Assembly: GCA_965115855.1 (NCBI GenBank)
Contig: OZ220470.1
Coordinates: 2,328,422 to 2,392,421 of the forward strand
Direction: 5' to 3'
Length of the DNA: 64,000 bases
Source: Vicinamibacteria bacterium
GTDB lineage: Bacteria; Acidobacteriota; Vicinamibacteria; Marinacidobacterales; Marinacidobacteraceae
The notes beneath the pieces were generated by a model. The model had not been told where the DNA came from and searched no databases. It saw only the letters and a program-made list of their open reading frames with translations. Numbering within the stretch: position 1 is the first letter of the stretch; the number at the start of each line of letters is the position of its first letter. Positions 1 to 64,000 of this stretch are shown here, piece by piece. Made by a program: the position numbers and the translations under genes.

Positions 1-505
1 CGTCGTCGTGGAGGACCCGGACCACCGTGCTCTCGGTGGAGGGCAGCCCCTCGAAACTCTCCCGCTGGTAGAAATCCCCGATGGGACGCGCCCGCTCCCA
101 GGCCGCCTCGTCCAGCCATCCATCCATCGAGACCGGCTCGTCGGTCCACGCTGCGTGGATCTCCCACGTGCGGGCGGTGAGCGCGGCCACCCGCTCTTCC
201 CGGGACATGCCCCGGAGTTCCCCGGCGGAGGGACGGGTGGGACCGGGACGCGGCAGCCGCAGGGTGGCTGCTCCGTTCCCGGCGTCTGGAACCGGGGAGT
301 CCTTCGGATCCCGGAGTTGTCCCGGGGGGCCGCCCGCGAATCCCGGCGCCGAAACGAAAAGCACCATCACCAGCAGGACAGCGGCGGAAACCGGTGCTCC
401 AGCGGGGCGCATCAGGAAGCCCGCGAACGTATCAGAGGGTGCGGCTGCCCATCCGCGCTCCCCCGAAGGCTCCGCGGCCGGGTGACGGGGCCGCACCGGC
501 GCCGA

Positions 506-1480
506 TCAGCCGACGACGAAACCGGAGGCGATTTCCTGCAGCCACGGTTCGATGGCCTGGTAAAGGGTGTTCTGGCAATGGAACCGGAAGAGGTAGGTGC
601 GACCGCCGGCCGCCTTGTAGATGACCCATTCGAGGTAGTCGGCGAGCTGGGTTTCCACCGCGTAGAGAACCGCGATGCCGCCTTCCTCGAGAGTCTCGTG
701 CCGGAGCATCCGGAATCTGTCACCGAGGGTCTCCATCTCGGCTGCATAGAACGCTTCCAGAGTGATGTCGGGGAGCGCCCGGCGGACGGTCACGTCGAGG
801 GTTGCGTGCACTGTCGCTCCGCTCGGGTCCACCGCGAGTGCTCCGCTCCGGAAACCGACCACCAGGCTCTCGGCCCCCTGCTTCAGCACATGGGAGCGTG
901 TCCAGCTTTGCGGGTAGGGCACCACCAGCCCGAAGTCCTCGTCCTCCCAGGTGTCGAACAGATCCAGCGCCTCCACCGAAAAACCCTCGTACACGGTGTC
1001 CAGAATCGAACCATAGGCAATGATGCTGCGCGCCTCGCCGGTGGTGTATACCCCGAAGAGCGTTCCGGAGATCGCGGCGAGCAGCAGGCGGCCGGACTGG
1101 GGCCGGCGCTCCCACTCGAACGTCCAGACCATGCCCTCGCTCCCCTTGTGTTCCCAGCGGGATTCGGAGAGCACGTCGTGTTCCCCGATGTAGTACTGAT
1201 CCGCGATCCCGCGGAGCGTCTGTCCGGCGGGGAAGGGACCCGCCATCACCTGAACCTGGATGCCGTCCCGCTCCGGGATGTCCACCGAGGGGCCGGTGAA
1301 GGTGGCCATCCGGAACCCGCCCCGGGAGTCGGTGGCGGAGGACCAGCCACGTGGAAGCGGCAGGGATACACCGACTTCCGGGACATAGACGGTGATCAGA
1401 TCACTCGGGCCGGAAAGGTCCGGGACACAGCTTCCGGAGGCCAGCAAGACGGTGAGGGCGGCGGCGCCCCGAAGCTTCAT
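506..1480 (-). CDS. hypothetical lipoprotein (signal peptide MKLRGAAALTVLLASGSC, lipobox Cys)
   Basis: Long ORF 506..3091 is a run-through. The real gene starts at ATG 1478-1480, giving N-term MKLRGAAALTVLLASGSC (signal peptide plus lipobox). Well-composed ~325 aa product; no family recognised. Confidence 0.55.
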   Translation of the reverse strand: MKLRGAAALTVLLASGSCVPDLSGPSDLITVYVPEVGVSLPLPRGWSSATDSRGGFRMATFTGPSVDIPERDGIQVQVMAGPFPAGQTLRGIADQYYIGEHDVLSESRWEHKGSEGMVWTFEWERRPQSGRLLLAAISGTLFGVYTTGEARSIIAYGSILDTVYEGFSVEALDLFDTWEDEDFGLVVPYPQSWTRSHVLKQGAESLVVGFRSGALAVDPSGATVHATLDVTVRRALPDITLEAFYAAEMETLGDRFRMLRHETLEEGGIAVLYAVETQLADYLEWVIYKAAGGRTYLFRFHCQNTLYQAIEPWLQEIASGFVVG

Positions 1481-1482
1481 GG

Positions 1483-2943
1483 CTACTCCAACCGATAGTT
1501 CGGAGCTTCCTTGGTAACCACCACGTTGTGGGCGTGGCTCTCCCGCTGGCCGGCGCCGGTAACCCGGATGAACTCGGCGTTCTGCTGGAGCTCGGACACG
1601 GTGCGGCACCCGGCGTATCCCATTCCGGCGCGCAACCCGCCGTTCAACTGCTCCACCACCCCGCGAAGCGGTCCCTTGATGGGCACCCGCCCCTCGATGC
1701 CTTCGGGAACCAGCTTGGAAGCCGGCTGGCCGGCCTGGGCGTAGCGGTCCGCCGTCCCGGAATGCATGGCGCCGAGCGAGCCCATGCCGCGATAGGTCTT
1801 GAAGGCCCGGCCCTGGTACAGGATGGTCTCGCCCGGGCTCTCGTCGGTCCCGGCGAGCAGGTTGCCGACCATGACCGAATCGGCGCCGGCGCCGATGGCC
1901 TTCACCAGATCCCCGCTGAAGCGGATGCCGCCATCGGCGACGACGGGAACCTCGGCCACCGCACTGACCTCCATGATCGCGGAGACCTGCGGCATTCCGG
2001 TCCCCGCCACGACCCGGGTGGTGCAAATGGAGCCGGGCCCCATGCCTACCTTGAGACCATCGGCGCCGGCTTCGACCAGATCGCGAGCAGCATCGGCAGT
2101 GGCGATGTTCCCGGCCATCACATCCACCGAATCGGGGACTTCCCTCCGCAAGCGGGACACCGTGTCGATGCAGCCCCTGGTGTGTCCGTGGGCGGTGTCC
2201 ACCACGATCGCGTCCACGCCGCGTTCGACGAGGCCTCGGGCGCGTTCGAGCCCGGCGTCTCCCACGCCCACCGCGGCCGCGCAGCGGAGCCGGCCGAGAC
2301 CATCCTTGGTGGCGTTCGGGTAGTTCTGCGCCTTCTCGATGTCCTTGACCGACAGCAGACCAACCAGCGCCCCGTCCTCGTCCACGACCGGCAGCTTCTC
2401 CACCCGGCGCTCGTGAAGCGCCTGCCATGCGTCCTGGAGGGTGGCGCCGCGGGGGGCGGTCACCGGGTCGCGGGTCATCAGATCCGACACCCGGAGATCG
2501 CCTGCCGGTTCGAAACGGAGGTCCCGCCGGGTCAGGATGCCGACCAGCCGGGCGTCCCGGATGACCGGGAGACCGGAAATGCCGTGCCGCTTCATGAGCG
2601 CTCGCGCCTCGGAGATCGGGGCATCGGGGGCCACCGTGACCGGATCCACCACCATGCCGCTCTCCGACCGCTTCACCTTGGCGACTTCGTCCGCCTGCTC
2701 TTCCGGAGTCAGGTTCCGGTGGATCACCCCGATGCCTCCGACCTGGGCGATGGCGATGGCCAGCCGCGCCTCGGTAACCGTATCCATCGCCGCGCTCACG
2801 ACCGGCGCCGCCAACGGAATGCGCCGGCTGAACCGCGTCCCGAGGTCGGCATCGGCCGGAAGGACCTCCGAGTAGCGCGGGCGGAGGAGAACGTCGTCGA
2901 AGGTGAGGGTGACCGGAGGAGCCGCATGTGCCGTTTCGCTCAC
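1483..2943 (-). CDS. guaB: inosine-5'-monophosphate dehydrogenase
   Basis: IMPDH catalytic TIM barrel with tandem CBS domains ([20 protein letters not shown]..., active-site Cys loop). GTG start (VSETAH...) overlaps the secA stop by 4 nt. Confidence 0.9.
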
Positions 2944-5687
2944 GCCGCGTGACACCTCTTGTACTTCTTTCCGCTTCCGCAGGGACAGGGGTCGTTCCGC
3001 CCCACCTTCCTGCCCTTGCGGCGCAACGGGGTTCGGGAAGCGCTGCCTCCGGAAGCCGCGGGCGCCGGAGCGCCAGCCGGCGCCGCCGCAAGGGGGCCGG
3101 GAACGGCGGCGAGGTCCGGACCGGACCGGGAGGTCGCCGCCGGCCGGAGCGCCGGCGCGGGGCGCACCGCCTTCAACACATAGAGCAGCCGTATGGCCTC
3201 CGACTCGATCCGCTCCCACATCCCGCCGAACATGGCGAAGGATTCCTTCTTGTATTCGACAAGGGGGTCCCGCTGTCCGTATCCGCGAAGGCCGATGCCC
3301 TGCTTGAGCTGGTCCATCGCATGGAGATGGTCCTTCCACTGGGAGTCCACCACATGGAGCAGGATGTACCGCTCCTGGTTGCGCATCAGGTCGGCGCCGA
3401 ATTCCTCCTCCTTCGCGGCATACCGGCGATGCACCGCAGTGGTCAGGAAATCCAGCAGCTCGTCCCGACCCAGATCCTCGAGACGACTCCCGTTGTCCGG
3501 CTCGGGCACGAAGGCGAACTGGCCCCGCAGCCCGTCCCGCAGTGCGCCCAGGTCCCAGTCGTCGGGGTCCGCCTCCTTCGACGCGTGGAGATCGACCAGC
3601 CCGTCCACCGCGTCCGACGCGAGCTGGAGCACATAGTCGCGCTGATCCTTGCCCTCGAGGATCTGGCGGCGCAGCCGATAGATGGCCACCCGCTGCTTGT
3701 TCATCACGTCGTCGTACTCGAGCAGGTGCTTCCGGTAGGAGAAGTTCTGACCCTCGACCTGTTTCTGTGCCCGCTCGATCGCCCTGGTGACCATCCCGGC
3801 TTCGATGGGAACGCCTTCCTCCATGCCGAGCCGCTCCATGATCCCGCTCATCCGGCCGCTGCCGAAGATGCGCATGAGGTCATCCTCGAGGGACAGGAAG
3901 AAGCGGGAACTGCCGGGGTCGCCCTGGCGCCCGGCCCGCCCGCGCAATTGGTTGTCGATGCGACGCGACTCGTGACGCTCGGTCCCGACGATGTGGAGGC
4001 CGCCCAGGGACACGACTTCGTCGTGCGTGGCCCGGGTCTCGTTCCGGGCGGCGTCCAGCGCCCCCTCCCACTGGGCTCCGGTGGCCTCGGTCCAGTCCAC
4101 GTCCTCCTTGCGCAGCCGAGCCTTCGCGATTTCCTCGGGACTGCCGCCCAGCAGGATGTCGGTACCCCGGCCCGCCATGTTGGTGGAGATGGTGACCACG
4201 CCTCGCTGGCCCGCCTGGGCCACGATCTCCGCTTCGCGCTGGTGGTACTTGGCGTTCAGCACCATGTGCGGGATGCGCTTCCGGTTCAGCAGCCGCGCCA
4301 GTCGTTCGCTCTTCTCGATGGAGGTGGTCCCGACCAGCACCGGGCGTCCTTCCTGGTGATGGCTCCCGATTTCCTCCACGATGGCGTTCAGTTTTTCCCG
4401 TTCGGTCCGATACACCAGATCGGGATGCTCGAGACGCACCAGGGGCCGGTTGGTCGGGATCGGAACAACCTCCAGATCGTAGATCTTCTCGAACTCGGCT
4501 GCCTCGGTCTCCGCGGTGCCGGTCATTCCGGCGAGTTTTCCGTACATGCGGAAGTAGTTCTGGAAGGTGATGGTGGCAAGCGTCTGATTCTCACGCTCGA
4601 TGGTTACGCTCTCCTTGGCCTCGACCGCCTGATGAAGGCCATCGGACCAGCGGCGTCCGGGCATGAGCCGCCCGGTGAACTCGTCCACGATCACGACTTT
4701 CCCGTCCTTGACCGTATAGTCCTTCTCGCGCTTGTAGAGCGCATGGGCCCGGAGCGCTTGCAGCAGATGGTGGAGAAGCGTCATGTTCTCCGGGTCGTAC
4801 AGGTTGTTTACGCGAAGCAGGTCTTCCGCCTTGGGAACTCCCTCCTCGGTAAGAGAAACACTGCGGGATTTCTCGTCCACCGTGTAGTCCACATCCCGCC
4901 GCAGTCTCGGGATGATCCGATCCACGGTGTAGTAGAGGTCGGTGGACTGCTCCGCCGGGCCGCTGATGATGAGGGGCGTGCGCGCCTCGTCGACGAGGAT
5001 CGAGTCCACCTCGTCCACGATGGCGTAGTGGAAGAGTTTCTCGACCTCCTTCCCGTCCCGGTCCGTTTTCGTCGCGGGATGGATCCGGTGGACGAAGTTC
5101 TCCATGCGGAACTTCATGTTGTCCCGGAGATAGTCGAAGCCGAACTCGTTGTTCGTCCCGTAGGTGATGTCGGCGCCGTAGGCCCGCCGCCGGTCGGCGT
5201 CGGCGAGATCGTTCTGGATCACGCCGACCTCGAGTCCGAGGAAGCGATAGATGCGTCCCATCCAGTCGGAGTCGCGGCGAGCCAGGTAGTCGTTCACGGT
5301 GACGACGTGAACACCCTTGCCCGACAACGCGTTCAGGTACGCGGGCAGGGTCGCCACCAGGGTCTTGCCTTCCCCGGTCTTCATTTCGGCGATCTTTCCC
5401 CGGTGGAGGATTACGCCGCCGAGGAGCTGCACATCAAAGTGCCGCATCCCGAGCGTGCGGCGGGAAGCCTCCCGGCAGGCGGCGAACGCCTCCGCAATCA
5501 GGCTGTCCAGCGGCTCGCCGTTCGCGATCCGCTCCCGGAATCCGGCGGTCAGGCCGCCGAGCTCGGCATCGGACCTGTCCCGGTACTGCGATTCGAGCGA
5601 ACCGATTTTCGCCACCAGCGGCCGCAATCGCCTAAGTTCACGGTCCGATTTCTTGCCGACCACGCGGGTGAGCAGGCTCTGTATCAT
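2940..5687 (-). CDS. secA: preprotein translocase ATPase SecA
   Basis: 915 aa. DEAD-like motor domains, helical scaffold domain and C-terminal zinc-binding tail [13 protein letters not shown]. Confidence 0.95.
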
Positions 5688-5740
5688 CCGTGGCGGCGGA
5701 GTCTAGTGCGCCAGCGGCCCTTCCGCCGGGCCGGGACCGC

Positions 5741-6670
5741 TCAGCCGGGAAGCGGGGCGGGCACGTAATCCACGATGTGATTCAGTGGATTCTGGGCCCT
5801 GCCGTTCACCCAGACTTCGTAGTGGAGGTGCGGCGCCCGGCTGCGCCCGGTGTTGCCGACGGCGCCGACCACCTGACTGCGCCGGAGCCGCTGGCCGCTC
5901 CGCACTTCGATGGTCGACAGGTGCGCGTACCGGGTCACCATGCCGAACCCGTGGGACACGACCACGTTCTTGCCGTAGGTGGCGGAGCTTCCCGCCGAGA
6001 GCACCACTCCGTCGGCGGTGACCCGTACCGGGGCGCCCACGCCGGTGGAAATATCAAGGCCGTAGTGCCATTCGATGGTTCCGGTGAACGGATCGGGGCG
6101 GCGGCCAAAACCCGAAGAGAGGTATCCCCGAACCGGCCAGATGGTGGGAGTGGAGGCGATCAGGCGGCTCTTCTCCCGGACCACCCGCTCGAGAGCCACC
6201 CCCTGTTCATCGATCCGCGCAATCCGGGAAGAGAGTTCATCGATCCGCTCACTCACGTAGTCGAAACCGCTCGCCGCCGCACCGCCGATCCCCTCGAGCT
6301 GCCACTGGACCGGCTCCGCTCCGGCGAGAACCGCGATCCGCCGCAGCTGAACTTCGATCCCCTCGATCCGGGCCGCCATCTGCTCGGTCTCGCGTGCGTA
6401 CTGGGCGTTCTGCCGCCGCAGCGCCTCCCGGTCGCGCGTCAGTTCGCTGGTCTCGGTCCGTGCGCCACTCGCGATCAGCCAGGTGTGGTGGCCGAGCTGG
6501 GCCAACATGAGTACGGCCGCAAATCCGACCACGACGCCCCAGCGCCGGGGAAACCGGAGTTCGCGAGGACCGCGTCCGTCGGGGGGAAAGACGATCAGAC
6601 GGGAACCCGAGGGGAATCGGAAGGGCCGCCAGCGACGCAGAATCCCGGCAAGGGAAGGACGGCGGAACAT
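5741..6670 (-). CDS. M23 family metallopeptidase with N-terminal coiled coil (EnvC/NlpD-like)
   Basis: C-terminal LytM domain with HxxxD (HYGLD) and HxH (HLHYE) motifs; N-terminal coiled-coil region. Confidence 0.85.
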   Translation of the reverse strand: MFRRPSLAGILRRWRPFRFPSGSRLIVFPPDGRGPRELRFPRRWGVVVGFAAVLMLAQLGHHTWLIASGARTETSELTRDREALRRQNAQYARETEQMAARIEGIEVQLRRIAVLAGAEPVQWQLEGIGGAAASGFDYVSERIDELSSRIARIDEQGVALERVVREKSRLIASTPTIWPVRGYLSSGFGRRPDPFTGTIEWHYGLDISTGVGAPVRVTADGVVLSAGSSATYGKNVVVSHGFGMVTRYAHLSTIEVRSGQRLRRSQVVGAVGNTGRSRAPHLHYEVWVNGRAQNPLNHIVDYVPAPLPG

Positions 6671-6699
6671 TTTGCAGGAGCAAGTGTATTACGAGAACG

Positions 6700-7086
6700 T
6701 CACATTGTGTCAACTGGCGCCGGCCGACGGAACGCGGGAAGGTCCTCCGGCCCGAATTCGACCGGATCGCCGGCGAGGATGCGACGGGCCTTGCCGACGG
6801 CCGAGCGGACCGGCTCCCGGAAGCCGTCGGGGTCCACCAGGTGCTGCCCCGGTTGCATGGTGTCGAGGAGCTCGAGGCTGCGGGAGAGAAGGTTGCGAGC
6901 TCCGTGGAAACCGGAGGTCTGGAGGTGGTGCATCCCCGCCGCGACCAGGATGAGTACCTTGAGCGCCTCCCGGCGCGGGCCGCGCGCCTGCATCCACTCT
7001 TCCTCCAATACGTCGTGACAAGCGAAGTACTCCTTCCGGTTGAAGAGGCGGATGGCCTCGTCCATCCCATCGGTCGGTCCGGTCAT
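6700..7086 (-). CDS. DUF309-family protein
   Basis: 128 aa. Pattern EYFACHDVLEEEWM...VLILVAAGMHH is typical of DUF309. Confidence 0.55.
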   Translation of the reverse strand: MTGPTDGMDEAIRLFNRKEYFACHDVLEEEWMQARGPRREALKVLILVAAGMHHLQTSGFHGARNLLSRSLELLDTMQPGQHLVDPDGFREPVRSAVGKARRILAGDPVEFGPEDLPAFRRPAPVDTM

Positions 7087-8015
7087 CGATTCGGAAACGA
7101 GGAGAACTTCGCGCCGATTCCCGCCAGGTGCGCCCGGAACCGGTCAGCGATCATGGCAAGACCTCGGACAGCGGGACGCGCCGAGCTGTCGGTGGCGTGG
7201 GAAGAGGGGTGGTCGGTCCGGATTGCGGGTGGCGGATTCCGCCAGCGACGGGATGCCGACTCATGCGGCACGCGGGTGTGGGCCTGCTGTCCGGGGAGGG
7301 GCGCTGCGAACCGGCCGGGACGCCATCGGGCGTCCGGTGACTGCGCCACGACGGTGCCTGCCGCACCCGGGGAGAACGGGACCGCGGGATCGTGTCCCCG
7401 CTGATTCTGGCCGGGACGGTTCGGGACGTTCGCCCACGGGACTGCCGGACAGAGGGTCGTGGACCACCTCCGCACGACGGAAGGGGCGCCTTGAGGCCGT
7501 CGAACGACGTTGCGGCGGCCCGCCGGGGACGCGCTCCGGCATCACGGTGACAGCCGGGAACGGATCCTCCCGGTGTCCCGACCCGGCTCCCCGAAGAATT
7601 TCGAAGGAGTCGAGCCGCGCCTCGAAGCCCTGGGAAGGTCGGGAACACCGGTCGCTCCCGGGGCATCAGCGGCGGCGAAAATCCGGCGCGCCTCCGAAAA
7701 CTGCGAACGCCGATGCGACACGCGCATGGATGCAGGCTCCTCGCCCGCATCGAGGGCGCGTCCCGGGCATGCGGGATTCCCGGGAGGCAGCCCCGGAGTC
7801 GCGCCGCCGCCCCCTTCCGCGTCGGAGGGTCCCTCCGAGGGCCTTCCCGAATCCGTAACCCCTTGTCGCGGCGAACCGTCCGGAGGCCCGGCAACCTGCC
7901 TCCCGGCCCGTCGGTTGACGGAATCGGAGGGGGCGGGAGATCGGCGCGGCGGAGCCATTCCCGATAGGATTCCCGACTGCGGGCGCTGCGCTCTCGGCGT
8001 TGCCGCGGGATCGCG

Positions 8016-8747
8016 ATGGACCTTCTTGCTCTGCTCACTGCCACCGGGGCCGGCGTGATCTCGTTCCTTTCGCCATGCGTGCTGCCCCTGGTGCCGGGTT
8101 ATATCTCGTTCGTGTCGGGGACGTCCCTGACCGAACTGGGCGAAGCCGCCGACTCCGCCGAAACCCGGGCCCGCCGTCGGCGGGTGATTCGGAACACCGC
8201 GGCGTTCGTGATCGGCTTCTCCATCGTCTTCGTGGCGATGGGAGCGTCCGCGACCTATGTCGGGCAGTGGCTGGCCGCCAACCGGAGGTGGCTCGCCTGG
8301 ATCGCCGGAACCGTGATCATCCTCTTCGGCCTCCACACCATGGGAGTCCTGCGGATTCCGTTCCTGAACGTCGAGAAGCGGTTTCACACCGACACCGAAC
8401 CGGCCACCCTGCTGGGCTCCTTCGGGATCGGCCTTGCCTTCGCATTCGGCTGGTCCCCCTGCATCGGACCCATCCTGGCTGGCGTCCTGGTCCTTGCCGC
8501 AAGCCACGAAACCGTGGGCCAGGGAGTGGTGCTGCTCAGCGCGTATTCGCTTGGCCTCGGGGTGCCCTTCCTGCTCACCGGAATCGCGGTGGACCGGTTC
8601 CTTGCCCTTTCCTCCGGCATCAAGAAACGGATGGCGCTCGTCGAGCGGATCGCCGGCGGGTTGCTGATCGTCATCGGCGTCCTGGTATTCACCGACAGCC
8701 TGCAGTGGCTGTCGCAGTACCTGACCTTCCTTCCCGTCCTCGGATAA
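8016..8747 (+). CDS. ccdA: cytochrome c biogenesis / thiol-disulfide transporter CcdA (DsbD family)
   Basis: Polytopic membrane protein carrying the two conserved Cys (SPCVLPL and SPCIGPI). Confidence 0.85.
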   Translation: MDLLALLTATGAGVISFLSPCVLPLVPGYISFVSGTSLTELGEAADSAETRARRRRVIRNTAAFVIGFSIVFVAMGASATYVGQWLAANRRWLAWIAGTVIILFGLHTMGVLRIPFLNVEKRFHTDTEPATLLGSFGIGLAFAFGWSPCIGPILAGVLVLAASHETVGQGVVLLSAYSLGLGVPFLLTGIAVDRFLALSSGIKKRMALVERIAGGLLIVIGVLVFTDSLQWLSQYLTFLPVLG

Positions 8748-8749
8748 TC

Positions 8750-9136
8750 GTGATCGCCACTCTCGTTTCCTTCCTTCTGGCCACCGCCCCCCCCTTTCAG
8801 GACGACGGATGGGTCGTCCCCGAGGAGGCGCGCGCGATGCAAAACCCGCTTGCCGCCAGCGCGGAAACCCTCGCCGCCGGCAAGCGGCATTACCGTGCCC
8901 GGTGCGAGTCCTGTCACGGAGAGGCGGGCAAGGGCGACGGAAAGGCCATCCGTTTCATCAAGCCGGCGCCTGCCGACATCTCCACCGCCGAAGCGCGGGA
9001 CCGGATGACCGACGGCGAGATCTTCTTCAAGATCACCGAGGGGAAGAAGCCGATGCCGGGGATGGCCCGCACCCTGACCGAGGAGGAGCGATGGCAGGTC
9101 GTCCACTTCCTGCGAACCCTCCAGGCATCCCGTTGA
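8750..9136 (+). CDS. class I c-type cytochrome
   Basis: GTG start immediately after the ccdA stop; signal-like N-term VIATLVSFLLATAPP; heme motif CESCH. Confidence 0.7.
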   Translation: MIATLVSFLLATAPPFQDDGWVVPEEARAMQNPLAASAETLAAGKRHYRARCESCHGEAGKGDGKAIRFIKPAPADISTAEARDRMTDGEIFFKITEGKKPMPGMARTLTEEERWQVVHFLRTLQASR

Positions 9137-9153
9137 GGGGGGAGTTGTCCGCA

Positions 9154-9681
9154 ATGAACACGCGCCTTCCGGCCGCGACCGCGGCCCTTCTCCTGTTCTT
9201 CACCGGGTGCGTCGCACCCCCGGCGGGGGAAGGGCCCGGCGGGGGCCTCGTTGCCGAGGCGCCTGACCTGAATCTTCGCATGGTGGACGGAGAGGGCTCG
9301 GTCAGTCTGCGGAACGACGGTGCGGGCAGGGTTGTGCTGGTGGATCTCTGGGCCACCTGGTGCGTACCCTGTGTCGCCGAACTTCCCCATCTTCAGGATC
9401 TGTCGGAGAGCCTCCCGGAGGACGACTTCCTGATGCTCGGGATCGTGCTCGAATCCGGTTCCGCGGAGGACATCGCGGCGTTCGTGGCCGAGCACGGCTT
9501 GACGTACCCCAATGTGCTCGGAAGCGACGCCGACCGGGACTCCTTCGGCCCCTTCCTGGGCTATCCCACCAAATACCTGATCGGACGCGACGGCAAGCTG
9601 ATCAAGCGGTATTTCGGAGCGGTCGGCGACATCCTGAACGAGGAAATCGGCCAGCTCATCCAGTCCGGCACGCTGGACTGA
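9154..9681 (+). CDS. thioredoxin-fold thiol-disulfide oxidoreductase lipoprotein (TlpA/ResA-like)
   Basis: Lipobox LFFTGC; WATWCVPC active site; sits in the ccdA-cytochrome c operon. Confidence 0.8.
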   Translation: MNTRLPAATAALLLFFTGCVAPPAGEGPGGGLVAEAPDLNLRMVDGEGSVSLRNDGAGRVVLVDLWATWCVPCVAELPHLQDLSESLPEDDFLMLGIVLESGSAEDIAAFVAEHGLTYPNVLGSDADRDSFGPFLGYPTKYLIGRDGKLIKRYFGAVGDILNEEIGQLIQSGTLD

Positions 9682-9712
9682 CGGGGCGGGCTTCCCGTCA
9701 GTCGCCGGCGAC
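9682..9712 (+). terminator. possible GC-rich hairpin downstream of the tlpA-like gene
   Basis: gacggg-gcgggctt-cccgtc inverted repeat directly after the stop codon; no U tract follows. Confidence 0.3.
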
Positions 9713-10319
9713 TTCGATTGGAAGCCGCCGAGGTCGCTGGAGCTCCATCCCCGCGTTCTCGTCGGTGTGTCCGCCGGAATGGCGGATGCTCCGCGCGGAC
9801 GCACAGTCTCGATGGGTCCGGATCGTGGGGCGGCATCCGACGCTCCCGGGCGGAGGGATCCGACCCGTGGAGCCATGCCGCGTATCGGCCTGCCATCGGG
9901 ATTCGGGGGGGTATCCAGCGCGCCCCCCCTGGTTCCGTCCGCGGTGTCGTCGATCTCCTTGATGCAGCGGCCGGCCGGGATCCCGTTCAGGACCCGCCCG
10001 AACCACTCCCCTTCCCCGCGATTCGACCGCTTCACCCCGGCGGTCGACCGCTCGGCCCCACGCTTCGCGCAGCCCGCTCATGCCCCGGGGCGAGCCGGTC
10101 CCGTCCGGAAGGCTGCCCACGCTTCTGCGGCACGCCGACGTTGCGTCGCCGAGGACGAGCCGGATCCCGACAACCGGGTGGATCTCTCCGGCGGGGACCG
10201 CGTCCAGGTTCGTCATCGATGCCGACGAGGCGGACCGCCGGCGGTTGGCCCATCCCACCCGGCACGTATTCCGGAAATACCGAACGGCTCAGGACGCCGG
10301 CCGGTTCCGCGTGGGGGAA

Positions 10320-11633
10320 CTATCCGCGCGAGACCGGTTCGAGCTGGCCTTCGGAGGCCGCCACCACCGAGGCAACGGTCAGGTCGCCGGTGACGTTGGT
10401 GGATGTGCGGATCATGTCCAGGAGCCGGTCCACTCCCAGAATCAGCGCCACTCCCTCGGTGGGGACCCCGATGGCTTGCAGGATGATCACCAGCATGATG
10501 AGCCCGGCCCCGGGAACCGCAGCACTCCCGATCGAAGCGAGGACTGCGGTGATGAGGATGGTGATCTGTCCCTCCAGTCCGATCGGAATTGCGAGCGATT
10601 GGGCGATGAAGATCGCCGCCACCCCCTGGTAGAGGGCGGTGCCGTCCATGTTCACCGTGGCTCCCAGCGGGAGGACGAACGAGGAAACCTCCTCGTGGAC
10701 TCCCAGCTTGCTCTGGGCCTGGTCCATGGTCACCGGAAGCGTGGCGCCGCTGGAGCTGGTGGAGAAGGCGACGATCTGGGCGGGGGCGGCGGCCCGGAAG
10801 AAACGCGTGAGGCCGATCGGGGTGAACAGACGCAGCACGAGCGGATACACGACGAACATCTGGGTCAGAAGTCCCGCGACCACCACGATGCAATAGAACC
10901 CGAGCGCCCCCAGCAGGCTGAGTATCTCGCTCGGGTCATCCCCGGCCATGCCGGTGATCGCCCCGGCAAGCAGGGCGAACACTCCGACAGGGGCAAAGCG
11001 CATGATGATGTGCACGAACTCCACCACCACCGCTTCCACGGCCTTGAAAAAACCCAGCAGGGGGGTGGCGGTCTGGCCGGGAATCCGGATGATCGCGATG
11101 CCGAACATGAGGGCGACGAACACGACCTGGAGCATGTTCCGATTGCTCGCGGCCGCCGAAACCAGGTTCGCCGGAACGATGTCGGTCAGGAGCGCAAGCG
11201 GTCCCCGATTCTCGGCGACCGCGGCCGCCTGGCCTTCGCGGTCGTCCACCGCGGCCTCGTAACGCTCCCGCAGTTCGGATTGCATCGACTCGGGCACCTG
11301 GTCACCCGGGCGCAGGACGTTGGCGTAGGAGAGTCCGATCCCGGCGGCGATCGCGGTGGTCGCGATGTACACCACCAGGGTCTTCCCGCCCATCCGGCTG
11401 ACCTTGGTGAGATCGTTCAGCGACGCCACACCCACGATCAGGGTGGAGAGAACCAGCGGTACCGCGATGAGCTGCAGCGAATTGATGAACAGGACGCCGA
11501 ACGGAGTGATCCAGTTGCTGGTGAACGAAGCCCATCCGGCGGCTGACGCGACCACCCCGTAAAGGATGCCGAGCGCGAGTCCGATGATGATCTGAATCCA
11601 GAGAACGCGGTACCAGGGAGTCTTCTTGGTCAT
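10320..11633 (-). CDS. dicarboxylate/amino acid:cation symporter (DAACS family, GltP/DctA-like)
   Basis: 437 aa, 8-10 TM helices, with conserved DAACS motifs (SSSGATLP, NMDGTALY). Confidence 0.9.
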   Translation of the reverse strand: MTKKTPWYRVLWIQIIIGLALGILYGVVASAAGWASFTSNWITPFGVLFINSLQLIAVPLVLSTLIVGVASLNDLTKVSRMGGKTLVVYIATTAIAAGIGLSYANVLRPGDQVPESMQSELRERYEAAVDDREGQAAAVAENRGPLALLTDIVPANLVSAAASNRNMLQVVFVALMFGIAIIRIPGQTATPLLGFFKAVEAVVVEFVHIIMRFAPVGVFALLAGAITGMAGDDPSEILSLLGALGFYCIVVVAGLLTQMFVVYPLVLRLFTPIGLTRFFRAAAPAQIVAFSTSSSGATLPVTMDQAQSKLGVHEEVSSFVLPLGATVNMDGTALYQGVAAIFIAQSLAIPIGLEGQITILITAVLASIGSAAVPGAGLIMLVIILQAIGVPTEGVALILGVDRLLDMIRTSTNVTGDLTVASVVAASEGQLEPVSRG

Positions 11634-13051
11634 GGGGAGGGGGTGGGCCGGTGGTCCCGGAGGAAGAATCGGCCAAGGCGGCCGGGGCGGGACAATCGGA
11701 TGGGGGGCAACGCTCCCGGTTGTTGCGGATTGGCATCCACCTGGATCACCGCTTCCCCGGAAAGGATCAGGATCAGGTCGTCACCGAGGATCTTCCGTCG
11801 GAAGCCACGCAGCGGACGCATGCCGGAAGGCGGATTCGGATAGGCGGAGGCGATCATCCGGAGTTCGTCGCTGGTGGCGAGAAACTCCGGCGCCACGTCC
11901 TGCTGGCCAGCCCGGAGCCTGGTCCAGGTTTCCAGCAGAAGCGCCAGGGAATCCGGGGCGGCCCGCCGCTCCTTCCTGGTCCCGGTGAAGGGGACCGGTT
12001 TCCGGGCCCCGTTCTCGATTTCCCGGAGCAACGCCTCGCCGTTCCGGGAAAGCACCGAACGGGCGTGCTGTGCGGTCTTCGGATCGACTTTCCCCGCCTG
12101 GCGGGCGCCTTCCCGATAGGGTCGGAGCATCACCTCCACGCTCTTTGGCTGGCGCCGGGCGAGATCACGCAGGACTCCGTCCCGGAGGATCCAGGGCCGC
12201 GGCCGGTTTCCGGTGCGCGCCCGCCGCTCCCGCCAGGCGGCGAGCGTGCGGAGCGAGCCCCGCTGCGAATCGGTCAGGCCGGCAACGTCGAGATTTCGGT
12301 AGTACTCGTCCTCGGGAGGCAACCCGTAGAAGGCCGGATCGCTGAGGGGCGCCATCTCCTCCTCCAGCCACTCCAGTCGCGAGAGCGAGCGAGCCCGCTC
12401 CGTGAGCTTGTCCCGGAGACGCAACAGGTAGCGAACATCGGCAATGGCGTATTCGACCTGGCGGGGTGTCAGCGGACGCTGGAGCCAGTTCGACATCTGT
12501 TCGCTCTTGGAAAGCTCCCGACCCACAAAACCGGCAACCAGCGCGCTGAGTGCGACCTGCAGCCGCTTGCCGTGCCCGATGACCGCCGCTGCCACCTGGG
12601 TGTCGAACACGTTCTTCGGCGTCACTCCCGCCAGCGCGTGGAAGATGTCGAAGTCGTGCTTGCCGGCGTGGACCACCTTGAGCACTTCGGGGTCGGCCAC
12701 CAGTTCGAACAACGGTGCGAGATCCGGTACTGCGAGCGGATCCACCACTGCCTCCACTTCGGTCGACGCGACCTGAACGAGGCCCAGTTCGGGGAACAGG
12801 CGGTTCTCGGGGATGAACTCGGTGTCGAGTGCAAAGGCGCCGCTTTCACGGAGGTGGCGCACCAAGTCCGCAAGCGCCTCCGCATCGTGGACCAGACGAA
12901 CCCCACCGAGATCGCCGGGTGGAGCCGCGGCGGCCGGACGGCCCGATCTCCGTTGGCCGCCGGCGCGTCGTCGTCCGGGAGTCGTCCCCCCGGCGGAGGC
13001 GCGGCCCGCATTCCGTTCGGATGCCGCGTTGCGGCTGGTCTCGTCTCCCAA
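11630..13051 (-). CDS. rnd: ribonuclease D (3'-5' exonuclease plus HRDC domain)
   Basis: DEDDy exonuclease motifs (LDTEF..., HAGKHD, YAIADV) and an HRDC domain. The N-terminal ~50 aa are low-complexity, so the start is uncertain. Confidence 0.8.
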   Translation of the reverse strand: MGDETSRNAASERNAGRASAGGTTPGRRRAGGQRRSGRPAAAAPPGDLGGVRLVHDAEALADLVRHLRESGAFALDTEFIPENRLFPELGLVQVASTEVEAVVDPLAVPDLAPLFELVADPEVLKVVHAGKHDFDIFHALAGVTPKNVFDTQVAAAVIGHGKRLQVALSALVAGFVGRELSKSEQMSNWLQRPLTPRQVEYAIADVRYLLRLRDKLTERARSLSRLEWLEEEMAPLSDPAFYGLPPEDEYYRNLDVAGLTDSQRGSLRTLAAWRERRARTGNRPRPWILRDGVLRDLARRQPKSVEVMLRPYREGARQAGKVDPKTAQHARSVLSRNGEALLREIENGARKPVPFTGTRKERRAAPDSLALLLETWTRLRAGQQDVAPEFLATSDELRMIASAYPNPPSGMRPLRGFRRKILGDDLILILSGEAVIQVDANPQQPGALPPIRLSRPGRLGRFFLRDHRPTPSP

Positions 13052-13143
13052 GGATTCTCTGCGCGAGGGTGTCCGGGGGGCGATCCGAACGTCGCGCGTG
13101 CAGTCTACCGCCCGGCCCGGTCGCGTAACATCGGCGCTCCCCC

Positions 13144-14550
13144 ATGCCGGAACCCGGAATCCTGAGCGTCCTCCCTCCCGTGCTGGCCATCGTGGTTGCC
13201 CTTCTGACCCGGCAGCCGGTGCTGGCGCTCCTGGCCGGGGTGCTCTTCGGAGAGCTGGTACTGGCTGCCGGCCGTCCCGGCCCCGCCCTCGCCGCGGCGT
13301 CGGGACGGGTCGTGGACGCCTTCTCCGGCAATGCCGAGATCCTCCTGTTCAGCACCTTGGTGGGCTCCGTCCTGGTACTGGTGGGGCGGCTCGGGGGAGT
13401 GGAGGGATTCGTTCGATGGTTCCGCTCCGGAAGCGTCGCCGGCAGCCCGCTCGGAGCCCGATTGCTCGCGCTCGGGCTGGGACTCGGCATCTTCGTGGAG
13501 TCGAGCATCACCTGCCTGGTCAGCGGCTCGGTCGCGCGCCCGCTTTTCGACCGGTTTCGGCAATCCCGGGAGAAACTGGCCTATCTCACCGACTCGACTT
13601 CGGCCCCGGTCTGCATCCTGATCCCGATGAACGGCTGGGGCGCGCTGATCATCGGCATCCTGGCGACCCTCGGCGTCGAGAACGGAATCGCGCTCCTGAT
13701 CGGCAGCATTCCGTTCAATTTCTACGCGCTCGCCGCGCTCGGCCTCGCCTTCTGGTTCGGGATCACCAACCGCAACTTCGGTCCGATGGCGCGGGCCCAG
13801 CGCCGGGCGGAAGAGACCGGACAGGTGCTTCGCGAAGGGGCGACGCCGCTCGCATCCACCGAAATCCTGGAGGTGCATCCGAAGGAAGGGGCCGTCCCGC
13901 GGGCGGTCAACATGCTGGTTCCGCTGGCGGTCATGCTGGTAATGATCTTCGTTTCGCTGCGGATCACCGGAGAGGGAGACCTGCTGGCGGGAAGTGGCGG
14001 AACCTCCGTCCTCTGGGCCGTACTCACCGCCATGGTGGTTGCGGTCCTGATGGGCCTCGCCCAGGGCATCCTGCGGATCGCGGAGAGCGTGGACCTGATC
14101 CTGCGGGGAGCTTCCGGGATGGTGCCGGTGGTTGCCGTTCTCCTCGTCTCGTTCGCGATCTCCGGGGTGGCGCGGGAGCTGGGCACCGGTGTGTACCTGG
14201 CAGGGATTGCGGAGTCGGCGATTCCCGGTTGGCTGTTCCCGACGGTGCTGTTCCTGGTCACGAGCGCGGTGGCCTTCTCCACCGGGACCTCGTGGGGCAC
14301 GTTCGCGATCATGCTTCCGATCGCGATACCGGCGGTGGCGGCGCTCGGCCTGGATCCGCGCCTGGTGGTCGCGGCGGTGTTGTCCGGTGGCATCTTCGGA
14401 GACCACTGTTCCCCGATCTCCGACACGACCATCATTGCCTCGATGGCCTCCGGGTCCGATCTGGTGGACCATGTGAACACCCAGCTTCCCTACGCACTTC
14501 TGGGCGCCGGGATCGCGACGCTTGCCTTCCTCGCCGCCGGGTCGCTCTGA
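13144..14550 (+). CDS. Na+/H+ antiporter NhaC-family membrane transporter
   Basis: 468 aa polytopic membrane protein resembling the NhaC/YfcC superfamily. Confidence 0.7.
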   Translation: MPEPGILSVLPPVLAIVVALLTRQPVLALLAGVLFGELVLAAGRPGPALAAASGRVVDAFSGNAEILLFSTLVGSVLVLVGRLGGVEGFVRWFRSGSVAGSPLGARLLALGLGLGIFVESSITCLVSGSVARPLFDRFRQSREKLAYLTDSTSAPVCILIPMNGWGALIIGILATLGVENGIALLIGSIPFNFYALAALGLAFWFGITNRNFGPMARAQRRAEETGQVLREGATPLASTEILEVHPKEGAVPRAVNMLVPLAVMLVMIFVSLRITGEGDLLAGSGGTSVLWAVLTAMVVAVLMGLAQGILRIAESVDLILRGASGMVPVVAVLLVSFAISGVARELGTGVYLAGIAESAIPGWLFPTVLFLVTSAVAFSTGTSWGTFAIMLPIAIPAVAALGLDPRLVVAAVLSGGIFGDHCSPISDTTIIASMASGSDLVDHVNTQLPYALLGAGIATLAFLAAGSL

Positions 14551-14567
14551 ACGTACAATCTCCCCGG

Positions 14568-15428
14568 ATGCTCCAGGACTCGCTCCTCGACGTACGGGAA
14601 CCGGGCAGGGTGGCGGCTGCCTCCGGCCCGGAACTCGTTCCCCTCGATCGGGATCATCCCGGATTCCGTGACTCGGCATACCGGGCTCGCCGGGACACGA
14701 TCGCCCGGTTGGCTCTCGACCATCGCCCCGGAGACCCGGCGCCGGCAGTGGACTATACGAAGGAGGAGCATGCCGTCTGGGCGCGCGTGCTGGGCAGCCT
14801 GACCGCCATGCACCGCGAGTTCGCGTGCGCCGAATACCAGCTTTGCGTGGACGCGGTCTCGCTGAGCCGGGACCGGATCCCGCAGCTCGAAGAGGTGAAT
14901 GCCGTCATCCGGCCGCTCACCGGTTTCCGGATGCTGCCAGTGGCCGGCCTCGTGGAAGCGCGCGCCTTCCTGTCGGACCTCGCGGACCGCGTCTTCCTCT
15001 CCACCCAGTACATCCGGCACCACAGCCGACCCTTCTACACTCCGGAGCCGGATGTCATCCACGAACTGGTGGGGCACGCCGCCACCTTCGCCCATCCCGG
15101 ATACGCGGCGCTGAGCCGGCATTTCGGCCGGGCGGCGCGCGGCGCCGATGACAAGGACATCGAACGCATCGCCCGGTTGTACTGGTTCACGCTGGAGTTC
15201 GGAGCGGTTCTCGAGGACGGTGTTCCCAAGGCATACGGCGCCGGATTGCTCTCGTCGGTCGGCGAGCTCGAACGGTTGCGGGACGCCGAACTGCGGCCGT
15301 TCGACGTGGATGCCATCGCCGCGACACCGTTCGATCCGACCGACTACCAGCCCTGGTACTTCCTCGCACCCAGCTTCGGCGAAATGACGGAGCAGGTCTC
15401 CCGATTCCTCTCCCGGTTCACGGAGTGA
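14568..15428 (+). CDS. phhA: phenylalanine 4-monooxygenase (aromatic amino acid hydroxylase)
   Basis: Only the C-terminal 286 aa of the 871-aa run-through ORF are real. Biopterin-dependent hydroxylase motifs present (PEPDVIHELVGH iron ligands, YWFTLEFG). Confidence 0.85.
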   Translation: MLQDSLLDVREPGRVAAASGPELVPLDRDHPGFRDSAYRARRDTIARLALDHRPGDPAPAVDYTKEEHAVWARVLGSLTAMHREFACAEYQLCVDAVSLSRDRIPQLEEVNAVIRPLTGFRMLPVAGLVEARAFLSDLADRVFLSTQYIRHHSRPFYTPEPDVIHELVGHAATFAHPGYAALSRHFGRAARGADDKDIERIARLYWFTLEFGAVLEDGVPKAYGAGLLSSVGELERLRDAELRPFDVDAIAATPFDPTDYQPWYFLAPSFGEMTEQVSRFLSRFTE

Positions 15429-15526
15429 GGCGGCCGTCCGGCAGGCGAAATGGACGGGCGTCTCGCACCGTCAGGCGCCCTTGCAACTCGTTTCCGTGAC
15501 AGTCTCGTACTGGAGGGATCAGTGAC

Positions 15527-15905
15527 ATGAGCGTGGCGAAGTCGCTTTCGGAGATGTACGGGGGCATGGACGCAGCCCAAGTGCAGGCGGATTACCAGCA
15601 CGTTCTGGTTCCCGGAGAAACTGTCGAGTATGCCTGCAAGACGCTGCGCGACCTCTTCATCGTTACCGACCGGCGCATTCTCAACGTGGACAAGCAGGGA
15701 CTCACCGGCGCAAAGAAAAATTGATGAGAGCATCGCGTTCCATAAGATCGGTCGCGACTCGGTGGAGTTCGGAGGCAAGCTGGCCGGGATGGTGACGATC
15801 CGGATAGGGGCATCTGGAGCTGGCGACAAGTTGGAGGTGGTGTTCGACAAGACCGCCAACGGCGAGGGGATTCAGAAAGTGCTGTCAACCAGGATTTTGG
15901 CATGA
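15527..15905 (+). pseudogene. bacterial PH domain (bPH_1/YokE-like) gene with a +1 frameshift at an A-run
   Basis: Two adjacent ORFs (15527..15724 and the tail of 15630..15905) encode the N- and C-halves of a ~125-aa bPH protein. Deleting one A from aaagaaaaa (15713-15720) restores ...LTGAKKIDESIAF... Confidence 0.5.
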
Positions 15906-16045
15906 ATTCGTTGTCCCCGCTGTACGGAGATACGTGATTCGTGGTCCTGCCGGAGACCCGAACCGGATCTGGATAATCGGGCGCACCGATCCCCGCCGGG
16001 GAGGCGCCATGACCGGACAGATCCCGTGGTTCGTCGACGGGAACG

Positions 16046-17302
16046 TCAGACCGCGCGCAGCACCACCACGGTGGCGTCGTCCTCGGGCGCACCGCCGCGG
16101 AACTGGCGGACATCCCGCAGAATCAGGTCGCAGATTTCCGCTGCCGGGGTCTGGCGGGCGCGTTCCTGCCGCAACAGCGCGGCGAGCCGCTTTCTTCCGT
16201 ACATCTCGCCGTTGCGGTTCGCCGACTCGGTGATCCCGTCGGTGGACAGCGCGATCAGATCGCCGCTCCCGAGCTGGATTCCCTGTTCGAAGTAGCGCGG
16301 GGAGGGGAAGAGGCCCACCGGCAGCCCGGCGGCGGGCACTTCCTCGACGGTCCCGTCGGCGCGCACCAGGATCGGCGGCAGGTGGCCGGCGTTGATATGC
16401 ACGAGGCGGCGGAGCGGCACGTCCAGAACTCCGTAGAAGAGCGTCGCGTACCGGGTCTCGCCCGCCGATTCGAAGAGCAGCCGGTTGACCCGGTTGAAGA
16501 TGGCGCGCAGCGCGAGGCTCGACGTTGCGAGTGCATACACCGAGGCTCGGAGGGCGCCGACCAGCAGCGCTGCCGGCACCCCCTTGCCCGCCACGTCGGC
16601 CACCGCGATGCCGTAGCGGTCCTCGCCGAGCGGGATAAAGTCGTAGTAGTCCCCACCCACCTCCGAACAGGGTTCGTATACCGCCGCGAGGTCCATGTGG
16701 TCCAGCCGGGGTGGCGCGTGGGGAAGCAGATCCTGGAGAACCTGCCCCGCGACTTCGAGCTCGGATATGAGTTCGCGGCGTTCGACGGCTTCCGTGTGGA
16801 AGAGAATCCGCTCCAGGGCCGGTGCGGCGCCACCGGCATAGGAACGGAGTGTCTTCTGATCCCCCTCGTCGAAGGCGTCCGGTCGCGAAGCCTCCAGGAT
16901 GAGGATCCCCACCCGGCGTCCGCCGGCGCCGAGTACCGGCGCCACGAGTGCCGAACGGGCGTCGGTGCTGATGTCCGGATCCGGCGCCGCTTCGTCGTCC
17001 GATGCGCACCAGGCTTCGGATCGCCCGGCGGCCAGCACCCGGCTGACGATGCCGTCCGGACTCGGAATTGCTTCCCCGCGCCGGCGCGGGCCCCACTCCG
17101 CCCGCCTGCCCCTCTCACGCCGGGCCAGAACGGTGGCGCCATCAAGGCTCATCACCGTGAGGGTGGCCCGATCCGCCTCCGGCAGCACGATGCGCGCCCC
17201 GGCGAGAACCTGGTCTCCGGTACGCCCGACCTCAAGGCTGCGACCCATCTCCTGGAACGCCTGCAGCAGACGGCGCTCCGGGGAGAGCTCCCGGGCGCTC
17301 AC
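16046..17302 (-). CDS. GAF domain-PP2C (SpoIIE/RsbU-like) serine phosphatase
   Basis: GAF domain followed by PP2C motifs (GDYYD, DVAGKG, STDGITE). GTG start at 17302 was chosen so the gene begins after the stop of the upstream secreted-protein gene. Confidence 0.75.
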   Translation of the reverse strand: MSARELSPERRLLQAFQEMGRSLEVGRTGDQVLAGARIVLPEADRATLTVMSLDGATVLARRERGRRAEWGPRRRGEAIPSPDGIVSRVLAAGRSEAWCASDDEAAPDPDISTDARSALVAPVLGAGGRRVGILILEASRPDAFDEGDQKTLRSYAGGAAPALERILFHTEAVERRELISELEVAGQVLQDLLPHAPPRLDHMDLAAVYEPCSEVGGDYYDFIPLGEDRYGIAVADVAGKGVPAALLVGALRASVYALATSSLALRAIFNRVNRLLFESAGETRYATLFYGVLDVPLRRLVHINAGHLPPILVRADGTVEEVPAAGLPVGLFPSPRYFEQGIQLGSGDLIALSTDGITESANRNGEMYGRKRLAALLRQERARQTPAAEICDLILRDVRQFRGGAPEDDATVVVLRAV

Positions 17303-17321
17303 CCGTGCGTCCCCGGGAACC

Positions 17322-17945
17322 CTACCGGTACGCGAAGCAGTAGAAGAGACCGTCGCCGCCGGTGCCCTGGAGATCGGACTGGCTGCACCCGCGGGAACCG
17401 TGCGCCGAATTCCACGAGGTTCCGTCGTCTCCTCCCCCGATCCGGTCATGGTGGCCCACCCGGGCGCTTCCGTCGCTGCTGTTGCTGGTCCAGTTGGAAC
17501 AGTTGGTGTCGCCGTCGCCCATGAATCGGGCTCCGTCGGCGGCCGTGCCGGTGATGATGTCGTGCCGGTTCACGTCGTCCCCGCGGCCGCTGATGACGTC
17601 GCCGGTTTCGGAAACCGAATTCTCCTTGCTCAGCTTGTTGTCCGCACCATGAAGATCCGCCACGTTCCGCGCAACCATCACACCGTTGGCATTGTGCCAG
17701 GGACCGCCCTTGATCCGGTCACGGGCGTCCACCTCGTCGGTGCTTAGATAGGCATGCCAGGTGAGGCCGGGATCGGCGCCCGCTTCCCGGGCGAGCATGG
17801 TGCAGTGGGCGTCGGCGCCGTCGAGCCCGCCGAGATTGGCCCCGTCTCCCGGGCCCTGGCTCGTCAGGAAAAAGGTCATGGGTTCCTGGGCGGCGAGGAG
17901 GCCGGGAACGGCAGCGAGGGAGAGCACGAGGGTGGCGCGGCGCAT
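17322..17945 (-). CDS. secreted hypothetical protein (Cys-containing, signal peptide)
   Basis: MRRATLVLSLAAVPGLLAAQEP signal peptide; Gly/Asp-rich mature part with 5 Cys; no family assigned. Confidence 0.5.
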   Translation of the reverse strand: MRRATLVLSLAAVPGLLAAQEPMTFFLTSQGPGDGANLGGLDGADAHCTMLAREAGADPGLTWHAYLSTDEVDARDRIKGGPWHNANGVMVARNVADLHGADNKLSKENSVSETGDVISGRGDDVNRHDIITGTAADGARFMGDGDTNCSNWTSNSSDGSARVGHHDRIGGGDDGTSWNSAHGSRGCSQSDLQGTGGDGLFYCFAYR

Positions 17946-18059
17946 GGTTCGACTCCTTGTCCGGTGGGCGACCGGAGGGCCGGATTGTAGGCGGATGCGC
18001 CGCCATCCGGCCGGCGCCAACCGTCCGGTCCCTCCTCGTGGGACTCCGGCCGCCGAGCG

Positions 18060-19169
18060 TCAGGCCGAACGTGGGGGGGAATGCCGGAAACGACGCATCG
18101 CGAACCAGAACAGCGGCAGGATGAAGATGACCCAGAAGCCGTAGGTGAGGATCCGGTACCCGATGCCGATCAGCCCTTCGAGCCCGGCCTGGGCCAGGAG
18201 AACGGCAGCCAGCAGCACGAGTGTGGAGGTCGCGGGACGCAGCCACGCCTTGAGCTCCCGGCCCTGTTCCTCCACCGCGCGGGCGATCCGCTCGTTGCAG
18301 GCGTGGATGAGGCTGGTTGCGGTCTCGATGAGGGTTCCGAACAGGATCACCGGGAACGCGACGAAAAGGATCGGGGAACCGATGTGGTCCAGCAGCGTGA
18401 ACGACGGAACCGTCTCCTCGAGCATCGACGGTCCGAATCCGGCGATGGCGATGAAGAAGAAGACGGCGGGAAGGATCCCGATGGGGCCGGCGAGGATGCC
18501 GGCGAGGACCGCGTCCCGGCGGGTTCGGAGATGGCGGGCGCAGAAGAGGACCGCCGGCAGGGTGCCCACGTTGTAGGCCATGTACTCGGCGCCGCCGAGT
18601 GCCCAGTCGCGGGTGATGCCGCCCGCTCGGAAGGCGGCCCCGATTTCCGGCCCGAAGGAGCGGAGTGCGGCGACCAGCAACCCGATGTACACCGCATACA
18701 GGGCAATGGACCAGAACGAAAGGAAATTCTCGACAGCGCTGGTCCCCCGGAATACCAGCCACCCGACCACCAGAGTGATGACGATCACGCCGACGGCGTA
18801 GGGCAGGCCGAGCGAACGGGAGACGACTTCGCCGCCGGCTGCCGCCACCACCGAGACCACCACCAGCATCGAAGCCAGGTAGATCATCTCGTAGAGCCAG
18901 TTCCAACGCCCGAGCAACGCGCGGGCAAACGTCCGGTAATCGAACGCGCGGGTTCTCCGGGCCACCTCGAAGGTCAGCGCGCAGACCACCGACCAGAGGG
19001 GAACGGTGATCACCAGCATGGCCAGCAGTCCGCCGATCACCCCCTTCGTCAGAAAGAAATCCACGAGTTCCCGGCCGGTGCCGTACCCGCCAGCAATCAT
19101 CATGGACTGGAAGCAGAATCCGGGAAGCAGGATCCGCTGGAACCAGCCGGAACGCAGGGGGTTCTTCAT
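18060..19169 (-). CDS. YkvI-family (amino-acid permease-like) membrane protein
   Basis: 369 aa, ~10 TM helices, similar to the YkvI/GerAB-type transporter family. Confidence 0.6.
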   Translation of the reverse strand: MKNPLRSGWFQRILLPGFCFQSMMIAGGYGTGRELVDFFLTKGVIGGLLAMLVITVPLWSVVCALTFEVARRTRAFDYRTFARALLGRWNWLYEMIYLASMLVVVSVVAAAGGEVVSRSLGLPYAVGVIVITLVVGWLVFRGTSAVENFLSFWSIALYAVYIGLLVAALRSFGPEIGAAFRAGGITRDWALGGAEYMAYNVGTLPAVLFCARHLRTRRDAVLAGILAGPIGILPAVFFFIAIAGFGPSMLEETVPSFTLLDHIGSPILFVAFPVILFGTLIETATSLIHACNERIARAVEEQGRELKAWLRPATSTLVLLAAVLLAQAGLEGLIGIGYRILTYGFWVIFILPLFWFAMRRFRHSPPRSA

Positions 19170-19255
19170 GCGAGTGTCGCCGGTCCGGGGTGGGCCGCCG
19201 GCTGGTGGAGAATATGCGGTCCCTTCCGTCCGGGGGGCGGATATGCTCCGGCGCC

Positions 19256-19822
19256 ATGCGTGCTCAGGGAATGGGGACGGCGCCGTGCGGCGTGCTCTTC
19301 GGGCTGGTTGCGGTCTTCGCCGCGGGAGCCGCCCCTGCCCAGGAAGGGTCCGCTTCCGCCGAATCCCCGGCGGTGGAACTGGTGGAACGGTGGTTTTCCC
19401 TGGCCGGGGAACTCGGCGACGATCCAGCGAGCCACCAGGCGTTCCTGGATCTCTACGAGGAGGACGCGCTCCACATCCAGGGTCCCGCGGGAACCCACCA
19501 ACGCGGGACGGCGATGTTCCGGGGTCGGGAGAAGGTGGCGCTGCTGATCGCCCGTCTCGTGGAGCAGTGGACCGACCACACCCTCCGCCTGGAAGTCTCG
19601 ACCGCTGCCGAAGTGTCGGAGACGGTCATCCCGCAAGCTCCCGGCCCCTGGGGAGGGCCGCTGGTTGCGGTCGAGTTCACGCTGTCAGGCACGCGCAAGG
19701 ACGAGGAGCGCCGCTACACCGTGCCGGCCGCCGGATTTTTCCGGGTTCGCGGCGACCGCCTGGCCCGGGTCCGGATCTATCTCGGGATGGGCGAAGCCGC
19801 CGAGGTGGAGATCCAGCGGTAG
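19256..19822 (+). CDS. secreted hypothetical protein (NTF2/SnoaL-like fold suspected)
   Basis: Signal peptide MRAQGMGTAPCGVLFGLVAVFAAGAAPAQE; ~160-aa mature domain. Confidence 0.45.
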   Translation: MRAQGMGTAPCGVLFGLVAVFAAGAAPAQEGSASAESPAVELVERWFSLAGELGDDPASHQAFLDLYEEDALHIQGPAGTHQRGTAMFRGREKVALLIARLVEQWTDHTLRLEVSTAAEVSETVIPQAPGPWGGPLVAVEFTLSGTRKDEERRYTVPAAGFFRVRGDRLARVRIYLGMGEAAEVEIQR

Positions 19823-20032
19823 CTTGGGGTCCGTGCCGGGCACTCGCGATTCTTCGGTCCCTCGTTCCGTTCCGGGTTGCTGTAGCGCAGGTCGCCCGTC
19901 TCCGGGTAGCCCGGGCCGCTTCCGGCACATGGGCGCCCGATGATGCCCCGGCTGCGAACTCGCGTTCGGGGGCATCGGGATCGCCGCAGACCGGGACGTC
20001 TCCCCAACCCTTGAGAGGGGGCCGGTGGCCGC

Positions 20033-23000
20033 TCACCAGCCGAGGGCGCCCTGGAGCGCGAGTCGCCGGTCCCGCGTTCCCATGACGCTCTCGCGCCGCG
20101 CCCCTTCGAGGTCCAGCCGGAAGAGCGGACCCAGCTGGTAGCGGGCGCCGAGCCGCAGGGCCCGGCCCATCTCCGCCATCTGGAGGCCCGCATACGGGGT
20201 CAGGACCCCGGCCAGGGGAAGCCCGAACCCGTGGCCGCCCTCCGCCGTCAGCCGCCGCTCCGCCCGCAACCCCGCCATCGGGGTCGGGGAGAACGCCGGG
20301 GTCCGGTCGAACATCTGCTGCAGGCCGCTCTCCGTGCCCCCCTGCGACGGCGCCACCTTCAGGAACGGACCCCGTCCCTCATCGCCGGGATCGAGGCTCA
20401 CCATCGCCCCCACGCCCCACTCACGGCGTTCCGTCTCGGCGTGCGTGACCAGCGCCCGGCTACGCACTTGCAATGTCAGTCCCGGGTCCCGCATCCGGTA
20501 CGCCACGCTTCCGCCGACCTCGACCCCCGCGCCCTCCACCGCGTCGCCCCGGTCGTACAGAACCCCCACCTCCAGCGCCGGCGTCAGCGTACCCGTGCCC
20601 AGCGTCCGCTCGTGCGAGCCTTCCAGCATCAACCGCAACCGGCTGGTGTGCGCCGTCAGGCCCTCGAGGCCCGACTCCGAGGCCGTGCTGAAGCGCGCGT
20701 ACGAACCCTCGCCCTTGACCGCCAGCCGGGTCATGCCCCCCGCCAGCAGATCCGCATCCCGGAACAGCACGCTCCGACCGCCCACCGCACCGCTCGCAAA
20801 CGACATCCCCGCGTCCCGCTTGTTCATTCCCGTCTCGGTCACTCGCACCTCGCCCCGACCGTAGCCCCCGCTCGCCCACAGGTTCGACCCGTCGGGCGCC
20901 AGCCACGCCAGGTAGGGGTGCGCCGAGGTCAGTCCCGCCTCGTAGATCCCGGCCACCGAACCGGTCTCGGCGGCGCCGCTCGCATCGAAGTCGCCGGTCG
21001 CGTGCGACACCACGATCCCCGCGAGGAAGTCCGAACCGATCCGCGCGTCCGCGCCCACGTGCGCGGACCACAGTCCCCCGTCCCACGAGACCTCACGGTC
21101 GGTCCCGGAAAGCGACAGCCGTCCGCCCCGGCCCCAGACGCCGATCGCCGGGAATCCGCCCTCCTCCTCTTCCTGGCCGAGCGTCATGCCGAACGCCGCC
21201 CCGTCCAGCACGTCGGCGAGCCGCAACGGCCGGTCGGTCCGCCCGCCGAATCCGGTCCGATCTCCTAACGCTCCCGTCCGGCCGTCGTGCCGCAGGTTGA
21301 GCACTCCTTCGGAAGAGGCGGACATCGGCATCGCGCCCAGCCGCAGCTCGCGCGACGCGAACCCCGCCGACACCGACTCGATCCGGTCGGCAACCGCCCC
21401 CAGCGTCTGCGTCGCGAACCCCGCCGCGAACTGCGGAAGGATCACCTCGTTCAACCGATTCGCACGACCCAGCGCCTCCGCCGACGTCGTGTTCCGCACC
21501 GTCACCGACACCGACTCCGCCGTCACCCCGCCGTAGTCCCCGCCGGACACCCGGTGGCTCACCGTCGCCCTCATGTCCGCCAGCGAGTCCTCGTCCTCCA
21601 CCCCGCTCACCGTCACCGTCTGCGGGGTGTCCCAGTTCGCGGCGGTAAAGGAGAGCGCCTCCGAGACCGTCGCCGCTCCCCCGTCGCTGCTCGCCGGGGT
21701 GACCGTCACCGGACCCGTCGGTTCGCTGGTGAGCACCACCGTGTAGGTCCCGCTTCCGTCCTCGTCCACCGTCAGTTCGGTCGGGGTCACCGTCACCCCC
21801 GCCTTGTCGTTGTCGGTCACCCGCACCGACACCGCATCGGCCTTCACCGAGTCGTAGTCCCCGCCCGAAACCTCGTGGGTCAGGGTCGCGGTATCCGCCA
21901 CCGCGTCGGCGTCCTCCGCCGCGCGGACCGTCACCGTCTGCGCCGTGTCCCAGTTCGCGGCGGTGAACCCGCGCGACGCCGGCGCCACCGTGATGTCCCC
22001 CGCCGCGCCAGCGATCGCCACCGTCACCTCCGCCGTCGGCTCGCTGGTCAGCGCCACCGTGTAGGTCCCGCTTCCCCCCTCGTCCACCATCAGTTCGGTC
22101 GGGGTCACCGCAACCCCCGCCTCGTCGTTCTCGGTCACCCGCACCGACACATCGGCGATCGAAACCGAACCGTAGCCCCCGCCCGACGCCTCGTGGGTCA
22201 AGGTGGCTGTGTCCGCCACCGCGTCGGCGTCCTCCGCCGCCCGGACCGTCACCGTCTGTGGCGTGTCCCAGTTCGCCGGGGTGAACGTCAACGACGACGG
22301 TGAAACCGTCACATCCCCGGACGCGCCCGACACCGTGATCGTGACGTTCCCCGAAGGACGCCGGTCCAGAACCACCGTGTAGACGGCGCCGCCGCCCTCC
22401 GACACCCGCAGCGTCGCCCGCGACACCGTCACGCCTTTCGTCCCCGTGGGAGTCGTCGAGCCGCCGCCGGAACCGCCACCACCTCCTCCGCCGCCACTGG
22501 CGGTCGGCGCCTGCGACGTCGCCGTTACCCGGATCACAATCTCCTCGGTGTCCGAGTTGCCGTTCCCGTCCGACGCCGTCACCTCCATCGTGTATGTCCC
22601 TACCGTTGTCGTCGTGAACATCAAACGCGCCTGGTTCAGCGCCGTGCCGCCGGGAATCGCCGGCGCCGTCTCGCCCGCCTTGCGCGTCCAGGCGTAGGTG
22701 ATCGGGTCGTTGTCCCCGTCCGTCGCCACCGCCGTGATGTCCACCGCCTGGCCGGCCTTCACTGTCCGGTTCGCGATCCCCGACAGCACCGGCGACTCGT
22801 CGTCATCCTCGATCGTCCCCGTCGCCGTCGCGTCCGTGATCGTCGTCCCCGCCGATGCATCGGACAGGGTCACCGTGAACGTCTCGTTGTTCTCGTCGAG
22901 ATCGTCGTTCGTCACCGACACCGTGACCGTCGCGCTGCCCGCGTTCGCCGCGACCGTCGCCGCGGTCGCCGGCGTCACCGCGGTGAAGTCCGTGCCCGCC

Positions 23001-24665
23001 GTCGCCGTGTCGCCGCTTTCCGCCGTCACCGTGTACTTGAACGACGCCTCCGACGAGGGCGCAGGAGAAGCCGTCACCGTGAACGTGAACGTCCCGCCCT
23101 CCGCCGCCGTCACGTCCCCGATGCTCAGCGAGGTCGGGACGTTCTTCAGCGTGCCGTCCGCCGTGCGGTCGGCCCCCCGCACATAGCCGGTCCCGTTGCG
23201 CAGGGTGATCCGGTAGGCCTCCGCGCCTTCCACCGTCGAGTCGAGGATCGTCGGGATCGTCACCGTCCCGGTCGTGCTCGCGGTGCTGCCGAAACTTGCG
23301 GTGAAGTTCCTCGGACCGAGCGAACCCCGTATGTCCGCCGCAGTGAAACCGTTCGAACTCCGCGCCGCCAGCCGCAGACGCACCTTCAGGTCTCCGGTCA
23401 GCGCCTTGTCCGACGTGACCGTCAGGCTGATCGCCGTCCCCTCGGTCACCGCCGCCGGATCATTCAGAAGCTGCAGGACCGGCGTCGTGTCGGTCACCGT
23501 CACGTCCACATCGTCGATACCGAGCTCGTTGCCGTAGTCGGCGTCGGAGCTCGCCGACGAATGCGTCAAGGTCGCCGTGTCGTCCTCCGCGTCCGCGTCC
23601 GTCCCCGCGTTCACCGTGATCGTCTGCGCCGTGTCCCAGTTGGATGTCGTGAAGGTCAGCGGCGAACCCGCCACCGTTACATCGCCCGACGCGCCGCCCA
23701 CCGTCACGGTCACGCTCGCCGAGGGTCTCCTGTTCAGCTTCACCGTATAGGTGTTGCTGCTCCCCTCTTCAACCGTCAGCGACGACGGCGAGATAGTCAC
23801 CCCGGCGGGAGGGTTCGGTGTCGCCGTCACCTCGTTGGACATGGGAGCAAGGATGGCGGTCGGGACACCCGGAGGGGGGGTGGTCGTGCGCCCGACCTGG
23901 AAGCTGTACGCGGTACCGTTGGTCAGACCCGTCACCGTGTGGGTTCGTTTTGTCTTCCCGCCGGGAATGTCGTACATGCTGCCGCTGCCCCCTCCGGCGC
24001 CTTTCTTCTGAAGGTACACCCAGGAGAGGAAGAACTCCGGGTCCGCATATGTCCAGTCAAGTCTCACCCGTCCGTCACCCGGCGTGGCGGAAAGGACGAT
24101 GGCGCTGGCCATCGGCGTCACGGTGACTGCATCCGAGACCACTCCGTAACCGACGTTGTTCACCGCGCGGATCTTGAAACTGTACGTTCTGCCGTTCCTC
24201 AGACCCGTCACCCGGTAACTCTCCGTCGTTGCGCTGGCCCCGGTCATGGTGATCCACGACCCGTAGCGCCCCGTGCCCGACTTCTGCCGGTAATCCCATC
24301 CGGTAATGCTGGGATCACTTGGAATCGCCCACGTCAACAATACGCTTCCAGAGCCCGGAGTGGCGCTGACTCTCGTTGGCTTGACAGGTACTTGCGCTTG
24401 CTGTCCGATGATACCGGCATCCCTCTGGTTGGTCCGAGCCAACCCGGCGGCGTTCCGTGCCCCCGCATCCGGCGCAAGGACGACGGCCAGCGAGATCGTA
24501 GTGAGTGCCGCGACTCGGCGGCGAGCGTTTCTTCTACCGGGCGCCCTCAGCCCCGCGTCTGGATTTCGGGGGGGGGGGGGGGGGTAGAGAGTCGCGTTGC
24601 GCCGGACCGAAACCAGCGGGGCCCAACACCCGCGTCACGCGCTGCGGCCTTGCTGTCACTTCCAT
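20033..24665 (-). CDS. large autotransporter (type Va) adhesin-like protein
   Basis: Built from FN3 domains, five ~100-aa passenger repeats and a C-terminal beta-barrel. The C-terminal ~300 aa match autotransporter beta-domain architecture and end in ...LALQGALGW. Passenger: 2 FN3 domains, then five repeats with signature NWDTxQTVTVxAxxDADxxDDTATLTH. A signal-peptide-like region RRRVAALTTISLAVVLAPDAGA lies upstream of the first annotated codon. The proposed true start is ATG 24665 with SD AGGAG 7 nt upstream, but it is out of frame at the current 17-nt homopolymer. Confidence 0.7.
24568..24584. repeat. G17 homopolymer (C17 on the coding strand) in the autotransporter leader
   Basis: Direct count of 17 consecutive G. 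The upstream ATG frame and the signal-peptide frame differ by 1 nt across the tract. Confidence 0.9.
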
Positions 24666-25159
24666 CACGAACTCCTGCGAATGGCCGAATAAAGGAGCAG
24701 GAACACTCCATCGGGGTTGGTGAACCACCCCAGGGGAATCACCGGTTTATGTAAAGGGGATTGTTTCCGAATCAGGAGTCGCAAATCAAGTGCGTGTATG
24801 AGCCCACGGGATATCCCGGTCGTTCACGACGAAAGGGGCCTCAACTCAATTTCGAGTGGATACGGGCGGGAAGCCCGTCGGGGGGCCGGGTGTCAAGGGC
24901 GGGCGTAGCCCGGCGGAGTGGACCCTTGACGCACGGACCCACGAGGGGCATGCTTGGTTCGGGTCGAAGGCAGCAGAATGCTGTTTTCGGCCCATCACTG
25001 CCTGGGAAACTCCTCATGGAGAACCAGATATTCGGAACCGCGCTCGGCTTGACGGGACTTTGGTTCGTCGAGGTTCCTCCCGCACCGTTTTCTTCCTCAT
25101 CTCCGGGAAATTCGACTTCCCAAGCTCAGCACCCATTTCGCCTAACCCACTCGAAATTC

Positions 25160-26598
25160 GGCTCTATTGAATTTCGAGTGGGTTATGCGAGGTGAGGGTT
25201 GAGCTTGGAGAAGTCGAGTTTTCCGGCGATAAGAAAGAAAACGGTGCGGATGGTGCGGAAGGAACGATACCCCCTGGCTTTCCGCTTGGCGGATTGGAAG
25301 AGGCCATTGAGGGCTTCTATGAACCCGTTGGTCTGGCGGGTTCGGGCCCACGCGGTGATGCCGTCGAAGTGTCTTCGGATCATCCGGGCGACGGCTTTCA
25401 TGGGTTCGATCCGGGATCGATTCACGTTGGTGCACCACTGCTGGAGCATGGCCCGCATGACATGGACTTGCTTGCGGTGGAGGATGGCACGGAGTTGCTC
25501 CCGGTACCGCCAAGCTCGAGTGGTGCGCTTCCCAGCGGTCTGTGCGATCAGCGCGTTGAGTGCGGCGCGTTGGTTACGGCTGAGGTGTGTCGGATTCTTG
25601 AGCAAGGTCCAGCGCATGCCCTTGATCCCCGGATCGACCCGCTGCTCGATGCGTCTGGTTTCGTCGAGGGCACTCGAGGCGTGGGCGACGACATGGAACT
25701 TGTCGAAAGTGATTTGGGCATGGGGCAAATGCTTCGCAACCCCCTTGATGAAAGCAGGGGACATGTCGATCGAGACGAACCGGATCGCTTCGGGAGCGCC
25801 ACCCTGTACCGCCAAGTTCCGGGCGAATTGTCCGACCGTGTCGGCCCCCCGGCCCTCCCCGACAAACAGCACCCGGCGCTTGCGGGCGTCGGCGGCAACG
25901 GTGACATAGGCGTGCCCCCGGGCCCGGGAGGTCTCGTCGATTGCGACGGCGCGAACGTCGCCCTGGTCGTCCTCCGCGGAGGCGAGTTCCACGTATTGGT
26001 TGCAGATGGTCTGAACCCGGTGTGGAGAAATCTTGTTCAACCGTGCGACCGCGGCGAAGGGCATTTCCCGACTCATGACGATCACCAACGCTTCGAAGAG
26101 CGCAGTGAACCCGGAGACCTGACCCGTCCAGGGCGTGGTGACCAGCGCGATCCGTCCGTCGGGCAGACGGACTCTCGGAACCCTCGCTACCACTTCGCAT
26201 TCATACTGGAAGAAGTTGAGGTGGCGATAGCGCTTGGTCTTGGTGTCGTGGATGGGGTGTGTACCTTCGTGGTCCTTGTGAGGAAAGCGGGCGCCACGCT
26301 GAAAGTCGATATGGATGATCAGCTTGCGATCACACTCGACAAACTTCACGCTTTCGACGAACCAAGGTTCGATGAGGCCAAGGGCGGTTGCGAAGATGCG
26401 GTGGATATCTGTCATGAGATGCTTCTCCTATGCAGAGATGGGCCGAAAAGCAGCATTCTGCCGCTTTTCGAGCCCGAACCAAGCATGCCCGTCGCGGGTC
26501 CGTGCGTCAAGGGTTCGCTCCGCCGGGCTACGCCCGCCCTTGACACCCGGCCCCCCGACGGGCTTCCCGCCCGTACCCACTCGAAATTGAGTTGAGGC
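25160..26598 (-). mobile_element. ISL3-family insertion sequence, copy 1 (1439 bp)
   Basis: Identical to the copy at 56000..57438. Imperfect ~24-bp terminal IRs (GGCTCTATTGAATTTCGAGTGGGT / GCCTCAACTCAATTTCGAGTGGGT). 8-bp TSD cgaaattc at 25152-25159 and 26599-26606. Confidence 0.85.
25183..26415 (-). CDS. ISL3-family transposase
   Basis: 410 aa, identical to the ORF at 56023..57255. Its conserved blocks match the ISL3 (IS1001/IS1096/IS1165-type) family. Confidence 0.85.
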   Translation of the reverse strand: MTDIHRIFATALGLIEPWFVESVKFVECDRKLIIHIDFQRGARFPHKDHEGTHPIHDTKTKRYRHLNFFQYECEVVARVPRVRLPDGRIALVTTPWTGQVSGFTALFEALVIVMSREMPFAAVARLNKISPHRVQTICNQYVELASAEDDQGDVRAVAIDETSRARGHAYVTVAADARKRRVLFVGEGRGADTVGQFARNLAVQGGAPEAIRFVSIDMSPAFIKGVAKHLPHAQITFDKFHVVAHASSALDETRRIEQRVDPGIKGMRWTLLKNPTHLSRNQRAALNALIAQTAGKRTTRAWRYREQLRAILHRKQVHVMRAMLQQWCTNVNRSRIEPMKAVARMIRRHFDGITAWARTRQTNGFIEALNGLFQSAKRKARGYRSFRTIRTVFFLIAGKLDFSKLNPHLA

Positions 26599-26624
26599 CG
26601 AAATTCAATAGAGCCCGAAAGGGG

Positions 26625-27130
26625 AACCCATGAAGACGCGCTCGAGGGAGCGGCATCTGGCCGCATCTCGGTATCCGGCGCGGAGACAACGGCCAGCGTG
26701 ATGGTGGCGCGTGCCGCGTTCCGGCGGTTCTCCTGCTGGGCGACCTCAACCCCATGTCTGGATTTCGGGGGGAGATATGCGTTCACGCGGTACGGGGAAC
26801 CATGTCGCTGCGCAGCCGGTTGTCATGACGGTGAATTTCCCGGATCGGCAGGCAGGAAGCGCGGATGCTCATTTGAGTAACGCCTCGGAGGGTAACACCG
26901 ACAAAGCGAAGCATGTTCTCCTGGTCAGCTTCATCGTGTCATGTCCCGCTCGCTCCCTCGTCCACCGCAAGTTCGGCCAGAGTGATCGTCACCGTGATCG
27001 TCGCGCTGGTCGCTTGTCTTGCGCAGCGATGCTACCCCCGGTCGCCGTCGCAACCGCCGTGAAGTCCGTGCCCTCGGTCGCCGATGGTCAGCAAAGTCGT
27101 ATCGTCGTTCAGACCGACGCACCACATCGC
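26625..27130 (-). pseudogene. decayed paralog of the autotransporter 5' module (leader with C6 tract plus passenger-like fragment)
   Basis: 26672-26790 is homologous to 24462-24600 and includes gtctggatttcgggggg. The ORF from GTG 26786 reads MNAYLPPKSRHGVEVAQQENRRNAARATITLAVVSAPD... straight through the C6 tract. 26800-27130 resembles passenger repeat DNA (accgccgtgaagtccgtgccc...) but is frame-broken. Confidence 0.35.
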
Positions 27131-27214
27131 TCCCGGGCGCGGGATCAGGGGCGCGAAGCGCACATCCCCGATCAGAACGCCACTGTGCGGTTCCTTCACC
27201 ATCCGACAGCAGGT

Positions 27215-28576
27215 TCACGCGCGGACCGCGCGTATCCGTTCGACGGTGCGTCGGAGCGCCGGCGTCACTCCCTCGCGGCGGGCAAGACCGCGCAGATCCC
27301 ATTCGGCGACCGTTCGCATGTCCATCCGCATCCGGCCGGAGAGCGAATCGAAGACCTGCTCGTAGCCGGCGCGGGCGCCTTCCTCGTCCCCCGCGGCCAG
27401 CCGCGCGATGGCGAGCAGCAATCCCTGCCGGGCCGAGCGGGACGGATCCTGCGAACGGGCCTGCTCGAAGAGCGTCACGGCTTCCTGGTGGCGCCCCCTC
27501 AGGAACACCGCGTAGGCCAGGTTGTACCTGCCGAACACGAAATCGGGGGCGAGTTCCAGAGCCCGCCGGAATGCCGCCTCGGCCTCCGGAAGCCGCCCCA
27601 GATCGCGCAGGGTGACCCCGAGGTTGGAAACGAAGCTGTGGTTGAGCGGATCCAGCGCCGAAGCCCGCTCGAGGGGTTCCAGCGCTTCGGCGGTCCGCTC
27701 CAGTTCCCCGAGGGCCGCCCCCGCATTGGCCCAGGCAGAGGCGAACTCGGGCAAGGCCCGCGCGGCCCGCCAGAACGCATCCAGCGCCCCCTCGAGATCG
27801 TCGAGCCGGATCAGTGTCTTGCCGAGTTCGAAATGAGCCGCCGCGAACTCGGGGTCGAGGTCCGCCGCCCGGCGGAAGGCCTCCGCCGCCCGGGCCGGTT
27901 CGCGGCGTTCCGCATGGGCGCAACCGGCGAGAAGCTGGCCGACCGCGTTGTCCGGCTCTTCCCGGGCCGCGCGGAGGGAGGCTTCGGTCCGGATCCCGGG
28001 TTTCGGGGCGTGGAGGCCGATACGGCGAAGCGCCTCCGGCGTCCGGGCCGCCTCGAGGTCCCCGGCGTCGGGTCCCGAAACCGCCGGCGGGGCCGCCGGG
28101 GCCCCGGGCGGCCGTCGCACTTCGAAATGACAGGCGGCGCCGCGGCCGCCGAGTATCTCGCCCGCCCGGAGCAGAAGTTCGCCCTCGTCGGCGGTGGCGA
28201 GCAGGTTCCGCTGTCCGACGCCGAGGTGCTGGAGGCGGGCAAGGAGATAGGACGGAGTTGCGATCACCGCGACCGGGGGCGCTCCCCGGGCGGCCACCCG
28301 ACAGGGGAAGGCCCGGTGCACCTCGGGAAGCCAGACCGTGCCGGCGTCCTCGGGGATCGTTGGCAGCCGATGAAGATCGAGAGCCAGATCCTCCGTGGTC
28401 GGCGGCGTCACCGCGTCCCCGGCCGGCGGAGCGGCGCCGGCGGTTCCGAGGGTCAGCTCCCAGCGCTTGCCTCCCGGGATCGGCCGGTGCGCCGGCCAGC
28501 CGCCGCCCGTGTCCCTTTCCGAGGCTCTTCCGGCCTCCGCGACCGGAATCTCCACCGGAATCCACTCCCGTGCCAT
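27215..28576 (-). CDS. TPR repeat-containing protein
   Basis: C-terminal ~250 aa are tandem TPRs. ATG 28576 was chosen because the upstream extension of the ORF overlaps the convergent gene 28627..29287. Confidence 0.65.
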   Translation of the reverse strand: MAREWIPVEIPVAEAGRASERDTGGGWPAHRPIPGGKRWELTLGTAGAAPPAGDAVTPPTTEDLALDLHRLPTIPEDAGTVWLPEVHRAFPCRVAARGAPPVAVIATPSYLLARLQHLGVGQRNLLATADEGELLLRAGEILGGRGAACHFEVRRPPGAPAAPPAVSGPDAGDLEAARTPEALRRIGLHAPKPGIRTEASLRAAREEPDNAVGQLLAGCAHAERREPARAAEAFRRAADLDPEFAAAHFELGKTLIRLDDLEGALDAFWRAARALPEFASAWANAGAALGELERTAEALEPLERASALDPLNHSFVSNLGVTLRDLGRLPEAEAAFRRALELAPDFVFGRYNLAYAVFLRGRHQEAVTLFEQARSQDPSRSARQGLLLAIARLAAGDEEGARAGYEQVFDSLSGRMRMDMRTVAEWDLRGLARREGVTPALRRTVERIRAVRA

Positions 28577-28626
28577 CCAACGGATTATGAACGACCGGTT
28601 CGCCCCCGTATCCTTCGACCGTACCC

Positions 28627-29287
28627 GATGACCAACACGCTGCACCGCTACGGAACAGCCGCCAGCCTTGCCGACGATTACATCGTGTTCGCCATGCCGG
28701 CGCGCGGAATCAATGACGAGGGTTCGGTCGAGAAGCTCCGCCGCTTCACCGAGATCGCGATCCGGCACCGTCCGGTGAACCTCGGCGACGCCACCCGCGG
28801 CGGTATCCATCGCTCGTCGCGGCTGAATCCGCTCGCCCACTGGCGCCGCCGCCGGCGGCTCGAGGCGGAAGCGATCCGTTCCGGGGTCTCGGCGCCGACC
28901 GTGGTCTCCGCGGTCTTCGATACCGAGGAAGCCCTGGTGGCGTTCCTCGTCGACGTGAAGAAGGCGGATCTCGGGATTTCGATCAACATCAGCGGCCTGA
29001 CCGAACGGGCACGGGAACTCGCGCGCCAGGCGGGCATCATCCGCCACAGCGTCGAGTATTCCCTCGGTTTCTTCGGCAACCTGGATCGACTTCCGGACCG
29101 CGCCACCCTCCAGCTTTCGACCATGTGCGGGCACGGCATGCTCTCGTTCGGCTTCGCCCGCAAGATGCTGGACCGGGTGCGGACCGGCCGGCGGAGCCCG
29201 AAGGAGTGCGCGGAGACGATGGCGCGTTTCTGCTCGTGCGGGATCTTCAACATCACCCGCGCTTGCCGGATCCTCCGCGAGGACTGA
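28627..29287 (+). CDS. conserved hypothetical protein (Cys-rich C-terminus)
   Basis: 220 aa ending ...CAETMARFCSCGIFNITRACRIL; no family recognised. 35-nt convergent overlap with the sirtuin gene. Confidence 0.45.
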
Positions 29288-30089
29288 GTTCGGGGTCCGG
29301 CCCGTCCGGGTTCGGGAGTCCGGCGGCGTTCCCCCGGCACACCAGATCGGGAAGGACGGCGCCGATCTCCTCGCGAACCACCGCGTCGGCGAGGCGGTCG
29401 AGGGGCGTCGGTTCCCGGTTCACGATGACGAGCTGCGCCCCCGCGGCCCTGGCCAACCGGGGGATCGAGGCCGCAGGCTCCACCACGAGCGAGGATCCGA
29501 CCGCCAACAGCAGGTCGCAGCGCTCGGCGGCCCGCTGCGCGTCGGCGAGCACGTCGAAGGGCAGCATCTGCCCGAACGAAATCGTCGCCGGTTTCAGGAG
29601 TCCCCCGCAGGCGCGGCAGCGTGGCGCCCCTTCCCCGCCAGCCACCCGCCGGGCGGCCTCGTCCATCGGGATCCGCCCGCCGCAGTCGAGGCACGCCGCT
29701 TCCACCGTCGTCCCGTGCAGCTCCAGGACGGCGGCATCCGGGATTCCCGAACGCTGGTGCAGTCCGTCGATGTTCTGCGTGATCATGGCGATCAGCCGAC
29801 CCTGACGGTGCAGGGTGGCGAAGGCCTCATGCCCCGCATTCGGCTGCGCATCCCGCATCGCCGGCCATGCCGCCACCTTCTGGCGCCAGTACTCCTCCCG
29901 GTCCGCTTCGTTCGCGAGGAACTCCTGGAGGGTCACCGTCCGGTTCCGCGCCCAGATCCCGTCCGGGCTTCGGAAATCCGGGATTCCCGATTCGGTCGAG
30001 ATCCCGGCGCCGGTGAACCCGGCGATCCGATCCGCTCTGGCGACCAGCGCCCGCGCCGTTCGTCCGGTTTCGACTCCCGTGCCGACCAC
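29253..30089 (-). CDS. cobB: NAD-dependent protein deacylase (sirtuin, CobB/Sir2)
   Basis: Sir2 motifs GAGIS(T)ESGIPDFR, QNIDGLH, and Zn ribbon CxxC...CxxC. Confidence 0.85.
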   Translation of the reverse strand: MVGTGVETGRTARALVARADRIAGFTGAGISTESGIPDFRSPDGIWARNRTVTLQEFLANEADREEYWRQKVAAWPAMRDAQPNAGHEAFATLHRQGRLIAMITQNIDGLHQRSGIPDAAVLELHGTTVEAACLDCGGRIPMDEAARRVAGGEGAPRCRACGGLLKPATISFGQMLPFDVLADAQRAAERCDLLLAVGSSLVVEPAASIPRLARAAGAQLVIVNREPTPLDRLADAVVREEIGAVLPDLVCRGNAAGLPNPDGPDPELSPRGGSGKRG

Positions 30090-30094
30090 CCGGC

Positions 30095-30889
30095 TCAGTC
30101 GGCGCGTCCGAGGCCCAGATTCGTCTTTCCCCGGATGGGAACATGGCCCCGGGCCGCCAGCAGTGTGCCGAGATCATCCTGCCCGTCCGGTCCGCAGCGG
30201 GTCGCGGCGCCCACCGAGATGATCGTTTCCGATGTGCGGGCAGCCTCCTCCACTGCGGCGAGAACCTCCGGAACCCGAGACATGTCGATCTTGATCTCCA
30301 CGATCGCGGAGAGCACCCGTTCGCCGAGAAGATCCTCCCGAATGGCGCCGGTGGCGGGGTCGGGCATGAGGGCGGTGACCGGATTCCGCTTTTCGAACCG
30401 GACGCCGAGGGACGCCAGCCGCCGGGTTACACCGTCCATGTCGGCGAAGGTGGCCGAGACTCCCGGCCTGCCGAACTCCACCGTCATGCCGCATTCGCCG
30501 ACGGACACCCGCCCGGTCACATCGTTGGTCTTGACTTCCTCGGTGCCGCGGCCGTGCACCCCGGTGGCCTCGTGGGAGACCAGCGGATCGCTGAAGGCCC
30601 GGCGGACGATACGCGGCCAGGCGAGGTCGTCGGGTTCAATTGCCGAAGTCGGGCAGACGTCCGGCGCCGGGTCGAAGCGCAGCCGCAACCAGCCGAGCAC
30701 CCGGCGGAGACCGCGGATCAGACGCGGATTCAGGTTCTCGGTGCTGAGGTTGCGGTAGCAGGTGTAACACTCGACGCACTGGTCGCTGTTCACGAACGCC
30801 CGCCCGTCGTCCCCGATGCGGATCGCCGAGACCGGACAGACTGCGACGCAGTTGCCGCAGCCCACGCAACGCTCCCGGGAAATGCGCAT
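30095..30889 (-). CDS. 4Fe-4S ferredoxin-domain protein with C-terminal uncharacterised domain
   Basis: N-terminal CxxCxxCxxxCP and CxxCxxC...CP cluster motifs; ~190 aa domain of unknown function follows. Confidence 0.65.
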   Translation of the reverse strand: MRISRERCVGCGNCVAVCPVSAIRIGDDGRAFVNSDQCVECYTCYRNLSTENLNPRLIRGLRRVLGWLRLRFDPAPDVCPTSAIEPDDLAWPRIVRRAFSDPLVSHEATGVHGRGTEEVKTNDVTGRVSVGECGMTVEFGRPGVSATFADMDGVTRRLASLGVRFEKRNPVTALMPDPATGAIREDLLGERVLSAIVEIKIDMSRVPEVLAAVEEAARTSETIISVGAATRCGPDGQDDLGTLLAARGHVPIRGKTNLGLGRAD

Positions 30890-30891
30890 CC

Positions 30892-32226
<1,335 letters not shown>

Positions 32227-32283
32227 TCGGGTGTGAAGTCTACGGGAAGGAACGAGGCCGGGGCTGCAGGTTATTCTCACCGG

Positions 32284-33807
32284 ATGGGCGTTCCCGCCCC
32301 CGCAGGTTTCCGGTTCGTGCGTCGCGGCGCCTTCCTGGCGGCGGTTCTCCTGTTTCCGGTTCTGCCCGCGGCGGAAGCCGCCGGGGCTGCCGGACCGCCT
32401 TCCGTTTCCGCCCCGCAGCCACCCCGTCCGCTGCGCGTGGTGACCCGGGAAGCGACCCGGACGGTCGGGGTTCGTCGGGTGGACGGCGCCGAGATGGTGG
32501 GACTCCGGGACCTGGGCGCGGCGCTCGGTGGGTCCGTGCGCCCGATTGCCGGGGGCGACCAGATCCTGCTCGTCATCGGGGACCGGGTGGTGCGATTCGA
32601 CCGGAACCGCAGTTTCGTGACGGTGGAAGGCCGCATGCGGGTGCTCCGGGAGCCGAGTCGGGTGGTTTCCGGGGAGTGGTTCGTGCCCCTCGACTTCGTT
32701 GTCCGCGTGCTTTCCGACGTGCTCCCCGGAGACAGTGAATACGATGCGCGGGAACGGGTTCTTTTCCGCGGCGCCAGCACCACCCTCCGGGTGGAGGTCA
32801 CCCGGACTCCGGGAACCACGCGCATCACCGTGCGCACCGACCCGCCGGTGCCGCTCGGGGCGGTCGAGGGCGACGGGCGGGTGGTGGTGCCGATCCCGGT
32901 CCCCTTCCTGGAAACCACTTTCGGTGGCGAGGCCCCGCGTGATGGAGTGGTGGAGGAAGTGAATCTGAGCCGGCGATCGCGGGACTACCTGGTGGAGGTG
33001 GTCACCGGGCCGAACTACGGGCGGGTCGTGCGGGAGACCATCCCGGGAGGCATCCGGCTCGATCTGATCCGGGCGGCCGTTCGGGCGGCAGACCGCCTCG
33101 AGGATGCGGCTCGGGAGGCCCCGCCGCTTCCGCTTCGGGATCGGGGCCGCCTCGCGCCCGAGGGGATCCGGACGGTCGTGATCGACCCCGGCCACGGAGG
33201 TTCGGACATCGGTGTCACCGGCTCGTCCGGAGTGGCGGAGAAGGACCTGGCGTTGCTCGTCGCTCTCGCGCTCCGGGATCTCCTGCTGGAGGAGTACGGC
33301 CTCCGGGTCATCCTGACCCGGGATCGGGACCGCGATGTCCCGCCGGATGACCGGGCCGCATTCGCCAACGCGGCGCGCGCCGATGTCATGGTGAGCATCC
33401 ACCTGAACGCCTCGCTCGGGAGCGAGGCTTCCGGAAGCCATGTGTACTACTACGCGCCGGCCCGCTCGGCTCGTTCCACCACTCCGGATCCCGCGTTCTT
33501 CGTCCCCTGGGAGGACTCGCAGATCCCGTGGGCGCCGGAATCGCGACGGCTCGCGGAGGCCCTCCTCGTCGAATTGGAGGGACTCCCCGTTCCCGCCCGG
33601 AGCGTCGCCGGAGCGCCGCTCCTCGTCCTCGGGCGGGCGGCCATGCCCGCGGTGTTGATCGAACTGGGGTTCCTGACGTCGACGGAGGATGAGCCGCACC
33701 TCGTGCGACCCGAATTCGCAGGGGAAGCGGCGCGCGCCATCGCCGCCGGGCTCATGCGATACCGGACCCTGCTGATGGAATCGCGCGCCACCGGGATGCC
33801 GGGATGA
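32284..33807 (+). CDS. N-acetylmuramoyl-L-alanine amidase (AMIN domain plus Amidase_3, AmiC-like)
   Basis: Signal peptide, N-terminal AMIN-like beta domain, C-terminal Amidase_3 with zinc ligands (IDPGHGG, SIHLNA). Confidence 0.8.
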   Translation: MGVPAPAGFRFVRRGAFLAAVLLFPVLPAAEAAGAAGPPSVSAPQPPRPLRVVTREATRTVGVRRVDGAEMVGLRDLGAALGGSVRPIAGGDQILLVIGDRVVRFDRNRSFVTVEGRMRVLREPSRVVSGEWFVPLDFVVRVLSDVLPGDSEYDARERVLFRGASTTLRVEVTRTPGTTRITVRTDPPVPLGAVEGDGRVVVPIPVPFLETTFGGEAPRDGVVEEVNLSRRSRDYLVEVVTGPNYGRVVRETIPGGIRLDLIRAAVRAADRLEDAAREAPPLPLRDRGRLAPEGIRTVVIDPGHGGSDIGVTGSSGVAEKDLALLVALALRDLLLEEYGLRVILTRDRDRDVPPDDRAAFANAARADVMVSIHLNASLGSEASGSHVYYYAPARSARSTTPDPAFFVPWEDSQIPWAPESRRLAEALLVELEGLPVPARSVAGAPLLVLGRAAMPAVLIELGFLTSTEDEPHLVRPEFAGEAARAIAAGLMRYRTLLMESRATGMPG

Positions 33808-34340
33808 TCCGTCGCCCGCTGTGGCTCGCCGTCCTCCTGCTGCCGGCGTGTGTTTCCCCGGTCCCGGAAGGCCCCGAACCGGAACCGACCCTCGACGCCG
33901 GGGCGGCCCAGGCGCCGCCCCCGGCCGAAACCCCGGTGGGAATCCTGTGCGAGCTCGGGCCCGAAGGGCGCCTGCGGTCCCGGGAAATCCGAATCGCCGA
34001 GGGTTCCACCACCCGGGCGCGAGCCGAGTACCTGGTGCGTCGCCTGGTCGAGGAATCGGGCCTCTTTCCGGAGAACACCCGGATTCTGGATGTGTTCGTC
34101 AGCGGCCGCGGGGTTGCGGTGGTGAACTTCAGCAGGGATCTGCTTCGCGGGCATCCGGGGGGCCTTTTCGCCGAGGAGCTGACCGTATATGGCCTGAGCC
34201 ACTCGCTGGTAGCGAGTTTCCCCGCGATCGCGGAAGTGCGCCTGGTCGTCGAGGGCCGCTCGCCGCGGACGCTCGCGGGCCATCTGGATCTCGATGCCGG
34301 TTTCGGGCTGGCCCCGGATCGGTTGCTCGAGGAATCGTGA
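33804..34340 (+). CDS. GerMN domain lipoprotein
   Basis: Lipobox LLLPAC. GerMN-like domain of the kind often encoded next to amiC. ATGA overlap with the amidase stop. Confidence 0.6.
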   Translation: MIRRPLWLAVLLLPACVSPVPEGPEPEPTLDAGAAQAPPPAETPVGILCELGPEGRLRSREIRIAEGSTTRARAEYLVRRLVEESGLFPENTRILDVFVSGRGVAVVNFSRDLLRGHPGGLFAEELTVYGLSHSLVASFPAIAEVRLVVEGRSPRTLAGHLDLDAGFGLAPDRLLEES

Positions 34341-35071
34341 TGAAGCGGGCGGACGATCGGGGGCCCCTGGAAATCCGCGGGATCGGGATGCAGACCGGAT
34401 TCCTGCGTCGGGCTCCCGGGTCGGTCCTGGTTCGCCAGGGCGGTACCCGGGTGATCTGTGCCGCGGGTTGGGACGAGCGCGCGCCCGATTGGCTCAAGGG
34501 CAGGGGCCGAGGGTGGCTGACCGCAGAGTACGGGATGCTCCCCCGTTCCTCGGGCGAGCGCATCCGGCGGGAGCGGCGCGGGGTTCCGGGACGCACCTCG
34601 GAGATTCAGCGGTTGATCGGGAGGTCTCTCCGCGCGGCCCTCGATCTCGGCGGGCTCGGCGAACGGACGATCCAGCTGGATTGCGACGTGATCGAGGCGG
34701 ACGGCGGAACCCGGACGGCGGCCATCACCGGCGGTTTCGTGAGCCTGGCGCTGCTGCTCGAGGACGCGCGGCGGCGCCGGTCGTTCCGCCCGGCGCTCCG
34801 CCGGCAAATTGCGGCGGTGAGCGTGGGAGTGGTGCGCGGCGAGTTGCTTCTGGATCTTGATTACGCGGAGGATGCGGCGGCGGAGGTGGATCTCAATGTG
34901 GTGCAGACTTCGGGCGGCGACCTGATCGAGGTCCAGGGAAACGCCGAAGGGAAGCCCTTCAGTCGTACACTTCTCAACGAGATGCTGGATGCGGCGGCGC
35001 TCGGGATCGAATCCCTCGTACGGAAGCAGCGGGAAGCGCTGGCCGGCATCGCCCTCCCGGAAACGGAATGA
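34340..35071 (+). CDS. rph: ribonuclease PH
   Basis: RNase PH family (GSVLVRQGGTRVICAA, LTAEYGMLPRS, phosphate-binding TSGG). Start overlaps the upstream stop. Confidence 0.9.
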   Translation: MKRADDRGPLEIRGIGMQTGFLRRAPGSVLVRQGGTRVICAAGWDERAPDWLKGRGRGWLTAEYGMLPRSSGERIRRERRGVPGRTSEIQRLIGRSLRAALDLGGLGERTIQLDCDVIEADGGTRTAAITGGFVSLALLLEDARRRRSFRPALRRQIAAVSVGVVRGELLLDLDYAEDAAAEVDLNVVQTSGGDLIEVQGNAEGKPFSRTLLNEMLDAAALGIESLVRKQREALAGIALPETE

Positions 35072-35679
35072 ACGCCTCCCTTCTTGTCGGCACCCGGAAC
35101 GAGGACAAGGTCCTTGAAATGCGAAGGCTTCTGGGAACGCTGCCCTTGCGTCTCGTCTTCCTGTCGCCGTCGTCACTTGGCGCCGAGGTTCCTCCCGAAC
35201 CGGAAGAGACCGGTGAAGGCTTCCTCGCCAACGCCGGGATCAAGGCGCTCCACTACCAGGCGGCGACCGGCCTGCCCACCCTGGCCGAGGATTCCGGCCT
35301 GGAAGTGGATGCCCTCGACGGCGCGCCCGGAGTCCACTCGTCGCGCTGGATGGGAGTGGACACGTCGTACACCCACAAGAATCGCCGGTTGCTGGACCTG
35401 GTGCGGGGCCGGGCGCGCACCGCCCGGTACCGTTCGGCGATGGCCGTCGCCGTTCGCGGCCGGGTCATCTTCCGGGCAACCGGGGCAGTCGAGGGCCGCA
35501 TCGCCACCGATCCTCGAGGCGCCGGAGGGTTCGGGTACGACCCGGTGTTCGAAGTTCCCTCCGGGCGCACGATGGCCGAACTCGCGTCCGGGGAGAAGGA
35601 ACGGATCAGCCACCGCGGCGCTGCACTCCGCCGCACCCATGGTTTCCTCGGCGCCGCGGCCAGCAGCAAGCTTCTATAA
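35068..35679 (+). CDS. rdgB: non-canonical purine NTP pyrophosphatase RdgB (Ham1 family)
   Basis: Ham1/Maf-like fold (GTRNEDKV, FGYDPVF). Classic rph-rdgB arrangement. Confidence 0.9.
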   Translation: MNASLLVGTRNEDKVLEMRRLLGTLPLRLVFLSPSSLGAEVPPEPEETGEGFLANAGIKALHYQAATGLPTLAEDSGLEVDALDGAPGVHSSRWMGVDTSYTHKNRRLLDLVRGRARTARYRSAMAVAVRGRVIFRATGAVEGRIATDPRGAGGFGYDPVFEVPSGRTMAELASGEKERISHRGAALRRTHGFLGAAASSKLL

Positions 35680-35694
35680 TTCCGTGGCGTTTCT

Positions 35695-35771
35695 CGGGGC
35701 GTGGCGCAGTCTGGCAGCGCGCCTGCTTTGGGAGCAGGAAGCCGGAGGTTCGAATCCTTCCGCCCCGACCA
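35695..35771 (+). tRNA. tRNA-Pro (anticodon TGG), CCA encoded
   Basis: Hand-folded cloverleaf: 7-bp acceptor CGGGGCG/CGCCCCG, anticodon stem CCTGC/GCAGG with loop TTTGGGA, T-loop GGTTCGAATCC. Confidence 0.85.
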
Positions 35772-35808
35772 GGTGATGGGCGCCCGTCATGGCGCGAGGC
35801 GTCGCAAC

Positions 35809-35881
35809 GCGCCAGTAGCTCAGTGGACAGAGCGGCGGCCTTCTAAGCCGATGGTCGGGGGTTCAAGTCCTCCCTGGCGCG
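35809..35881 (+). tRNA. tRNA-Arg (anticodon TCT)
   Basis: Acceptor GCGCCAG/CTGGCGC, D-stem GCTC/GAGC, anticodon loop CTTCTAA, T-stem GGGGG/CCTCC with TTCAAGT loop. Confidence 0.85.
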
Positions 35882-35895
35882 CCGGCGCACCGGCT

Positions 35896-35968
35896 GGTGG
35901 ATGTAGCTCAATGGCAGAGCACCGGATTGTGGTTCCGGGGGTTGGGGGTTCGAGTCCCCTCATCCACC
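35896..35968 (+). tRNA. tRNA-His (anticodon GTG) with extra 5' G(-1)
   Basis: Acceptor GTGGATG/CATCCAC preceded by G. Anticodon stem CCGGA/TCCGG with loop TTGTGGT. Confidence 0.8.
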
Positions 35969-36042
35969 CCGCCCGGCGGTGAGCGCGGGGCCCGGTGCGC
36001 GGCCGGGGCATCGGGGTGCGAGTCGCGTGGCGGGATCGAGGT

Positions 36043-37127
36043 TCAGGGGACGATGACCGCCTTGGTGACGCGGAGCGCTTCCACGTCATCGAGCGCCTGG
36101 TTGGCTTCCTCGAGTCGATAGCGCTTTCCGATCACGCGCGCGGTCGGAATGTGGTCGCGCCGCCGCGCCAGCATGTCGATCGCACGCCGCCAGTGGTGGA
36201 AGTCGCTGCCCCACTGGCCGCGGATTTCGACGTGCTTGCGGTTGATTCCGGTGTGGGGGTTCACCTCGACCACGCCCGCGTCGGTGTAGTGACCAGCCAC
36301 CACATAGCGCCCTCCGTCGCGGACGATGGCAAGTCCCTCGGGGATTGCCTCCGGATGGCCGCTGGCCTCGATGACGATGTCCGCGCCGTGGCCGGGGGTT
36401 GCTTCCCGGACGGCCGCCACCCGGTCGGAGTCGTCGAGCGGAAGCACGAAGTCGGCTCCCATGGCGAGCGCGAGTTCGCGCCGCGCCGCCGGCTCGCCGA
36501 TGGCCATGATCGTGCTCGCCCCGGCGGCGCGGGCGAACGCGATGGCGGCGAGTCCGACCGGCCCGATTCCCTGGACCGCCACGGTCTCGGCCAGTCGGAC
36601 TTCGGCGCGGTCCACGGCGGCGAATCCGGTGAAGAGTCCGCACCCCCCGCCGATCAGATCGTCCACCGACAGTGCTTCCGGAAGCGCCAACATGCGCACT
36701 CCGGCGCGCAGCCAGATCCGCTCCGCCCACCCGCCAAGGAGCCCCTCTTCCGCCGGTTCGGTGATTCCGTACACGCGGCGCGACGGACAGCGGTTCGGGG
36801 TCCGCGCGACGAGACAGAAGTGGCAGGCGCCGCACGCGCCGTGCACATCGAAGAACGTGACGACGCTCCCCGGCCCCACTGGCGTGCCGGAAGCGTCCCG
36901 GTCCACCTCCCTCGCTTCCCGAATGCGTCCCACGCTCACATGGCCGGGGATCACCGGCCAGGGAACCCCGGCGAGCCGGCCGTGCCGCAGGTGGACATCG
37001 GTGCCGCAGACTTCGGACGCCAGCGTTTCGAGCAGCACCTCTCCCGGCTCGAGCCGCGGCAGCGGAACGTCGCGGAGTTCCACCTGTCTTCCGGGTCCCG
37101 GGAGAACCGCGGCCCGGGCCGTCCCGG

Positions 37128-37131
<4 letters not shown>
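36043..37131 (-). CDS. zinc-dependent alcohol dehydrogenase (MDR family)
   Basis: GHE-type catalytic zinc ligands (CGTDVH, GHVSVG), structural Zn Cys cluster (CGACHFC), Rossmann GxGxxG. ATGA overlap with the upstream rSAM stop. Confidence 0.8.
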
Positions 37132-38113
<982 letters not shown>

Positions 38114-38117
<4 letters not shown>

Positions 38118-38446
38118 ATGCTCAGCCCGTCGTTCTTCTTCCGCATCTGGATTCCGTGCACCAGCGCCGCGCCGCCCCGGATTGCCGAGGCCACGTGGAC
38201 CGCTTCCGTCATCTGGTCCAGATTCGACCCCTTCTCGAGGCATGCCTCCGTCCAGGCATCGATGCAATAAGGGCATTGCACGGCGTGGGCGACGCCGAGG
38301 GCGACGAGGGCCTTCTCCCGCGCCGTCAACGCGCCCTCGGCGAACGTCGCCTGATACCAGGCATTGAATTTCTCCCACAGTTCCGGGGCGTTCCTGCCCA
38401 TGTCGGCGAACCGCCCCAGGTCATGCTTGTTGTAGTAGTGGCTCAC
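38114..38446 (-). CDS. carboxymuconolactone decarboxylase (AhpD-like) family protein, ArsS-associated peroxidase-like type
   Basis: 110 aa, AhpD-like CxxC-type core (AHAVQCPYCIDAW). The rSAM/CMD pairing is the known arsenosugar-associated arrangement. Confidence 0.7.
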
Positions 38447-38506
38447 TCCAGCAAGCTACCACGCTCGGGATGTCCGGAGTCACCGGACCGGTGGTAGCCT
38501 CGCGCG

Positions 38507-39430
38507 ATGCCGCCGCTCCGCTCTCTCGGATTCATCGGACTCGGCGTCATGGGCAGGCCCATGGCGCGGAACCTGCTTGCCGCCGGCTTCGAGCTCACCG
38601 TCCACAGCCGGTCTCCGGGTCCGGTGGAAGATCTGGTGGCGGCCGGCGCCCGGCGTGCCGATTCCCCCGCCGATTGCGCTTCCGGGCGCGACGCCACCAT
38701 CCTGATGCTCCCGGATTCACCGGATTCCGAGCGCGTCATGCTGGGGCCGCGGGGCGTGCTGGAAGCCCGGTCGCCCAGCCCGCTCGTGGTGGACATGTCC
38801 TCGATCCGGCCGGAGACCACCCGCCGGATCGCTGCCGTGGCGGCGAAGAAGGACATCGCGTTCGTGGACGCTCCGGTCAGCGGCGGCGAGCCCGGCGCCA
38901 TCGCCGGCGAACTGGCCATCATGGCCGGGGGCGACCCGGAGGCATTCGAGACCCTCGGTCCGATCTTCGATGTTCTCGGGAAGAGTGCGGTGCACTGCGG
39001 GTCGGCGGGCGCCGGCAACACGGTGAAACTCGCCAACCAGATGATCGTGGCGGCGAACATCCAGGCAGTGGGCGAGGCGCTGCTGTTCTCGGTCCGGTCC
39101 GGCCTCGACCCCCGCATCGTGGTCGAGGCGATTCGGGAGGGGCTCGCCGGCAGCGCCGTGCTCGATGCGAAGGCGGAGAAGATGATCGCCGGCGACTGGA
39201 AGCCCGGCTTCCGTCTCGAACTCCACTTGAAGGACCTCGACAACGCCCTGGCGGCGGCCGCCGGAAGCGGCAGCCCGGTTCCGGTGACCACCGTGGTCCG
39301 CCAATTCGTCCGGACGCTCGTCGTCGATCAGGATCACGGCGCCGAGGACCACGCGGCCATCGCGCGCTACGGCGAAACGGTCGCCGGGAGCATGATCTCG
39401 GGTGCGCCAGAATGCTCCAATTCAGGCTGA
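38507..39430 (+). CDS. NAD(P)-dependent 3-hydroxyisobutyrate / 2-hydroxy-3-oxopropionate reductase family dehydrogenase
   Basis: N-terminal GLGVMG Rossmann motif; HIBADH family catalytic block (GxxGxG..K). Confidence 0.85.
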   Translation: MPPLRSLGFIGLGVMGRPMARNLLAAGFELTVHSRSPGPVEDLVAAGARRADSPADCASGRDATILMLPDSPDSERVMLGPRGVLEARSPSPLVVDMSSIRPETTRRIAAVAAKKDIAFVDAPVSGGEPGAIAGELAIMAGGDPEAFETLGPIFDVLGKSAVHCGSAGAGNTVKLANQMIVAANIQAVGEALLFSVRSGLDPRIVVEAIREGLAGSAVLDAKAEKMIAGDWKPGFRLELHLKDLDNALAAAAGSGSPVPVTTVVRQFVRTLVVDQDHGAEDHAAIARYGETVAGSMISGAPECSNSG

Positions 39431-39463
39431 TCCAAGATCGTATCTTGATTTTGACATGTTACG

Positions 39464-41143
39464 TTGCGGGCCATGATCGCCCGCGACCTGGGCTCCCGGC
39501 TCATCGAAGCGGCAACCAGATGGCCGTGCGTCACGCTCACCGGACCCCGGCAGAGCGGCAAGACGACGCTGTGCCGCGCGCTGTTTCCACAGCATCGATA
39601 CGAGACGCTGGAGGCCCCGGATGTGCGGGCGTTCGCCACCGAGGATCCCCGCGGCTTCCTGGCCCGGTTTCCGCAAGGCGCGGTTCTCGACGAGGTCCAG
39701 CGAGCGCCCGATCTGCTCTCCTGGCTTCAAGGTGTGATCGACGCCGACCCGGCGCCCGGACGCTGGATCCTCACCGGCTCGCAGAATTTCTCCCTGCTCG
39801 AATCGATCAGCCAGTCGCTCGCGGGAAGGACGGCGGTGTACAACCTCCTGCCCCTGACCCGGGGCGAGACGATGCGCTTTGCCCGGTATCCCGAAACGCT
39901 CGAAGAGACCCTCTTCACCGGTTCCTGGCCGCGCATCTTCGACGAAGGTCATGATGTCGCCGACTGGCTCGGATCCTATGTGGCCACCTACATCGAACGC
40001 GATGTGCGAACGGTGGTCAACGTGGGTGATCTCGCGGCCTTTCAGCGCTTCGTCGCGCTCTGCGCGGGCCGGACGTCGCAGTTGCTCAACTACTCCTCGC
40101 TCGCCGGGGACTGCGGGATCTCGCAACCGACGGCAAGAGCCTGGCTCGGCATCCTCGAAACCGGCTTCGTCGTGTTTCGCCTCCCGGTCCTTCGGACCAA
40201 TCTTCGCAAGCGGCTGGTGAAGACGTCCAAGCTGCATTTTTACGATACCGGGATCGCCTGCTGGCTGCTGGGCATTCGCAGCCCGGAACAACTGCGCAAT
40301 CACCCGCTTCGCGGTCCGATCTTCGAGACCTGGGTCGTTTCGGAGGTCGTCAAGCATCGGGCACACCGCGGCGAAGCCGGCGGCGTCTCGTTCTTCCGCG
40401 ACCGGACCGGGACCGAGGCCGATCTCGTGGTCGAAAACCTGAACGGCGCCGCGATCGTGGAAGCCAGGTCCGCTGCGACGCCGTCCTCCAGCCTGCTGGC
40501 GAGTGCCCGTCGGGTCCGACGACGCCTTGCCGCGCCGGGCCGCCGATATTCCGTCATCGTCGTGTATGGCGGCGACGAGCCCCAGCGCCGGGGCGCGGAC
40601 CGACTGGTTCCCTGGGGGGAACTGCATGAATTCGACTGGGGCGCCTCGGACGGGTTCGTCACGGTTCGAACCGCCGGTGCGCCGGTCGCCGGAGCGGGCG
40701 TGCTGGCGCTGTTCCCGGACAAGACGGGAAAGAACGCGGTCACCGACAATAGCGGCACGGCAGTACTCGATCTGCCTGCCACCCCGTTTCCCGTGACCGT
40801 TTTCGTCGCCGCCAGGGGGTTCGCCGCGCACGTGTCGCGCTCATGGAACCCCGCGGACGGGCCGCTTGACGTCGAGTTGGCGGAACTGCCGGATGGCGGC
40901 ACGGTGATCTTCCCGGACGGTACCGGCCAGATTCCCCTCCTGCGGGTTCGATTCCAGCCGGTCCGCGACTCCGATGGGCGCATGGTTCTCCATGTCCACG
41001 ACCTCGCCGACGCGCGACCGGCGCCCCTGGTCCTCGAACCCGGGGAGGATCTGCACCTCGCCGATTCCGAGGGGCGGGAGGCTTCGGTGCGCCTTGTCGA
41101 GATCGTCGGCCCCGCTGCCTTGGTGCAATACACAAGCGTTTGA
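39464..41143 (+). CDS. AAA ATPase (COG1373, AAA_14 plus DUF4143) with ~130-aa extra C-terminal beta-rich extension
   Basis: Walker A GPRQSGKTT; DUF4143 block KLHFYDTGIACWLLG. The product is 559 aa against a typical ~400-430 aa. Confidence 0.75.
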   Translation: MRAMIARDLGSRLIEAATRWPCVTLTGPRQSGKTTLCRALFPQHRYETLEAPDVRAFATEDPRGFLARFPQGAVLDEVQRAPDLLSWLQGVIDADPAPGRWILTGSQNFSLLESISQSLAGRTAVYNLLPLTRGETMRFARYPETLEETLFTGSWPRIFDEGHDVADWLGSYVATYIERDVRTVVNVGDLAAFQRFVALCAGRTSQLLNYSSLAGDCGISQPTARAWLGILETGFVVFRLPVLRTNLRKRLVKTSKLHFYDTGIACWLLGIRSPEQLRNHPLRGPIFETWVVSEVVKHRAHRGEAGGVSFFRDRTGTEADLVVENLNGAAIVEARSAATPSSSLLASARRVRRRLAAPGRRYSVIVVYGGDEPQRRGADRLVPWGELHEFDWGASDGFVTVRTAGAPVAGAGVLALFPDKTGKNAVTDNSGTAVLDLPATPFPVTVFVAARGFAAHVSRSWNPADGPLDVELAELPDGGTVIFPDGTGQIPLLRVRFQPVRDSDGRMVLHVHDLADARPAPLVLEPGEDLHLADSEGREASVRLVEIVGPAALVQYTSV

Positions 41144-41200
41144 GGAGCGGGGGAGTCCGGCCTCGCCGGCCAATGCCTTCGAAAGGGGATCCGCTCTCCC

Positions 41201-41818
41201 CTACGGCGCCACTCCGACCAGTACCAGCGGTACTGCGGGTACGCCGCGGCCTTGTCGGATGACGTTCAGCAGGTCGCGTTCGTAGTACGGCACTCCGGAA
41301 GACATTTCCTTCTCGAGTTCCTTCATGGGGAGTATTTCGATTCCCACGTCGATGATGTCCCGAGTGTAGAAGCTCAAGTGCTTCACGAACAGGTCATGGG
41401 CAACGAAGGCGTATTTGCCGAACTGGACTTCCACCGCGACCCGCTGCTTCACGAAGTCGGTCTGGTTGTATGACCGGATCGGTTCGTATCCCGCCTCCAC
41501 GATCTTCTGCTTCTGCTTTTCTTCGGGTAGCTCATGCACGCCGCGCATCACTCGCTCATCGGATGTGACCCAGAATGTGCTGCGACGTTGCTTCCACCCC
41601 CGGTCTTGGAAACCTTCACAAAATTCCCTGTTCATGTCCACCGGCGAATAGAGCATCCTGTTTTTGCTTCGGGATTCCTCGGAGACCTTGGTCCGACAAG
41701 CCCTGGCGTCCACAGCGCCGGCGATTTCCTCGACCTCCTGCCAGAGACCGGGATGGTGCACAAGAAGGTACTCATGGGCGTTCAAGTGGGAATACCGAGC
41801 CATGATCCGCATTGTCAA
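41201..41818 (-). CDS. BglII-family Type II restriction endonuclease
   Basis: From memory of BglII: N-term LWQEVEE against BglII LWKEIEE, and catalytic block VEVQFGKYAF against BglII VEVQFSNYPF. Local GC is markedly lower than the flanks. Confidence 0.65.
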   Translation of the reverse strand: MTMRIMARYSHLNAHEYLLVHHPGLWQEVEEIAGAVDARACRTKVSEESRSKNRMLYSPVDMNREFCEGFQDRGWKQRRSTFWVTSDERVMRGVHELPEEKQKQKIVEAGYEPIRSYNQTDFVKQRVAVEVQFGKYAFVAHDLFVKHLSFYTRDIIDVGIEILPMKELEKEMSSGVPYYERDLLNVIRQGRGVPAVPLVLVGVAP

Positions 41819-42681
41819 TGTCCCCCACGCGGCAGCCGGGGGTCGTAGACCGGTTTTCCCATCGGTCGGATGCGCAGGGTTCCGTCTTCACGCTGTCGGA
41901 TGCGTTCCCGGGCAATCTCGACATACTCGGGGATGATGTCGCAACCGTATCCCTCCCGTCCGTGGTTCAGGGCGGCGATCACCGTGCTGCCGACCCCCAT
42001 GTAGGGATCCAGCACCTTGTCGCCCGGGTCGGTCATGGCCAGCACCAGGCGCTCCACCAGTTCGATCGGAAACTGACAGGGATGGATCGTCTTTTCCGGA
42101 TGGTTGCTCTTGACATTGGGAATCTCCCAGACGTCGGTCGGATTCTTGCCTCTGGGGTTACAGGAGGGCTTGCCCGCATTCGGACCCTTGAAGTGCTTCT
42201 TTCCCGGGTACTTCGGTGGAACGCGGATCGGGTCCAGATGCCATGTATAGCTGTCGCTCCTGGTCCACCAGTTGATGGTCTCGTACCGGCCCGAAAGCCG
42301 TCGCGTGCAGTGCAGGCCATGTCCGAAGTGCCAGACGATCCGATTTCGCAGTCGCAGTCCATGTTCGCGGAAGACCGGATAGAGAATCACGTCCAGCGGG
42401 ATGATTTCGCCGTTATCCACATAATTCCCGACTTGCCAGCAGATCGACCCCTCCGGATGAAGCACCCGCACACATTCGGCGATCACCTTGCGCTGGGCCT
42501 CCACGTACGAGGACACGGGAGTTCGTTTCTCGTAGTCCTTCCCGAGGTTGTAGGGTGGTGAGGTGACGATCAATTTCATCGATCCATCAGGGACGGCTCC
42601 CAGAAATTCGAGATTGTCCTGACACGCGACAAGGGCCTTCGCCGCCTGTGCCGGAGCCGCGAGCGGCAGGCGATTCCGAAC
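41815..42681 (-). CDS. beta-class DNA methyltransferase (N4-cytosine/N6-adenine; M.BglII-like), cognate of the adjacent REase
   Basis: Motif IV SPPY (LIVTSPPYN) near the N-terminus, motif I DPYMGVGST near the C-terminus. Stop overlaps the REase start. True start uncertain, between 42681 and 42840. Confidence 0.8.
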   Translation of the reverse strand, partial: VRNRLPLAAPAQAAKALVACQDNLEFLGAVPDGSMKLIVTSPPYNLGKDYEKRTPVSSYVEAQRKVIAECVRVLHPEGSICWQVGNYVDNGEIIPLDVILYPVFREHGLRLRNRIVWHFGHGLHCTRRLSGRYETINWWTRSDSYTWHLDPIRVPPKYPGKKHFKGPNAGKPSCNPRGKNPTDVWEIPNVKSNHPEKTIHPCQFPIELVERLVLAMTDPGDKVLDPYMGVGSTVIAALNHGREGYGCDIIPEYVEIARERIRQREDGTLRIRPMGKPVYDPRLPRGGH

Positions 42682-42940
42682 CGGGCGCGGCGCGGCCCTG
42701 CTTCCTGGCCGCAATCGCAATCGCTGTCTCTCTTGCGCCACCACCAGACCGGGGTGGGCCGCGGAGCCCTGCGGCTTCGTCCGGCCGCCCGGCCGCTTCC
42801 GGTCATTTCGCAAATCCGCCGTGCCGCCGGGAGCGCTCATCGAACCCCACCTCCGCTTGGGGAGTATACCGGTCGGACTGCCGGGAACCGGCCCGGTCCC
42901 GCAGGGCTGGAGGTTCCGTCCCGGTGGTACCTTCCGGCGC

Positions 42941-43900
42941 ATGCGCCCCCTTCTTCCCATGCTCGTTCTTCTTGCCGCATGCTCACCTCCCCCGCAAACG
43001 ACAACGACGGATGCCGGCGCCTTGCCGCCGATTCTCGCCCAGAACGCCTTCCTCTACTACCGCGATCTGGCCGAGGCGGAGGCGTTCTATCGCGATGTGC
43101 TCGGGTTGCCCCTTGCCGCCGACTTCGGCTTCGCCAAGATGTTCGAGGTGGCCGAATCCGCCTATCTGACGCTGGTGGACGAGGCCGAGGGGATGCACAG
43201 CGCCGACGAACCCAGGACGGTGGCCTTCGCGCTGATCACCGAACGACTCGCCGACTGGCAGGCGCGCCTCGAGGAGGCGGGCGCCGATTTCCGCAGCCGC
43301 TTCGACGAAACGGCTGCCGATCCGGAAGCCGCCCACCACGGATTCACCGTGTTTGATCCGGGGGGCTACATCCTGGAGTTCGAGCGGTTCCTGCCCCACC
43401 CCGAGAACGCCGACCTGATGCCGATTCTGGATGCCAGCGAACCCCTGGGCGGGGATCGGGCCGCCGCCGGACCGGGGATGGGCTTCGAGGCGATGATCGT
43501 CTGGCTCTACTACCCGGAGCTCCCTCCCCTGCTCGACTTTTACCAGGAGGCGTTCGGTTTGCCACAGACGGTGGATCAGGGATGGGCGAAGATCCTTCGG
43601 ACGTCCTATGCCGGGTTCATCGGCCTCGTGGACTCGAACCGGGGCATGCACCCGTTCACCGAGGACAAGTCGGTCACCGTGAGTTTCTTCGTGGACGCGG
43701 TCGAACCCTGGCATCGGCATCTCGAGGATTTTCCCGGGTATCGATCCCGCACCGGAATCGTGAACGAGAGCGACCGGGTGCGGGTCTTCGTCGGCTACGA
43801 CCCCGGAAACTACTTCCTCGAGTTCGACGCCTTTCTGGATGCGCCGGGGAACGAGACGTTGCGGTCCCGGCTCCGGACGATCCGGCGTGTTCCCCGCTGA
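42941..43900 (+). CDS. tandem VOC (glyoxalase/bleomycin-resistance fold) lipoprotein
   Basis: Lipobox LLAACS; two VOC-like beta-alpha-beta-beta-beta modules. Confidence 0.65.
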   Translation: MRPLLPMLVLLAACSPPPQTTTTDAGALPPILAQNAFLYYRDLAEAEAFYRDVLGLPLAADFGFAKMFEVAESAYLTLVDEAEGMHSADEPRTVAFALITERLADWQARLEEAGADFRSRFDETAADPEAAHHGFTVFDPGGYILEFERFLPHPENADLMPILDASEPLGGDRAAAGPGMGFEAMIVWLYYPELPPLLDFYQEAFGLPQTVDQGWAKILRTSYAGFIGLVDSNRGMHPFTEDKSVTVSFFVDAVEPWHRHLEDFPGYRSRTGIVNESDRVRVFVGYDPGNYFLEFDAFLDAPGNETLRSRLRTIRRVPR

Positions 43901-43905
43901 CGGGG

Positions 43906-44292
43906 CTACCGGTCCTCCTCGTAGCGCTGGCGGAGCGCCTCCACCCGGCGGCGGTTGGCGCCGAAATCCCAGATGACGAAGGAAAGGGACGAGGAGCGCA
44001 CATGGATCACGCCACGCTCCCGGCAGAGGGCGAACTCCAGGTCGTCGGGAAACCCGATCCGGTTCCGGTGCCGCGCCTGGACGTACATGTCCGATGCCCG
44101 GAGGATGTCCATGCGCGGAGTCTCGGCGATCAGCTGCTTCAGCCGGGCGAATGCCGCTGGCGGGTTTCCCCGGACCGGGAAGGGCTCGACCCGGTGGCGG
44201 GCCGCCGCATCGTTCCGGCTGGACACACAGGCCCACAACACCGGACACGGCCGCAGGCGGGCCGGCGTCGATGCGGGTGCGTCGGGGCTCAA
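43906..44292 (-). CDS. DUF1499-family protein
   Basis: Pattern DLEFALCRERGVIHVRSSSLSFVIWDFGANRRRVEALR matches DUF1499. Confidence 0.5.
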   Translation of the reverse strand: MSPDAPASTPARLRPCPVLWACVSSRNDAAARHRVEPFPVRGNPPAAFARLKQLIAETPRMDILRASDMYVQARHRNRIGFPDDLEFALCRERGVIHVRSSSLSFVIWDFGANRRRVEALRQRYEEDR

Positions 44293-45710
44293 CTCTTGAA
44301 GAACGTCAGGAATCCCCGGTAGAGCGACCAGAGGTCGGCCTTGGAGGCGACGTCGTAGGTGCTGTGCATGGACAGGATGCCCACTCCCCAGTCGGTGACC
44401 TCCATGTTCATCTGGTTGAAGTAGCGCGCAATGGTGCCGCCCCCGTAGCCGGCCTTGTAGGTGTGGCTCTGCCAGGCGACATCGTCATCGTCCAGGATGC
44501 GCCGCAGGCGGGCGACGAACTCGCTGTTGGCGCTGCGGCCGGCGCCGTAGAGCTTGATCACCAGGCCGTGGTGAAGCAGCGATGCGTTGTCCGGGGCCTG
44601 GGGGCCGGGCCAGAGCGGGTTGGTCGCGGTGGTGGTGTCGGCGGTGATCATGTCGGTGTTCGAGAAGGTCTCCATCACGTCGAGGGTGTCCACCGAGCCT
44701 TGCTCCGCCCGGATCATCTCGGCGACGATGCGCCGGAACCACTCGGAACCGACGCCGATGTTGGAGCCGCTCCCGACCTCCTCGTCGGTCACCAGATAAG
44801 CCATGGCGGTGTGGGTCGGAGTCCCGATGTCCTCCAGCGCGAAGACGTTCACCACCGCGGTCAGCCGGTCGTCAAGCCCGAAGGCGCCGAAGAGCGCCCG
44901 GTCCATTCCGATTTCCCGGGGCGGGGTGGTGGGGACGATCTGGAGGTCGCTGCTCACCCAGTCCTCCGGTTCGATCCCGAACTCGTCCCGGATGAGCGAG
45001 AGGGCCCGTTCCATGGTGTCCATGCCGTCTTCGCCGCCGGTGGGCGCCGAGGCGAGGATCGGGTCCAGCTCCTCCCGTTCGATGGCGTCCGCCCGCGTCC
45101 GGTTCCGGTAGTCGCGGTCCACATGGGGGGCGAGGTCCGGGATGAGCAGGACCGGGTCGTCCTCGTCGAACCCGTAGTCGATCCAGACCACGCTCCCGTC
45201 CTTCCGGTCCACCCGGCCGGTCAGGCCGAGCGGCACATTGACCCACTGGTAGCCCTTCAGTCCCCCGTGCACCAGGGTGTCGAACGCCACCGCATCGCCC
45301 TTCCGGGTCAGCGGGTGCGGCTTCAGCTCGAGCCGGACCGAGTCGATGTGGCTGTTGACGAGCCGCATCCCGGAAGCCAGCGGTTCGCTCCCGACCACCC
45401 ACAGGAGCATGGTCCGATCCCGGTTGACCGCATGGAAGCGATCGCCGGCCTGCACCTCGCGGATCGCGGGATCCCACGCCCGGAATCCCCGCGCCTCGGC
45501 CCAGGCCACCGTTTCCCGCACGAACGCCAGTTCGGTGCGGGCCCGGTCGATGTACGGGACGAACCGCCGGTACATCGCCTCGATGGCGGCGCGCTCGGCA
45601 TCGGTGGCGTTGGCCTCCAGGTTGCCGCGGCTCCCGTATTCCTCGGATGCGGCGAAGCTCGGAGCAAGGAGCGCGAGTGCCGCGCCGCAGGTCCATCGGT
45701 TGGCAAACAT
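44289..45710 (-). CDS. M18 family aminopeptidase (aspartyl aminopeptidase-like) with signal peptide
   Basis: 473 aa M18/M42-type dinuclear metallopeptidase with conserved blocks (HIDSV, VTDEEVGS, MHSTYD). Confidence 0.8.
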   Translation of the reverse strand: MFANRWTCGAALALLAPSFAASEEYGSRGNLEANATDAERAAIEAMYRRFVPYIDRARTELAFVRETVAWAEARGFRAWDPAIREVQAGDRFHAVNRDRTMLLWVVGSEPLASGMRLVNSHIDSVRLELKPHPLTRKGDAVAFDTLVHGGLKGYQWVNVPLGLTGRVDRKDGSVVWIDYGFDEDDPVLLIPDLAPHVDRDYRNRTRADAIEREELDPILASAPTGGEDGMDTMERALSLIRDEFGIEPEDWVSSDLQIVPTTPPREIGMDRALFGAFGLDDRLTAVVNVFALEDIGTPTHTAMAYLVTDEEVGSGSNIGVGSEWFRRIVAEMIRAEQGSVDTLDVMETFSNTDMITADTTTATNPLWPGPQAPDNASLLHHGLVIKLYGAGRSANSEFVARLRRILDDDDVAWQSHTYKAGYGGGTIARYFNQMNMEVTDWGVGILSMHSTYDVASKADLWSLYRGFLTFFKS

Positions 45711-45763
45711 CGGTATTCTCCGGGTCCCCGCATCGTAACGGTTCCCGGCGGTTCGCTGGTAGC

Positions 45764-47002
45764 ATGGTCTTCCCCGGGAAGCACTTCATGGGAAAAGGCA
45801 AGATCGGTCCCCGAGGCTACCGGTCGTTCGGCTATCTGACCCCCGGGGAGGACTACGCCCCGAGGGATCTGGTGGAGGATGCCGCGCTCTTCCCCGCCCA
45901 CCCGGTGCCGCTCGGGCCGGACGAGGAGGAACGGGCCGGGCGGCTGGCAGCGGAACTGGTCCTGGTCTCGCTTCACGAACACCTCGGATCCTTCCCGCGG
46001 AACATCGGGGAGACACCGGACTATGTTCGGGAGGGTCGGATCTTCACTCCGTTCGCAGCCTTGGCGCGCAGCGACTGGGACTGCGTCTTCGACAACCTGC
46101 TGGACGGGATCTGCCGGATCGAGTCGCGGCGCGGCTGGAAGTGGAACGAGGTGCTTCACGACCTCGGGATGCGGCTCGCCGACATCGCCCATCAGGATTT
46201 TCTGATCCACTGCAAGTCGGTGGACGACATCCTTCGGGCCCACGCCGAAGGGAAGCTGGCCTGGGTGGCGGCGATCGAGGGCGCCGCGCCCATCGAGAAC
46301 GAACCGGACCGGGTCGAGGTGCTGTACGGCCTCGGCGTTCGCGAGATGGGGATCACCTACAGCGAGTCGAACGCCCTCGGCAGCGGTCTCAAGGAGGCGA
46401 ACGACGGCGGGCTGACGGCCTTCGGACGTGAGGTGGTCACCCGTATGAATCGGGTGGGGATGCTCATCGACACCGCCCATTGCGGCGACCGGACCACCCT
46501 CGACGTGATCGAGGCCAGCAGCAAACCGGTTTCCATCACCCATATCGGCGCGCGGACGCTATGGAACACCCGTCGCATGGCGCCCGACGAGGTGCTCCGG
46601 GCCTGCGCCGAGCGAGGCGGGATTATCGGCATCGAGGCGGCGCCACACACCACCCTGACCAGGCGCCACCCGAAGCACGACATCGAGTCGTTCATGGAGC
46701 ACTTCGAGTTCGTTGCCAACCTGGTGGGAATCGATCACGTCGGCTTCGGTCCGGATACCGTCTTCGGGGACCACGTGGGTCTCCATCAGGTGTACGCCTC
46801 GGCGCTTTCGATCCGGAAGGCGGGCGGCGCCCTCGGTGGCCCGGACTTCGAGCGGGTTTCCCATGTCGCCGGCATCGAGAACCCGGTCGAGGGCTCGAAG
46901 AACATCCTCCGCTGGTTGGTGAAACACGGCTACCCGGACGAGGACATCGGCAAGGTCATGGGCGGGAACGCCCTCCGGGTGCTGCGGGAAGTCTGGGGGT
47001 GA
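45764..47002 (+). CDS. membrane dipeptidase (peptidase M19 / renal dipeptidase family)
   Basis: M19 signature (DTAHCGD, GIDHVGFGPD) within a TIM-barrel amidohydrolase fold. Confidence 0.85.
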   Translation: MVFPGKHFMGKGKIGPRGYRSFGYLTPGEDYAPRDLVEDAALFPAHPVPLGPDEEERAGRLAAELVLVSLHEHLGSFPRNIGETPDYVREGRIFTPFAALARSDWDCVFDNLLDGICRIESRRGWKWNEVLHDLGMRLADIAHQDFLIHCKSVDDILRAHAEGKLAWVAAIEGAAPIENEPDRVEVLYGLGVREMGITYSESNALGSGLKEANDGGLTAFGREVVTRMNRVGMLIDTAHCGDRTTLDVIEASSKPVSITHIGARTLWNTRRMAPDEVLRACAERGGIIGIEAAPHTTLTRRHPKHDIESFMEHFEFVANLVGIDHVGFGPDTVFGDHVGLHQVYASALSIRKAGGALGGPDFERVSHVAGIENPVEGSKNILRWLVKHGYPDEDIGKVMGGNALRVLREVWG

Positions 47003-47538
47003 GGCGTCTCCGGTTCCTTCCGGTCCTCGCCGGACTGGCGGGCGCCGCTTCCGGGCAGCCGGCCATCGAGACCACGGTGGACATGACCGATCCGGGCTCC
47101 GGACGCGCCCGGACGGTGGTTCGTGTTCCCGGGGGCGCCTGGCATGCCCTCGTGCGCGGAGCGGGGCAAGGCTGGCGACTCGAGGCGCTGCGCGCTGACG
47201 AAGCCGGGGTGCTGGAGACCGCGGTGGCTCCCGGCGCGGACGGATGGGTCCGGGTTCCCGTCCCGTTGCCCGTCGAACGCGCCGGCGAGCTGGCTTTCGC
47301 TGCCACCATCCACCCGCCACCCGGATACCGGGTCGAGGATCCGTTTCCGGCGCGGGTCGAGGCGTCCGGGGCCGGAGTGCGCGTGGACCTGCCCGCGCCG
47401 CCGTCCCTCCTGCGTTTCCGGCTGGTCCCCGAACAGTCGTCGGGCCTCGGCCTGACCACCGTGGTGGACGCCGCCGCCCTGATCCTCCTGCTGGGCCTCG
47501 CCGTCCTCGGCGCCGTCCGCCTGGGCCGCGCCTGGTGA
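46998..47538 (+). CDS. hypothetical exported protein with C-terminal TM anchor
   Basis: GTG start overlaps the dipeptidase stop. Signal peptide RRLRFLPVLAGLAGAASG and C-terminal hydrophobic helix. Confidence 0.4.
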
Positions 47539-47630
47539 TCCGGTTCTCCTTCTGGGGCCCATTTGCGGCTGTTGCCGCCATCCTGATCGCATACTACGCC
47601 TGGATGCGCCATCGGGAGCGCTCCGACTGA
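47537..47630 (+). CDS. small membrane protein (DUF3311-like, typical partner of SSS transporters)
   Basis: 31 aa: VIRFSFWGPFAAVAAILIAYYAWMRHRERSD. Its stop overlaps the symporter start. Confidence 0.4.
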
Positions 47631-49066
47631 CCGGGATCGTCTTCGGCGTCTACCTCGCCACGATCTTCCTGATCGGGTGGGTGGCGCTCCGCCGCACGCG
47701 AAACGAGAGCGATTACTGGATTGCCGGGGGCCGGCTCGGCTGGTTCCTCGGGGGGGCGACGCTGGCCGCCACCCACGCGAGCGCCGGAACCTACATCGGG
47801 ACCGTGGGAGTGATCCACGCGGTGGGGTGGGAATTCGCCTGGCTCGTCCTGTTCATCCCCCTGAGCTACTGGTTCATGGCGGGGGCGCTGGCGCCCCGCT
47901 TCGCCCGCACGCGGGAACTCACCCTGCCGGCATTTCTCGAGCGCCGCTACTACAGCCGCCGCGCCCGCGCCCTCGCCGCGGTGGTGATCCTCATCGCCAC
48001 CACCGTGTACATCCAGGCGCAGGTCCTCGCCGGCGGGCTCATCGCCCAGACCGTGTTCGGCATCCCGCCGACCTGGGGCATGGCCGTCTTCACCGTGATC
48101 CTGCTGGCCTATACCGCGGTCGGCGGCATGGTGGCGGTGGTCTGGACCGACCTGGTGCAGCTGGTGGTCATGGTCGTCGGCGCGCTGATCGCGGTTCCCA
48201 TGGTCTGGCGGATACTGGATGGCCCGGCGGCCCTGTTCGCCGCCGTCGAGACCCTGCGGCCGGATGCCTTCGCGTTCGGGCAGCTGCCCGGCCTGTTGCT
48301 GTTCACGATGGGCATCTCGTTCCTGCTGGGGGGAATCGCCACCCCCGAGAAGCTGGTGCGGCTCCATGCGATGCGCGACCAGCGCTCCATCCGCCGGGGA
48401 CTGCTGCTGGCCATGGCGGTCGCCTCCGGCGTGAATCTGCTGGTGTTCCTGCTGGCGCTCGCGGCGATGGGGCTCTTTCCGGTGTTGCCGAGCGGGGATC
48501 TCGCCATGCCGCTGATCGCCTCGGCGGCGCTGCCCCCGGTGCTCGGAACGATCCTGCTCGCTGCCATCGTGTCGGCGATCATGTCCACGGTGGATTCGCT
48601 GCTGCTGGTGGCCGGATCGGCCCTTGCGCACGACATCCTCGGTGCGTTGCGCCCGGGCGCCTCCGACCGGGCCCGACTCGCCGCCGCCCGACTCGGCATC
48701 CTGCTGGTCGGGGCGGCGCCGCTGGTCCTGATCCTGAGCGGCGTGGGAGAGGGGGATCTGGTGCAGTTCATCGTGCTGTTCTTCACCGCGATCATGGCCA
48801 GCGCCTTCTTCGTGCCGGTAGTGGTGGGCGTCTACTGGCGGCGACTGACCCGCGAAGGGGCGGTGGCGGCGATGGTCGCGGGAGTGGCCACCGTATTCGG
48901 ATGGCAGGCGGATATCCTGCCGTGGACCGGGTTCGGACCAGACTTGGTGCATCCGGCGGCGCCGGGAGTGCTGGTCTCGCTGCTCGTCGGCGTGTTGGTG
49001 AGCCGAGCGACCCCGCCGCCGCCGGAGTCCGCGCTCGCGCCGTATTTCGGAGGGACGGATCGATGA
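47626..49066 (+). CDS. sodium:solute symporter (SSS family)
   Basis: ~480 aa, 13 TM helices, with SSS conserved blocks. Start codon is ambiguous (non-ATG, CTG/ATC region at 47626-47640). Confidence 0.85.
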
Positions 49067-49437
49067 AGGTGAAGGGACTCGGAGTGCGGGTTGTCGGCGG
49101 CATGGGCCTGCCGCCCTTCGGCGTGATCGTGAGCCGGGCGCCACTGCCGGAGTCCGCGCTCGCGCCATATTTCGGAGGGACGGATCGATGAAGGTGAGGG
49201 GACGCGGGGTGCGGGTTATCGGCGGCATGGGCCTGCCGCCTGTCGGCGTGATCGTGAGGCGGGCACCGCTGCCGGAGTCCGCGCTCGCACCGTATTTCGG
49301 AGGGACGGGTCGATGAAGGTGAGGGGACTCGGGGTGCGGGTTATCGGCGGCATGGATCTGCCGCCTGTCGGCGTGATCGTGAGCCGGGCGCCGCTGCCGG
49401 AGTCCGCGCTCCGGCCCTGTTTCGGGAGGACCGGCCG
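49063..49437 (+). repeat. 3 tandem copies of a 125-bp unit spanning the SSS-stop/SDR-start junction
   Basis: Period exactly 125 bp, starting at 49063, 49188, 49313 and 49438. Units are diverged, not identical. Each carries GGAGGG, an ATG and a 42-aa ORF whose TGA overlaps the next ATG. Confidence 0.9.
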
Positions 49438-50229
49438 ATGAAGCTCGAGGGACGTGGAGTTCTCGTCACGGGCGGCGCCCGCGGCATGGGCCTGCTGCTC
49501 GCGCGCATGGCGCAGGAGCGCGGAGCCCGGGTGGCGATCTGGGATACCCACGACAGCGCCCTCGCTGCTGCCAGCGGGGAACTCGGCGGCGCGGTCGCTG
49601 CCGACGCGGTGGACGTTGGGTGTCCGGAAGCGGTGGGTCTCGCAGCCGAACGGCTTCCCTTCGCGGTGGACGTGCTCGTGAACAACGCCGGCGTGGTCTC
49701 CGGCAAGCGCTTCCCCGAGCTGACGCCGGAGGAGGTCCGCCGTACCCTGCGCGTGAATCTGGAAGCGTTGTTCTGGACTACCCGCGCGTTTCTTCCCGGC
49801 ATGGTGCGCCGTGGTGAGGGCCATCTCGTGACCATGGCCTCCGCCGGCGGTCTTGTCGGCGTCCCGGCGCTCTCCGACTACTGCGCGTCCAAGTTCGGAG
49901 CGGTCGGGTTCCACGAATCGGTTCGCGCCGAACTGCGGCACACGGCGCCCGGCATCGGGACCACCCTGGTGTGCCCCTTCTTCGTGAACACCGGAATGTT
50001 CGCGGGAGTGCGGACCCGGTTCCCGTTCCTGCTCCCGATTCTCGATCCGGGCGCGGTCGCCGCGGCGACTGTCCGCGCCATCGAGCGGAATCGGGCGACG
50101 GTGGTCCTCCCCTGGTTCGTCCACTCGCTCAAGCTGCTCCGGCTGCTGCCGTCGGCCTGGCTGGATCCGATCGCCGCCTTTTTCGGCATCCACGCTTCGA
50201 TGAGAAGCTTCACCGGCCGCCGACGTTGA
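49438..50229 (+). CDS. short-chain dehydrogenase/reductase (SDR)
   Basis: TGGARGMG cofactor motif, NNAG, and catalytic YxxxK (YCASK). Confidence 0.85.
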   Translation: MKLEGRGVLVTGGARGMGLLLARMAQERGARVAIWDTHDSALAAASGELGGAVAADAVDVGCPEAVGLAAERLPFAVDVLVNNAGVVSGKRFPELTPEEVRRTLRVNLEALFWTTRAFLPGMVRRGEGHLVTMASAGGLVGVPALSDYCASKFGAVGFHESVRAELRHTAPGIGTTLVCPFFVNTGMFAGVRTRFPFLLPILDPGAVAAATVRAIERNRATVVLPWFVHSLKLLRLLPSAWLDPIAAFFGIHASMRSFTGRRR

Positions 50230-50239
50230 CCGTTTGTAT

Positions 50240-50300
50240 CGAATTCGGTAAAAATTACCAACTTCAACTTCCCTGCAAAAGTTACCAACTTCCCTGGAGG
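50240..50300 (+). promoter_or_regulatory. AT-rich promoter-like region with direct repeats upstream of the lipoprotein gene
   Basis: aaaattaccaacttc(aacttc)cctg and aaaagttaccaacttccctg at 50250-50296; SD GGAGG 8 nt before ATG 50309. Local GC is far below the genome background. Confidence 0.4.
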
Positions 50301-50308
50301 TAATCACC

Positions 50309-51073
50309 ATGCGTTTCCTTTTCCGTGCAGGTCTCCTGTTCCTGCTGGCCGGAGCTTTCGCGCTTGCCGGATGCGGCGACGACGACGATCCGGTCACCCC
50401 GGCTCCGGCCCCCGCTCCGGCTCCGGCGCCAGCCCCGGCTCCGGCACCAGCGCCAGCCCCCGCTCCCGATGATCATGACCACGACGAGGAGATGGTGATG
50501 TACACGTTCGGCGAGCCCATGCGCAAGATCGGCCCCAGTGTCGAGGGCTCCCTTCCCGAAGGCACGAAATACGCCGGTTCGCTGGCCTTGGTCGCGCACT
50601 CCGCCGACTCGATGTTGTTCGAGAAGGGCGGCATGGCGTCAGCCGGGTTGAAGACGCTGGCCGAGACCGGGGATGCCACCGACTTCCTTGCCGAAGCCGA
50701 GGCGGCGGACGCCACCGTGATCGCCAGGACCCAGGCCGAGCTGCTCGCCTTGTTCCTCAAGGAGGATCCTTCCATCGAGGTTCATCACGACAAGCCGTGC
50801 CTCACCTATGCCCAGATGATGTCGCCGACTCCCGACTGGTTCATCGGGGTCTCCAAGTTCTGTCTGGTGGACGAGAACGACGAATGGATGGAGGAAGCGA
50901 CCTTCGATCTGGTCGTCTACGACGCCGGCACCATGGATGGGGACGAGTTCGTCAAGGGCATGGGCCCGGCGACCGACCCGCAGGGCATGATCGAGCACCT
51001 CAACCTGGATCCCTGGTTCAAGGCTCCGGCGGTCGCTCAGACGCACACCCTGATGCTCAAGCACGACCACTAG
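50309..51073 (+). CDS. lipoprotein with (PA)n linker and spondin_N-like domain
   Basis: Lipobox LALAGC, (PAPA)x12 linker, His/Asp-rich segment. C-terminal domain with DWFIGVSKFCL resembles spondin_N. Confidence 0.55.
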   Translation: MRFLFRAGLLFLLAGAFALAGCGDDDDPVTPAPAPAPAPAPAPAPAPAPAPAPDDHDHDEEMVMYTFGEPMRKIGPSVEGSLPEGTKYAGSLALVAHSADSMLFEKGGMASAGLKTLAETGDATDFLAEAEAADATVIARTQAELLALFLKEDPSIEVHHDKPCLTYAQMMSPTPDWFIGVSKFCLVDENDEWMEEATFDLVVYDAGTMDGDEFVKGMGPATDPQGMIEHLNLDPWFKAPAVAQTHTLMLKHDH

Positions 51074-51137
51074 AAGGTAGTGGGGCCAGAGTCCCGCGCG
51101 AGGAGTAGCCGTTCGCGCGGGACCCCGGCGCAGTCTC

Positions 51138-52316
51138 CTACGGCGCGATGCCGGCCATCCGGGAGAAAACCGCCCGATGGCCGGCGACGATGTGCTCCCG
51201 CGCCTCCGCGTTGGGTTCGAGGGACCACTCTCCTCGTTCCATCGTGCTTCCGAGCACGATCCCGTCGTTCCTCGGCATCATCCCCAGCCCGGTCACTCCG
51301 GGAGGCGGTTCGATGGTGGGAGAGGAAAGGGAGTACTGCACCTCGGCTTGGGGGACCAGTACGGTGAGCTGTCCCCGGAACGGCACGAGTTCCTGGTCGT
51401 CGAACAGGTCCTTGGCTCCGAGTCCGCTGCAATTCATCACCAGCGACTCGTCGAGCGCTGCGATGTCCCGGGCGCTTTCGAACTTGCGGATGCGGATGCG
51501 CCCACCCGCCGCCCGGAAATCCCGGACCAGCGCGTCGAGATAGAGCGCCGGCTCGATCCGGATGGTGCTACGCCGAATCGCATATCGCGAAGGGAAGGGG
51601 TGCTCACCGGGTCCGAGCACGAAGCGTCCGGGGTCGAGCTCCTCGGGAACCAGCGGCGCGCGTCCGCGGGGGCGGCCCCGCCCGGCGCGTGGTTGCCGGT
51701 CGCTCATCGAGTACCGGTCGATCCAGGTAATCCCGTAATCCCGGCCATTGAGCCACTGGAACTCGCGAAAGGACTCCCGCGCCGCCGCCCGGAATTGCCG
51801 GTCCCAGGCCGGCGTCCGCTGGCGGTCGTCCACGGTCCACGCGCCGGGGGTGAACCCGGCCCACGCCATGTTGGAGGTGGTGTCGGGCGGTACCGACATG
51901 GCGAAGATCGTGACGTCGAAGCCGCGCCGCTGCAGCTGGCGCGCGGTGGCGAGCCCGACCGCGCCGCATCCGATCACCGCCGCCTGCCGTTCCCGATGGT
52001 CGAGGGCCTGTTCCGCGGCCATGCGGCCGCTGCCCCAGGAGAGCGAGATTCCGGCGCCGCCGTGTCCGTAGTTGTGGATCACGGTGGTGTCGTCGAGCTT
52101 CGCGGCGCGGAGGACGAATCCCGACGGGCGGTGCGGCCGAAGTCCCACCGTCGTGCGGATGATCCGGTCCGGGGAACAGAGCACCGGAGGCAGTCGGAGC
52201 GGGGGCCGCGTGCGGATGTCGGGGCGCGCCCCCCGCGTCGAACAGCCGCCGAGCGCGACTCCCAGCAGGCCGGCCCCGCCGGCGCCCATTAGCGTCCTTC
52301 GGTCCATGCGTCGCCT
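51138..52316 (-). CDS. FAD-dependent oxidoreductase (D-amino-acid oxidase family) with Tat/lipoprotein-type signal
   Basis: N-term MDRRTLMGAGGAGLLGVALGGCS; dinucleotide-binding VIGCGAVG; DAO-family C-terminal block. Confidence 0.75.
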   Translation of the reverse strand, partial: RRRMDRRTLMGAGGAGLLGVALGGCSTRGARPDIRTRPPLRLPPVLCSPDRIIRTTVGLRPHRPSGFVLRAAKLDDTTVIHNYGHGGAGISLSWGSGRMAAEQALDHRERQAAVIGCGAVGLATARQLQRRGFDVTIFAMSVPPDTTSNMAWAGFTPGAWTVDDRQRTPAWDRQFRAAARESFREFQWLNGRDYGITWIDRYSMSDRQPRAGRGRPRGRAPLVPEELDPGRFVLGPGEHPFPSRYAIRRSTIRIEPALYLDALVRDFRAAGGRIRIRKFESARDIAALDESLVMNCSGLGAKDLFDDQELVPFRGQLTVLVPQAEVQYSLSSPTIEPPPGVTGLGMMPRNDGIVLGSTMERGEWSLEPNAEAREHIVAGHRAVFSRMAGIAP

Positions 52317-52382
52317 CCCGCGGCAAGAGGCGCAACGGTACCACCCGGTTGCGGGACGGGGGACTATGATTCGAGTTCTCCG

Positions 52383-54299
52383 ATGTCCATGCCGATCGAC
52401 ACATCGCGGATGGGCGCCGGCAAGCGCGCCGCGTTCGAACTCGCGGAAGCGGCCCGGGAGACCGGCTGGCGCTATCCGACCTTTGCGGGAGGACTCTTCC
52501 TGGGTCGGCTTTCGGTGGACCTGGTCCGGCTGGAGGAACCCGCCGTCGGGATGGAGTCGGGTGGCGAAGAGTTCCTCTCGCGCCTCGAGCGGTTTCTGCT
52601 GGAGGAGGTGGATGCCCCCCGGATCGACCGCACCGGGGAGATTCCGGAGGAGGTGTTCGCCGGGCTGCGGGAACTCGGCGCCTTCGGGATCAAGATTCCG
52701 GAAAAGTACGGCGGGCTCGGACTCTCGCAACGCACCTACACCCGGGCGGCGATTCTCCTCGGGAGCCACTGCGGGAGCCTCGCGTCGCTGGTCTCGGCGC
52801 ATCAGTCCATCGGCATCGCGCAGCCGGTGCTCATGTTCGGCACCGAAGAGCAGAAACAGCGCTTCCTCCCGCCCGTGGCGGCCGGCGACATCTCCGCCTT
52901 CGCGCTCACCGAGACCACCGTCGGTTCGGACGCGGCGCGCATGCAGGCGCGGGCAACTCCGACGGCGGACGGCAGCCACTATGTCCTGAACGGCGAGAAA
53001 CTCTGGTGCACCAACGGGACCAGGGCGCGGTGGCTGGTGGTGATGGCGCGGACTCCGACGCCGAAACCGGGCGACCGCGACGGAATTACCACATTCATCG
53101 TGGACGCCGCCTGGCCGGGAGTGGAGGTCGTCCGGCGCTGCCGGTTCATGGGTCTCAAGGCCCTCTACAACGGGGTGATGCGGTTCACCGATGTCCGGAT
53201 CCCGAGCGACCATGTGCTGGGGCCACCGGGGAAGGGGCTTCGGGTGGCGCTGACGACGCTCAACACCGGGCGCCTGACCCTTCCGGGCATCTGCATCGGC
53301 GCTGCCAAGCGTTCGCTCTACATGGCGAAGACCTGGGCCAACGAGCGGATCCAGTGGGGCGCCCCCATCGGGAAGCACGCGGCGATCGCCGACAAGATCG
53401 GACGGATGGCCGCCACCACCTTCGCGATGGACGCCATGTCCGATCTGACTTCGTTGCTGGTGGATATCGGCGGCGCCGACATCCGGATCGAAGCCGCCAT
53501 CTCCAAGATGTACTCCAGCGAGTCGGCTTGGTGGATCGCCGATGAAACGGTGCAAATCCTCGGAGGGCGCGGATACGAGACCGAAGCTTCGCTCGCATCC
53601 CGCGGAGAACGCCCGTTTCCGGCCGAGCGGACACTCCGGGATGCCCGGATCAACACCATCTTCGAGGGCTCCAGCGAAATCCTCCGGCTGTTCCTTGCCC
53701 GCGAGGTGCTGGATCCGCATCTGCGGCGGGTGGGGACGGTGCTCGACGCGTCGAGCCCGTTCTGGCGACGGCTCGGTGCGGCAGCGAAGGCTGCCGCCTT
53801 CTATCTTCCGTGGTACATCAGGCAGTGGCTTCCGGCGGGTACTCCCGGCGGGGGCGCTCCCTGGGTCCGCCGGCAACTCGGTTGCGTGGCGAAGGACAGC
53901 CGTCGTCTCGCCCGAAGCCTTTTCCATGCGATGGTTCGTCACGGTCCGGGGCTCGAGCGGGAGCAGGTCCTGCTGGGCCGATTCGTGGACTTCGGAGCCG
54001 AGCTCTATGCCCAGGTCGCCACGGTTGTGCGGGCCGAAGCGCTGCTGGCGCGCGGCGCCCGGGAAGCCGACGTTCTGCCGCTGGTGGAGCGTTTCTGCGC
54101 CGGCTCGCGGGACCGCATCGCGGATCTCCGCCGCGGCATCCGCCGTAATACCGACGACCGGACCTACGCGCTGGCGCAGGACTTCCTGAAGGAGGGTTTC
54201 CCCACCCTGCTGGAGGGGCGGGTGCCGAATCGATACGCCGCTCCCGGCAGGGATCGGGAAGCGAGCGCGGCGGCTTCCGGAGCGGGAGGAACCGGATGA
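52383..54299 (+). CDS. acyl-CoA dehydrogenase family protein (long form with C-terminal extension)
   Basis: ACAD N-, middle and C-domains (catalytic region around YETEASLA...E), plus a ~200-aa C-terminal extension. Confidence 0.85.
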   Translation: MSMPIDTSRMGAGKRAAFELAEAARETGWRYPTFAGGLFLGRLSVDLVRLEEPAVGMESGGEEFLSRLERFLLEEVDAPRIDRTGEIPEEVFAGLRELGAFGIKIPEKYGGLGLSQRTYTRAAILLGSHCGSLASLVSAHQSIGIAQPVLMFGTEEQKQRFLPPVAAGDISAFALTETTVGSDAARMQARATPTADGSHYVLNGEKLWCTNGTRARWLVVMARTPTPKPGDRDGITTFIVDAAWPGVEVVRRCRFMGLKALYNGVMRFTDVRIPSDHVLGPPGKGLRVALTTLNTGRLTLPGICIGAAKRSLYMAKTWANERIQWGAPIGKHAAIADKIGRMAATTFAMDAMSDLTSLLVDIGGADIRIEAAISKMYSSESAWWIADETVQILGGRGYETEASLASRGERPFPAERTLRDARINTIFEGSSEILRLFLAREVLDPHLRRVGTVLDASSPFWRRLGAAAKAAAFYLPWYIRQWLPAGTPGGGAPWVRRQLGCVAKDSRRLARSLFHAMVRHGPGLEREQVLLGRFVDFGAELYAQVATVVRAEALLARGAREADVLPLVERFCAGSRDRIADLRRGIRRNTDDRTYALAQDFLKEGFPTLLEGRVPNRYAAPGRDREASAAASGAGGTG

Positions 54300-54466
54300 C
54301 CGAGCGCATCAAGATCGATCAGGGCGGGCTGGGGTTCGGCATCTGGGTGATCGGATGGTTGTTCACCATCGGATTTCTCGACCTCGGGTTCCGCGCCGGG
54401 TTCGTGGCCTTCGTCATCTGGCCCTACCGCCTCGGCGTCCGTTTCGCGGAGATGGTCGGCTTCTGA
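54296..54466 (+). CDS. small two-TM membrane protein
   Basis: 56 aa: MTERIKIDQGGLGFGIWVIGWLFTIGFLDLGFRAGFVAFVIWPY... ATGA overlap with the ACAD stop. Confidence 0.4.
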   Translation: MTERIKIDQGGLGFGIWVIGWLFTIGFLDLGFRAGFVAFVIWPYRLGVRFAEMVGF

Positions 54467-55404
54467 TCCCCCGGCTGCTCGTCCTGTTGTTCGTCGCCGG
54501 TTGCGGTGGGCCGCTGCCGGTGTGGCTGGACGTGGATCCGGCGGTGATGCGCGGGGGCCATGAACCCGATGACGGGGTGGCGATGGTCCAGGCGTTCCAC
54601 TCCCCGGAGGTGGAAGTGGTGGGAGTCGGTGTGGCCTTCGGGAACGCGCCACTCCCGATCGGGCTTCCGATCGCCCGGCGCATCGCCGCCGAGTACGGCC
54701 CGCCCGGCCTCCCGGTTCACGAGGGCGCCGCCTCGCCGTCCGCGGATCCCACTCCGGCATCCCGGGCGCTCGCGGCCGCCCTTCGGGAACGCCGACTGAC
54801 GGTCCTGGTGCTGGGGCCGGCGACGAATCTCGCGGCCACTCTTCGCGCGGACCCCGGGTTGGCGAAGCGGCTCGAATCGGTCGTCCTGGTGGTCGGGCGG
54901 CGCGCAGGCGAGCCCTTGACCTTTCCCGGAGGCGGCCCGAATCTTCCCGACTTCAATTTCGAGCTGGATCCGGCCGCTGCGAAGCTGGTCCTGGCGAGCG
55001 GTGTCCCGATCACCCTGGCGCCCTTCGAGTTCGCGGTGCGCCTTCCCGTGACCGAAGCCGACTGGACCCGTCTGTGGAGTACTCCGTTCGCCCGCCTCTT
55101 TCGCGGGCCGATCGAGGACTACCTCGACTGGTTCGGGGAGAACCAGGGCCTGCGGGCCACCTACCCCTTCGATTCCTATGCGGTGGCATCGGTTGTCGCG
55201 CCCCACCTTCTCCGGTGCGATCCGGAGACCGTCGCGGTGCGCCCCGGTCCCGCCGACACTCCCACCGACGAGGGAGACACCAAGCCCTGGCTGATACCGG
55301 TTGCGTCCGGAGCGGGATGGCCGGTTACCTGGTGCCACACCCCGGATCCGGCGCTGCGGGACGACTTGCTCCGTCGGCTGGCGTCGCCTCGCATCGATCC
55401 TTGA
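54463..55404 (+). CDS. inosine-uridine preferring nucleoside hydrolase family lipoprotein
   Basis: DVDPAVMRGGHEPDDGVAMV plus the GN motif of IU nucleoside hydrolases; lipobox LFVAGC. Start codon unclear. Confidence 0.7.
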   Translation: MIPRLLVLLFVAGCGGPLPVWLDVDPAVMRGGHEPDDGVAMVQAFHSPEVEVVGVGVAFGNAPLPIGLPIARRIAAEYGPPGLPVHEGAASPSADPTPASRALAAALRERRLTVLVLGPATNLAATLRADPGLAKRLESVVLVVGRRAGEPLTFPGGGPNLPDFNFELDPAAAKLVLASGVPITLAPFEFAVRLPVTEADWTRLWSTPFARLFRGPIEDYLDWFGENQGLRATYPFDSYAVASVVAPHLLRCDPETVAVRPGPADTPTDEGDTKPWLIPVASGAGWPVTWCHTPDPALRDDLLRRLASPRIDP

Positions 55405-55999
55405 CCACGGGCTCTCAGAACGGTCGGAATTTCGAAACACCTCGATGGGATTTCCGTGTCTGCTTCGGAGTTCTTTCTTTTGAGTTTCGAATCGCTACTG
55501 AACATGTACTGAAACAGGACCCACAAACGCGCACTCTGAAATGCGAACGGCTTGGGTCAACCGAATCAATGTCATTGCTTTCCTTCGAGTTGGAGTTTCG
55601 TGCGCAAATATTCCATTCCTCTTGGACCCTTTATGCGGTTACAGCTCCCACATAGAAGTTGAAGATTTTCCAAGTGATCTGTCCCTCCGTATGCTCTTGC
55701 GATAATGTGGTCAATTTCGAGATTGCGCATCTCGAAGTGCACACCACAACCTTCGCAATCACCCTCTTGTTGTCCATAAAGAGTCGCCTTGTGGCAACTT
55801 GGAGGAGGGAGAGATCCCAAATCGGTTCTGAGCGGCACATCCGTTCTATGAGCGACTCTCCCGAAAACCTCACCCCGAGCCTTTATTCGTTCAACAACAA
55901 GGTCCCCTGCCTTGGGAGAAAGGTCTATCCCTGCCCATTTTCGAGCCAACTCGTTGGCAGCAACCATGGTCGTGGCACATCCACAGAATGGATCCAAAA

Positions 56000-57438
56000 G
56001 GCTCTATTGAATTTCGAGTGGGTTATGCGAGGTGAGGGTTGAGCTTGGAGAAGTCGAGTTTTCCGGCGATAAGAAAGAAAACGGTGCGGATGGTGCGGAA
56101 GGAACGATACCCCCTGGCTTTCCGCTTGGCGGATTGGAAGAGGCCATTGAGGGCTTCTATGAACCCGTTGGTCTGGCGGGTTCGGGCCCACGCGGTGATG
56201 CCGTCGAAGTGTCTTCGGATCATCCGGGCGACGGCTTTCATGGGTTCGATCCGGGATCGATTCACGTTGGTGCACCACTGCTGGAGCATGGCCCGCATGA
56301 CATGGACTTGCTTGCGGTGGAGGATGGCACGGAGTTGCTCCCGGTACCGCCAAGCTCGAGTGGTGCGCTTCCCAGCGGTCTGTGCGATCAGCGCGTTGAG
56401 TGCGGCGCGTTGGTTACGGCTGAGGTGTGTCGGATTCTTGAGCAAGGTCCAGCGCATGCCCTTGATCCCCGGATCGACCCGCTGCTCGATGCGTCTGGTT
56501 TCGTCGAGGGCACTCGAGGCGTGGGCGACGACATGGAACTTGTCGAAAGTGATTTGGGCATGGGGCAAATGCTTCGCAACCCCCTTGATGAAAGCAGGGG
56601 ACATGTCGATCGAGACGAACCGGATCGCTTCGGGAGCGCCACCCTGTACCGCCAAGTTCCGGGCGAATTGTCCGACCGTGTCGGCCCCCCGGCCCTCCCC
56701 GACAAACAGCACCCGGCGCTTGCGGGCGTCGGCGGCAACGGTGACATAGGCGTGCCCCCGGGCCCGGGAGGTCTCGTCGATTGCGACGGCGCGAACGTCG
56801 CCCTGGTCGTCCTCCGCGGAGGCGAGTTCCACGTATTGGTTGCAGATGGTCTGAACCCGGTGTGGAGAAATCTTGTTCAACCGTGCGACCGCGGCGAAGG
56901 GCATTTCCCGACTCATGACGATCACCAACGCTTCGAAGAGCGCAGTGAACCCGGAGACCTGACCCGTCCAGGGCGTGGTGACCAGCGCGATCCGTCCGTC
57001 GGGCAGACGGACTCTCGGAACCCTCGCTACCACTTCGCATTCATACTGGAAGAAGTTGAGGTGGCGATAGCGCTTGGTCTTGGTGTCGTGGATGGGGTGT
57101 GTACCTTCGTGGTCCTTGTGAGGAAAGCGGGCGCCACGCTGAAAGTCGATATGGATGATCAGCTTGCGATCACACTCGACAAACTTCACGCTTTCGACGA
57201 ACCAAGGTTCGATGAGGCCAAGGGCGGTTGCGAAGATGCGGTGGATATCTGTCATGAGATGCTTCTCCTATGCAGAGATGGGCCGAAAAGCAGCATTCTG
57301 CCGCTTTTCGAGCCCGAACCAAGCATGCCCGTCGCGGGTCCGTGCGTCAAGGGTTCGCTCCGCCGGGCTACGCCCGCCCTTGACACCCGGCCCCCCGACG
57401 GGCTTCCCGCCCGTACCCACTCGAAATTGAGTTGAGGC
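56000..57438 (-). mobile_element. ISL3-family insertion sequence, copy 2 (1439 bp), inserted in the MTase-HNH gene
   Basis: 100% identical to 25160..26598. 8-bp TSD atccaaaa at 55992-55999 and 57439-57446. The frame bookkeeping (1447 nt, congruent to 1 mod 3) fits the flanking ORF frames. Confidence 0.9.
56023..57255 (-). CDS. ISL3-family transposase (copy 2)
   Basis: Identical 410-aa ORF. Confidence 0.85.
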   Translation of the reverse strand: MTDIHRIFATALGLIEPWFVESVKFVECDRKLIIHIDFQRGARFPHKDHEGTHPIHDTKTKRYRHLNFFQYECEVVARVPRVRLPDGRIALVTTPWTGQVSGFTALFEALVIVMSREMPFAAVARLNKISPHRVQTICNQYVELASAEDDQGDVRAVAIDETSRARGHAYVTVAADARKRRVLFVGEGRGADTVGQFARNLAVQGGAPEAIRFVSIDMSPAFIKGVAKHLPHAQITFDKFHVVAHASSALDETRRIEQRVDPGIKGMRWTLLKNPTHLSRNQRAALNALIAQTAGKRTTRAWRYREQLRAILHRKQVHVMRAMLQQWCTNVNRSRIEPMKAVARMIRRHFDGITAWARTRQTNGFIEALNGLFQSAKRKARGYRSFRTIRTVFFLIAGKLDFSKLNPHLA

Positions 57439-57710
57439 ATCCAAAACAAGGTCGCCCACGTCGGATGTGGAACTGATGATCCGGTGCAGAAGCGCGAGCG
57501 GTTTCTGTGTCGGAAAGCCGGTACGCTCCTTGGAAGACCCGGGAATGATCGGAATATCCCATACATCTCGCATTGGCATTCCGAGTGATTTTTTGTCTCC
57601 CGTGATTTTCTTGGATTTGGTAATCGGATCGAGGATTTGCGACCTCCCCTTGAATACGCGAAGAGTGGACGTTGATAACTCCTCGTAGCCCTGATTCCAA
57701 GACCATCTTA

Positions 57711-57726
57711 CCCCCCCCCCCCCCCC
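57711..57726. repeat. C16 homopolymer (G16 in the mRNA; poly-Gly codons) inside the MTase-HNH reading frame
   Basis: Direct count of 16 C. The upstream and downstream MTase frames differ by 1 nt across the tract. Confidence 0.9.
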
Positions 57727-58548
57727 GTATACCAAAAGAGAACGTCGTGCATTCGCTGAAATCGGCGCTGCTTTGACGGCCACCGCTTGTACGACCATAT
57801 GATTTCGTTCTGGAATGCGTCTTTCCCAAATACTGAATCCATGACCATTTTCAGGGGATGACTCATCGTGGGGTCACAGTGAAGCCACACTGATCCTGTC
57901 GGTTTCAGTATTCTTCGAATTTCCAAAATGCGCGGCGCCATATAGGCGAGATAGGATTTGTCGCTATCTGTAATGGCTGCCAAGATAATCTTGTGGAGAG
58001 ATGGATGCTTGGCTTCAATTAGATTGACCCACTCAGCATCTACATCGGAGAGCGACCACGTATCTTTAAAAGCAGCCCCTGCTGCCGTAGAACCAATAGG
58101 TGCGGCGTAGTCGGACTCGGAGTTGAAAGGAGGATCCAAATAGATTAGATCCACTGACTCGGAATTCATGCCTCGCATAATTGGGAGGTTGTCTCCGGTC
58201 CATACAGTCTTGTCGGCCCAATTCGGTTTGCCCATATCGAGAGGATATAGGAAACCTCACGCCATCGACACGGCACTCACCGATGGCGGCGTTTACGCTG
58301 CCTGCGAAGGACTTCGTGGCGCACGCCAAAGTGGATCGTTTTGATCGACTGCGAGGAATCGGCCTGCCTGCATGGTCCGGCAAGGGGTCGGTCCGTGCGT
58401 GCGGGATCGCCACGAGGTCAAGCGGATCGACGAGGAACTTTACGTCGGAACCAGTCGGGCTTCCACGGTGCTCTCAATGGGCATAAGCTTCCTCCGTACG
58501 CGCCGGAACTGCGCAAGGAGGTCTCTTTTGGGAAGACGAACAGCGGGA

Positions 58549-60069
58549 ATGGACGGCGGCGTCCGGTGGCGCGCGCTCCCGGCGCTGGCGCTGGCCGGGG
58601 GGCTCCTGTCCGGAAGCTGCGGCAATCCCGCTCCGGAGCGGGCGCGGAATGTGATCCTCTTCATCGGGGACGGATTCGGCATGAGCCACCTGACGCTCGG
58701 TCTCGCCTACGCCGAGGAATTCGGGGCCGGTCCGCTCGCGCTGGCCGAACTTGCCGATGCGGGTCACGCGGGGTATTCCCTGCCGGCCCCCTACGGACAT
58801 CTGGTAACCGATTCGGCGGCTGCCGCGTCCCAGATGGCCACCGGACAGCCGATGCTGGCCGGCACGCTCAGCCAGGATGTCCGGACCGGCGAACCGGTGG
58901 AAACGGTGATGGAGTGGGCCTCCCGGCGCGGGGTCGCCACCGGGCTGGTCTCGAACATGAACCTGACTCATGCAACTCCCGCGGCGTTCACGGTGCACAC
59001 CAGCTCCCGCTACAACCCCGAACCCGGACTCGCCGACCAGCTCCTTGACGAACCCCGGGTGGATGTCCTGCTCGGCGGCGGCGGTCGGGTCATGGTCCCG
59101 GAGGGGAGCCGGGTCTCGGATCACATTTCCGGGATCGCGCCGGAGGCCGACGGCGACTCCCGCCGGACCGACGGGCGCAACCTGGTGGCCGAAGCCCGGG
59201 AGGCCGGATACGCGGTCTCCGGCAATCGTGGGGAGCTCCTGGCGGTCGCCGGCGCCGAGCGGTTGCTGGGAGTGTTCGCAAGTGGCCATCTCCCCTATGT
59301 GCTGGACCGTTCGTGGAACGGCCTTGATGACACGATCCCCTCGCTCGCCGACCTGACCGGGGCGGCTCTTGCCTCGCTTGCGCCGGCGGCGGGCGGGTTC
59401 CTCCTGGTGGTCGAGGGAGGCCGCATCGACTACGCCGGACATGACAACGACGCCGGAGCGATGCTGGCCGAGATTCTCGACTTCGACCGGGCAATTCGGG
59501 TCGCCGGCGACTTCGCGCGGGAGCGCGGCGACACCCTCGTCCTGGTGACCGCCGACCACGGAACCGGCGGGTTCTCCTTCACCTATGCCGGCGGGGAACC
59601 GGCGCCGGTCCCGGAAGCGGTGTCTTGGGACTATGCGGGAGCCTTCCGGGGGCCGGCCCTCGGAACCCGCCGGCACCTCGAACTCGTCGGCGCGGCGCGG
59701 CGATCCCTCATCGAGACCCTGCAGGAGATGGATCGGCCGTTCCTCGCCCCGGAGCTCGGAGACGCGCTCGAAGTTGCCACCGGGATTCGCCTGTCCGGGG
59801 AAGAGACGGCCGACCTCGCAGCCCATCTCAACGAGGACCCCCCGGCGCCACGCGACTTCGAGGAGTTCTATCTGGACGCATCCTCGGTTCCGATGGCGCT
59901 GGTCGCCCGGAAGCTGGCCCGCCATACCCAGGTCACCTGGTCCACCGGGGGCCACACCACGGAGCCGGTGGTGCTCATCGGATACGGACCCGGGTCGGAA
60001 GGCGTCCTCGGGATCGGTCGAAATACGCGCATTTTCGAGATTGTGCAGAGAGCACTGGGTGGGGAGTGA
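58549..60069 (+). CDS. alkaline phosphatase (PhoA family) lipoprotein
   Basis: Lipobox LLSGSC. Alkaline phosphatase blocks (FIGDGFG, the active-site Ser region DSAAAAS, VEGGRIDYAGHDND, TADHGTGG). Confidence 0.85.
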   Translation: MDGGVRWRALPALALAGGLLSGSCGNPAPERARNVILFIGDGFGMSHLTLGLAYAEEFGAGPLALAELADAGHAGYSLPAPYGHLVTDSAAAASQMATGQPMLAGTLSQDVRTGEPVETVMEWASRRGVATGLVSNMNLTHATPAAFTVHTSSRYNPEPGLADQLLDEPRVDVLLGGGGRVMVPEGSRVSDHISGIAPEADGDSRRTDGRNLVAEAREAGYAVSGNRGELLAVAGAERLLGVFASGHLPYVLDRSWNGLDDTIPSLADLTGAALASLAPAAGGFLLVVEGGRIDYAGHDNDAGAMLAEILDFDRAIRVAGDFARERGDTLVLVTADHGTGGFSFTYAGGEPAPVPEAVSWDYAGAFRGPALGTRRHLELVGAARRSLIETLQEMDRPFLAPELGDALEVATGIRLSGEETADLAAHLNEDPPAPRDFEEFYLDASSVPMALVARKLARHTQVTWSTGGHTTEPVVLIGYGPGSEGVLGIGRNTRIFEIVQRALGGE

Positions 60070-60104
60070 CGCCGAGGCTGCTAGACTGCGCCATCCGGCT
60101 GGGA

Positions 60105-60180
60105 GCGCCTGTAGCTCAGTGGATAGAGCGCTTGCCTCCGGAGCAAGAAGTCAGAGGTTCGAGTCCTCTCAGGCGTACCA
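60105..60180 (+). tRNA. tRNA-Arg (anticodon CCG), CCA encoded
   Basis: Acceptor GCGCCTG/CAGGCGT, D-arm TAGCTCAGTGGATAGAGC, anticodon stem CTTGC/GCAAG with loop CTCCGGA, T-loop GGTTCGAGTCC. Confidence 0.85.
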
Positions 60181-60196
60181 GTGTTTTCCGCGGGGC

Positions 60197-60270
<74 letters not shown>

Positions 60271-60288
60271 CCCCAGACTGGGACTTCG

Positions 60289-61605
60289 ATGCCCGATTCC
60301 CCGCCCGTCGGCGGCCTCGATGGGGCTTCCCGCCCCCGCGTCTCCCGCCGCATCCTGATCCGGTCCCCGGAGGTCCGGATCAAGGGCCGCAATCGGCCCC
60401 GGTTCCGCGAGGCGCTGAAACGGAACATCCGGGAGCGTCTCGGCGGAATCGGCCTCGACTGGCGCGTGCGTTCGCTGCGCGACCGGGTCTGGATCGACGT
60501 GCCGGGGGAACAGACGGACGGCATCGGGCGGGCACTCGATGCACTCGAGACCGTTTTCGGCGTGGAACTGGCCCTGCCCGGGGTTGCGATTCCGCGCGTC
60601 GAAGGGGAGGAGGAGCGCCTCCTCCCGCATCTTCTCGACGTGGCGTGCGCACTCGCGGAGGCTGCTCCTCCCGACCGGCCGGACGCCGGTTTCGCGGTGC
60701 GGGTGCGGCGTCGCGATCCGGCCTTTCCCCTCCGTTCGCAGGGAATCGCGGAAGCGCTCGGCAAGGGAATCCTCGAGCGGACCGGCTGGCGCCGGGTGAA
60801 CCTCTCCGATCCGGCCCTTGTCGTGCGCGTCGACAATTACGAGGACGTCTGCTGCCTTTCGACCGAGCGGCGCCGCGGCCCCGGCGGACTCCCGGTCGGG
60901 GTCGCGGGACGCTTTCTGGCCCTTCTTTCCGGTGGTTTCGACTCCCCGGTGGCCGCCTGGCTGCTCGCGGGTCGGGGAGCGCAGATGGATTTCCTCCACG
61001 TGGCGCCGGGTCATCCCCACCCCGATGATCCTTCGGTGATCAAGGCCTGCCGTCTGGCCGCTGCGCTTTCCCGATACACCGGAACCTCCCGGCTGGTACT
61101 GGTTCCCTTCACCCGCCTCGACCTGGAACTCGCCGGTTCGCGAACCGGCTACGAGGCGCTGCTGTTCCGTCGCTTTGCCCTCCGCTGCGGGGAGGAGGCC
61201 GCGTCCCGTTTCGACGCGTCGGCTCTCGTGACCGGGGACAGTCTCTCGCAGGTCGCCTCGCAGACCATCGAAAATCTGATCGCCGTGGATGCGGCGGTAT
61301 CGCTTCCGGTGCTGCGGCCGCTGATCGGACTCGACAAGGCGTCAATCATGGCGCGGGCCGCCGGGATCGGAACCAGGGACATCTCGGTCGAGCCGGCCAA
61401 GGACTGCTGCGCCCTGATCGCCCGGTCGCCCCGGACCCGGTCGCGACCCGGCGGGCTCCAGTCGCTGGAACAACGCCTGTTGCCCGGACTGGACGATCTG
61501 CTCGCCGCCTCGCTGCGCGAATCGGTCGTGGCCACGTTCGCGTGGGGCGACGGTGACGGAGCGCTTCGGCCGCTCCCCGACGGCGCCCCGGCGTTGCTAC
61601 CATGA
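60289..61605 (+). CDS. thiI: tRNA 4-thiouridine(8) synthase ThiI (THUMP plus PP-loop ATPase)
   Basis: PP-loop SGGFDSPVAAW; THUMP-like N-terminal region. Confidence 0.8.
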   Translation: MPDSPPVGGLDGASRPRVSRRILIRSPEVRIKGRNRPRFREALKRNIRERLGGIGLDWRVRSLRDRVWIDVPGEQTDGIGRALDALETVFGVELALPGVAIPRVEGEEERLLPHLLDVACALAEAAPPDRPDAGFAVRVRRRDPAFPLRSQGIAEALGKGILERTGWRRVNLSDPALVVRVDNYEDVCCLSTERRRGPGGLPVGVAGRFLALLSGGFDSPVAAWLLAGRGAQMDFLHVAPGHPHPDDPSVIKACRLAAALSRYTGTSRLVLVPFTRLDLELAGSRTGYEALLFRRFALRCGEEAASRFDASALVTGDSLSQVASQTIENLIAVDAAVSLPVLRPLIGLDKASIMARAAGIGTRDISVEPAKDCCALIARSPRTRSRPGGLQSLEQRLLPGLDDLLAASLRESVVATFAWGDGDGALRPLPDGAPALLP

Positions 61606-62144
61606 ACCGGGAGGCGGATCCGATGCATTGCCAGCCCCGTTCGCTCGTCGCCCTTCTTGCTGTGGCGATTGTCCTTCCCGCGCTCGCGTTCAGCCAGCGG
61701 GCGCCCCGGCGTCCGCCGGAACCCTTCCCGGTTGCGGTGGTCGAGGGTTCCGCGGCCGACGACGCCATGGCCGAGCGTCTCCGCGAGGCGGCGGAGGTGG
61801 TGCGTGATCGGGTTGGCGACCGGGACCGCTGGTTCCGCATCGTGGATGCGACGGATGACGCCCGCATCGTTCTCCGGCTTGCCGACTATCGGGTGGCCGA
61901 GACGATGACCCCGAAGGTCCAGCGCCAGATCCTTGACGGCGCCCCCATCCTGGTGGAGGGCAGCGTGGTGGTGGAGACCCATTCGCTGAATGCGGTCGTG
62001 GTGATCCGGGGGGAAGCCGCCGCGCTGGTCGGGCTCGATGAGCGGGAACGTGGCGCCAGCCTTCGGAACGCCGCATCCGATCTTGCGGAGGAGCTTGAGC
62101 AGTACTGCAAGGACAACTACCAGCTGCTGGCCGAACCCTCCTGA
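61602..62144 (+). CDS. hypothetical exported protein
   Basis: Signal peptide LVALLAVAIVLPALAFSQ. ATGA overlap with the thiI stop. Confidence 0.5.
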   Translation: MNREADPMHCQPRSLVALLAVAIVLPALAFSQRAPRRPPEPFPVAVVEGSAADDAMAERLREAAEVVRDRVGDRDRWFRIVDATDDARIVLRLADYRVAETMTPKVQRQILDGAPILVEGSVVVETHSLNAVVVIRGEAAALVGLDERERGASLRNAASDLAEELEQYCKDNYQLLAEPS

Positions 62145-62384
62145 TCGAGGGTGCGCCCCGGCGGGTTGACCGAGGGCGGGATTCCGTGCGCCGGGACAGC
62201 CGGTGGGGGACACCCGGGTCCGGTGGGGGCGGCAGCGGGATGACCCCTTCTCCTGGTTCCCTGGCAGTGCGGCCATTTCGTCGAGTTCCCCTGCCGGGCG
62301 TCCGTCGCATATCGTGAGCGGGTGGATGCCCGGCCTCTTGTGCCGGGCCCGTTCCGCCGCCACCGGGCGGTCTCGGAGGACATC

Positions 62385-63602
62385 ATGGCCCACTCGTTTT
62401 CCCGGCGGGGTTTTCTCGGGGTCGCGGGCGCGTCCGCGGCGCTGTCAGCAGGGGAAGCGGGCGTGAGGACCGGCCCCCGCACGGAAACGGCCGAATTCGG
62501 CCAGTCGATGTGGGAACAGGATACTCCGGCGTTGATCGTGGATCTGGACGCGTTGGAGCGGAACATCGCCCGGATGGCGCGGGCGACGAACGCGAACGGA
62601 ATCGTTCCGCGGCCCCACGCCAAGACGCACAAGTGCCCCCACATCGCGCGGATGCAGCTCGACGCCGGCGCTGTCGGGATTTCGGTTGCCAAGACGGGCG
62701 AAGCGCAGGCGTTGTTCGACCACGGCATCGAGGAGCTGCTGCTGACCACCAGCAACGTCACCCCGTTCAAGATCCGCCGCGCGATGGGGCTCCGGAAACA
62801 GTGTCCCGGGTTCATCCAGGCGACGGATACCGAAGCGAATGTGCGGATGTTGTCGGAGGCGGCCGGCGCCGCCGGAGTCGCCGCCGATGTGGTCGTGGAT
62901 GTGGACCCCGGCGGCCACCGCACCGGGGTAGCCGCCGGCGAGCCGGCGCTGCAACTTGCCCGGCTGGTGGATCGGCTACCGGGGCTGCGATTGCGCGGCC
63001 TGCTCTGCTACGACGGCGGTTCCCAGCATGTGAAGGGCTTCGGGGCTCGCGAGGCACAGACGCTGGAACGCCTGGCGGCTGCGGCCGACACCTGCGAACG
63101 GATGAGGGCGTCCGGCCTCGACACCGGCATTTTCAGCGGCGGGGGGACCGGCACCTACAACATCGACCACCAGACGCCCGGGTTGACCGATGTGCAGGTG
63201 GGCAGCTATGTGTTCATGGATGCCCAGTACCTGGAGATCGGAGGCCGTGACAACCCCGACGTGTACGACGACTTCGAGCCCTCGCTCACCATCCTGACCA
63301 CCGTGCTGAACGCCCGTCACGAGGGACGGGCGACCACCGATGCGGGCGCCAAGGCCTGCACCATCAACCGGCCCTGGCCGATCGTCAAGGGCGAGACCGG
63401 GATGAGTTACACCTCGGGTTCCGACGAGTTCGGCTCGATCCGGTACGAGGATCCGAGCCGGGTCTACAGGGTCGGCGACAAGCTCGAGCTCATCGTCTCC
63501 CACTGCGATCCGGTGGTGAACCTGTACGACCGGATGGTCGCGGTCCGCGGCGGGGTGGTGCAGGCGGTCTGGCCGATCGCGGCGCGCGGCATGTCCACCT
63601 GA
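62385..63602 (+). CDS. PLP-dependent D-serine deaminase-like / D-threonine aldolase family enzyme (alanine racemase N-terminal fold) with twin-arginine signal
   Basis: Tat motif SRRGFLGVAGASAALSAG. PLP-Lys block PHAKTHKCP. DSD1/D-TA family architecture. Confidence 0.75.
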   Translation: MAHSFSRRGFLGVAGASAALSAGEAGVRTGPRTETAEFGQSMWEQDTPALIVDLDALERNIARMARATNANGIVPRPHAKTHKCPHIARMQLDAGAVGISVAKTGEAQALFDHGIEELLLTTSNVTPFKIRRAMGLRKQCPGFIQATDTEANVRMLSEAAGAAGVAADVVVDVDPGGHRTGVAAGEPALQLARLVDRLPGLRLRGLLCYDGGSQHVKGFGAREAQTLERLAAAADTCERMRASGLDTGIFSGGGTGTYNIDHQTPGLTDVQVGSYVFMDAQYLEIGGRDNPDVYDDFEPSLTILTTVLNARHEGRATTDAGAKACTINRPWPIVKGETGMSYTSGSDEFGSIRYEDPSRVYRVGDKLELIVSHCDPVVNLYDRMVAVRGGVVQAVWPIAARGMST

Positions 63603-64000
63603 CGACCTTGCGTTTCCTCCATCCGATCGACCGGCGGATGCCAATTCCGACCGTTCCTCTCCTGGAACGCAGGAATCAGCACGCCCGCGTCGCGCCGATG
63701 CACATTCCGGCTGGGTAGGCAGCGAAGGGGAGCAGCGCTTGCCCCATGGACCCTATACTGAGCCGGTGGAGGGAGGTGGGATTACTGCGAATGGTTCCCG
63801 GAATGCCGAACTGCGAGTGCCGGCCTGCGATGTCACCAGGAGTTGCCGTCAGGATCGTCGCCGGGGGGCAGCCAGGAGTTCTCTGCGAAGGTGTGGCATG
63901 GCTGCTCGGAATGGCCGGAACGAGTGTGACCTGTCGGGAGCCGAACGAGGCGGAACGGGAATGACTCCACGCGCCGAACTGCGGGTGGCCGACGCGCCTC

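What the first reader, a model, noticed from the sequence alone, without database searches (positions are those of the whole stretch)
49022..49500. 125-bp tandem array at a gene junction encodes three translationally coupled 42-aa mini-ORFs between the SSS transporter and the SDR
The unit spans the last 16 codons and stop of the symporter (...PPESALAPYFGGTDR*), the overlapping ATG (cgATGAag) and the first ~17 codons of the SDR (MK[LV][EK]G.GV.V.GG.GMGL). It is present in 3 extra copies with exact 125-bp phase (49063, 49188, 49313; the real SDR start is 49438). Copies differ by several SNPs (MKVKGLGVRVVGGMGLPPFGVIVSRAPLPESALAPYFGGTDR, MKVRGRGVRVIGGMGLPPVGVIVRRAPLPESALAPYFGGTGR, MKVRGLGVRVIGGMDLPPVGVIVSRAPLPESALRPCFGRTGR), so they are not an assembly stutter. 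Each keeps GGAGGG plus ATG and terminates with TGA overlapping the next ATG, a relay of stop/start couplings that should tune ribosome delivery to the SDR. It could also be a hotspot for copy-number variation. I know of no named element like this.
Basis: seen in the sequence. Interest (0 to 1): 0.65.

Follow-up and report, generated by a model that had tools for sequence, protein, structure and literature searches.

The report
Tandemly duplicated gene junction, probably neutral
A 125-bp piece spanning the end of a transporter gene and the start of the next gene has been duplicated three extra times in this one bacterial genome; it is real but is most likely a tolerated duplication scar rather than a regulatory device.

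Summary
Tandem Repeats Finder reports a 125-bp array of 3.5 copies at 90% identity (49014-49451). Three 42-aa ORFs start at 49063, 49188 and 49313, and each is joined to the next start by an ATGA overlap behind a strong Shine-Dalgarno site.

Six related genomes (SDR 70-86% identical) keep the same operon with one transporter/SDR junction and a 4-nt overlap. None has an array. The mini-ORFs match only themselves among 5.8 billion proteins.

The ends of the duplicated segment carry an 8-nt microhomology, GCTGCTCG, in the same codon phase. It predicts a 140-bp founder unit, which equals 125 plus two slippage deletions of 9 and 6 nt.

I found no signal for RNA structure, an Rfam family, a promoter or a terminator. 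Evidence for selection on the peptides is not significant.

Best reading: an old, lineage-specific microhomology-mediated tandem duplication that later expanded. It is tolerated because both genes stay intact and every unit carries the SD and stop/start module. Nothing here tests whether it tunes SDR translation.

The closest named analogue is the mycobacterial MIRU, which also has coupled mini-ORFs with -4 spacing, but this array is not a member of that family. Interest is low to moderate.

The parts
47681..49066 (+). Sodium:solute symporter (SSF) gene, intact. Its last ~25 codons are the parent of the tail half of the repeat unit.
   Evidence: Pfam PF00474, E = 8e-62. 88-90% identical to orthologues in L001, L006 and L008.
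48979..48986 (+). Left microhomology arm GCTGCTCG, in the symporter (codon phase xxG CTG CTC Gxx).
   Evidence: It lies exactly where similarity of the units to the symporter tail begins.
48987..49062 (+). Partial unit 0: the true symporter tail, homologous to the tail half of each unit. It carries 6 extra nt in its (CCG)n run.
   Evidence: Alignments. Only 2-3 differences in the last 44 nt against units 1 and 2.
49049..49054 (+). SD GGAGGG, 8 nt upstream of mini-ORF 1. The same motif recurs at 49174-49179 and 49299-49304.
   Evidence: Sequence. Duplex energy -10.0 kcal/mol with a canonical anti-SD.
49063..49191 (+). Unit 1 (49063-49187) and mini-ORF 1, 42 aa. ATGA overlaps at both ends. Chimera of SDR head and symporter tail.
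   Evidence: Called as a 42-aa protein on the source contig (one of P0122/P0123).
49108..49121 (+). Novel join CTGCCGCCCTTCGG (SDR head to symporter tail) in unit 1. The equivalent joins lie at 49233-49246 and 49358-49371.
   Evidence: alignment against the predicted join CTGCTGCTCGTCGG.
49188..49316 (+). Unit 2 (49188-49312) and mini-ORF 2, 42 aa.
   Evidence: Identical to P0121.
49313..49441 (+). Unit 3 (49313-49437) and mini-ORF 3, 42 aa. This is the most diverged unit, especially its tail.
49424..49430 (+). SD GGGAGGA serving the real SDR start.
   Evidence: Duplex energy -10.3 kcal/mol.
49438..50229 (+). Short-chain dehydrogenase/reductase gene, intact. Its first 19 codons are the parent of the head half of the unit.
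   Evidence: Pfam PF00106, E = 4e-39. 100% identical to P0001 and 86% to P0002.
49494..49501 (+). Right microhomology arm GCTGCTCG, in the SDR, in the same codon phase as the left arm.

Best explanation
The array is the product of a lineage-specific, microhomology-mediated tandem duplication across the symporter/SDR gene junction, followed by expansion. It is most likely a near-neutral, tolerated structure rather than a selected device.

Inferred history:
1. The ancestor had one junction with a 4-nt ATGA stop/start overlap.
2. Slippage or template switching between two in-phase GCTGCTCG octamers, one 84 nt upstream of the junction ATG in the symporter and one 56 nt into the SDR, duplicated a 140-bp segment.
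3. Two slippage deletions shortened a copy to 125 bp: 9 nt between GGCGGC and CGCGGC, and 6 nt in a (CCG)n run.
4. Unequal recombination amplified that copy to three full chimeric units.
5. Concerted evolution kept the inner copies and the tails similar, while the edge copy and the unconstrained SDR-like heads diverged.

Why it is tolerated (inferred):
- A duplication with endpoints in two adjacent genes leaves one intact copy of each gene.
- Because both arms are in the same codon phase, each chimeric fragment is an ORF that starts at the copied ATG and stops at the copied TGA.
- Every unit therefore carries a complete SD plus ATGA termination-reinitiation module.
- Ribosomes leaving the symporter can be handed on ORF by ORF, or can load de novo at any of the four equally strong SDs. 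The real SDR start keeps its own SD.
- The expected effect on SDR output is small, at most a mild attenuation per relay step.
For: Shown by tool results:
- The array and ORFs are real.
- Six relatives have a single (A/G)TGA junction and no array: L001 (Candidatus Marinacidobacterium sp.), L006/L007, L008, L009 and L010, with SDR identity 70-86%. They share the conserved operon M19 dipeptidase, hypothetical, SSF, SDR.
- The mini-ORFs hit only the three ORFs of the source 3.0-Mb contig among 5.8 billion proteins. Two pattern scans of JGI metagenomes found nothing.
- The 8-nt microhomology sits exactly at the inferred breakpoints, in identical codon phase, and predicts a 140-nt unit equal to 125+9+6. 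Random window pairs share an 8-mer this way 1.3% of the time.
- All four starts have SDs of about -10 kcal/mol.
- No RNA-structure signal: z-scores run from -0.3 to +1.0 per unit and +2.2 for the whole array. No Rfam hit at E<=1. No promoter or terminator motif inside the array.
- Third-codon-position excess among the 21 variable sites is 11/21, with p = 0.056 (uniform null) or 0.15 (GC-weighted null).

From the literature:
- MTD followed by expansion is reported as the dominant origin of tandem repeats in bacteria (bioRxiv 10.64898/2026.02.28.708716; PMC8639346).
- A coupled ORF at -4 spacing is proposed to let MIRUs insert with minimal effect on expression (PMC12548453).
Against: - pN/pS among copies is 0.42 in the mini-ORF frame against 1.15-1.54 in the other two forward frames. 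This could reflect some constraint on the peptides or on the frame, although an antisense frame gives the same 0.41 and the numbers are small.
- The array is not young. Copy heads differ from the real SDR head at 9-11 of 30 positions, comparable to synonymous divergence from the nearest relative (pS 0.40, dS 0.56). A purely neutral 125-bp tandem array surviving that long against recombinational deletion is somewhat unexpected.
- The SD change in unit 3 (GGAGGG to GGGAGG) preserves an SD through two adjacent substitutions.
- The microhomology is read from present-day flanks. The joins themselves have since changed at 3-4 of 14 positions, so the breakpoint inference is indirect.
Confidence: 0.7

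Rival explanations
1. Selected translational relay or attenuator. The chain of three coupled mini-ORFs is maintained because it sets the SDR:symporter translation ratio, each reinitiation step being less than 100% efficient. Copy-number changes by unequal recombination would then provide a tunable, reversible expression knob.
For: All ATGA overlaps and strong SDs are intact in every unit. The -4 overlap at this junction is conserved across relatives down to 70% identity, so coupling here is probably functionally relevant. The array is old yet all ORFs remain open. pN/pS is 0.42 in frame.
Against: The array is found in one genome only and all six relatives manage with a single junction. At 67% GC, 42-codon ORFs stay open by chance, and every frame in the region has long ORFs. 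With about 22 substitution events over 375 nt, the chance of missing all 12 ATGA bases is roughly 0.5 (my estimate counts). Each start has its own strong SD, so de novo loading could bypass any relay effect. No copy-number polymorphism data exist.
Confidence: 0.15
2. The 42-aa chimeric peptides are themselves functional small proteins, a case of new small-gene birth from a junction duplication.
For: Gene callers called them as genes on the source contig (P0121-P0123). They have strong SDs and an in-frame pN/pS below 1.
Against: There are no homologues anywhere else and no Pfam hit. The SDR-like half has lost 3 residues of the parental TGGARGMG segment (which I read as the glycine-rich nucleotide-binding motif) and carries many radical replacements relative to its parent. 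The three copies differ from one another at 5-8 of 42 residues. The codon-position signal is not significant.
Confidence: 0.05
3. Assembly artefact: an expanded or collapsed repeat, or a mix of strains stitched together.
For: The genome is a metagenome-assembled chromosome. Its single 3,016,700-bp contig is the only record, and I could not inspect reads.
Against: The SDR-head to symporter-tail join does not exist in a single-junction genome, so at least one duplication must be present in the reads. The three joins and units differ by 10-14% and carry shared 9-nt and 6-nt deletions relative to the flanks, which sequencing error or stutter cannot produce. Relatives from the same data series are complete circular contigs at 37-238x coverage, which I read as long-read assembly, and such reads would span a 0.5-kb array.
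Confidence: 0.03
4. A mobile or dispersed intergenic repeat (MIRU-, REP- or MITE-like), a structured regulatory RNA, or a diversity-generating retroelement template/variable repeat pair.
For: The architecture resembles MIRU arrays: tandem intercistronic units with ORFs overlapping the neighbours (PMC12548453, PMC3184786).
Against: Both halves of the unit are demonstrably derived from the two flanking genes. No other copy exists in the window, and no other mini-ORF relative exists on the 3-Mb contig or elsewhere. There is no folding signal or Rfam match. Differences between copies are not adenine-specific in any one copy, and no copy could serve as a template (positions). The syntenic neighbours in relatives include no reverse transcriptase.
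Confidence: 0.02

Closest known systems
Microhomology-mediated tandem duplication (MTD) expanding into a tandem repeat or minisatellite (PMC8639346; bioRxiv 10.64898/2026.02.28.708716)
   Same: A segment that is single-copy in relatives and flanked by a short direct repeat (8 nt here) is duplicated head to tail and then expanded to several copies.
   Different: The copies are old and diverged (10-14% between copies, about 30% against one parental flank), whereas the described events are recent and reversible. The segment spans a gene junction, so each copy is a chimeric ORF.
Mycobacterial interspersed repetitive units (MIRU), for example the 77-bp units between senX3 and regX3 (PMC4213456, PMC3184786, PMC12548453)
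   Same: Tandem units inside a polycistronic operon. Each unit holds a short ORF whose ends overlap the neighbouring ORFs with -4 spacing, which is thought to leave downstream expression largely unaffected. Periods of 77, 53 and 125 bp are all 2 mod 3, as a chain of ATGA overlaps requires (my arithmetic). Copy number varies between MIRU strains.
   Different: MIRUs are a dispersed, apparently mobile family of about 40-50 loci per genome, with units of 40-100 bp, restricted to mycobacteria and unrelated to the flanking genes. This array is a single locus in an Acidobacteriota-like genome and is built from the ends of its own flanking genes.
Translational coupling by termination-reinitiation at overlapping stop/start codons (review PMC12548453)
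   Same: ATGA overlaps with an upstream SD between co-oriented ORFs. Short ORFs whose only role is to deliver ribosomes to a downstream gene are a described idea.
   Different: Here three such short ORFs are in series and are duplicates of the junction itself. Coupling has not been measured.

Membership tests
MTD-derived tandem repeat | Head-to-tail copies with a constant period | tested here: met
   Period 125, 3.5 copies, 0% indels.
MTD-derived tandem repeat | The segment is single copy in the ancestral or related state | tested here: met
   Six relatives have one junction.
MTD-derived tandem repeat | Identical microhomology arms at the two ends of the duplicated segment | tested here: met
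   GCTGCTCG at 48979 and 49494, located at the inferred breakpoints. Chance is about 1.3%. The arms are inferred from present-day flanks, and the joins have since mutated.
MTD-derived tandem repeat | Copy-number polymorphism or reversibility in the population | not testable with these tools
   There is only one assembly of this genome and no reads are available.
MIRU | Tandem units within an operon whose ORFs overlap the flanking ORFs at -4 spacing | tested here: met
   Four ATGA junctions. The feature is as described in PMC12548453 and PMC3184786.
MIRU | Dispersed multi-locus family, apparently mobile (about 40-50 loci per genome) | tested here: not met
   No other copy in the 64-kb window. 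Only the three local ORFs exist on the 3-Mb contig or anywhere in the protein database. The rest of the genome's DNA was not scanned directly.
MIRU | Unit unrelated to the flanking coding sequences (an inserted element) | tested here: not met
   The unit aligns to SDR head plus symporter tail.
MIRU | Mycobacterial host and 40-100 bp unit | tested here: not met
   The closest relative is Candidatus Marinacidobacterium, Acidobacteriota. The unit is 125 bp.
Termination-reinitiation translational coupling | Co-oriented ORFs with overlapping stop/start and an upstream SD | tested here: met
Termination-reinitiation translational coupling | Downstream translation depends on translation of the upstream ORF | not testable with these tools
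   This needs reporter fusions or ribosome profiling.
Diversity-generating retroelement TR/VR pair | Mismatches confined to adenines of one template copy, with a reverse transcriptase nearby | tested here: not met
   Variable sites involve all bases, and no copy holds A at every A-containing variable site. The syntenic neighbourhood has no RT.
Structured cis-regulatory RNA | Stable, conserved secondary structure or an Rfam match | tested here: not met
   z-scores near 0 per unit and +2.2 for the array. No Rfam hit at E<=1.

The most novel reading that the evidence does not exclude
The array is a selectively maintained ribosome relay that arose from a gene junction. On this reading it would be an independent, non-mobile origin of a MIRU-like intercistronic minisatellite. 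Its copy number would set the SDR:transporter ratio, and its chimeric ORFs would exist only to pass ribosomes on. It would show that coupled mini-ORF arrays can arise by junction duplication and then be kept for dosage control.
Probability: 0.1. Interest if true: 0.5.

Novelty: new member of a known kind. Interest (0 to 1): 0.22.

Why it matters
As it stands, this is a clean natural example of how a microhomology-mediated duplication across two translationally coupled genes can be harmless. Both genes stay whole, and each extra unit automatically carries its own SD and stop/start overlap.

It also offers a plausible route by which MIRU-like coupled mini-ORF arrays or new small ORFs could arise without a mobile element. 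If copy number were shown to modulate SDR output, it would be a simple natural dial for operon stoichiometry and a ready-made test bed for serial termination-reinitiation. None of that is shown here.

Tried and rejected
- **Source genome look-ups.** Exact-protein look-ups for the SDR, P0001, mini-ORF 2 and the symporter all returned nothing on record. The source contig and its reads or strain variants could therefore not be examined.
- **Metagenome scans.** Two JGI scans, one for the novel join and one for SD-ATGA plus the diverged head, both found 0 hits.
- **Structured RNA.** Folding z-scores are near zero and there is no Rfam hit. Rejected.
- **Promoter or terminator inside the array.** None found.
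- **DGR template/variable repeat.** The substitution pattern is not adenine-specific. Rejected.
- **Dispersed repeat family.** No other copies in the window or among proteins. Rejected.
- **Selection on the peptides.** pN/pS is 0.42 in frame, but the third-position excess is not significant and an antisense frame gives the same ratio. Inconclusive.
- **More distant symporter homologues.** The Gemmatimonadota loci L002-L005 gave no SDR hit in the DNA held for them (L004 and L005 have little or no sequence downstream of the symporter), so they are uninformative about the junction.
Full report
**1. Observation**

The region 48800-49700 was read directly. Tandem Repeats Finder reports one array at 49014-49451: period 125, 3.5 copies, 90% matches, no indels, score 692. 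Nothing comparable occurs elsewhere in the 64-kb window. A 54-nt probe from the unit matches three times with at most 2 mismatches, against none expected in shuffles.

The flanking genes are intact:
- A sodium:solute symporter at 47681-49066 (Pfam PF00474, E = 8e-62).
- A short-chain dehydrogenase at 49438-50229 (PF00106, E = 4e-39).

Between them lie three 42-aa ORFs starting at 49063, 49188 and 49313. All four gene boundaries read ATGA. Units differ from each other at 12, 14 and 17 of 125 positions.

**2. What the unit is made of**

Aligning the units to the flanks shows that each unit has two halves. The head derives from the SDR and the tail from the symporter.
- Head: parental MKLEGRGVLVTGGARGMGL, now MKV[RK]G[LR]GVRV[IV]GGM[GD]L, with a 9-nt deletion.
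- Tail: parental GVLVSRATPPPPESALAPYFGGTDR*, with a 6-nt deletion in the (CCG)n run.

The two parental sequences share the octamer GCTGCTCG at 48979 and 49494. This is exactly where similarity to one parent ends and similarity to the other begins. Both copies sit in the same codon phase (xxG CTG CTC Gxx). Recombination or slippage between them in a single-junction ancestor predicts a 140-nt unit, and 140 - 9 - 6 = 125. Random pairs of 24-nt windows at the same spacing share an 8-mer only 1.3% of the time.

Because the arms are in phase, the chimeric fragment is automatically an ORF running from the copied ATG to the copied TGA. By chance alone that would happen one time in three.

**3. Comparison with relatives**

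The SDR is 100% identical to P0001, on a single 3,016,700-bp contig. The nearest relatives fall into two groups.
- L001 (Candidatus Marinacidobacterium sp.; Acidobacteriota, Vicinamibacteria), L006/L007 and L008 have SDR identity of 80-86% and symporter identity of 88-90%.
- L009 and L010 have SDR identity of 70-73%.

All of them keep the operon M19 dipeptidase, hypothetical, SSF, SDR. All have one junction with a 4-nt (A/G)TGA overlap and no array.

So the -4 overlap is ancestral and conserved, and the array is specific to the lineage of this genome. A search with mini-ORF 2 against 5.8 billion proteins returned only the three mini-ORFs of the source contig. Two pattern scans of JGI metagenomes returned nothing. 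The source genome is not in the gene-position index, so copy-number variation could not be examined.

**4. Age and mode of evolution**

The window and L001 SDR genes are 82% identical at the nucleotide level, with pS 0.40 and dS 0.56. Several patterns stand out.
- Heads of the copies differ from the real SDR head at 9-11 of 30 positions.
- Tails of units 1 and 2 differ from the real symporter tail at only 2-3 of 44 positions.
- The tail of unit 3, next to the real SDR, differs from the symporter tail at 10 of 44 positions.
- Copies differ from each other by 10-14%.

I read this as four successive steps, by inference:
1. An old first duplication.
2. Free divergence of the unconstrained SDR-like head, while the real head is held by selection. 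MKLEGRGVLVTGGARGMGL is identical in L001.
3. Later amplification of one diverged 125-bp copy.
4. Concerted evolution that includes the poorly constrained extreme C-terminus of the symporter. That C-terminus varies among relatives (GR*, GGQEG*, P*, GKRAGGSP*). The edge unit is the least homogenised.

In-phase identical runs between neighbouring units reach only 30 nt. This should slow RecA-mediated loss, an inference from general knowledge of minimal homology requirements.

**5. Tests for function**

- **RNA structure.** Per-unit z-scores range from -0.3 to +1.0, and the whole array folds worse than shuffles (z = +2.2). There is no Rfam match at E<=1.
- **Transcription signals.** No sigma-70-like promoter or intrinsic terminator lies in the array.
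- **Translation signals.** All three mini-ORFs and the SDR have SDs of about -10 kcal/mol against a canonical anti-SD, 8 nt from the ATG. The SDR starts of L001 and L008 have weak SDs (-2.5 and -5.6), so there coupling presumably matters more.
- **Selection on the peptides.**
  - pN/pS is 0.42 in the mini-ORF frame against 1.15-1.54 in the other two forward frames, but an antisense frame gives the same 0.41.
  - Of 21 variable sites, 11 fall at third positions. That gives p = 0.056 under a uniform null and p = 0.15 when weighted by GC content per codon position.
  - At 67% GC, long open frames are common in every frame, so openness of 42 codons is not evidence.
  - The result is inconclusive, with no positive evidence for selection.

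**6. Mechanism**

The best-supported account is a microhomology-mediated tandem duplication of a gene junction that then expanded. Recent work describes this as the main source of tandem repeats in bacteria (bioRxiv 10.64898/2026.02.28.708716; PMC8639346).

It is tolerated for two reasons. Both genes stay whole, and each unit carries the SD and ATGA module, so ribosome hand-over, or fresh loading, still reaches the SDR. [quoted passage not shown] Two identical 1,439-bp ISL3 copies in the window show recent IS activity. That is compatible with a genome that tolerates mildly deleterious insertions, though the argument is only circumstantial.

I put it at about 0.15.

**7. Comparison with known systems**

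The array meets the tested criteria of an MTD-derived tandem repeat. It works like a MIRU array in architecture: an intercistronic tandem of coupled mini-ORFs with a period of 2 mod 3. It is not a MIRU, for four reasons:
- It is not dispersed.
- It is built from its own flanks.
- Its unit is larger.
- Its host is non-mycobacterial.

**8. Verdict**

The feature is real and neatly explicable, but probably ordinary in kind. Its particular outcome, a chain of chimeric coupled mini-ORFs, is uncommon and instructive. Novelty: new member of a known kind. Interest: 0.22.

Noticed in passing
window 25160-26598 and 56000-57438: Two 100% identical 1,439-bp direct repeats 30.8 kb apart. Each encodes a 410-aa ISL3-family transposase on the - strand (PF01610, E = 1e-66). 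This indicates a recently active IS.
   Followed up: partly
window 21497-22382, with weaker copies near 23580 and 26943: A 318-bp-period repeat with 2-3 copies at 76-83% identity. It looks like repeated domains of a large protein, and similar segments recur up to 5 kb away.
   Followed up: no
window 50309-51073: The gene after the SDR encodes a Spondin_N-domain protein (PF06468, E = 6e-25). It has an N-terminal Pro-Ala linker built from 6/18/24-bp repeats at 50397-50466. A similar low-complexity repeat lies at the corresponding place in L001, and L008 has a Spondin_N gene there.
   Followed up: no
window 49040-49062 compared with L001, L006 and L008 junctions: The symporter of this genome ends in ...YFGGTDR*. 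The codons for that tail create a strong SD (GGAGGG). L001 ends ...YFGR* with almost no SD (-2.5 kcal/mol). The extreme C-terminus of the symporter varies in every relative.
   Followed up: partly
window 49063-49437 compared with 49438-49494 and 48987-49062: The copies show asymmetric divergence. Their SDR-like heads are 30-37% diverged from the real SDR head. The tails of units 1 and 2 are only 5-7% diverged from the real symporter tail, and unit 3's tail is 23% diverged. I interpret this as concerted evolution plus selection on the real SDR head, but that is not proven.
   Followed up: partly
window 35695-35970 and 60105-60272: Two tRNA clusters: Pro-Arg(tct)-His and Arg(ccg)-Lys.
   Followed up: no
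L006-L010, locus coordinates about 1-3860: The operon M19 dipeptidase, small hypothetical, SSF symporter, SDR is conserved, with a 4-nt stop/start overlap at SSF/SDR, down to about 70% SDR identity. In L008-L010 an extra 31-36-aa ORF is called between the hypothetical and the SSF gene.
   Followed up: no

What the first reader, a model, noticed from the sequence alone, without database searches (positions are those of the whole stretch)
55410..58400. Low-GC island encoding an MTase fused to an HNH nuclease, inactivated twice (IS insertion plus homopolymer frameshift)
Between the nucleoside hydrolase gene and the alkaline phosphatase gene the GC content drops sharply (55410-55990 looks under 50% GC against ~70% background). 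The island carries one gene: a beta-class N4C/N6A MTase (DPPF ... FPTQKP ... DPFCGCATT) with a C-terminal HNH domain (CEGCG-x13-HIIARAYGG-x9-CGSCN), about 405 aa when reconstructed. ISL3 copy 2 sits exactly between GDLVL(D) and (D)PFCG with TSD atccaaaa. A single-polypeptide MTase-HNH is a phage/MGE-type module, possibly a solitary methylase with nicking or homing nuclease, or a compact modification-restriction protein. No cognate specificity or second gene is present. Silencing by both IS and homopolymer suggests the active protein is costly.
Basis: partly seen in the sequence, partly recalled or inferred. Interest (0 to 1): 0.6.

Follow-up and report, generated by a model that had tools for sequence, protein, structure and literature searches.

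The report
Switchable methylase-nuclease gene, killed by IS
The island holds a dead copy of a one-protein DNA methylase-plus-nuclease gene; the run of 16 G's is not random decay but an on/off switch found across this uncharacterised family, which is common in sponge-symbiont bacteria and often carried by IS1595 transposons.

Summary
A minus-strand gene (58235..55572) in a 50%-GC island (flanks 69%) encodes a beta-class N6/N4 DNA methyltransferase fused to a C-terminal HNH nuclease. It is split by a 1,439-bp ISL3 element (56000..57438, 8-bp duplication ATCCAAAA). A G16 run (57711..57726) also puts it out of frame. Removing the IS and setting the run to G14 or G17 gives a collinear 404/405-aa protein.

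The interpretation needs revising. The fusion is a large unnamed family, nearly all ~400 aa, whose closest genomes are sponge-symbiont MAGs. In 25 of 83 related genome loci a G or C run of 9-19 nt sits in or at the gene, a 68-fold enrichment over flanks (p=7e-22). These runs occupy several independent positions, including the window's loop. In-frame and out-of-frame states both occur. One allele with identical flanks carries G10, G11 or G13 in different assemblies. The G16 run is therefore the OFF state of a phase-variation switch; only the IS is a hard knockout.

Relatives are often cargo of ~2.5-kb IS1595 transposons with inverted repeats and 8-bp duplications. The window copy has no transposase.

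Restriction-modification function is inferred, not shown. This is a new variant of a known kind: a phase-variable single-chain R-M enzyme.

The parts
57727..58235 (-). 5' piece of the MTase-HNH gene (codons 1-170). It contains catalytic motif IV, DPPF, at 58125-58136.
   Evidence: ORF 58235..57708; Pfam N6_N4_Mtase starts at aa 28; D34 P35 P36 F37 are invariant in 28 homologues.
57711..57726 (-). Homopolymer: G16 on the coding strand (C16 on +). This is the phase-variation tract, here in an OFF length. The gene is in frame with 14 or 17 G. With 16 G a TAA stop follows directly.
   Evidence: The same loop carries G15 in L001 and L005 and G12 in L004.
57439..57710 (-). Middle piece of the gene: the variable target-recognition region, FPTQKP, up to GDLVLD. 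It includes the right copy of the target-site duplication (57439-57446).
   Evidence: Frame bookkeeping; alignment to homologues.
56000..57438 (-). ISL3-family insertion sequence, 1,439 bp. Transposase gene 57255..56023; terminal inverted repeats 56000-56023 and 57415-57438.
   Evidence: an identical second copy is at 25160..26598.
55992..55999 (.). Left copy of the 8-bp target-site duplication ATCCAAAA. On the coding strand it reads TTTTGGAT, codons L265-D266 at the start of AdoMet-binding motif I.
55572..55999 (-). 3' piece of the gene. It holds motif I, DPFCGCATT (55968-55994), the conserved linker, the HNH domain (55623-55757; C345, C348, D360, H361, N375, C380, C383, N384) and the stop codon at 55572-55574.
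   Evidence: All listed residues are invariant in the alignment.
55405..55571 (-). Low-GC 3' tail of the island. It abuts the stop codon of the nucleoside hydrolase gene (55404). No inverted repeat or IS1595 end was recognised.
58236..58258 (-). Short low-GC leader upstream of the ATG. Host-like GC resumes by about 58260, so the island is essentially the gene alone.
25160..26598 (-). Sister copy of the same ISL3 element, 100% identical, with duplication CGAAATTC. It shows the IS is recently active in this genome.

Best explanation
The island is a horizontally acquired single gene for a roughly 405-aa enzyme. A beta-class N6-adenine/N4-cytosine DNA methyltransferase, with its own variable target-recognition region, is fused through a conserved linker to a zinc-ribbon HNH nuclease.

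The protein most likely acts as a compact, one-polypeptide restriction-modification enzyme. One recognition module would direct either methylation of the host's sites or HNH cutting near unmodified sites on incoming DNA.

Expression is gated by slipped-strand mispairing in a poly-G tract placed in a tolerant loop after the HDxxxxY strand. In this allele, tracts of 14, 17 and so on are ON. The 16 G seen here is OFF and gives a 175-aa stump that lacks the recognition region, the AdoMet motif and the nuclease.

In relatives the gene is usually cargo of an IS1595-family transposon. The window copy has lost, or never had, the transposase and the transposon ends. A recently active ISL3 element has also landed in the AdoMet-binding motif, turning a reversible OFF state into a permanent knockout.

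Shown: domains, collinearity, IS anatomy, family-wide tracts, tract-length polymorphism, the transposon vehicle. Inferred: nuclease and methylase activity, the restriction role, and switching in this particular strain.
For: Domains and intact catalytic residues. The MTase part aligns to CcrM and M.RsrI; the HNH part to Cas9/IscB-type HNH.

Reconstruction.

Family: the top 120 of at least 8,000 hits all have both domains at about 400 aa.

Tracts:
- 26 G/C runs of 9 nt or more lie in 110 kb of gene zones, against 3 in 859 kb of flanks. That is 68-fold, binomial p=7e-22.
- They sit at the N-terminus, loop A (the window's site), loop B and the recognition region. In metagenomes, frameshifts fall exactly at tracts at three further sites.
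- For N-terminal tracts, an ATG 6-30 nt upstream is in frame in some loci and out of frame in about 12.
- One allele with identical flanks has G10 (out of frame), G11 (in frame, twice), G13 (out of frame) and a contig ending inside the run.
- L007 (G13) and L008 (G12) are 90% identical genes in ON and OFF states.

Transposon vehicle:
- An IS1595 or IS1-like transposase is adjacent in 33 of 83 loci.
- Perfect or near-perfect inverted repeats starting GGGAATTATATAC, with 8-bp duplications, enclose transposase plus MTase-HNH.
- Tract presence correlates with an adjacent transposase: 21/27 against 12/56, p=2e-6.

Arms-race signature: homologues share their conserved ends but differ in the central recognition region. 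Tandem paralogues occur. One homologue sits next to AbiE and Gabija-like genes.

Recent IS activity: two 100% identical copies.
Against: - No biochemical or methylome data exist for any member, so cleavage of unmodified DNA is an inference from architecture.
- In a fused enzyme the balance between self-methylation and self-cutting is unexplained.
- Tract-length variation was shown for other alleles, not the window's own. A pattern scan for this allele in JGI metagenomes found nothing, and exact look-ups of window proteins failed.
- Long homopolymers are error-prone in assemblies, so the exact length 16, and individual ON/OFF calls elsewhere, may be off by one.
- Most homologues (58 of 83) have no tract of 9 nt or more, so switching is a feature of sub-lineages, mainly the transposon-borne ones.
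- The window copy differs from the family consensus at nine columns that are at least 90% conserved, for example Y127P and Y241F. That could mean relaxed constraint before the IS hit.
Confidence: 0.7

Rival explanations
1. Plain pseudogene decay. The gene was already useless to this host, and a chance indel in a Gly-coding G-run plus an IS hit are two unrelated lesions. The run has no switching role.
For: The window copy has no transposase or partner, carries nine substitutions at highly conserved columns, and is also hit by an IS. No length variation could be shown for this allele.
Against: Runs of 12-16 G at exactly this loop recur in L001, L004 and L005. Runs are 68-fold enriched in the family and are polymorphic between identical alleles. 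Apart from the two lesions the ORF is full length, with every invariant residue intact.
Confidence: 0.1
2. Assembly artefact at the homopolymer. The true tract is 17 (or 14) G, the gene was in frame, and the IS is the only inactivating event.
For: Homopolymers of 16 are miscalled by one base in most sequencing chemistries. The source contig is 3.0 Mb, which suggests a long-read assembly. One base more restores the frame.
Against: Nothing in the sequence can decide this. Out-of-frame states are common in relatives from several technologies. Either way the tract exists and the family-level conclusion is unchanged.
Confidence: 0.15
3. Epigenetic regulator (phasevarion) rather than a defence enzyme. 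ON/OFF switching of the methylase re-programmes host gene expression, and the HNH domain has a minor or different role.
For: Phase-variable methyltransferases of Type I, III and IIG systems control regulons in host-adapted bacteria (PMC5909438, PMC7383803, PMC4889913). The MTase part resembles Type III Mod and CcrM. The same window has a second long run next to a large surface-protein gene, as expected in an organism that uses contingency loci.
Against: HNH catalytic and zinc ligands are invariant across the family, so nuclease activity is under selection. Recognition regions are shuffled and paralogues are multiplied, as in defence genes. The gene moves on transposons between phyla, which fits poorly with a tuned regulon. 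The two roles are not exclusive.
Confidence: 0.2
4. Mobility module. The HNH domain nicks or cuts DNA to promote spread of the gene or its transposon (homing-like), while the methylase protects occupied genomes. Defence is incidental.
For: - The gene occurs as a lone insertion between phage structural genes and as a lone gene at a synteny breakpoint in the window.
- Homology between close relatives begins at the tract.
- Very similar genes occur across many phyla.
- The HNH type is that of Cas9, IscB and group II intron proteins.
Against: IS1595 elements have their own DDE transposase, and clean 8-bp duplications explain their movement. No conserved insertion site or flanking homology was found. 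A variable recognition region is not expected of a homing enzyme tied to one site.
Confidence: 0.1

Closest known systems
Phase-variable Type IIG restriction-modification enzyme Cj0031 of Campylobacter jejuni (PMC4889913)
   Same: One polypeptide combines nuclease, methyltransferase and specificity. A poly-G tract inside the ORF switches it ON and OFF by slipped-strand mispairing.
   Different: From my own knowledge, Type IIG enzymes are about 1,000-1,300 aa, with an N-terminal PD-(D/E)XK nuclease and a gamma-class MTase. Here a 400-aa protein has an N-terminal beta-class MTase and a C-terminal HNH. The gene is transposon cargo in environmental symbionts, and its activity is untested.
Phase-variable Type III mod genes and their phasevarions (PMC5909438)
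   Same: Both involve a beta-class N6-adenine MTase fold with a central variable recognition region. PADLOC MTase_III models hit, as do the EcoP15I and Mod structures. Simple repeats in the ORF give ON/OFF switching, and recognition regions are swapped between alleles.
   Different: Type III systems have a separate Res helicase-nuclease subunit and often use tetra- or pentanucleotide repeats. Here the nuclease is a fused HNH and no res gene is adjacent.
Solitary beta-class MTases CcrM and M.RsrI (PDB 6pbd, 1eg2)
   Same: These are the best structural relatives of residues 1-305. They share the motif order: DPPY/F first, FxGxG-like last.
   Different: They have no nuclease domain and no tract.
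IS1595-family insertion sequences that carry passenger genes (own knowledge: Siguier, Gagnevin and Chandler 2009, not retrievable here)
   Same: Relatives sit inside units that have a zinc-ribbon plus DDE_Tnp_IS1595 transposase, terminal inverted repeats and 8-bp AT-rich duplications.
   Different: I found no report of an MTase-HNH passenger with a homopolymer switch. The window copy lacks both the transposase and the ends.
HNH-type Type II restriction endonucleases (KpnI, Hpy99I, PacI; PMC4081073)
   Same: They share the beta-beta-alpha-metal catalytic core with CxxC...CxxC zinc ligands.
   Different: Those are separate proteins with a separate methylase. Here the HNH has no DNA-recognition domain of its own and would have to borrow that of the MTase.

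Membership tests
Beta-class N6A/N4C DNA methyltransferase (Pfam PF01555) | Profile match above the gathering score | tested here: met
   157.6 bits against a cut-off of 26.7, aa 28-296.
Beta-class N6A/N4C DNA methyltransferase (Pfam PF01555) | Circular permutation: catalytic (D/S)PP(Y/F) motif N-terminal, AdoMet-binding motif C-terminal, recognition region between them | tested here: met
   DPPF is at aa 34-37 and DPFCGCATT at 266-274, with a variable stretch at about aa 170-235.
Beta-class N6A/N4C DNA methyltransferase (Pfam PF01555) | Methyl transfer to adenine N6 or cytosine N4, and which of the two | not testable with these tools
   DPPF does not decide the base. This needs a methylome or an enzyme assay.
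HNH nuclease (Pfam PF01844 / PF14279) | Profile match, together with the catalytic D-H, the Asn residues and four Cys zinc ligands | tested here: met
   50.4 bits against a cut-off of 21.4. C345, C348, D360, H361, N375, C380, C383 and N384 are invariant in 28 sequences.
Single-polypeptide (Type IIC/IIG-like) restriction-modification enzyme | Nuclease, MTase and recognition region in one chain | tested here: met
Single-polypeptide (Type IIC/IIG-like) restriction-modification enzyme | MmeI/Cj0031-type layout: N-terminal PD-(D/E)XK nuclease and gamma-class MTase | tested here: not met
   The MTase is beta-class and N-terminal; the nuclease is HNH and C-terminal. It may work like these enzymes but is not a member of that lineage.
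Single-polypeptide (Type IIC/IIG-like) restriction-modification enzyme | Cleaves unmodified DNA at or near its site and is blocked by its own methylation | not testable with these tools
   No member has been characterised, and none was found in the literature searches.
Contingency (phase-variable) locus | Simple-sequence tract inside the ORF or at its 5' end whose length sets the reading frame | tested here: met
   G16 lies inside the ORF; 14 or 17 G restore the frame.
Contingency (phase-variable) locus | Tract is a recurrent, non-random feature of the gene family | tested here: met
   68-fold enrichment, p=7e-22, at several independent positions.
Contingency (phase-variable) locus | Length polymorphism between otherwise identical alleles, with both ON and OFF states | tested here: met
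   Shown for a relative's allele: G10, G11, G13 with identical flanks. It was not shown for the window's own allele (one search found nothing).
Contingency (phase-variable) locus | Reversible switching at high rate within one clonal population | not testable with these tools
   Needs read-level data or culture.
ISL3-family insertion sequence (the interrupting element) | DDE_Tnp_ISL3 transposase, terminal inverted repeats, 8-bp duplication | tested here: met
   Pfam 1e-66 and NCBIfam ISL3 300.9 bits against a cut-off of 180. Inverted repeats match at 20 of 24 positions. Duplications are ATCCAAAA here and CGAAATTC at the other copy.
IS1595-family transposon cargo (for the window copy) | Adjacent IS1595 transposase and GGGAATTATATAC-type inverted repeats around the gene | tested here: not met
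   The window has no IS1595 hit and no repeat motif at the island edges. The feature is met in relatives L047, L070 and L072, among others.

The most novel reading that the evidence does not exclude
MTase-HNH fusions are a major, so far unrecognised class of phase-variable, one-protein restriction-modification enzymes. They spread on IS1595 transposons, and occasionally on phages, through many bacterial phyla living in sponges. Homopolymer switches give dense symbiont populations a bet-hedged mosaic of methylation and restriction states against the heavy viral load of a filter feeder. That would make contingency loci a general feature of animal symbionts, not only of pathogens. The tracts also lie at the borders of the conserved catalytic module, so they may additionally act as joints for swapping recognition regions.
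Probability: 0.35. Interest if true: 0.75.

Novelty: new variant of a known kind. Interest (0 to 1): 0.6.

Why it matters
Phase-variable restriction-modification has been studied almost only in host-adapted pathogens such as Haemophilus, Neisseria, Helicobacter and Campylobacter. Here the same logic appears in an uncharacterised 400-aa enzyme architecture found in hundreds of uncultured species, mostly sponge symbionts, and it rides on transposons.

If confirmed, this would have four consequences:
- It adds a compact new enzyme type to the restriction-enzyme repertoire, with a beta-class MTase borrowing its recognition module for an HNH cutter.
- It explains many 'frameshifted' or 'partial' methylase calls in MAG annotations.
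- It offers a mechanism for strain-level methylome heterogeneity in sponge microbiomes, which are already known to be enriched in R-M genes (PMC5649159, PMC11410982).
- It is directly testable by re-reading existing HiFi data, using tract-length spectra and kinetic methylation signals.

The window's own copy is of limited interest in itself, because it is a dead gene.

Tried and rejected
- Exact-sequence look-ups of window proteins found nothing on record: the 175-aa stump, the ISL3 transposase, and the 100%-identical hydrolase P0121. I could not fetch the source contig or sister strains.
- Cluster look-ups gave no organism names.
- A pattern scan of JGI metagenomes for the window allele with any tract length gave 0 hits.
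- No clean empty site was found. The nearest relative (70% identical hydrolase) has ThiI plus three small genes between the hydrolase and the phosphatase, and the window has ThiI-like DNA beyond the tRNAs. The island therefore sits at a rearrangement.
- I searched the island edges for the IS1595 repeat motif, for any inverted or direct repeats, and for similarity to relatives' flanks. Nothing beyond chance turned up.
- The AlphaFold2 model from the 28-sequence alignment had pLDDT below 50 across the HNH domain. I ran no fold search and draw no structural conclusions.
- Cultured phage and plasmid collections gave only MTase-domain hits below 47% identity and no full-length fusion.
- Literature searches for an MTase-HNH fusion, for phase variation in sponge symbionts, and for IS1595 passengers of this kind found no description.
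- I first took L007 and L008 to be from different phyla. The taxonomy look-up shows both are Acidimicrobiia.
Full report
**Observation**

Between the nucleoside hydrolase gene (stop at 55404) and the alkaline phosphatase gene (from about 58372), GC falls from about 0.69 to 0.46-0.53. On the minus strand there are three ORF pieces:
- 58235..57708, ending FWYTGGGGG and then a stop.
- A second-frame piece running through FPTQKP to GDLVLD.
- 55997..55572, starting DPFCGCATT and ending with a CxxC...DH...N...CxxCN block.

A 1,439-bp element sits at 56000..57438, between two copies of ATCCAAAA (55992-55999 and 57439-57446). Its ends are inverted repeats matching at 20 of 24 positions. It encodes a 410-aa ISL3 transposase (Pfam DDE_Tnp_ISL3 1e-66; NCBIfam ISL3 300.9 bits against a cut-off of 180). 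A 100% identical copy lies at 25160..26598.

Deleting the element and one repeat copy joins pieces two and three in frame. Changing the C16 run at 57711..57726 (G16 on the coding strand) to 14 or 17 joins pieces one and two. The result is a 404 or 405-aa protein that aligns end to end with homologues. Pfam gives N6_N4_Mtase at 6e-46 (aa 28-296) and HNH at 2.4e-13 (aa 345-389).

**What the protein is**

- Residues 1-305 are a beta-class MTase. The catalytic DPPF motif is at aa 34-37, and the AdoMet motif DPFCGCATT is at aa 266-274. The nearest solved structures are CcrM, M.RsrI and Type III Mod subunits. PADLOC Type II and Type III MTase models also hit.
- Residues 306-340 are a conserved linker (HRTDxPxRTDLGxLP...LYGxQ).
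- Residues 341-395 are a zinc-ribbon HNH of the Cas9/IscB/group II intron kind.

In an alignment with 27 homologues, every catalytic or zinc-binding residue of both domains is invariant, including in the window copy. Apart from the IS and the tract length, the gene has no other lesion. It does differ from the consensus at nine columns that are at least 90% conserved.

**The family**

A search of 5.8 billion proteins returned the maximum of 8,000 hits. The best 120 all carry both domains at about 400 aa, and the best is 69% identical. Where a source names them at all, they are called 'DNA methyltransferase' or 'hypothetical protein'.

Family-specific peptides matched as follows:

| Collection | Stretches encoding a relative |
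|---|---|
| GTDB species representatives | at least 595 |
| JGI metagenomes | 483 |
| IMG/VR viral contigs | 24, only 2 of them full-length |
| Cultured phages and plasmids | no full-length fusion |

The 80 best genome loci are almost all MAGs of lineages known from marine sponges. They include Poribacteria, Dehalococcoidia and other Chloroflexota, Acidimicrobiia, Ca. Poriferisocius, Poriferihabitaceae, Porisulfidus, Marinacidobacterales, Rhodothermales and Latescibacterota. Papers confirm that several of these names come from sponge holobiont sequencing.

The window's host is probably an Acidobacteriota bacterium. The flanking hydrolase is 100% identical to a protein on a 3.02-Mb contig, and its nearest named relatives are Acidobacteria MAGs.

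**The homopolymer is a switch, not a scar**

The second-best homologue (P0002, 68% identity) has G15 at exactly the same loop. P0082 (49%) has G12 there, and L005 (65%) has G15.

Across 83 non-redundant genome loci:
- 26 G or C runs of 9 nt or more lie within the 110 kb of gene zones, against 3 in 859 kb of flanks. That is 68-fold, binomial p=7e-22.
- In most of the 13-kb loci, the run at this gene is the only such run.

The runs occupy at least four independent places. The commonest, in about 19 loci, is directly after the start codon and before the conserved PNW/NF..TIWTGDN. The others are loop A (the window's site), loop B after NEIxWxY, and the recognition region. In the metagenome set, frameshifts fall exactly at G9-G11 runs at three further positions.

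For the N-terminal runs, an ATG lies 6-30 nt upstream. It is in frame in L007, L066/L067, L072 and L076, and out of frame in about a dozen others.

The most direct evidence comes from one allele found in five assemblies. Its flanks are identical over about 150 nt, yet it carries G11 (twice, in frame), G10 and G13 (both out of frame), and one contig that breaks inside the run. L007 (G13, ON) and L008 (G12, OFF) are 90% identical genes from two Acidimicrobiia.

This is the signature of a contingency locus. The window's G16 is therefore best read as the OFF setting, one slip from G17. Two caveats apply:
- I could not show length variation for the window's own allele.
- Lengths of long homopolymers in assemblies can be wrong by a base.

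**Vehicle**

In 27 of 83 loci an IS1595-family transposase (zinc ribbon plus DDE_Tnp_IS1595) lies directly beside the gene. In 6 more an IS1-like transposase does.

In L047, L070, L072, L053 and L028, inverted repeats beginning GGGAATTATATAC enclose transposase plus MTase-HNH as a unit of about 2.5-2.6 kb. Perfect 8-bp duplications flank the units: ATTTTTTT, TTAAGAAA and TTATTTTA. The two closest relatives of the window gene (P0001, P0002) are also next to IS1595 transposase genes. P0004 and P0060 sit in phage-like contigs.

Tract-bearing copies are mainly the transposon-borne ones: 21 of 27, against 12 of 56 tract-less copies (Fisher p=2e-6).

The window copy has no IS1595 transposase, no such repeat and no recognisable ends. 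The foreign DNA is essentially the gene plus a 167-nt tail. It lies at a synteny breakpoint relative to the nearest available genome.

**Likely mechanism**

One variable recognition region serves two catalytic domains. The simplest reading is a single-chain restriction-modification enzyme that works like Type IIG/IIC enzymes but is built from different parts. Four observations support a defence role:
- The central region is shuffled between alleles whose N- and C-terminal parts stay 80-94% identical.
- Paralogues occur in tandem.
- One copy sits beside AbiE and Gabija-like genes.
- The nuclease residues are invariant.

Phase variation would let a transposon-borne, potentially self-damaging enzyme be carried silently. 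It would also diversify methylation states in a clonal symbiont population. Activity, target, cut position and the way self-cutting is avoided are all untested.

The rivals each remain possible at 0.1-0.2: pure decay, an assembly error in the run length, a mainly regulatory 'phasevarion' role, and an HNH that serves mobility.

**Comparison with known systems and novelty**

Phase-variable Type I, III and IIG systems are well described (PMC5909438, PMC7383803, PMC4889913), and sponge symbionts are known to be rich in R-M genes (PMC5649159, PMC11410982). In the searchable literature I found no description of a beta-MTase-HNH fusion family, of homopolymer switches in sponge symbionts, or of this IS1595 cargo.

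I therefore rate it a new variant of a known kind. The layout tested does not fit the MmeI/Cj0031 lineage: the MTase is beta-class rather than gamma-class, and the nuclease is HNH rather than PD-(D/E)XK. I say it 'works like' these enzymes, not that it 'is a member'.

**Verdict**

The reading of 'two inactivations' should be replaced by 'a switch in the OFF position plus one IS knockout'. The more interesting result lies outside the window: a widespread, transposon-borne, phase-variable enzyme family. Interest is 0.6.

Noticed in passing
window 24568-24584 (with ORF 20033..24442, minus strand): This is the window's only other very long homopolymer: G17 on +, C17 on the coding strand. It lies about 125 nt upstream of the listed start of a 1,469-aa surface protein with fn3, Calx-beta, PKD and Ig-like domains. 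An upstream ATG reads through the run and stops 12 codons later. A one-base change would fuse it to the frame carrying a signal-peptide-like stretch and the large ORF. It looks like a second contingency locus.
   Followed up: partly
window 24838-25071 and 25160-26598: The first ISL3 copy (duplication CGAAATTC) is inserted into the terminal repeat of an older, 86%-identical remnant of the same kind of IS, so the two are nested.
   Followed up: partly
window 55405-61605 compared with L085 4076-12326: In the nearest available relative the gene order is acyl-CoA dehydrogenase, nucleoside hydrolase, ThiI, three small ORFs, alkaline phosphatase. In the window, ThiI-like DNA (60346-61451) lies beyond the phosphatase and two tRNA genes (Arg-CCG and Lys-CTT, 60105-60272). 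The island therefore marks a local rearrangement.
   Followed up: partly
L015 1-92: The 5' leader of this Gammaproteobacteria homologue holds three long runs within 90 nt: G10, G10 and C19.
   Followed up: no
L014, L020 (3327-4511 and 6001-7191), L021, L030, L034: Two or three different MTase-HNH paralogues lie within a few kb of each other in single genomes.
   Followed up: no
L066 and L067 (same chromosome OZ219787.1); L045; L019: Three signs point to a repeated, mobile unit. Two 99.9% identical copies, each with an IS1-like transposase, lie 770 kb apart in one chromosome. A 2,175-bp contig has 322x coverage in a bin whose other contig is at about 15x. A 2,769-bp record consists only of MTase-HNH plus an IS1595 transposase.
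   Followed up: partly
L007/L008/L026 5' ends; window 57711 compared with L001 2868: Nucleotide similarity between related genes starts or stops at the homopolymer. L026 has poly-C where its 84%-identical relatives have poly-G. The tracts coincide with the borders of the conserved N-terminal module.
   Followed up: no
L004 4346-11228: The homologue with G12 sits next to AbiEi/AbiEii and an OLD-TOPRIM ATPase plus UvrD helicase pair (Gabija-like). This is a defence island.
   Followed up: no
window 50100-50400: Another short GC dip (0.55-0.57, against about 0.69) lies upstream of the region studied. I did not examine it.
   Followed up: no

What the first reader, a model, noticed from the sequence alone, without database searches (positions are those of the whole stretch)
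57700..57740. Second homopolymer (C16) frameshifts a methyltransferase-HNH gene: candidate phase-variable methyltransferase or artefact
The MTase N-terminal piece (DLIYLDPPFNS ... HDVLFWYT) runs into 16 consecutive C (poly-Gly codons on the coding strand) and terminates. The MTase continues without loss of similarity in the +1 frame immediately after the tract (VRWSWNQGYEEL ... FPTQKP ... GDLVLDPFCG). One extra C, or two fewer, restores a continuous enzyme. Homopolymer-gated MTases are the basis of phasevarions in Haemophilus, Neisseria and Helicobacter. Caution: this tract and the G17 tract each lie ~250-270 bp outside an IS-containing repeat region, a geometry also expected if assembly or poly-G read artefacts were merged at repeat-induced contig ends.
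Basis: partly seen in the sequence, partly recalled or inferred. Interest (0 to 1): 0.75.

Follow-up and report, generated by a model that had tools for sequence, protein, structure and literature searches.

The report
Poly-G switch in IS-broken methyltransferase
The 16-base C run is a real slippage-prone tract inside a DNA methyltransferase-nuclease fusion gene. Relatives in many uncultured marine (mostly sponge-associated) bacteria carry on/off tracts of varying length at the same spot, but the copy here has also been split by a mobile element and is dead.

Summary
C16 (57711-57726, G16 on the coding minus strand) is real and far beyond chance. It frameshifts a horizontally acquired (50% GC in a 67% GC genome) beta-class DNA methyltransferase-HNH fusion gene.

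A 1439-bp ISL3-family element with an 8-bp target duplication splits the gene upstream of its AdoMet-binding motif. Fixing the tract alone therefore does not restore the enzyme. Removing the IS and setting the tract to 14 or 17 gives an intact 404/405-aa protein with no other lesion.

The artefact reading is essentially refuted:
- Independent assemblies of homologues carry G12-G15 at the identical codon position.
- One >=97%-identical lineage shows G15 (intact) versus G11 (split) at the DNA level, and G10- and G13-type products.
- At least 26 database fragments break frame at a Gly run in this loop.
- A second tract class sits just after the start codon; G10 (on) and G12 (off) alleles differ by no other indel over 7.2 kb.

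G/C runs >=9 are nine-fold enriched in these genes over their flanks.

Verdict: this is a relic of a slipped-strand on/off tract in a gene family not previously linked to phase variation, locked off here by the IS. The exact length, and so the off state, is soft. A phasevarion role is unproven.

The parts
57711..57726 (-). Homopolymer tract: C16 on the + strand, G16 on the coding strand. It encodes a Gly run in the loop right after the HDVLFWYT strand. Length 16 is out of frame; 14 or 17 is in frame.
   Evidence: loop position
57727..58235 (-). MTase-HNH gene, N-terminal segment (residues 1-170): DPPFNS catalytic motif up to the HDVLFWYT strand
57447..57710 (-). MTase-HNH gene, middle segment (VRWSWNQ...FPTQKP...GDLVLD): the variable target-recognition-like region, in the next frame after the tract
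57439..57446 (.). Target-site duplication ATCCAAAA, right copy
56000..57438 (-). ISL3-family insertion sequence, 1439 bp. Imperfect terminal inverted repeats (GGCTCTATTGAATTTCGAGTGGGT / GCCTCAACTCAATTTCGAGTGGGT). 410-aa transposase ORF at 56023-57255. 100% identical to the copy at 25160-26598.
55992..55999 (.). Target-site duplication ATCCAAAA, left copy
55572..55991 (-). MTase-HNH gene, C-terminal segment: PFCGCATT (AdoMet-binding motif I), linker and HNH domain (CEGC...DHII...N...CGSC)

Best explanation
The tract is a genuine slippage-prone poly-G run in the coding strand of a horizontally acquired beta-class (PF01555) DNA methyltransferase fused to a C-terminal HNH nuclease.

It sits in a length-tolerant Gly-rich loop between the conserved HDxxxxY strand and the variable DNA-recognition region. 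This is upstream of both the AdoMet-binding motif and the HNH domain.

Gain or loss of G during replication (slipped-strand mispairing) moves the gene between one in-frame state and two out-of-frame states. In frame, extra glycines are added to the loop. Out of frame, the products are truncated and lack AdoMet binding and the nuclease. Because both activities are on one polypeptide, they go on and off together.

In this genome the assembled length (16) is an OFF length. Independently, a recently transposed ISL3 element has split the gene, so this copy is now a locked-off relic of the switch.

Shown: the tract, the frames, the IS insertion, the otherwise intact coding sequence, same-site tracts and ON/OFF length polymorphism in homologues, and tract enrichment.

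Inferred: that slippage is the mutational mechanism, that mutability is selected for, and what the enzyme does (defence-like single-chain restriction-modification versus epigenetic regulation).
For: 1. The tract is real, extreme and frame-shifting.

2. Only two lesions exist. Removing the IS and one TSD copy and setting the tract to 14 or 17 gives a 404/405-aa ORF with PF01555 + PF01844 and no other stop.

3. Other homologues carry tracts at the same codon position:
- L001 has G15 (YTSGGGGGGHTFN).
- L002 has G15 (YSRGGGGVIWNQ).
- L084 has G12 (YAGGGGETWN).
- All three are in frame. L117 has G8.

4. Length varies within a lineage at this loop.
- L118 (G11, gene split into 174 + 232 aa) versus L002 (G15, intact) are 97.1% identical over 2.4 kb.
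- Database proteins P0260 and P0261 (98.8% identical to L002) have the lengths and tails simulated for G11 and G10 (P0260 matches residue for residue; P0261's tail has two substitutions). P0338 (93%) has the G13-type tail, though it starts 22 residues later and is 189 aa, not 211.

5. At least 26 distinct N-terminal fragments in the protein database run out of frame or stop right after a run of 3 or more Gly at this loop.

6. A second tract class lies just after the start codon.
- L115 has G10 (ON) and L003 has G12 (OFF). They are 99.917% identical over 7197 bp, and the tract is the only indel.
- L114 has G13 (ON) and L021 has C14 (ON).
- L016 has C9 and L026 has G9, both OFF.

7. G/C runs >=9 number 12 in 120 kb of gene (+100 nt upstream) versus 5 in 450 kb of flanks across 83 loci. 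The rate ratio is 9, p = 1.6e-5, and positions cluster at two hot spots.

8. The loop is coil after strand 160-170 in the AlphaFold model. It varies in length among homologues.

9. The two IS copies are 100% identical, so the insertion is recent.
Against: - No reads or sibling assemblies of this species were available. The source contig is in the database, but neither the gene fragment nor the transposase could be retrieved, and the ACAD cluster has a single member. Length variation at this locus itself is therefore untested.
- The exact length of 16 may be a consensus error. Related genomes carry contig names typical of long-read metagenome assemblies. If so, the OFF call is soft.
- The IS insertion means no selection can currently act on this tract.
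- The fraction of frameshifted fragments is inflated, because the query ended in GGGGG.
- Frequent OFF alleles would also fit a mere mutational hot spot seeded by GGN Gly codons in GC-rich genomes, without selection for switching.
- The activity, target site and biological role of the MTase-HNH fusion are unknown.
Confidence: 0.7

Rival explanations
1. Assembly or sequencing artefact: a poly-G/poly-C read tail or a contig-end merge near a repeat created the tract.
For: - Both long tracts of the window lie 254 and 273 nt outside IS/MITE ends.
- Neither long tract has a counterpart of intermediate length in the window.
Against: - The gene is colinear with the same homologues on both sides of the tract, with no lost or duplicated residues.
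- Homologues in independent assemblies have G11-G15 at the identical codon position. These include SPAdes NODE contigs, other short-read scaffolds and ctg-style long-read contigs.
- The G17 site also has a C6 counterpart in its paralogue.
- The IS proximity has a simpler explanation: both IS insertions and tracts reside in dispensable accessory genes.
Confidence: 0.03
2. The tract is real but its consensus length is miscalled, or is the mode of a mixed population. The true gene could then be in frame at the tract (14 or 17), leaving the IS insertion as the only inactivating lesion.
For: - One base more restores the frame.
- Relatives' contig names (ctgNNN_NNx_c/l) suggest a long-read metagenome assembler, for which long homopolymers are the main residual error. 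This rests on my own knowledge.
- Three of four assembled same-site tracts in other genomes are in frame.
Against: - Nothing in the sequence argues against 16.
- Many relatives are also assembled out of frame.
- This rival changes only the present state, not the nature of the tract.
Confidence: 0.2
3. Plain pseudogene decay: the gene died (IS insertion) and the run expanded neutrally afterwards, or the loop is simply a mutational hot spot with no switching function.
For: - There are two lesions in one gene.
- The Gly-rich loop (GGN codons) supplies G-run seeds. A continuum exists from interrupted runs (GGAGGTGGCGGA, GGGGGGAGGA) through G8 to G16.
- OFF alleles are common.
Against: - There are no other stops or frameshifts in 1.2 kb.
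- The IS copies are 100% identical, so the insertion is recent and leaves little time for a 10-nt expansion.
- Intact genes carry equally long tracts at the same site.
- OFF alleles with DNA in hand keep intact downstream frames.
- An independent second hot spot right after the start codon uses either G or C runs, which Gly codons cannot explain.
- Tracts are nine-fold enriched over the flanks.
Confidence: 0.1
4. Expression-level slippage: RNA polymerase or ribosome slippage on the long G run yields some full-length protein from an out-of-frame allele, so the DNA frameshift does not mean OFF.
For: Long homopolymers are known to cause transcriptional slippage (general knowledge). Nothing specific was found here.
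Against: - DNA-level length polymorphism is observed directly in relatives.
- In this copy the IS would still truncate any product.
Confidence: 0.05

Closest known systems
Homopolymer-gated restriction-modification and methyltransferase genes of Helicobacter, Campylobacter, Neisseria and Haemophilus (contingency loci; e.g. PMC4209511, PMC2823697, PMC5084427)
   Same: - A long poly-G/C run lies inside the ORF of a DNA methyltransferase-type gene.
- One-base changes toggle between full-length and truncated products.
- Length polymorphism is seen between near-identical alleles of homologues.
- Some family members place the tract near the 5' end.
   Different: - The hosts are uncultured, GC-rich, largely sponge-associated bacteria of several phyla rather than AT-rich host-adapted pathogens.
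- The gene is a stand-alone beta-class MTase fused to HNH.
- The main tract lies mid-gene in a structural loop.
- No switching rate, methylation or phenotype data exist.
Type III Mod phasevarions (ModA and others)
   Same: - Same Pfam family for the catalytic domain (PF01555).
- PADLOC Type III MTase models and the PDB EcoP15I and Mod chains give partial hits.
- An SSR in the mod ORF is the switch.
   Different: - There is no adjacent res gene.
- The best PADLOC hits are Type II MTase models.
- A C-terminal HNH domain replaces a separate Res subunit.
- No evidence exists for a regulated gene set.
CcrM / M.RsrI-type beta-class N6-adenine (or N4-cytosine) methyltransferases
   Same: - Motif order is DPP[FY] ... 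HE/HDxxxW/Y ... variable region ... FxGxG.
- Best PDB sequence hits are 6pbd (CcrM) and 1eg2 (M.RsrI).
- The tract corresponds to the loop after CcrM's HETLIWASK strand.
   Different: - Scores are far below the NCBIfam equivalog cut-offs.
- An HNH domain is fused.
- The gene is mobile and patchily distributed. It often lies next to IS1595-family transposases, and once within a phage head-gene module.

Membership tests
SSR-mediated phase-variable (contingency) gene | Long simple-sequence repeat within the ORF or promoter | tested here: met
   G16 lies on the coding strand at 57711-57726. The next longest run in 64 kb is 8.
SSR-mediated phase-variable (contingency) gene | Repeat-number changes move the ORF between full-length and truncated frames | tested here: met
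   Lengths 14, 17 and 20 give a 404-406 aa product. Other lengths give 174-176 or 298-299 aa. This simulation was run after removing the IS.
SSR-mediated phase-variable (contingency) gene | Repeat length differs among otherwise near-identical alleles or cells | tested here: inconclusive
   - Not testable at this locus, because no sibling assembly or reads exist.
- Met in homologous lineages at the same loop: G15 versus G11 at the DNA level, and G10- and G13-type products.
- Also met at the 5' tract: G10 versus G12, with 99.917% identity over 7.2 kb.
SSR-mediated phase-variable (contingency) gene | The gene is otherwise functional, so that switching is reversible | tested here: not met
   An ISL3 insertion with an 8-bp TSD separates residues 1-264 from motif I and the HNH domain. 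Slippage alone cannot restore function in this copy.
Phasevarion | ON/OFF state of the methyltransferase changes genome methylation and the expression of a set of genes | not testable with these tools
   This needs methylome and transcriptome data from ON and OFF populations.
Type III restriction-modification Mod subunit | mod gene paired with an adjacent res (helicase-nuclease) gene | tested here: not met
   - Neighbours are a nucleoside-hydrolase-like ORF and an alkaline phosphatase; there is no res gene.
- The best PADLOC models are Type II MTases.
Beta-class N6A/N4C DNA methyltransferase (Pfam PF01555) | Domain match above the curated cut-off, with the DPP[YF] catalytic motif N-terminal to the FxGxG AdoMet motif | tested here: met
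   - PF01555 scores 157.7 bits against a cut-off of 26.7, covering residues 28-295.
- DPPFNS at residues 34-39 and DPFCGCATT at 265-273 are read from the sequence.
HNH endonuclease domain | PF01844 match with His-Asn-His and two CxxC pairs | tested here: met
   - PF01844 scores 50.4 bits against a cut-off of 21.4, covering residues 344-388.
- CEGC ... DHII ... NLQLLCGSCN are conserved in all 30 aligned homologues.
ISL3-family insertion sequence | DDE_Tnp_ISL3 transposase, terminal inverted repeats, 8-bp target duplication | tested here: met
   - PF01610 scores 225 bits.
- The element is 1439 bp with inverted repeats.
- TSDs are ATCCAAAA here and CGAAATTC at the second copy.

The most novel reading that the evidence does not exclude
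A horizontally mobile methyltransferase-HNH fusion family, spread across many phyla of uncultured and largely sponge-associated bacteria, has repeatedly evolved poly-G/C contingency tracts at two hot spots: just after the start codon and in the loops flanking the HDxxxxY strand. If so, it is a phase-variable single-polypeptide restriction-modification or epigenetic switch in GC-rich environmental symbionts. The window's copy is one such switch, caught OFF and then killed by an IS.
Probability: 0.5. Interest if true: 0.7.

Novelty: new member of a known kind. Interest (0 to 1): 0.55.

Why it matters
Homopolymer-driven phase variation of methyltransferases is textbook for a handful of AT-rich, host-adapted pathogens. 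It has hardly been looked for in uncultured, GC-rich symbionts.

The comparative data here point to a recurrent on/off tract in one mobile MTase-HNH family across Chloroflexota, Acidimicrobiia, Acidobacteriota, Proteobacteria and Rhodothermales MAGs. That suggests stochastic switching of defence or epigenetic functions in dense, phage-rich animal microbiomes.

It also carries a practical warning. Such genes will routinely be annotated as pseudogenes or as split ORFs. Their apparent state in a consensus assembly depends on a length that both sequencing and populations blur.

For this window itself, the practical result is that the gene is a dead, doubly disrupted copy.

Tried and rejected
- **Exact look-ups of the window's own proteins.** The 175-aa N-terminal fragment, the transposase, and the 100%-identical ACAD hit P0121 were all 'not on record'. 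The source contig and any sibling strains could not be fetched.
- **Pattern scans.** ATGCAYGAY-N(15-22)-G10 in viral contigs gave 3 chance hits with no family homology. FQRMHD plus C9 in JGI metagenome contigs gave 0 hits.
- **The search for related loci with the single protein in metagenome contigs.** It returned 25 mostly distant loci (32-65% identity) with no G/C tract >=8.
- **Terminal repeats or a TSD around the low-GC MTase island.** Nothing convincing. The promoter/terminator scan was uninformative.
- **L073 and L076 as further homopolymer frameshifts.** L076 shifts at a T8 run and L073 at no run. Neither is at the loop.
- **P0063's GGGG loop.** It is encoded by GGAGGTGGCGGA, not a homopolymer.
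- **Type III Mod assignment.** Rejected: there is no res gene and the best models are Type II.
- **Literature searches.** Searches for phase variation or SSRs in sponge symbionts, or for MTase-HNH fusions, found nothing relevant.

Full report
**Observation**

The + strand carries 16 consecutive C at 57711-57726.
- The only comparable run in the 64-kb window is G17 at 24568-24584. The third longest homopolymer is 8.
- From composition, about 1e-3 runs of this length are expected. From the window's own run-length decay, about 1.5e-5.
- On the minus strand the ORF 57708-58235 reads MGKPNW...DLIYLDPPFNS...RMHDVLFWYTGGGGG and stops.
- The neighbouring frame continues VRWSWNQGYEEL...FPTQKPLALLHRII...GDLVLD.

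The continuation stops being methyltransferase after GDLVLD, because a 1439-bp element lies at 56000-57438.
- It encodes a 410-aa DDE_Tnp_ISL3 transposase (PF01610, 225 bits).
- It has imperfect terminal inverted repeats and is flanked by an 8-bp direct duplication, ATCCAAAA.
- It is 100% identical to a second copy at 25160-26598. That copy has its own 8-bp duplication and sits inside a roughly 330-bp deletion derivative of the same IS.
- The rest of the gene (PFCGCATT..., linker, HNH domain) resumes at 55999 and runs to 55572.

Deleting the IS and one duplication copy in silico, and setting the tract to 14 or 17, gives an uninterrupted 404/405-aa protein. It matches PF01555 (157.7 bits) and PF01844 HNH (50.4 bits).

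The gene therefore has exactly two lesions and no other decay. 'One extra C restores the enzyme' is true only after the IS is removed.

The gene is 50% GC in a 67% GC window, which points to horizontal acquisition. In a related genome (88% identical flanking ACAD) the same slot, between the acyl-CoA dehydrogenase and alkaline phosphatase genes, holds a PIN/RHH pair and an Mrr nuclease instead.

**Is the tract an artefact?**

The reconstructed protein aligns end to end with more than 8000 database homologues, the best at about 70% identity.
- The tract falls in a short, length-variable, often Gly-containing loop between the invariant H-D...Y strand and the conserved [FW]N.

The DNA of homologues is decisive.
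- L001 (68% identical, an ENA metagenome scaffold) has G15 at the same codon position.
- L002 (65%, a SPAdes MAG contig of a Chloroflexota bacterium) has G15.
- L084 (49-61%) has G12.
- All three are in frame.
- L117 has G8. L116 and L082 have interrupted Gly-codon runs.

Each tract-bearing protein has closer relatives without a tract. The feature is therefore patchy and has probably arisen repeatedly. An artefact that recurs at one codon of one gene family across assemblers and platforms is not credible.

**Does the length vary between close relatives?**

Yes, at this very loop.
- I simulated L002's gene with G8 to G19.
- The 174-aa protein P0260 (98.8% identical) is the G11 product residue for residue. 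The 210-aa P0261 (98.8% identical) has the length and out-of-frame tail of the G10 product, with two substitutions in the tail. P0338 (93%) has the G13-type tail, but it starts 22 residues later and is 189 aa rather than 211.
- The DNA of P0260's contig (L118) indeed has G11 where L002 has G15.
- In L118 the gene is split into 174-aa and 232-aa ORFs that are otherwise intact. The two loci are 97.1% identical over 2.4 kb.

A search with the window's 175-aa fragment listed 120 N-terminal-only fragments.
- 29 have at least 3 Gly at this loop.
- At least 26 of these then go out of frame or stop.
- That fraction is inflated because my query ended in GGGGG. The existence of dozens of independent frameshifted alleles is not affected.

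**A second hot spot**

Several relatives carry the run right after the start codon.
- L021 reads ATG GAA AAT AT-C14 and is in frame.
- L003 (G12), L016 (C9) and L026 (G9) are out of frame.

In one 90%-identity cluster:
- L115 has G10 and a 419-aa ORF.
- L003 has G12 and is frameshifted.
- L114 has G13 and is in frame.
- L003 and L115 are 99.917% identical over 7197 bp, and the tract is their only indel.

Two further members have runs in the loop just before the H-D motif: L018 with G13 and L070 with G9.

Across 83 family loci, G/C runs of 9 or more occur 12 times in 120 kb of gene (+100 nt upstream). They occur 5 times in 450 kb of flanks. The rate ratio is 9, binomial p = 1.6e-5, and positions cluster at -16 to -6 and +449 to +512.

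**Mechanism**

Sequence hits to CcrM (6pbd), M.RsrI and others place the enzyme in the beta class of N6-adenine/N4-cytosine methyltransferases. The tract corresponds to the loop after CcrM's HETLIWASK strand.
- In an AlphaFold model (pLDDT 68.9, pTM 0.72), residues 160-170 form a strand and 171-180 are coil.
- In-frame length changes only add or remove glycines in a loop that tolerates 4-7 residues.
- Out-of-frame lengths truncate the protein before the target-recognition region, the AdoMet motif and the HNH domain.

I infer slipped-strand mispairing as the mutational process. I also infer, from the fusion, that methylation and nuclease activities are switched together. That would avoid the lethality of switching off a methyltransferase alone.

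What the fusion does is not known. Possibilities include a compact restriction-modification enzyme, a selfish mobile module, or an epigenetic regulator.
- It often sits next to IS1595-family transposases.
- In one case it sits among phage head genes.
- In another it sits next to AbiE and OLD-family genes.

**State of this copy**

As assembled it is OFF (16) and IS-disrupted.
- The identical IS copies imply a recent insertion. An OFF gene is a neutral target, so the order 'switched off, then hit by the IS' is plausible but unproven.
- The exact length is uncertain. Close relatives' contigs carry names typical of long-read metagenome assemblies, where long homopolymers are the main residual error. 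A consensus also hides population heterogeneity.
- No sibling assembly of this species exists in the searchable collections.

**The IS-proximity geometry**

It has a simpler explanation than an artefact: both tracts and IS insertions lie in dispensable accessory genes.

The G17 run lies on the minus strand between an ATG and the signal-peptide-like start of a 1469-aa repeat protein, in a different frame. A paralogous 5' region has C6 at the same place. It looks like a second contingency tract of the classical surface-protein kind.

**Comparison with known systems and novelty**

The kind is well known: homopolymer-gated methyltransferase and R-M genes in Helicobacter, Campylobacter, Neisseria and Haemophilus (for example PMC4209511, PMC2823697, PMC5084427).

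This is not a Type III mod gene. There is no res gene and the best PADLOC models are Type II. A phasevarion in the strict sense is untested.

Full-text searches found no report of SSR phase variation in sponge symbionts or in MTase-HNH fusions. I file it as a new member of a known kind. The family-level pattern is the interesting part. The local copy is a dead relic.

Noticed in passing
window 24568-24584 (and 26724-26772): G17 (C17 on the minus strand) sits between an ATG (MEVTARPQRV...) and the signal-peptide-like start (RRRVAALTTISLAVVLAPD) of the 1469-aa repeat-rich ORF 20033-24442(-). The two parts are in different frames as assembled. A paralogous 5' region has only C6 at the same place and is cut by the IS/MITE. 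It looks like a second, surface-protein-type contingency tract.
   Followed up: partly
window 24838-26615: The second ISL3 copy (25160-26598, TSD CGAAATTC) is inserted into the terminal repeat of a roughly 330-bp MITE-like deletion derivative of the same IS (24838-25159 plus 26599-26615). That derivative's 127-nt end is 96% identical to the full element.
   Followed up: partly
window 54300-58370 versus L113 11887-13760: The slot between the acyl-CoA dehydrogenase and alkaline phosphatase genes is variable between related genomes. Here it holds a nucleoside-hydrolase-like ORF plus MTase-HNH. The relative holds a PIN/RHH toxin-antitoxin pair plus an Mrr nuclease. This looks like a small defence islet.
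   Followed up: partly
L001, L084, L114, L118 (gene tables): An IS1595-family transposase gene lies next to the MTase-HNH gene in four of the eight gene contexts seen in other genomes (L001, L082/L083, L084, L114, L115, L116, L117, L118). The fusion gene may travel as cargo of such elements, which would explain its spread across phyla.
   Followed up: no
L014 3481-3526; L076 about 3915; L073 about 3915: Other lesions occur in family members. L014 (Longimicrobiales) has an in-frame TAA in the same loop. L076 has a frameshift at a T8 run. L073 has a frameshift at no homopolymer.
   Followed up: partly
window 49016-49476: A tandem repeat with a 125-nt period, at least three overlapping copies at 85-92% identity. 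Not examined.
   Followed up: no
locus table: Judging by record titles, relatives of this MTase-HNH come overwhelmingly from sponge-associated MAGs of many phyla, including one Nitrosopumilus archaeon. Titles name Poribacteria, Poriferihabitaceae, Porisulfidus and IRC/COS/RHO/CAR bins. The window itself appears to be from an Acidobacteriota genome of about 3.0 Mb.
   Followed up: partly
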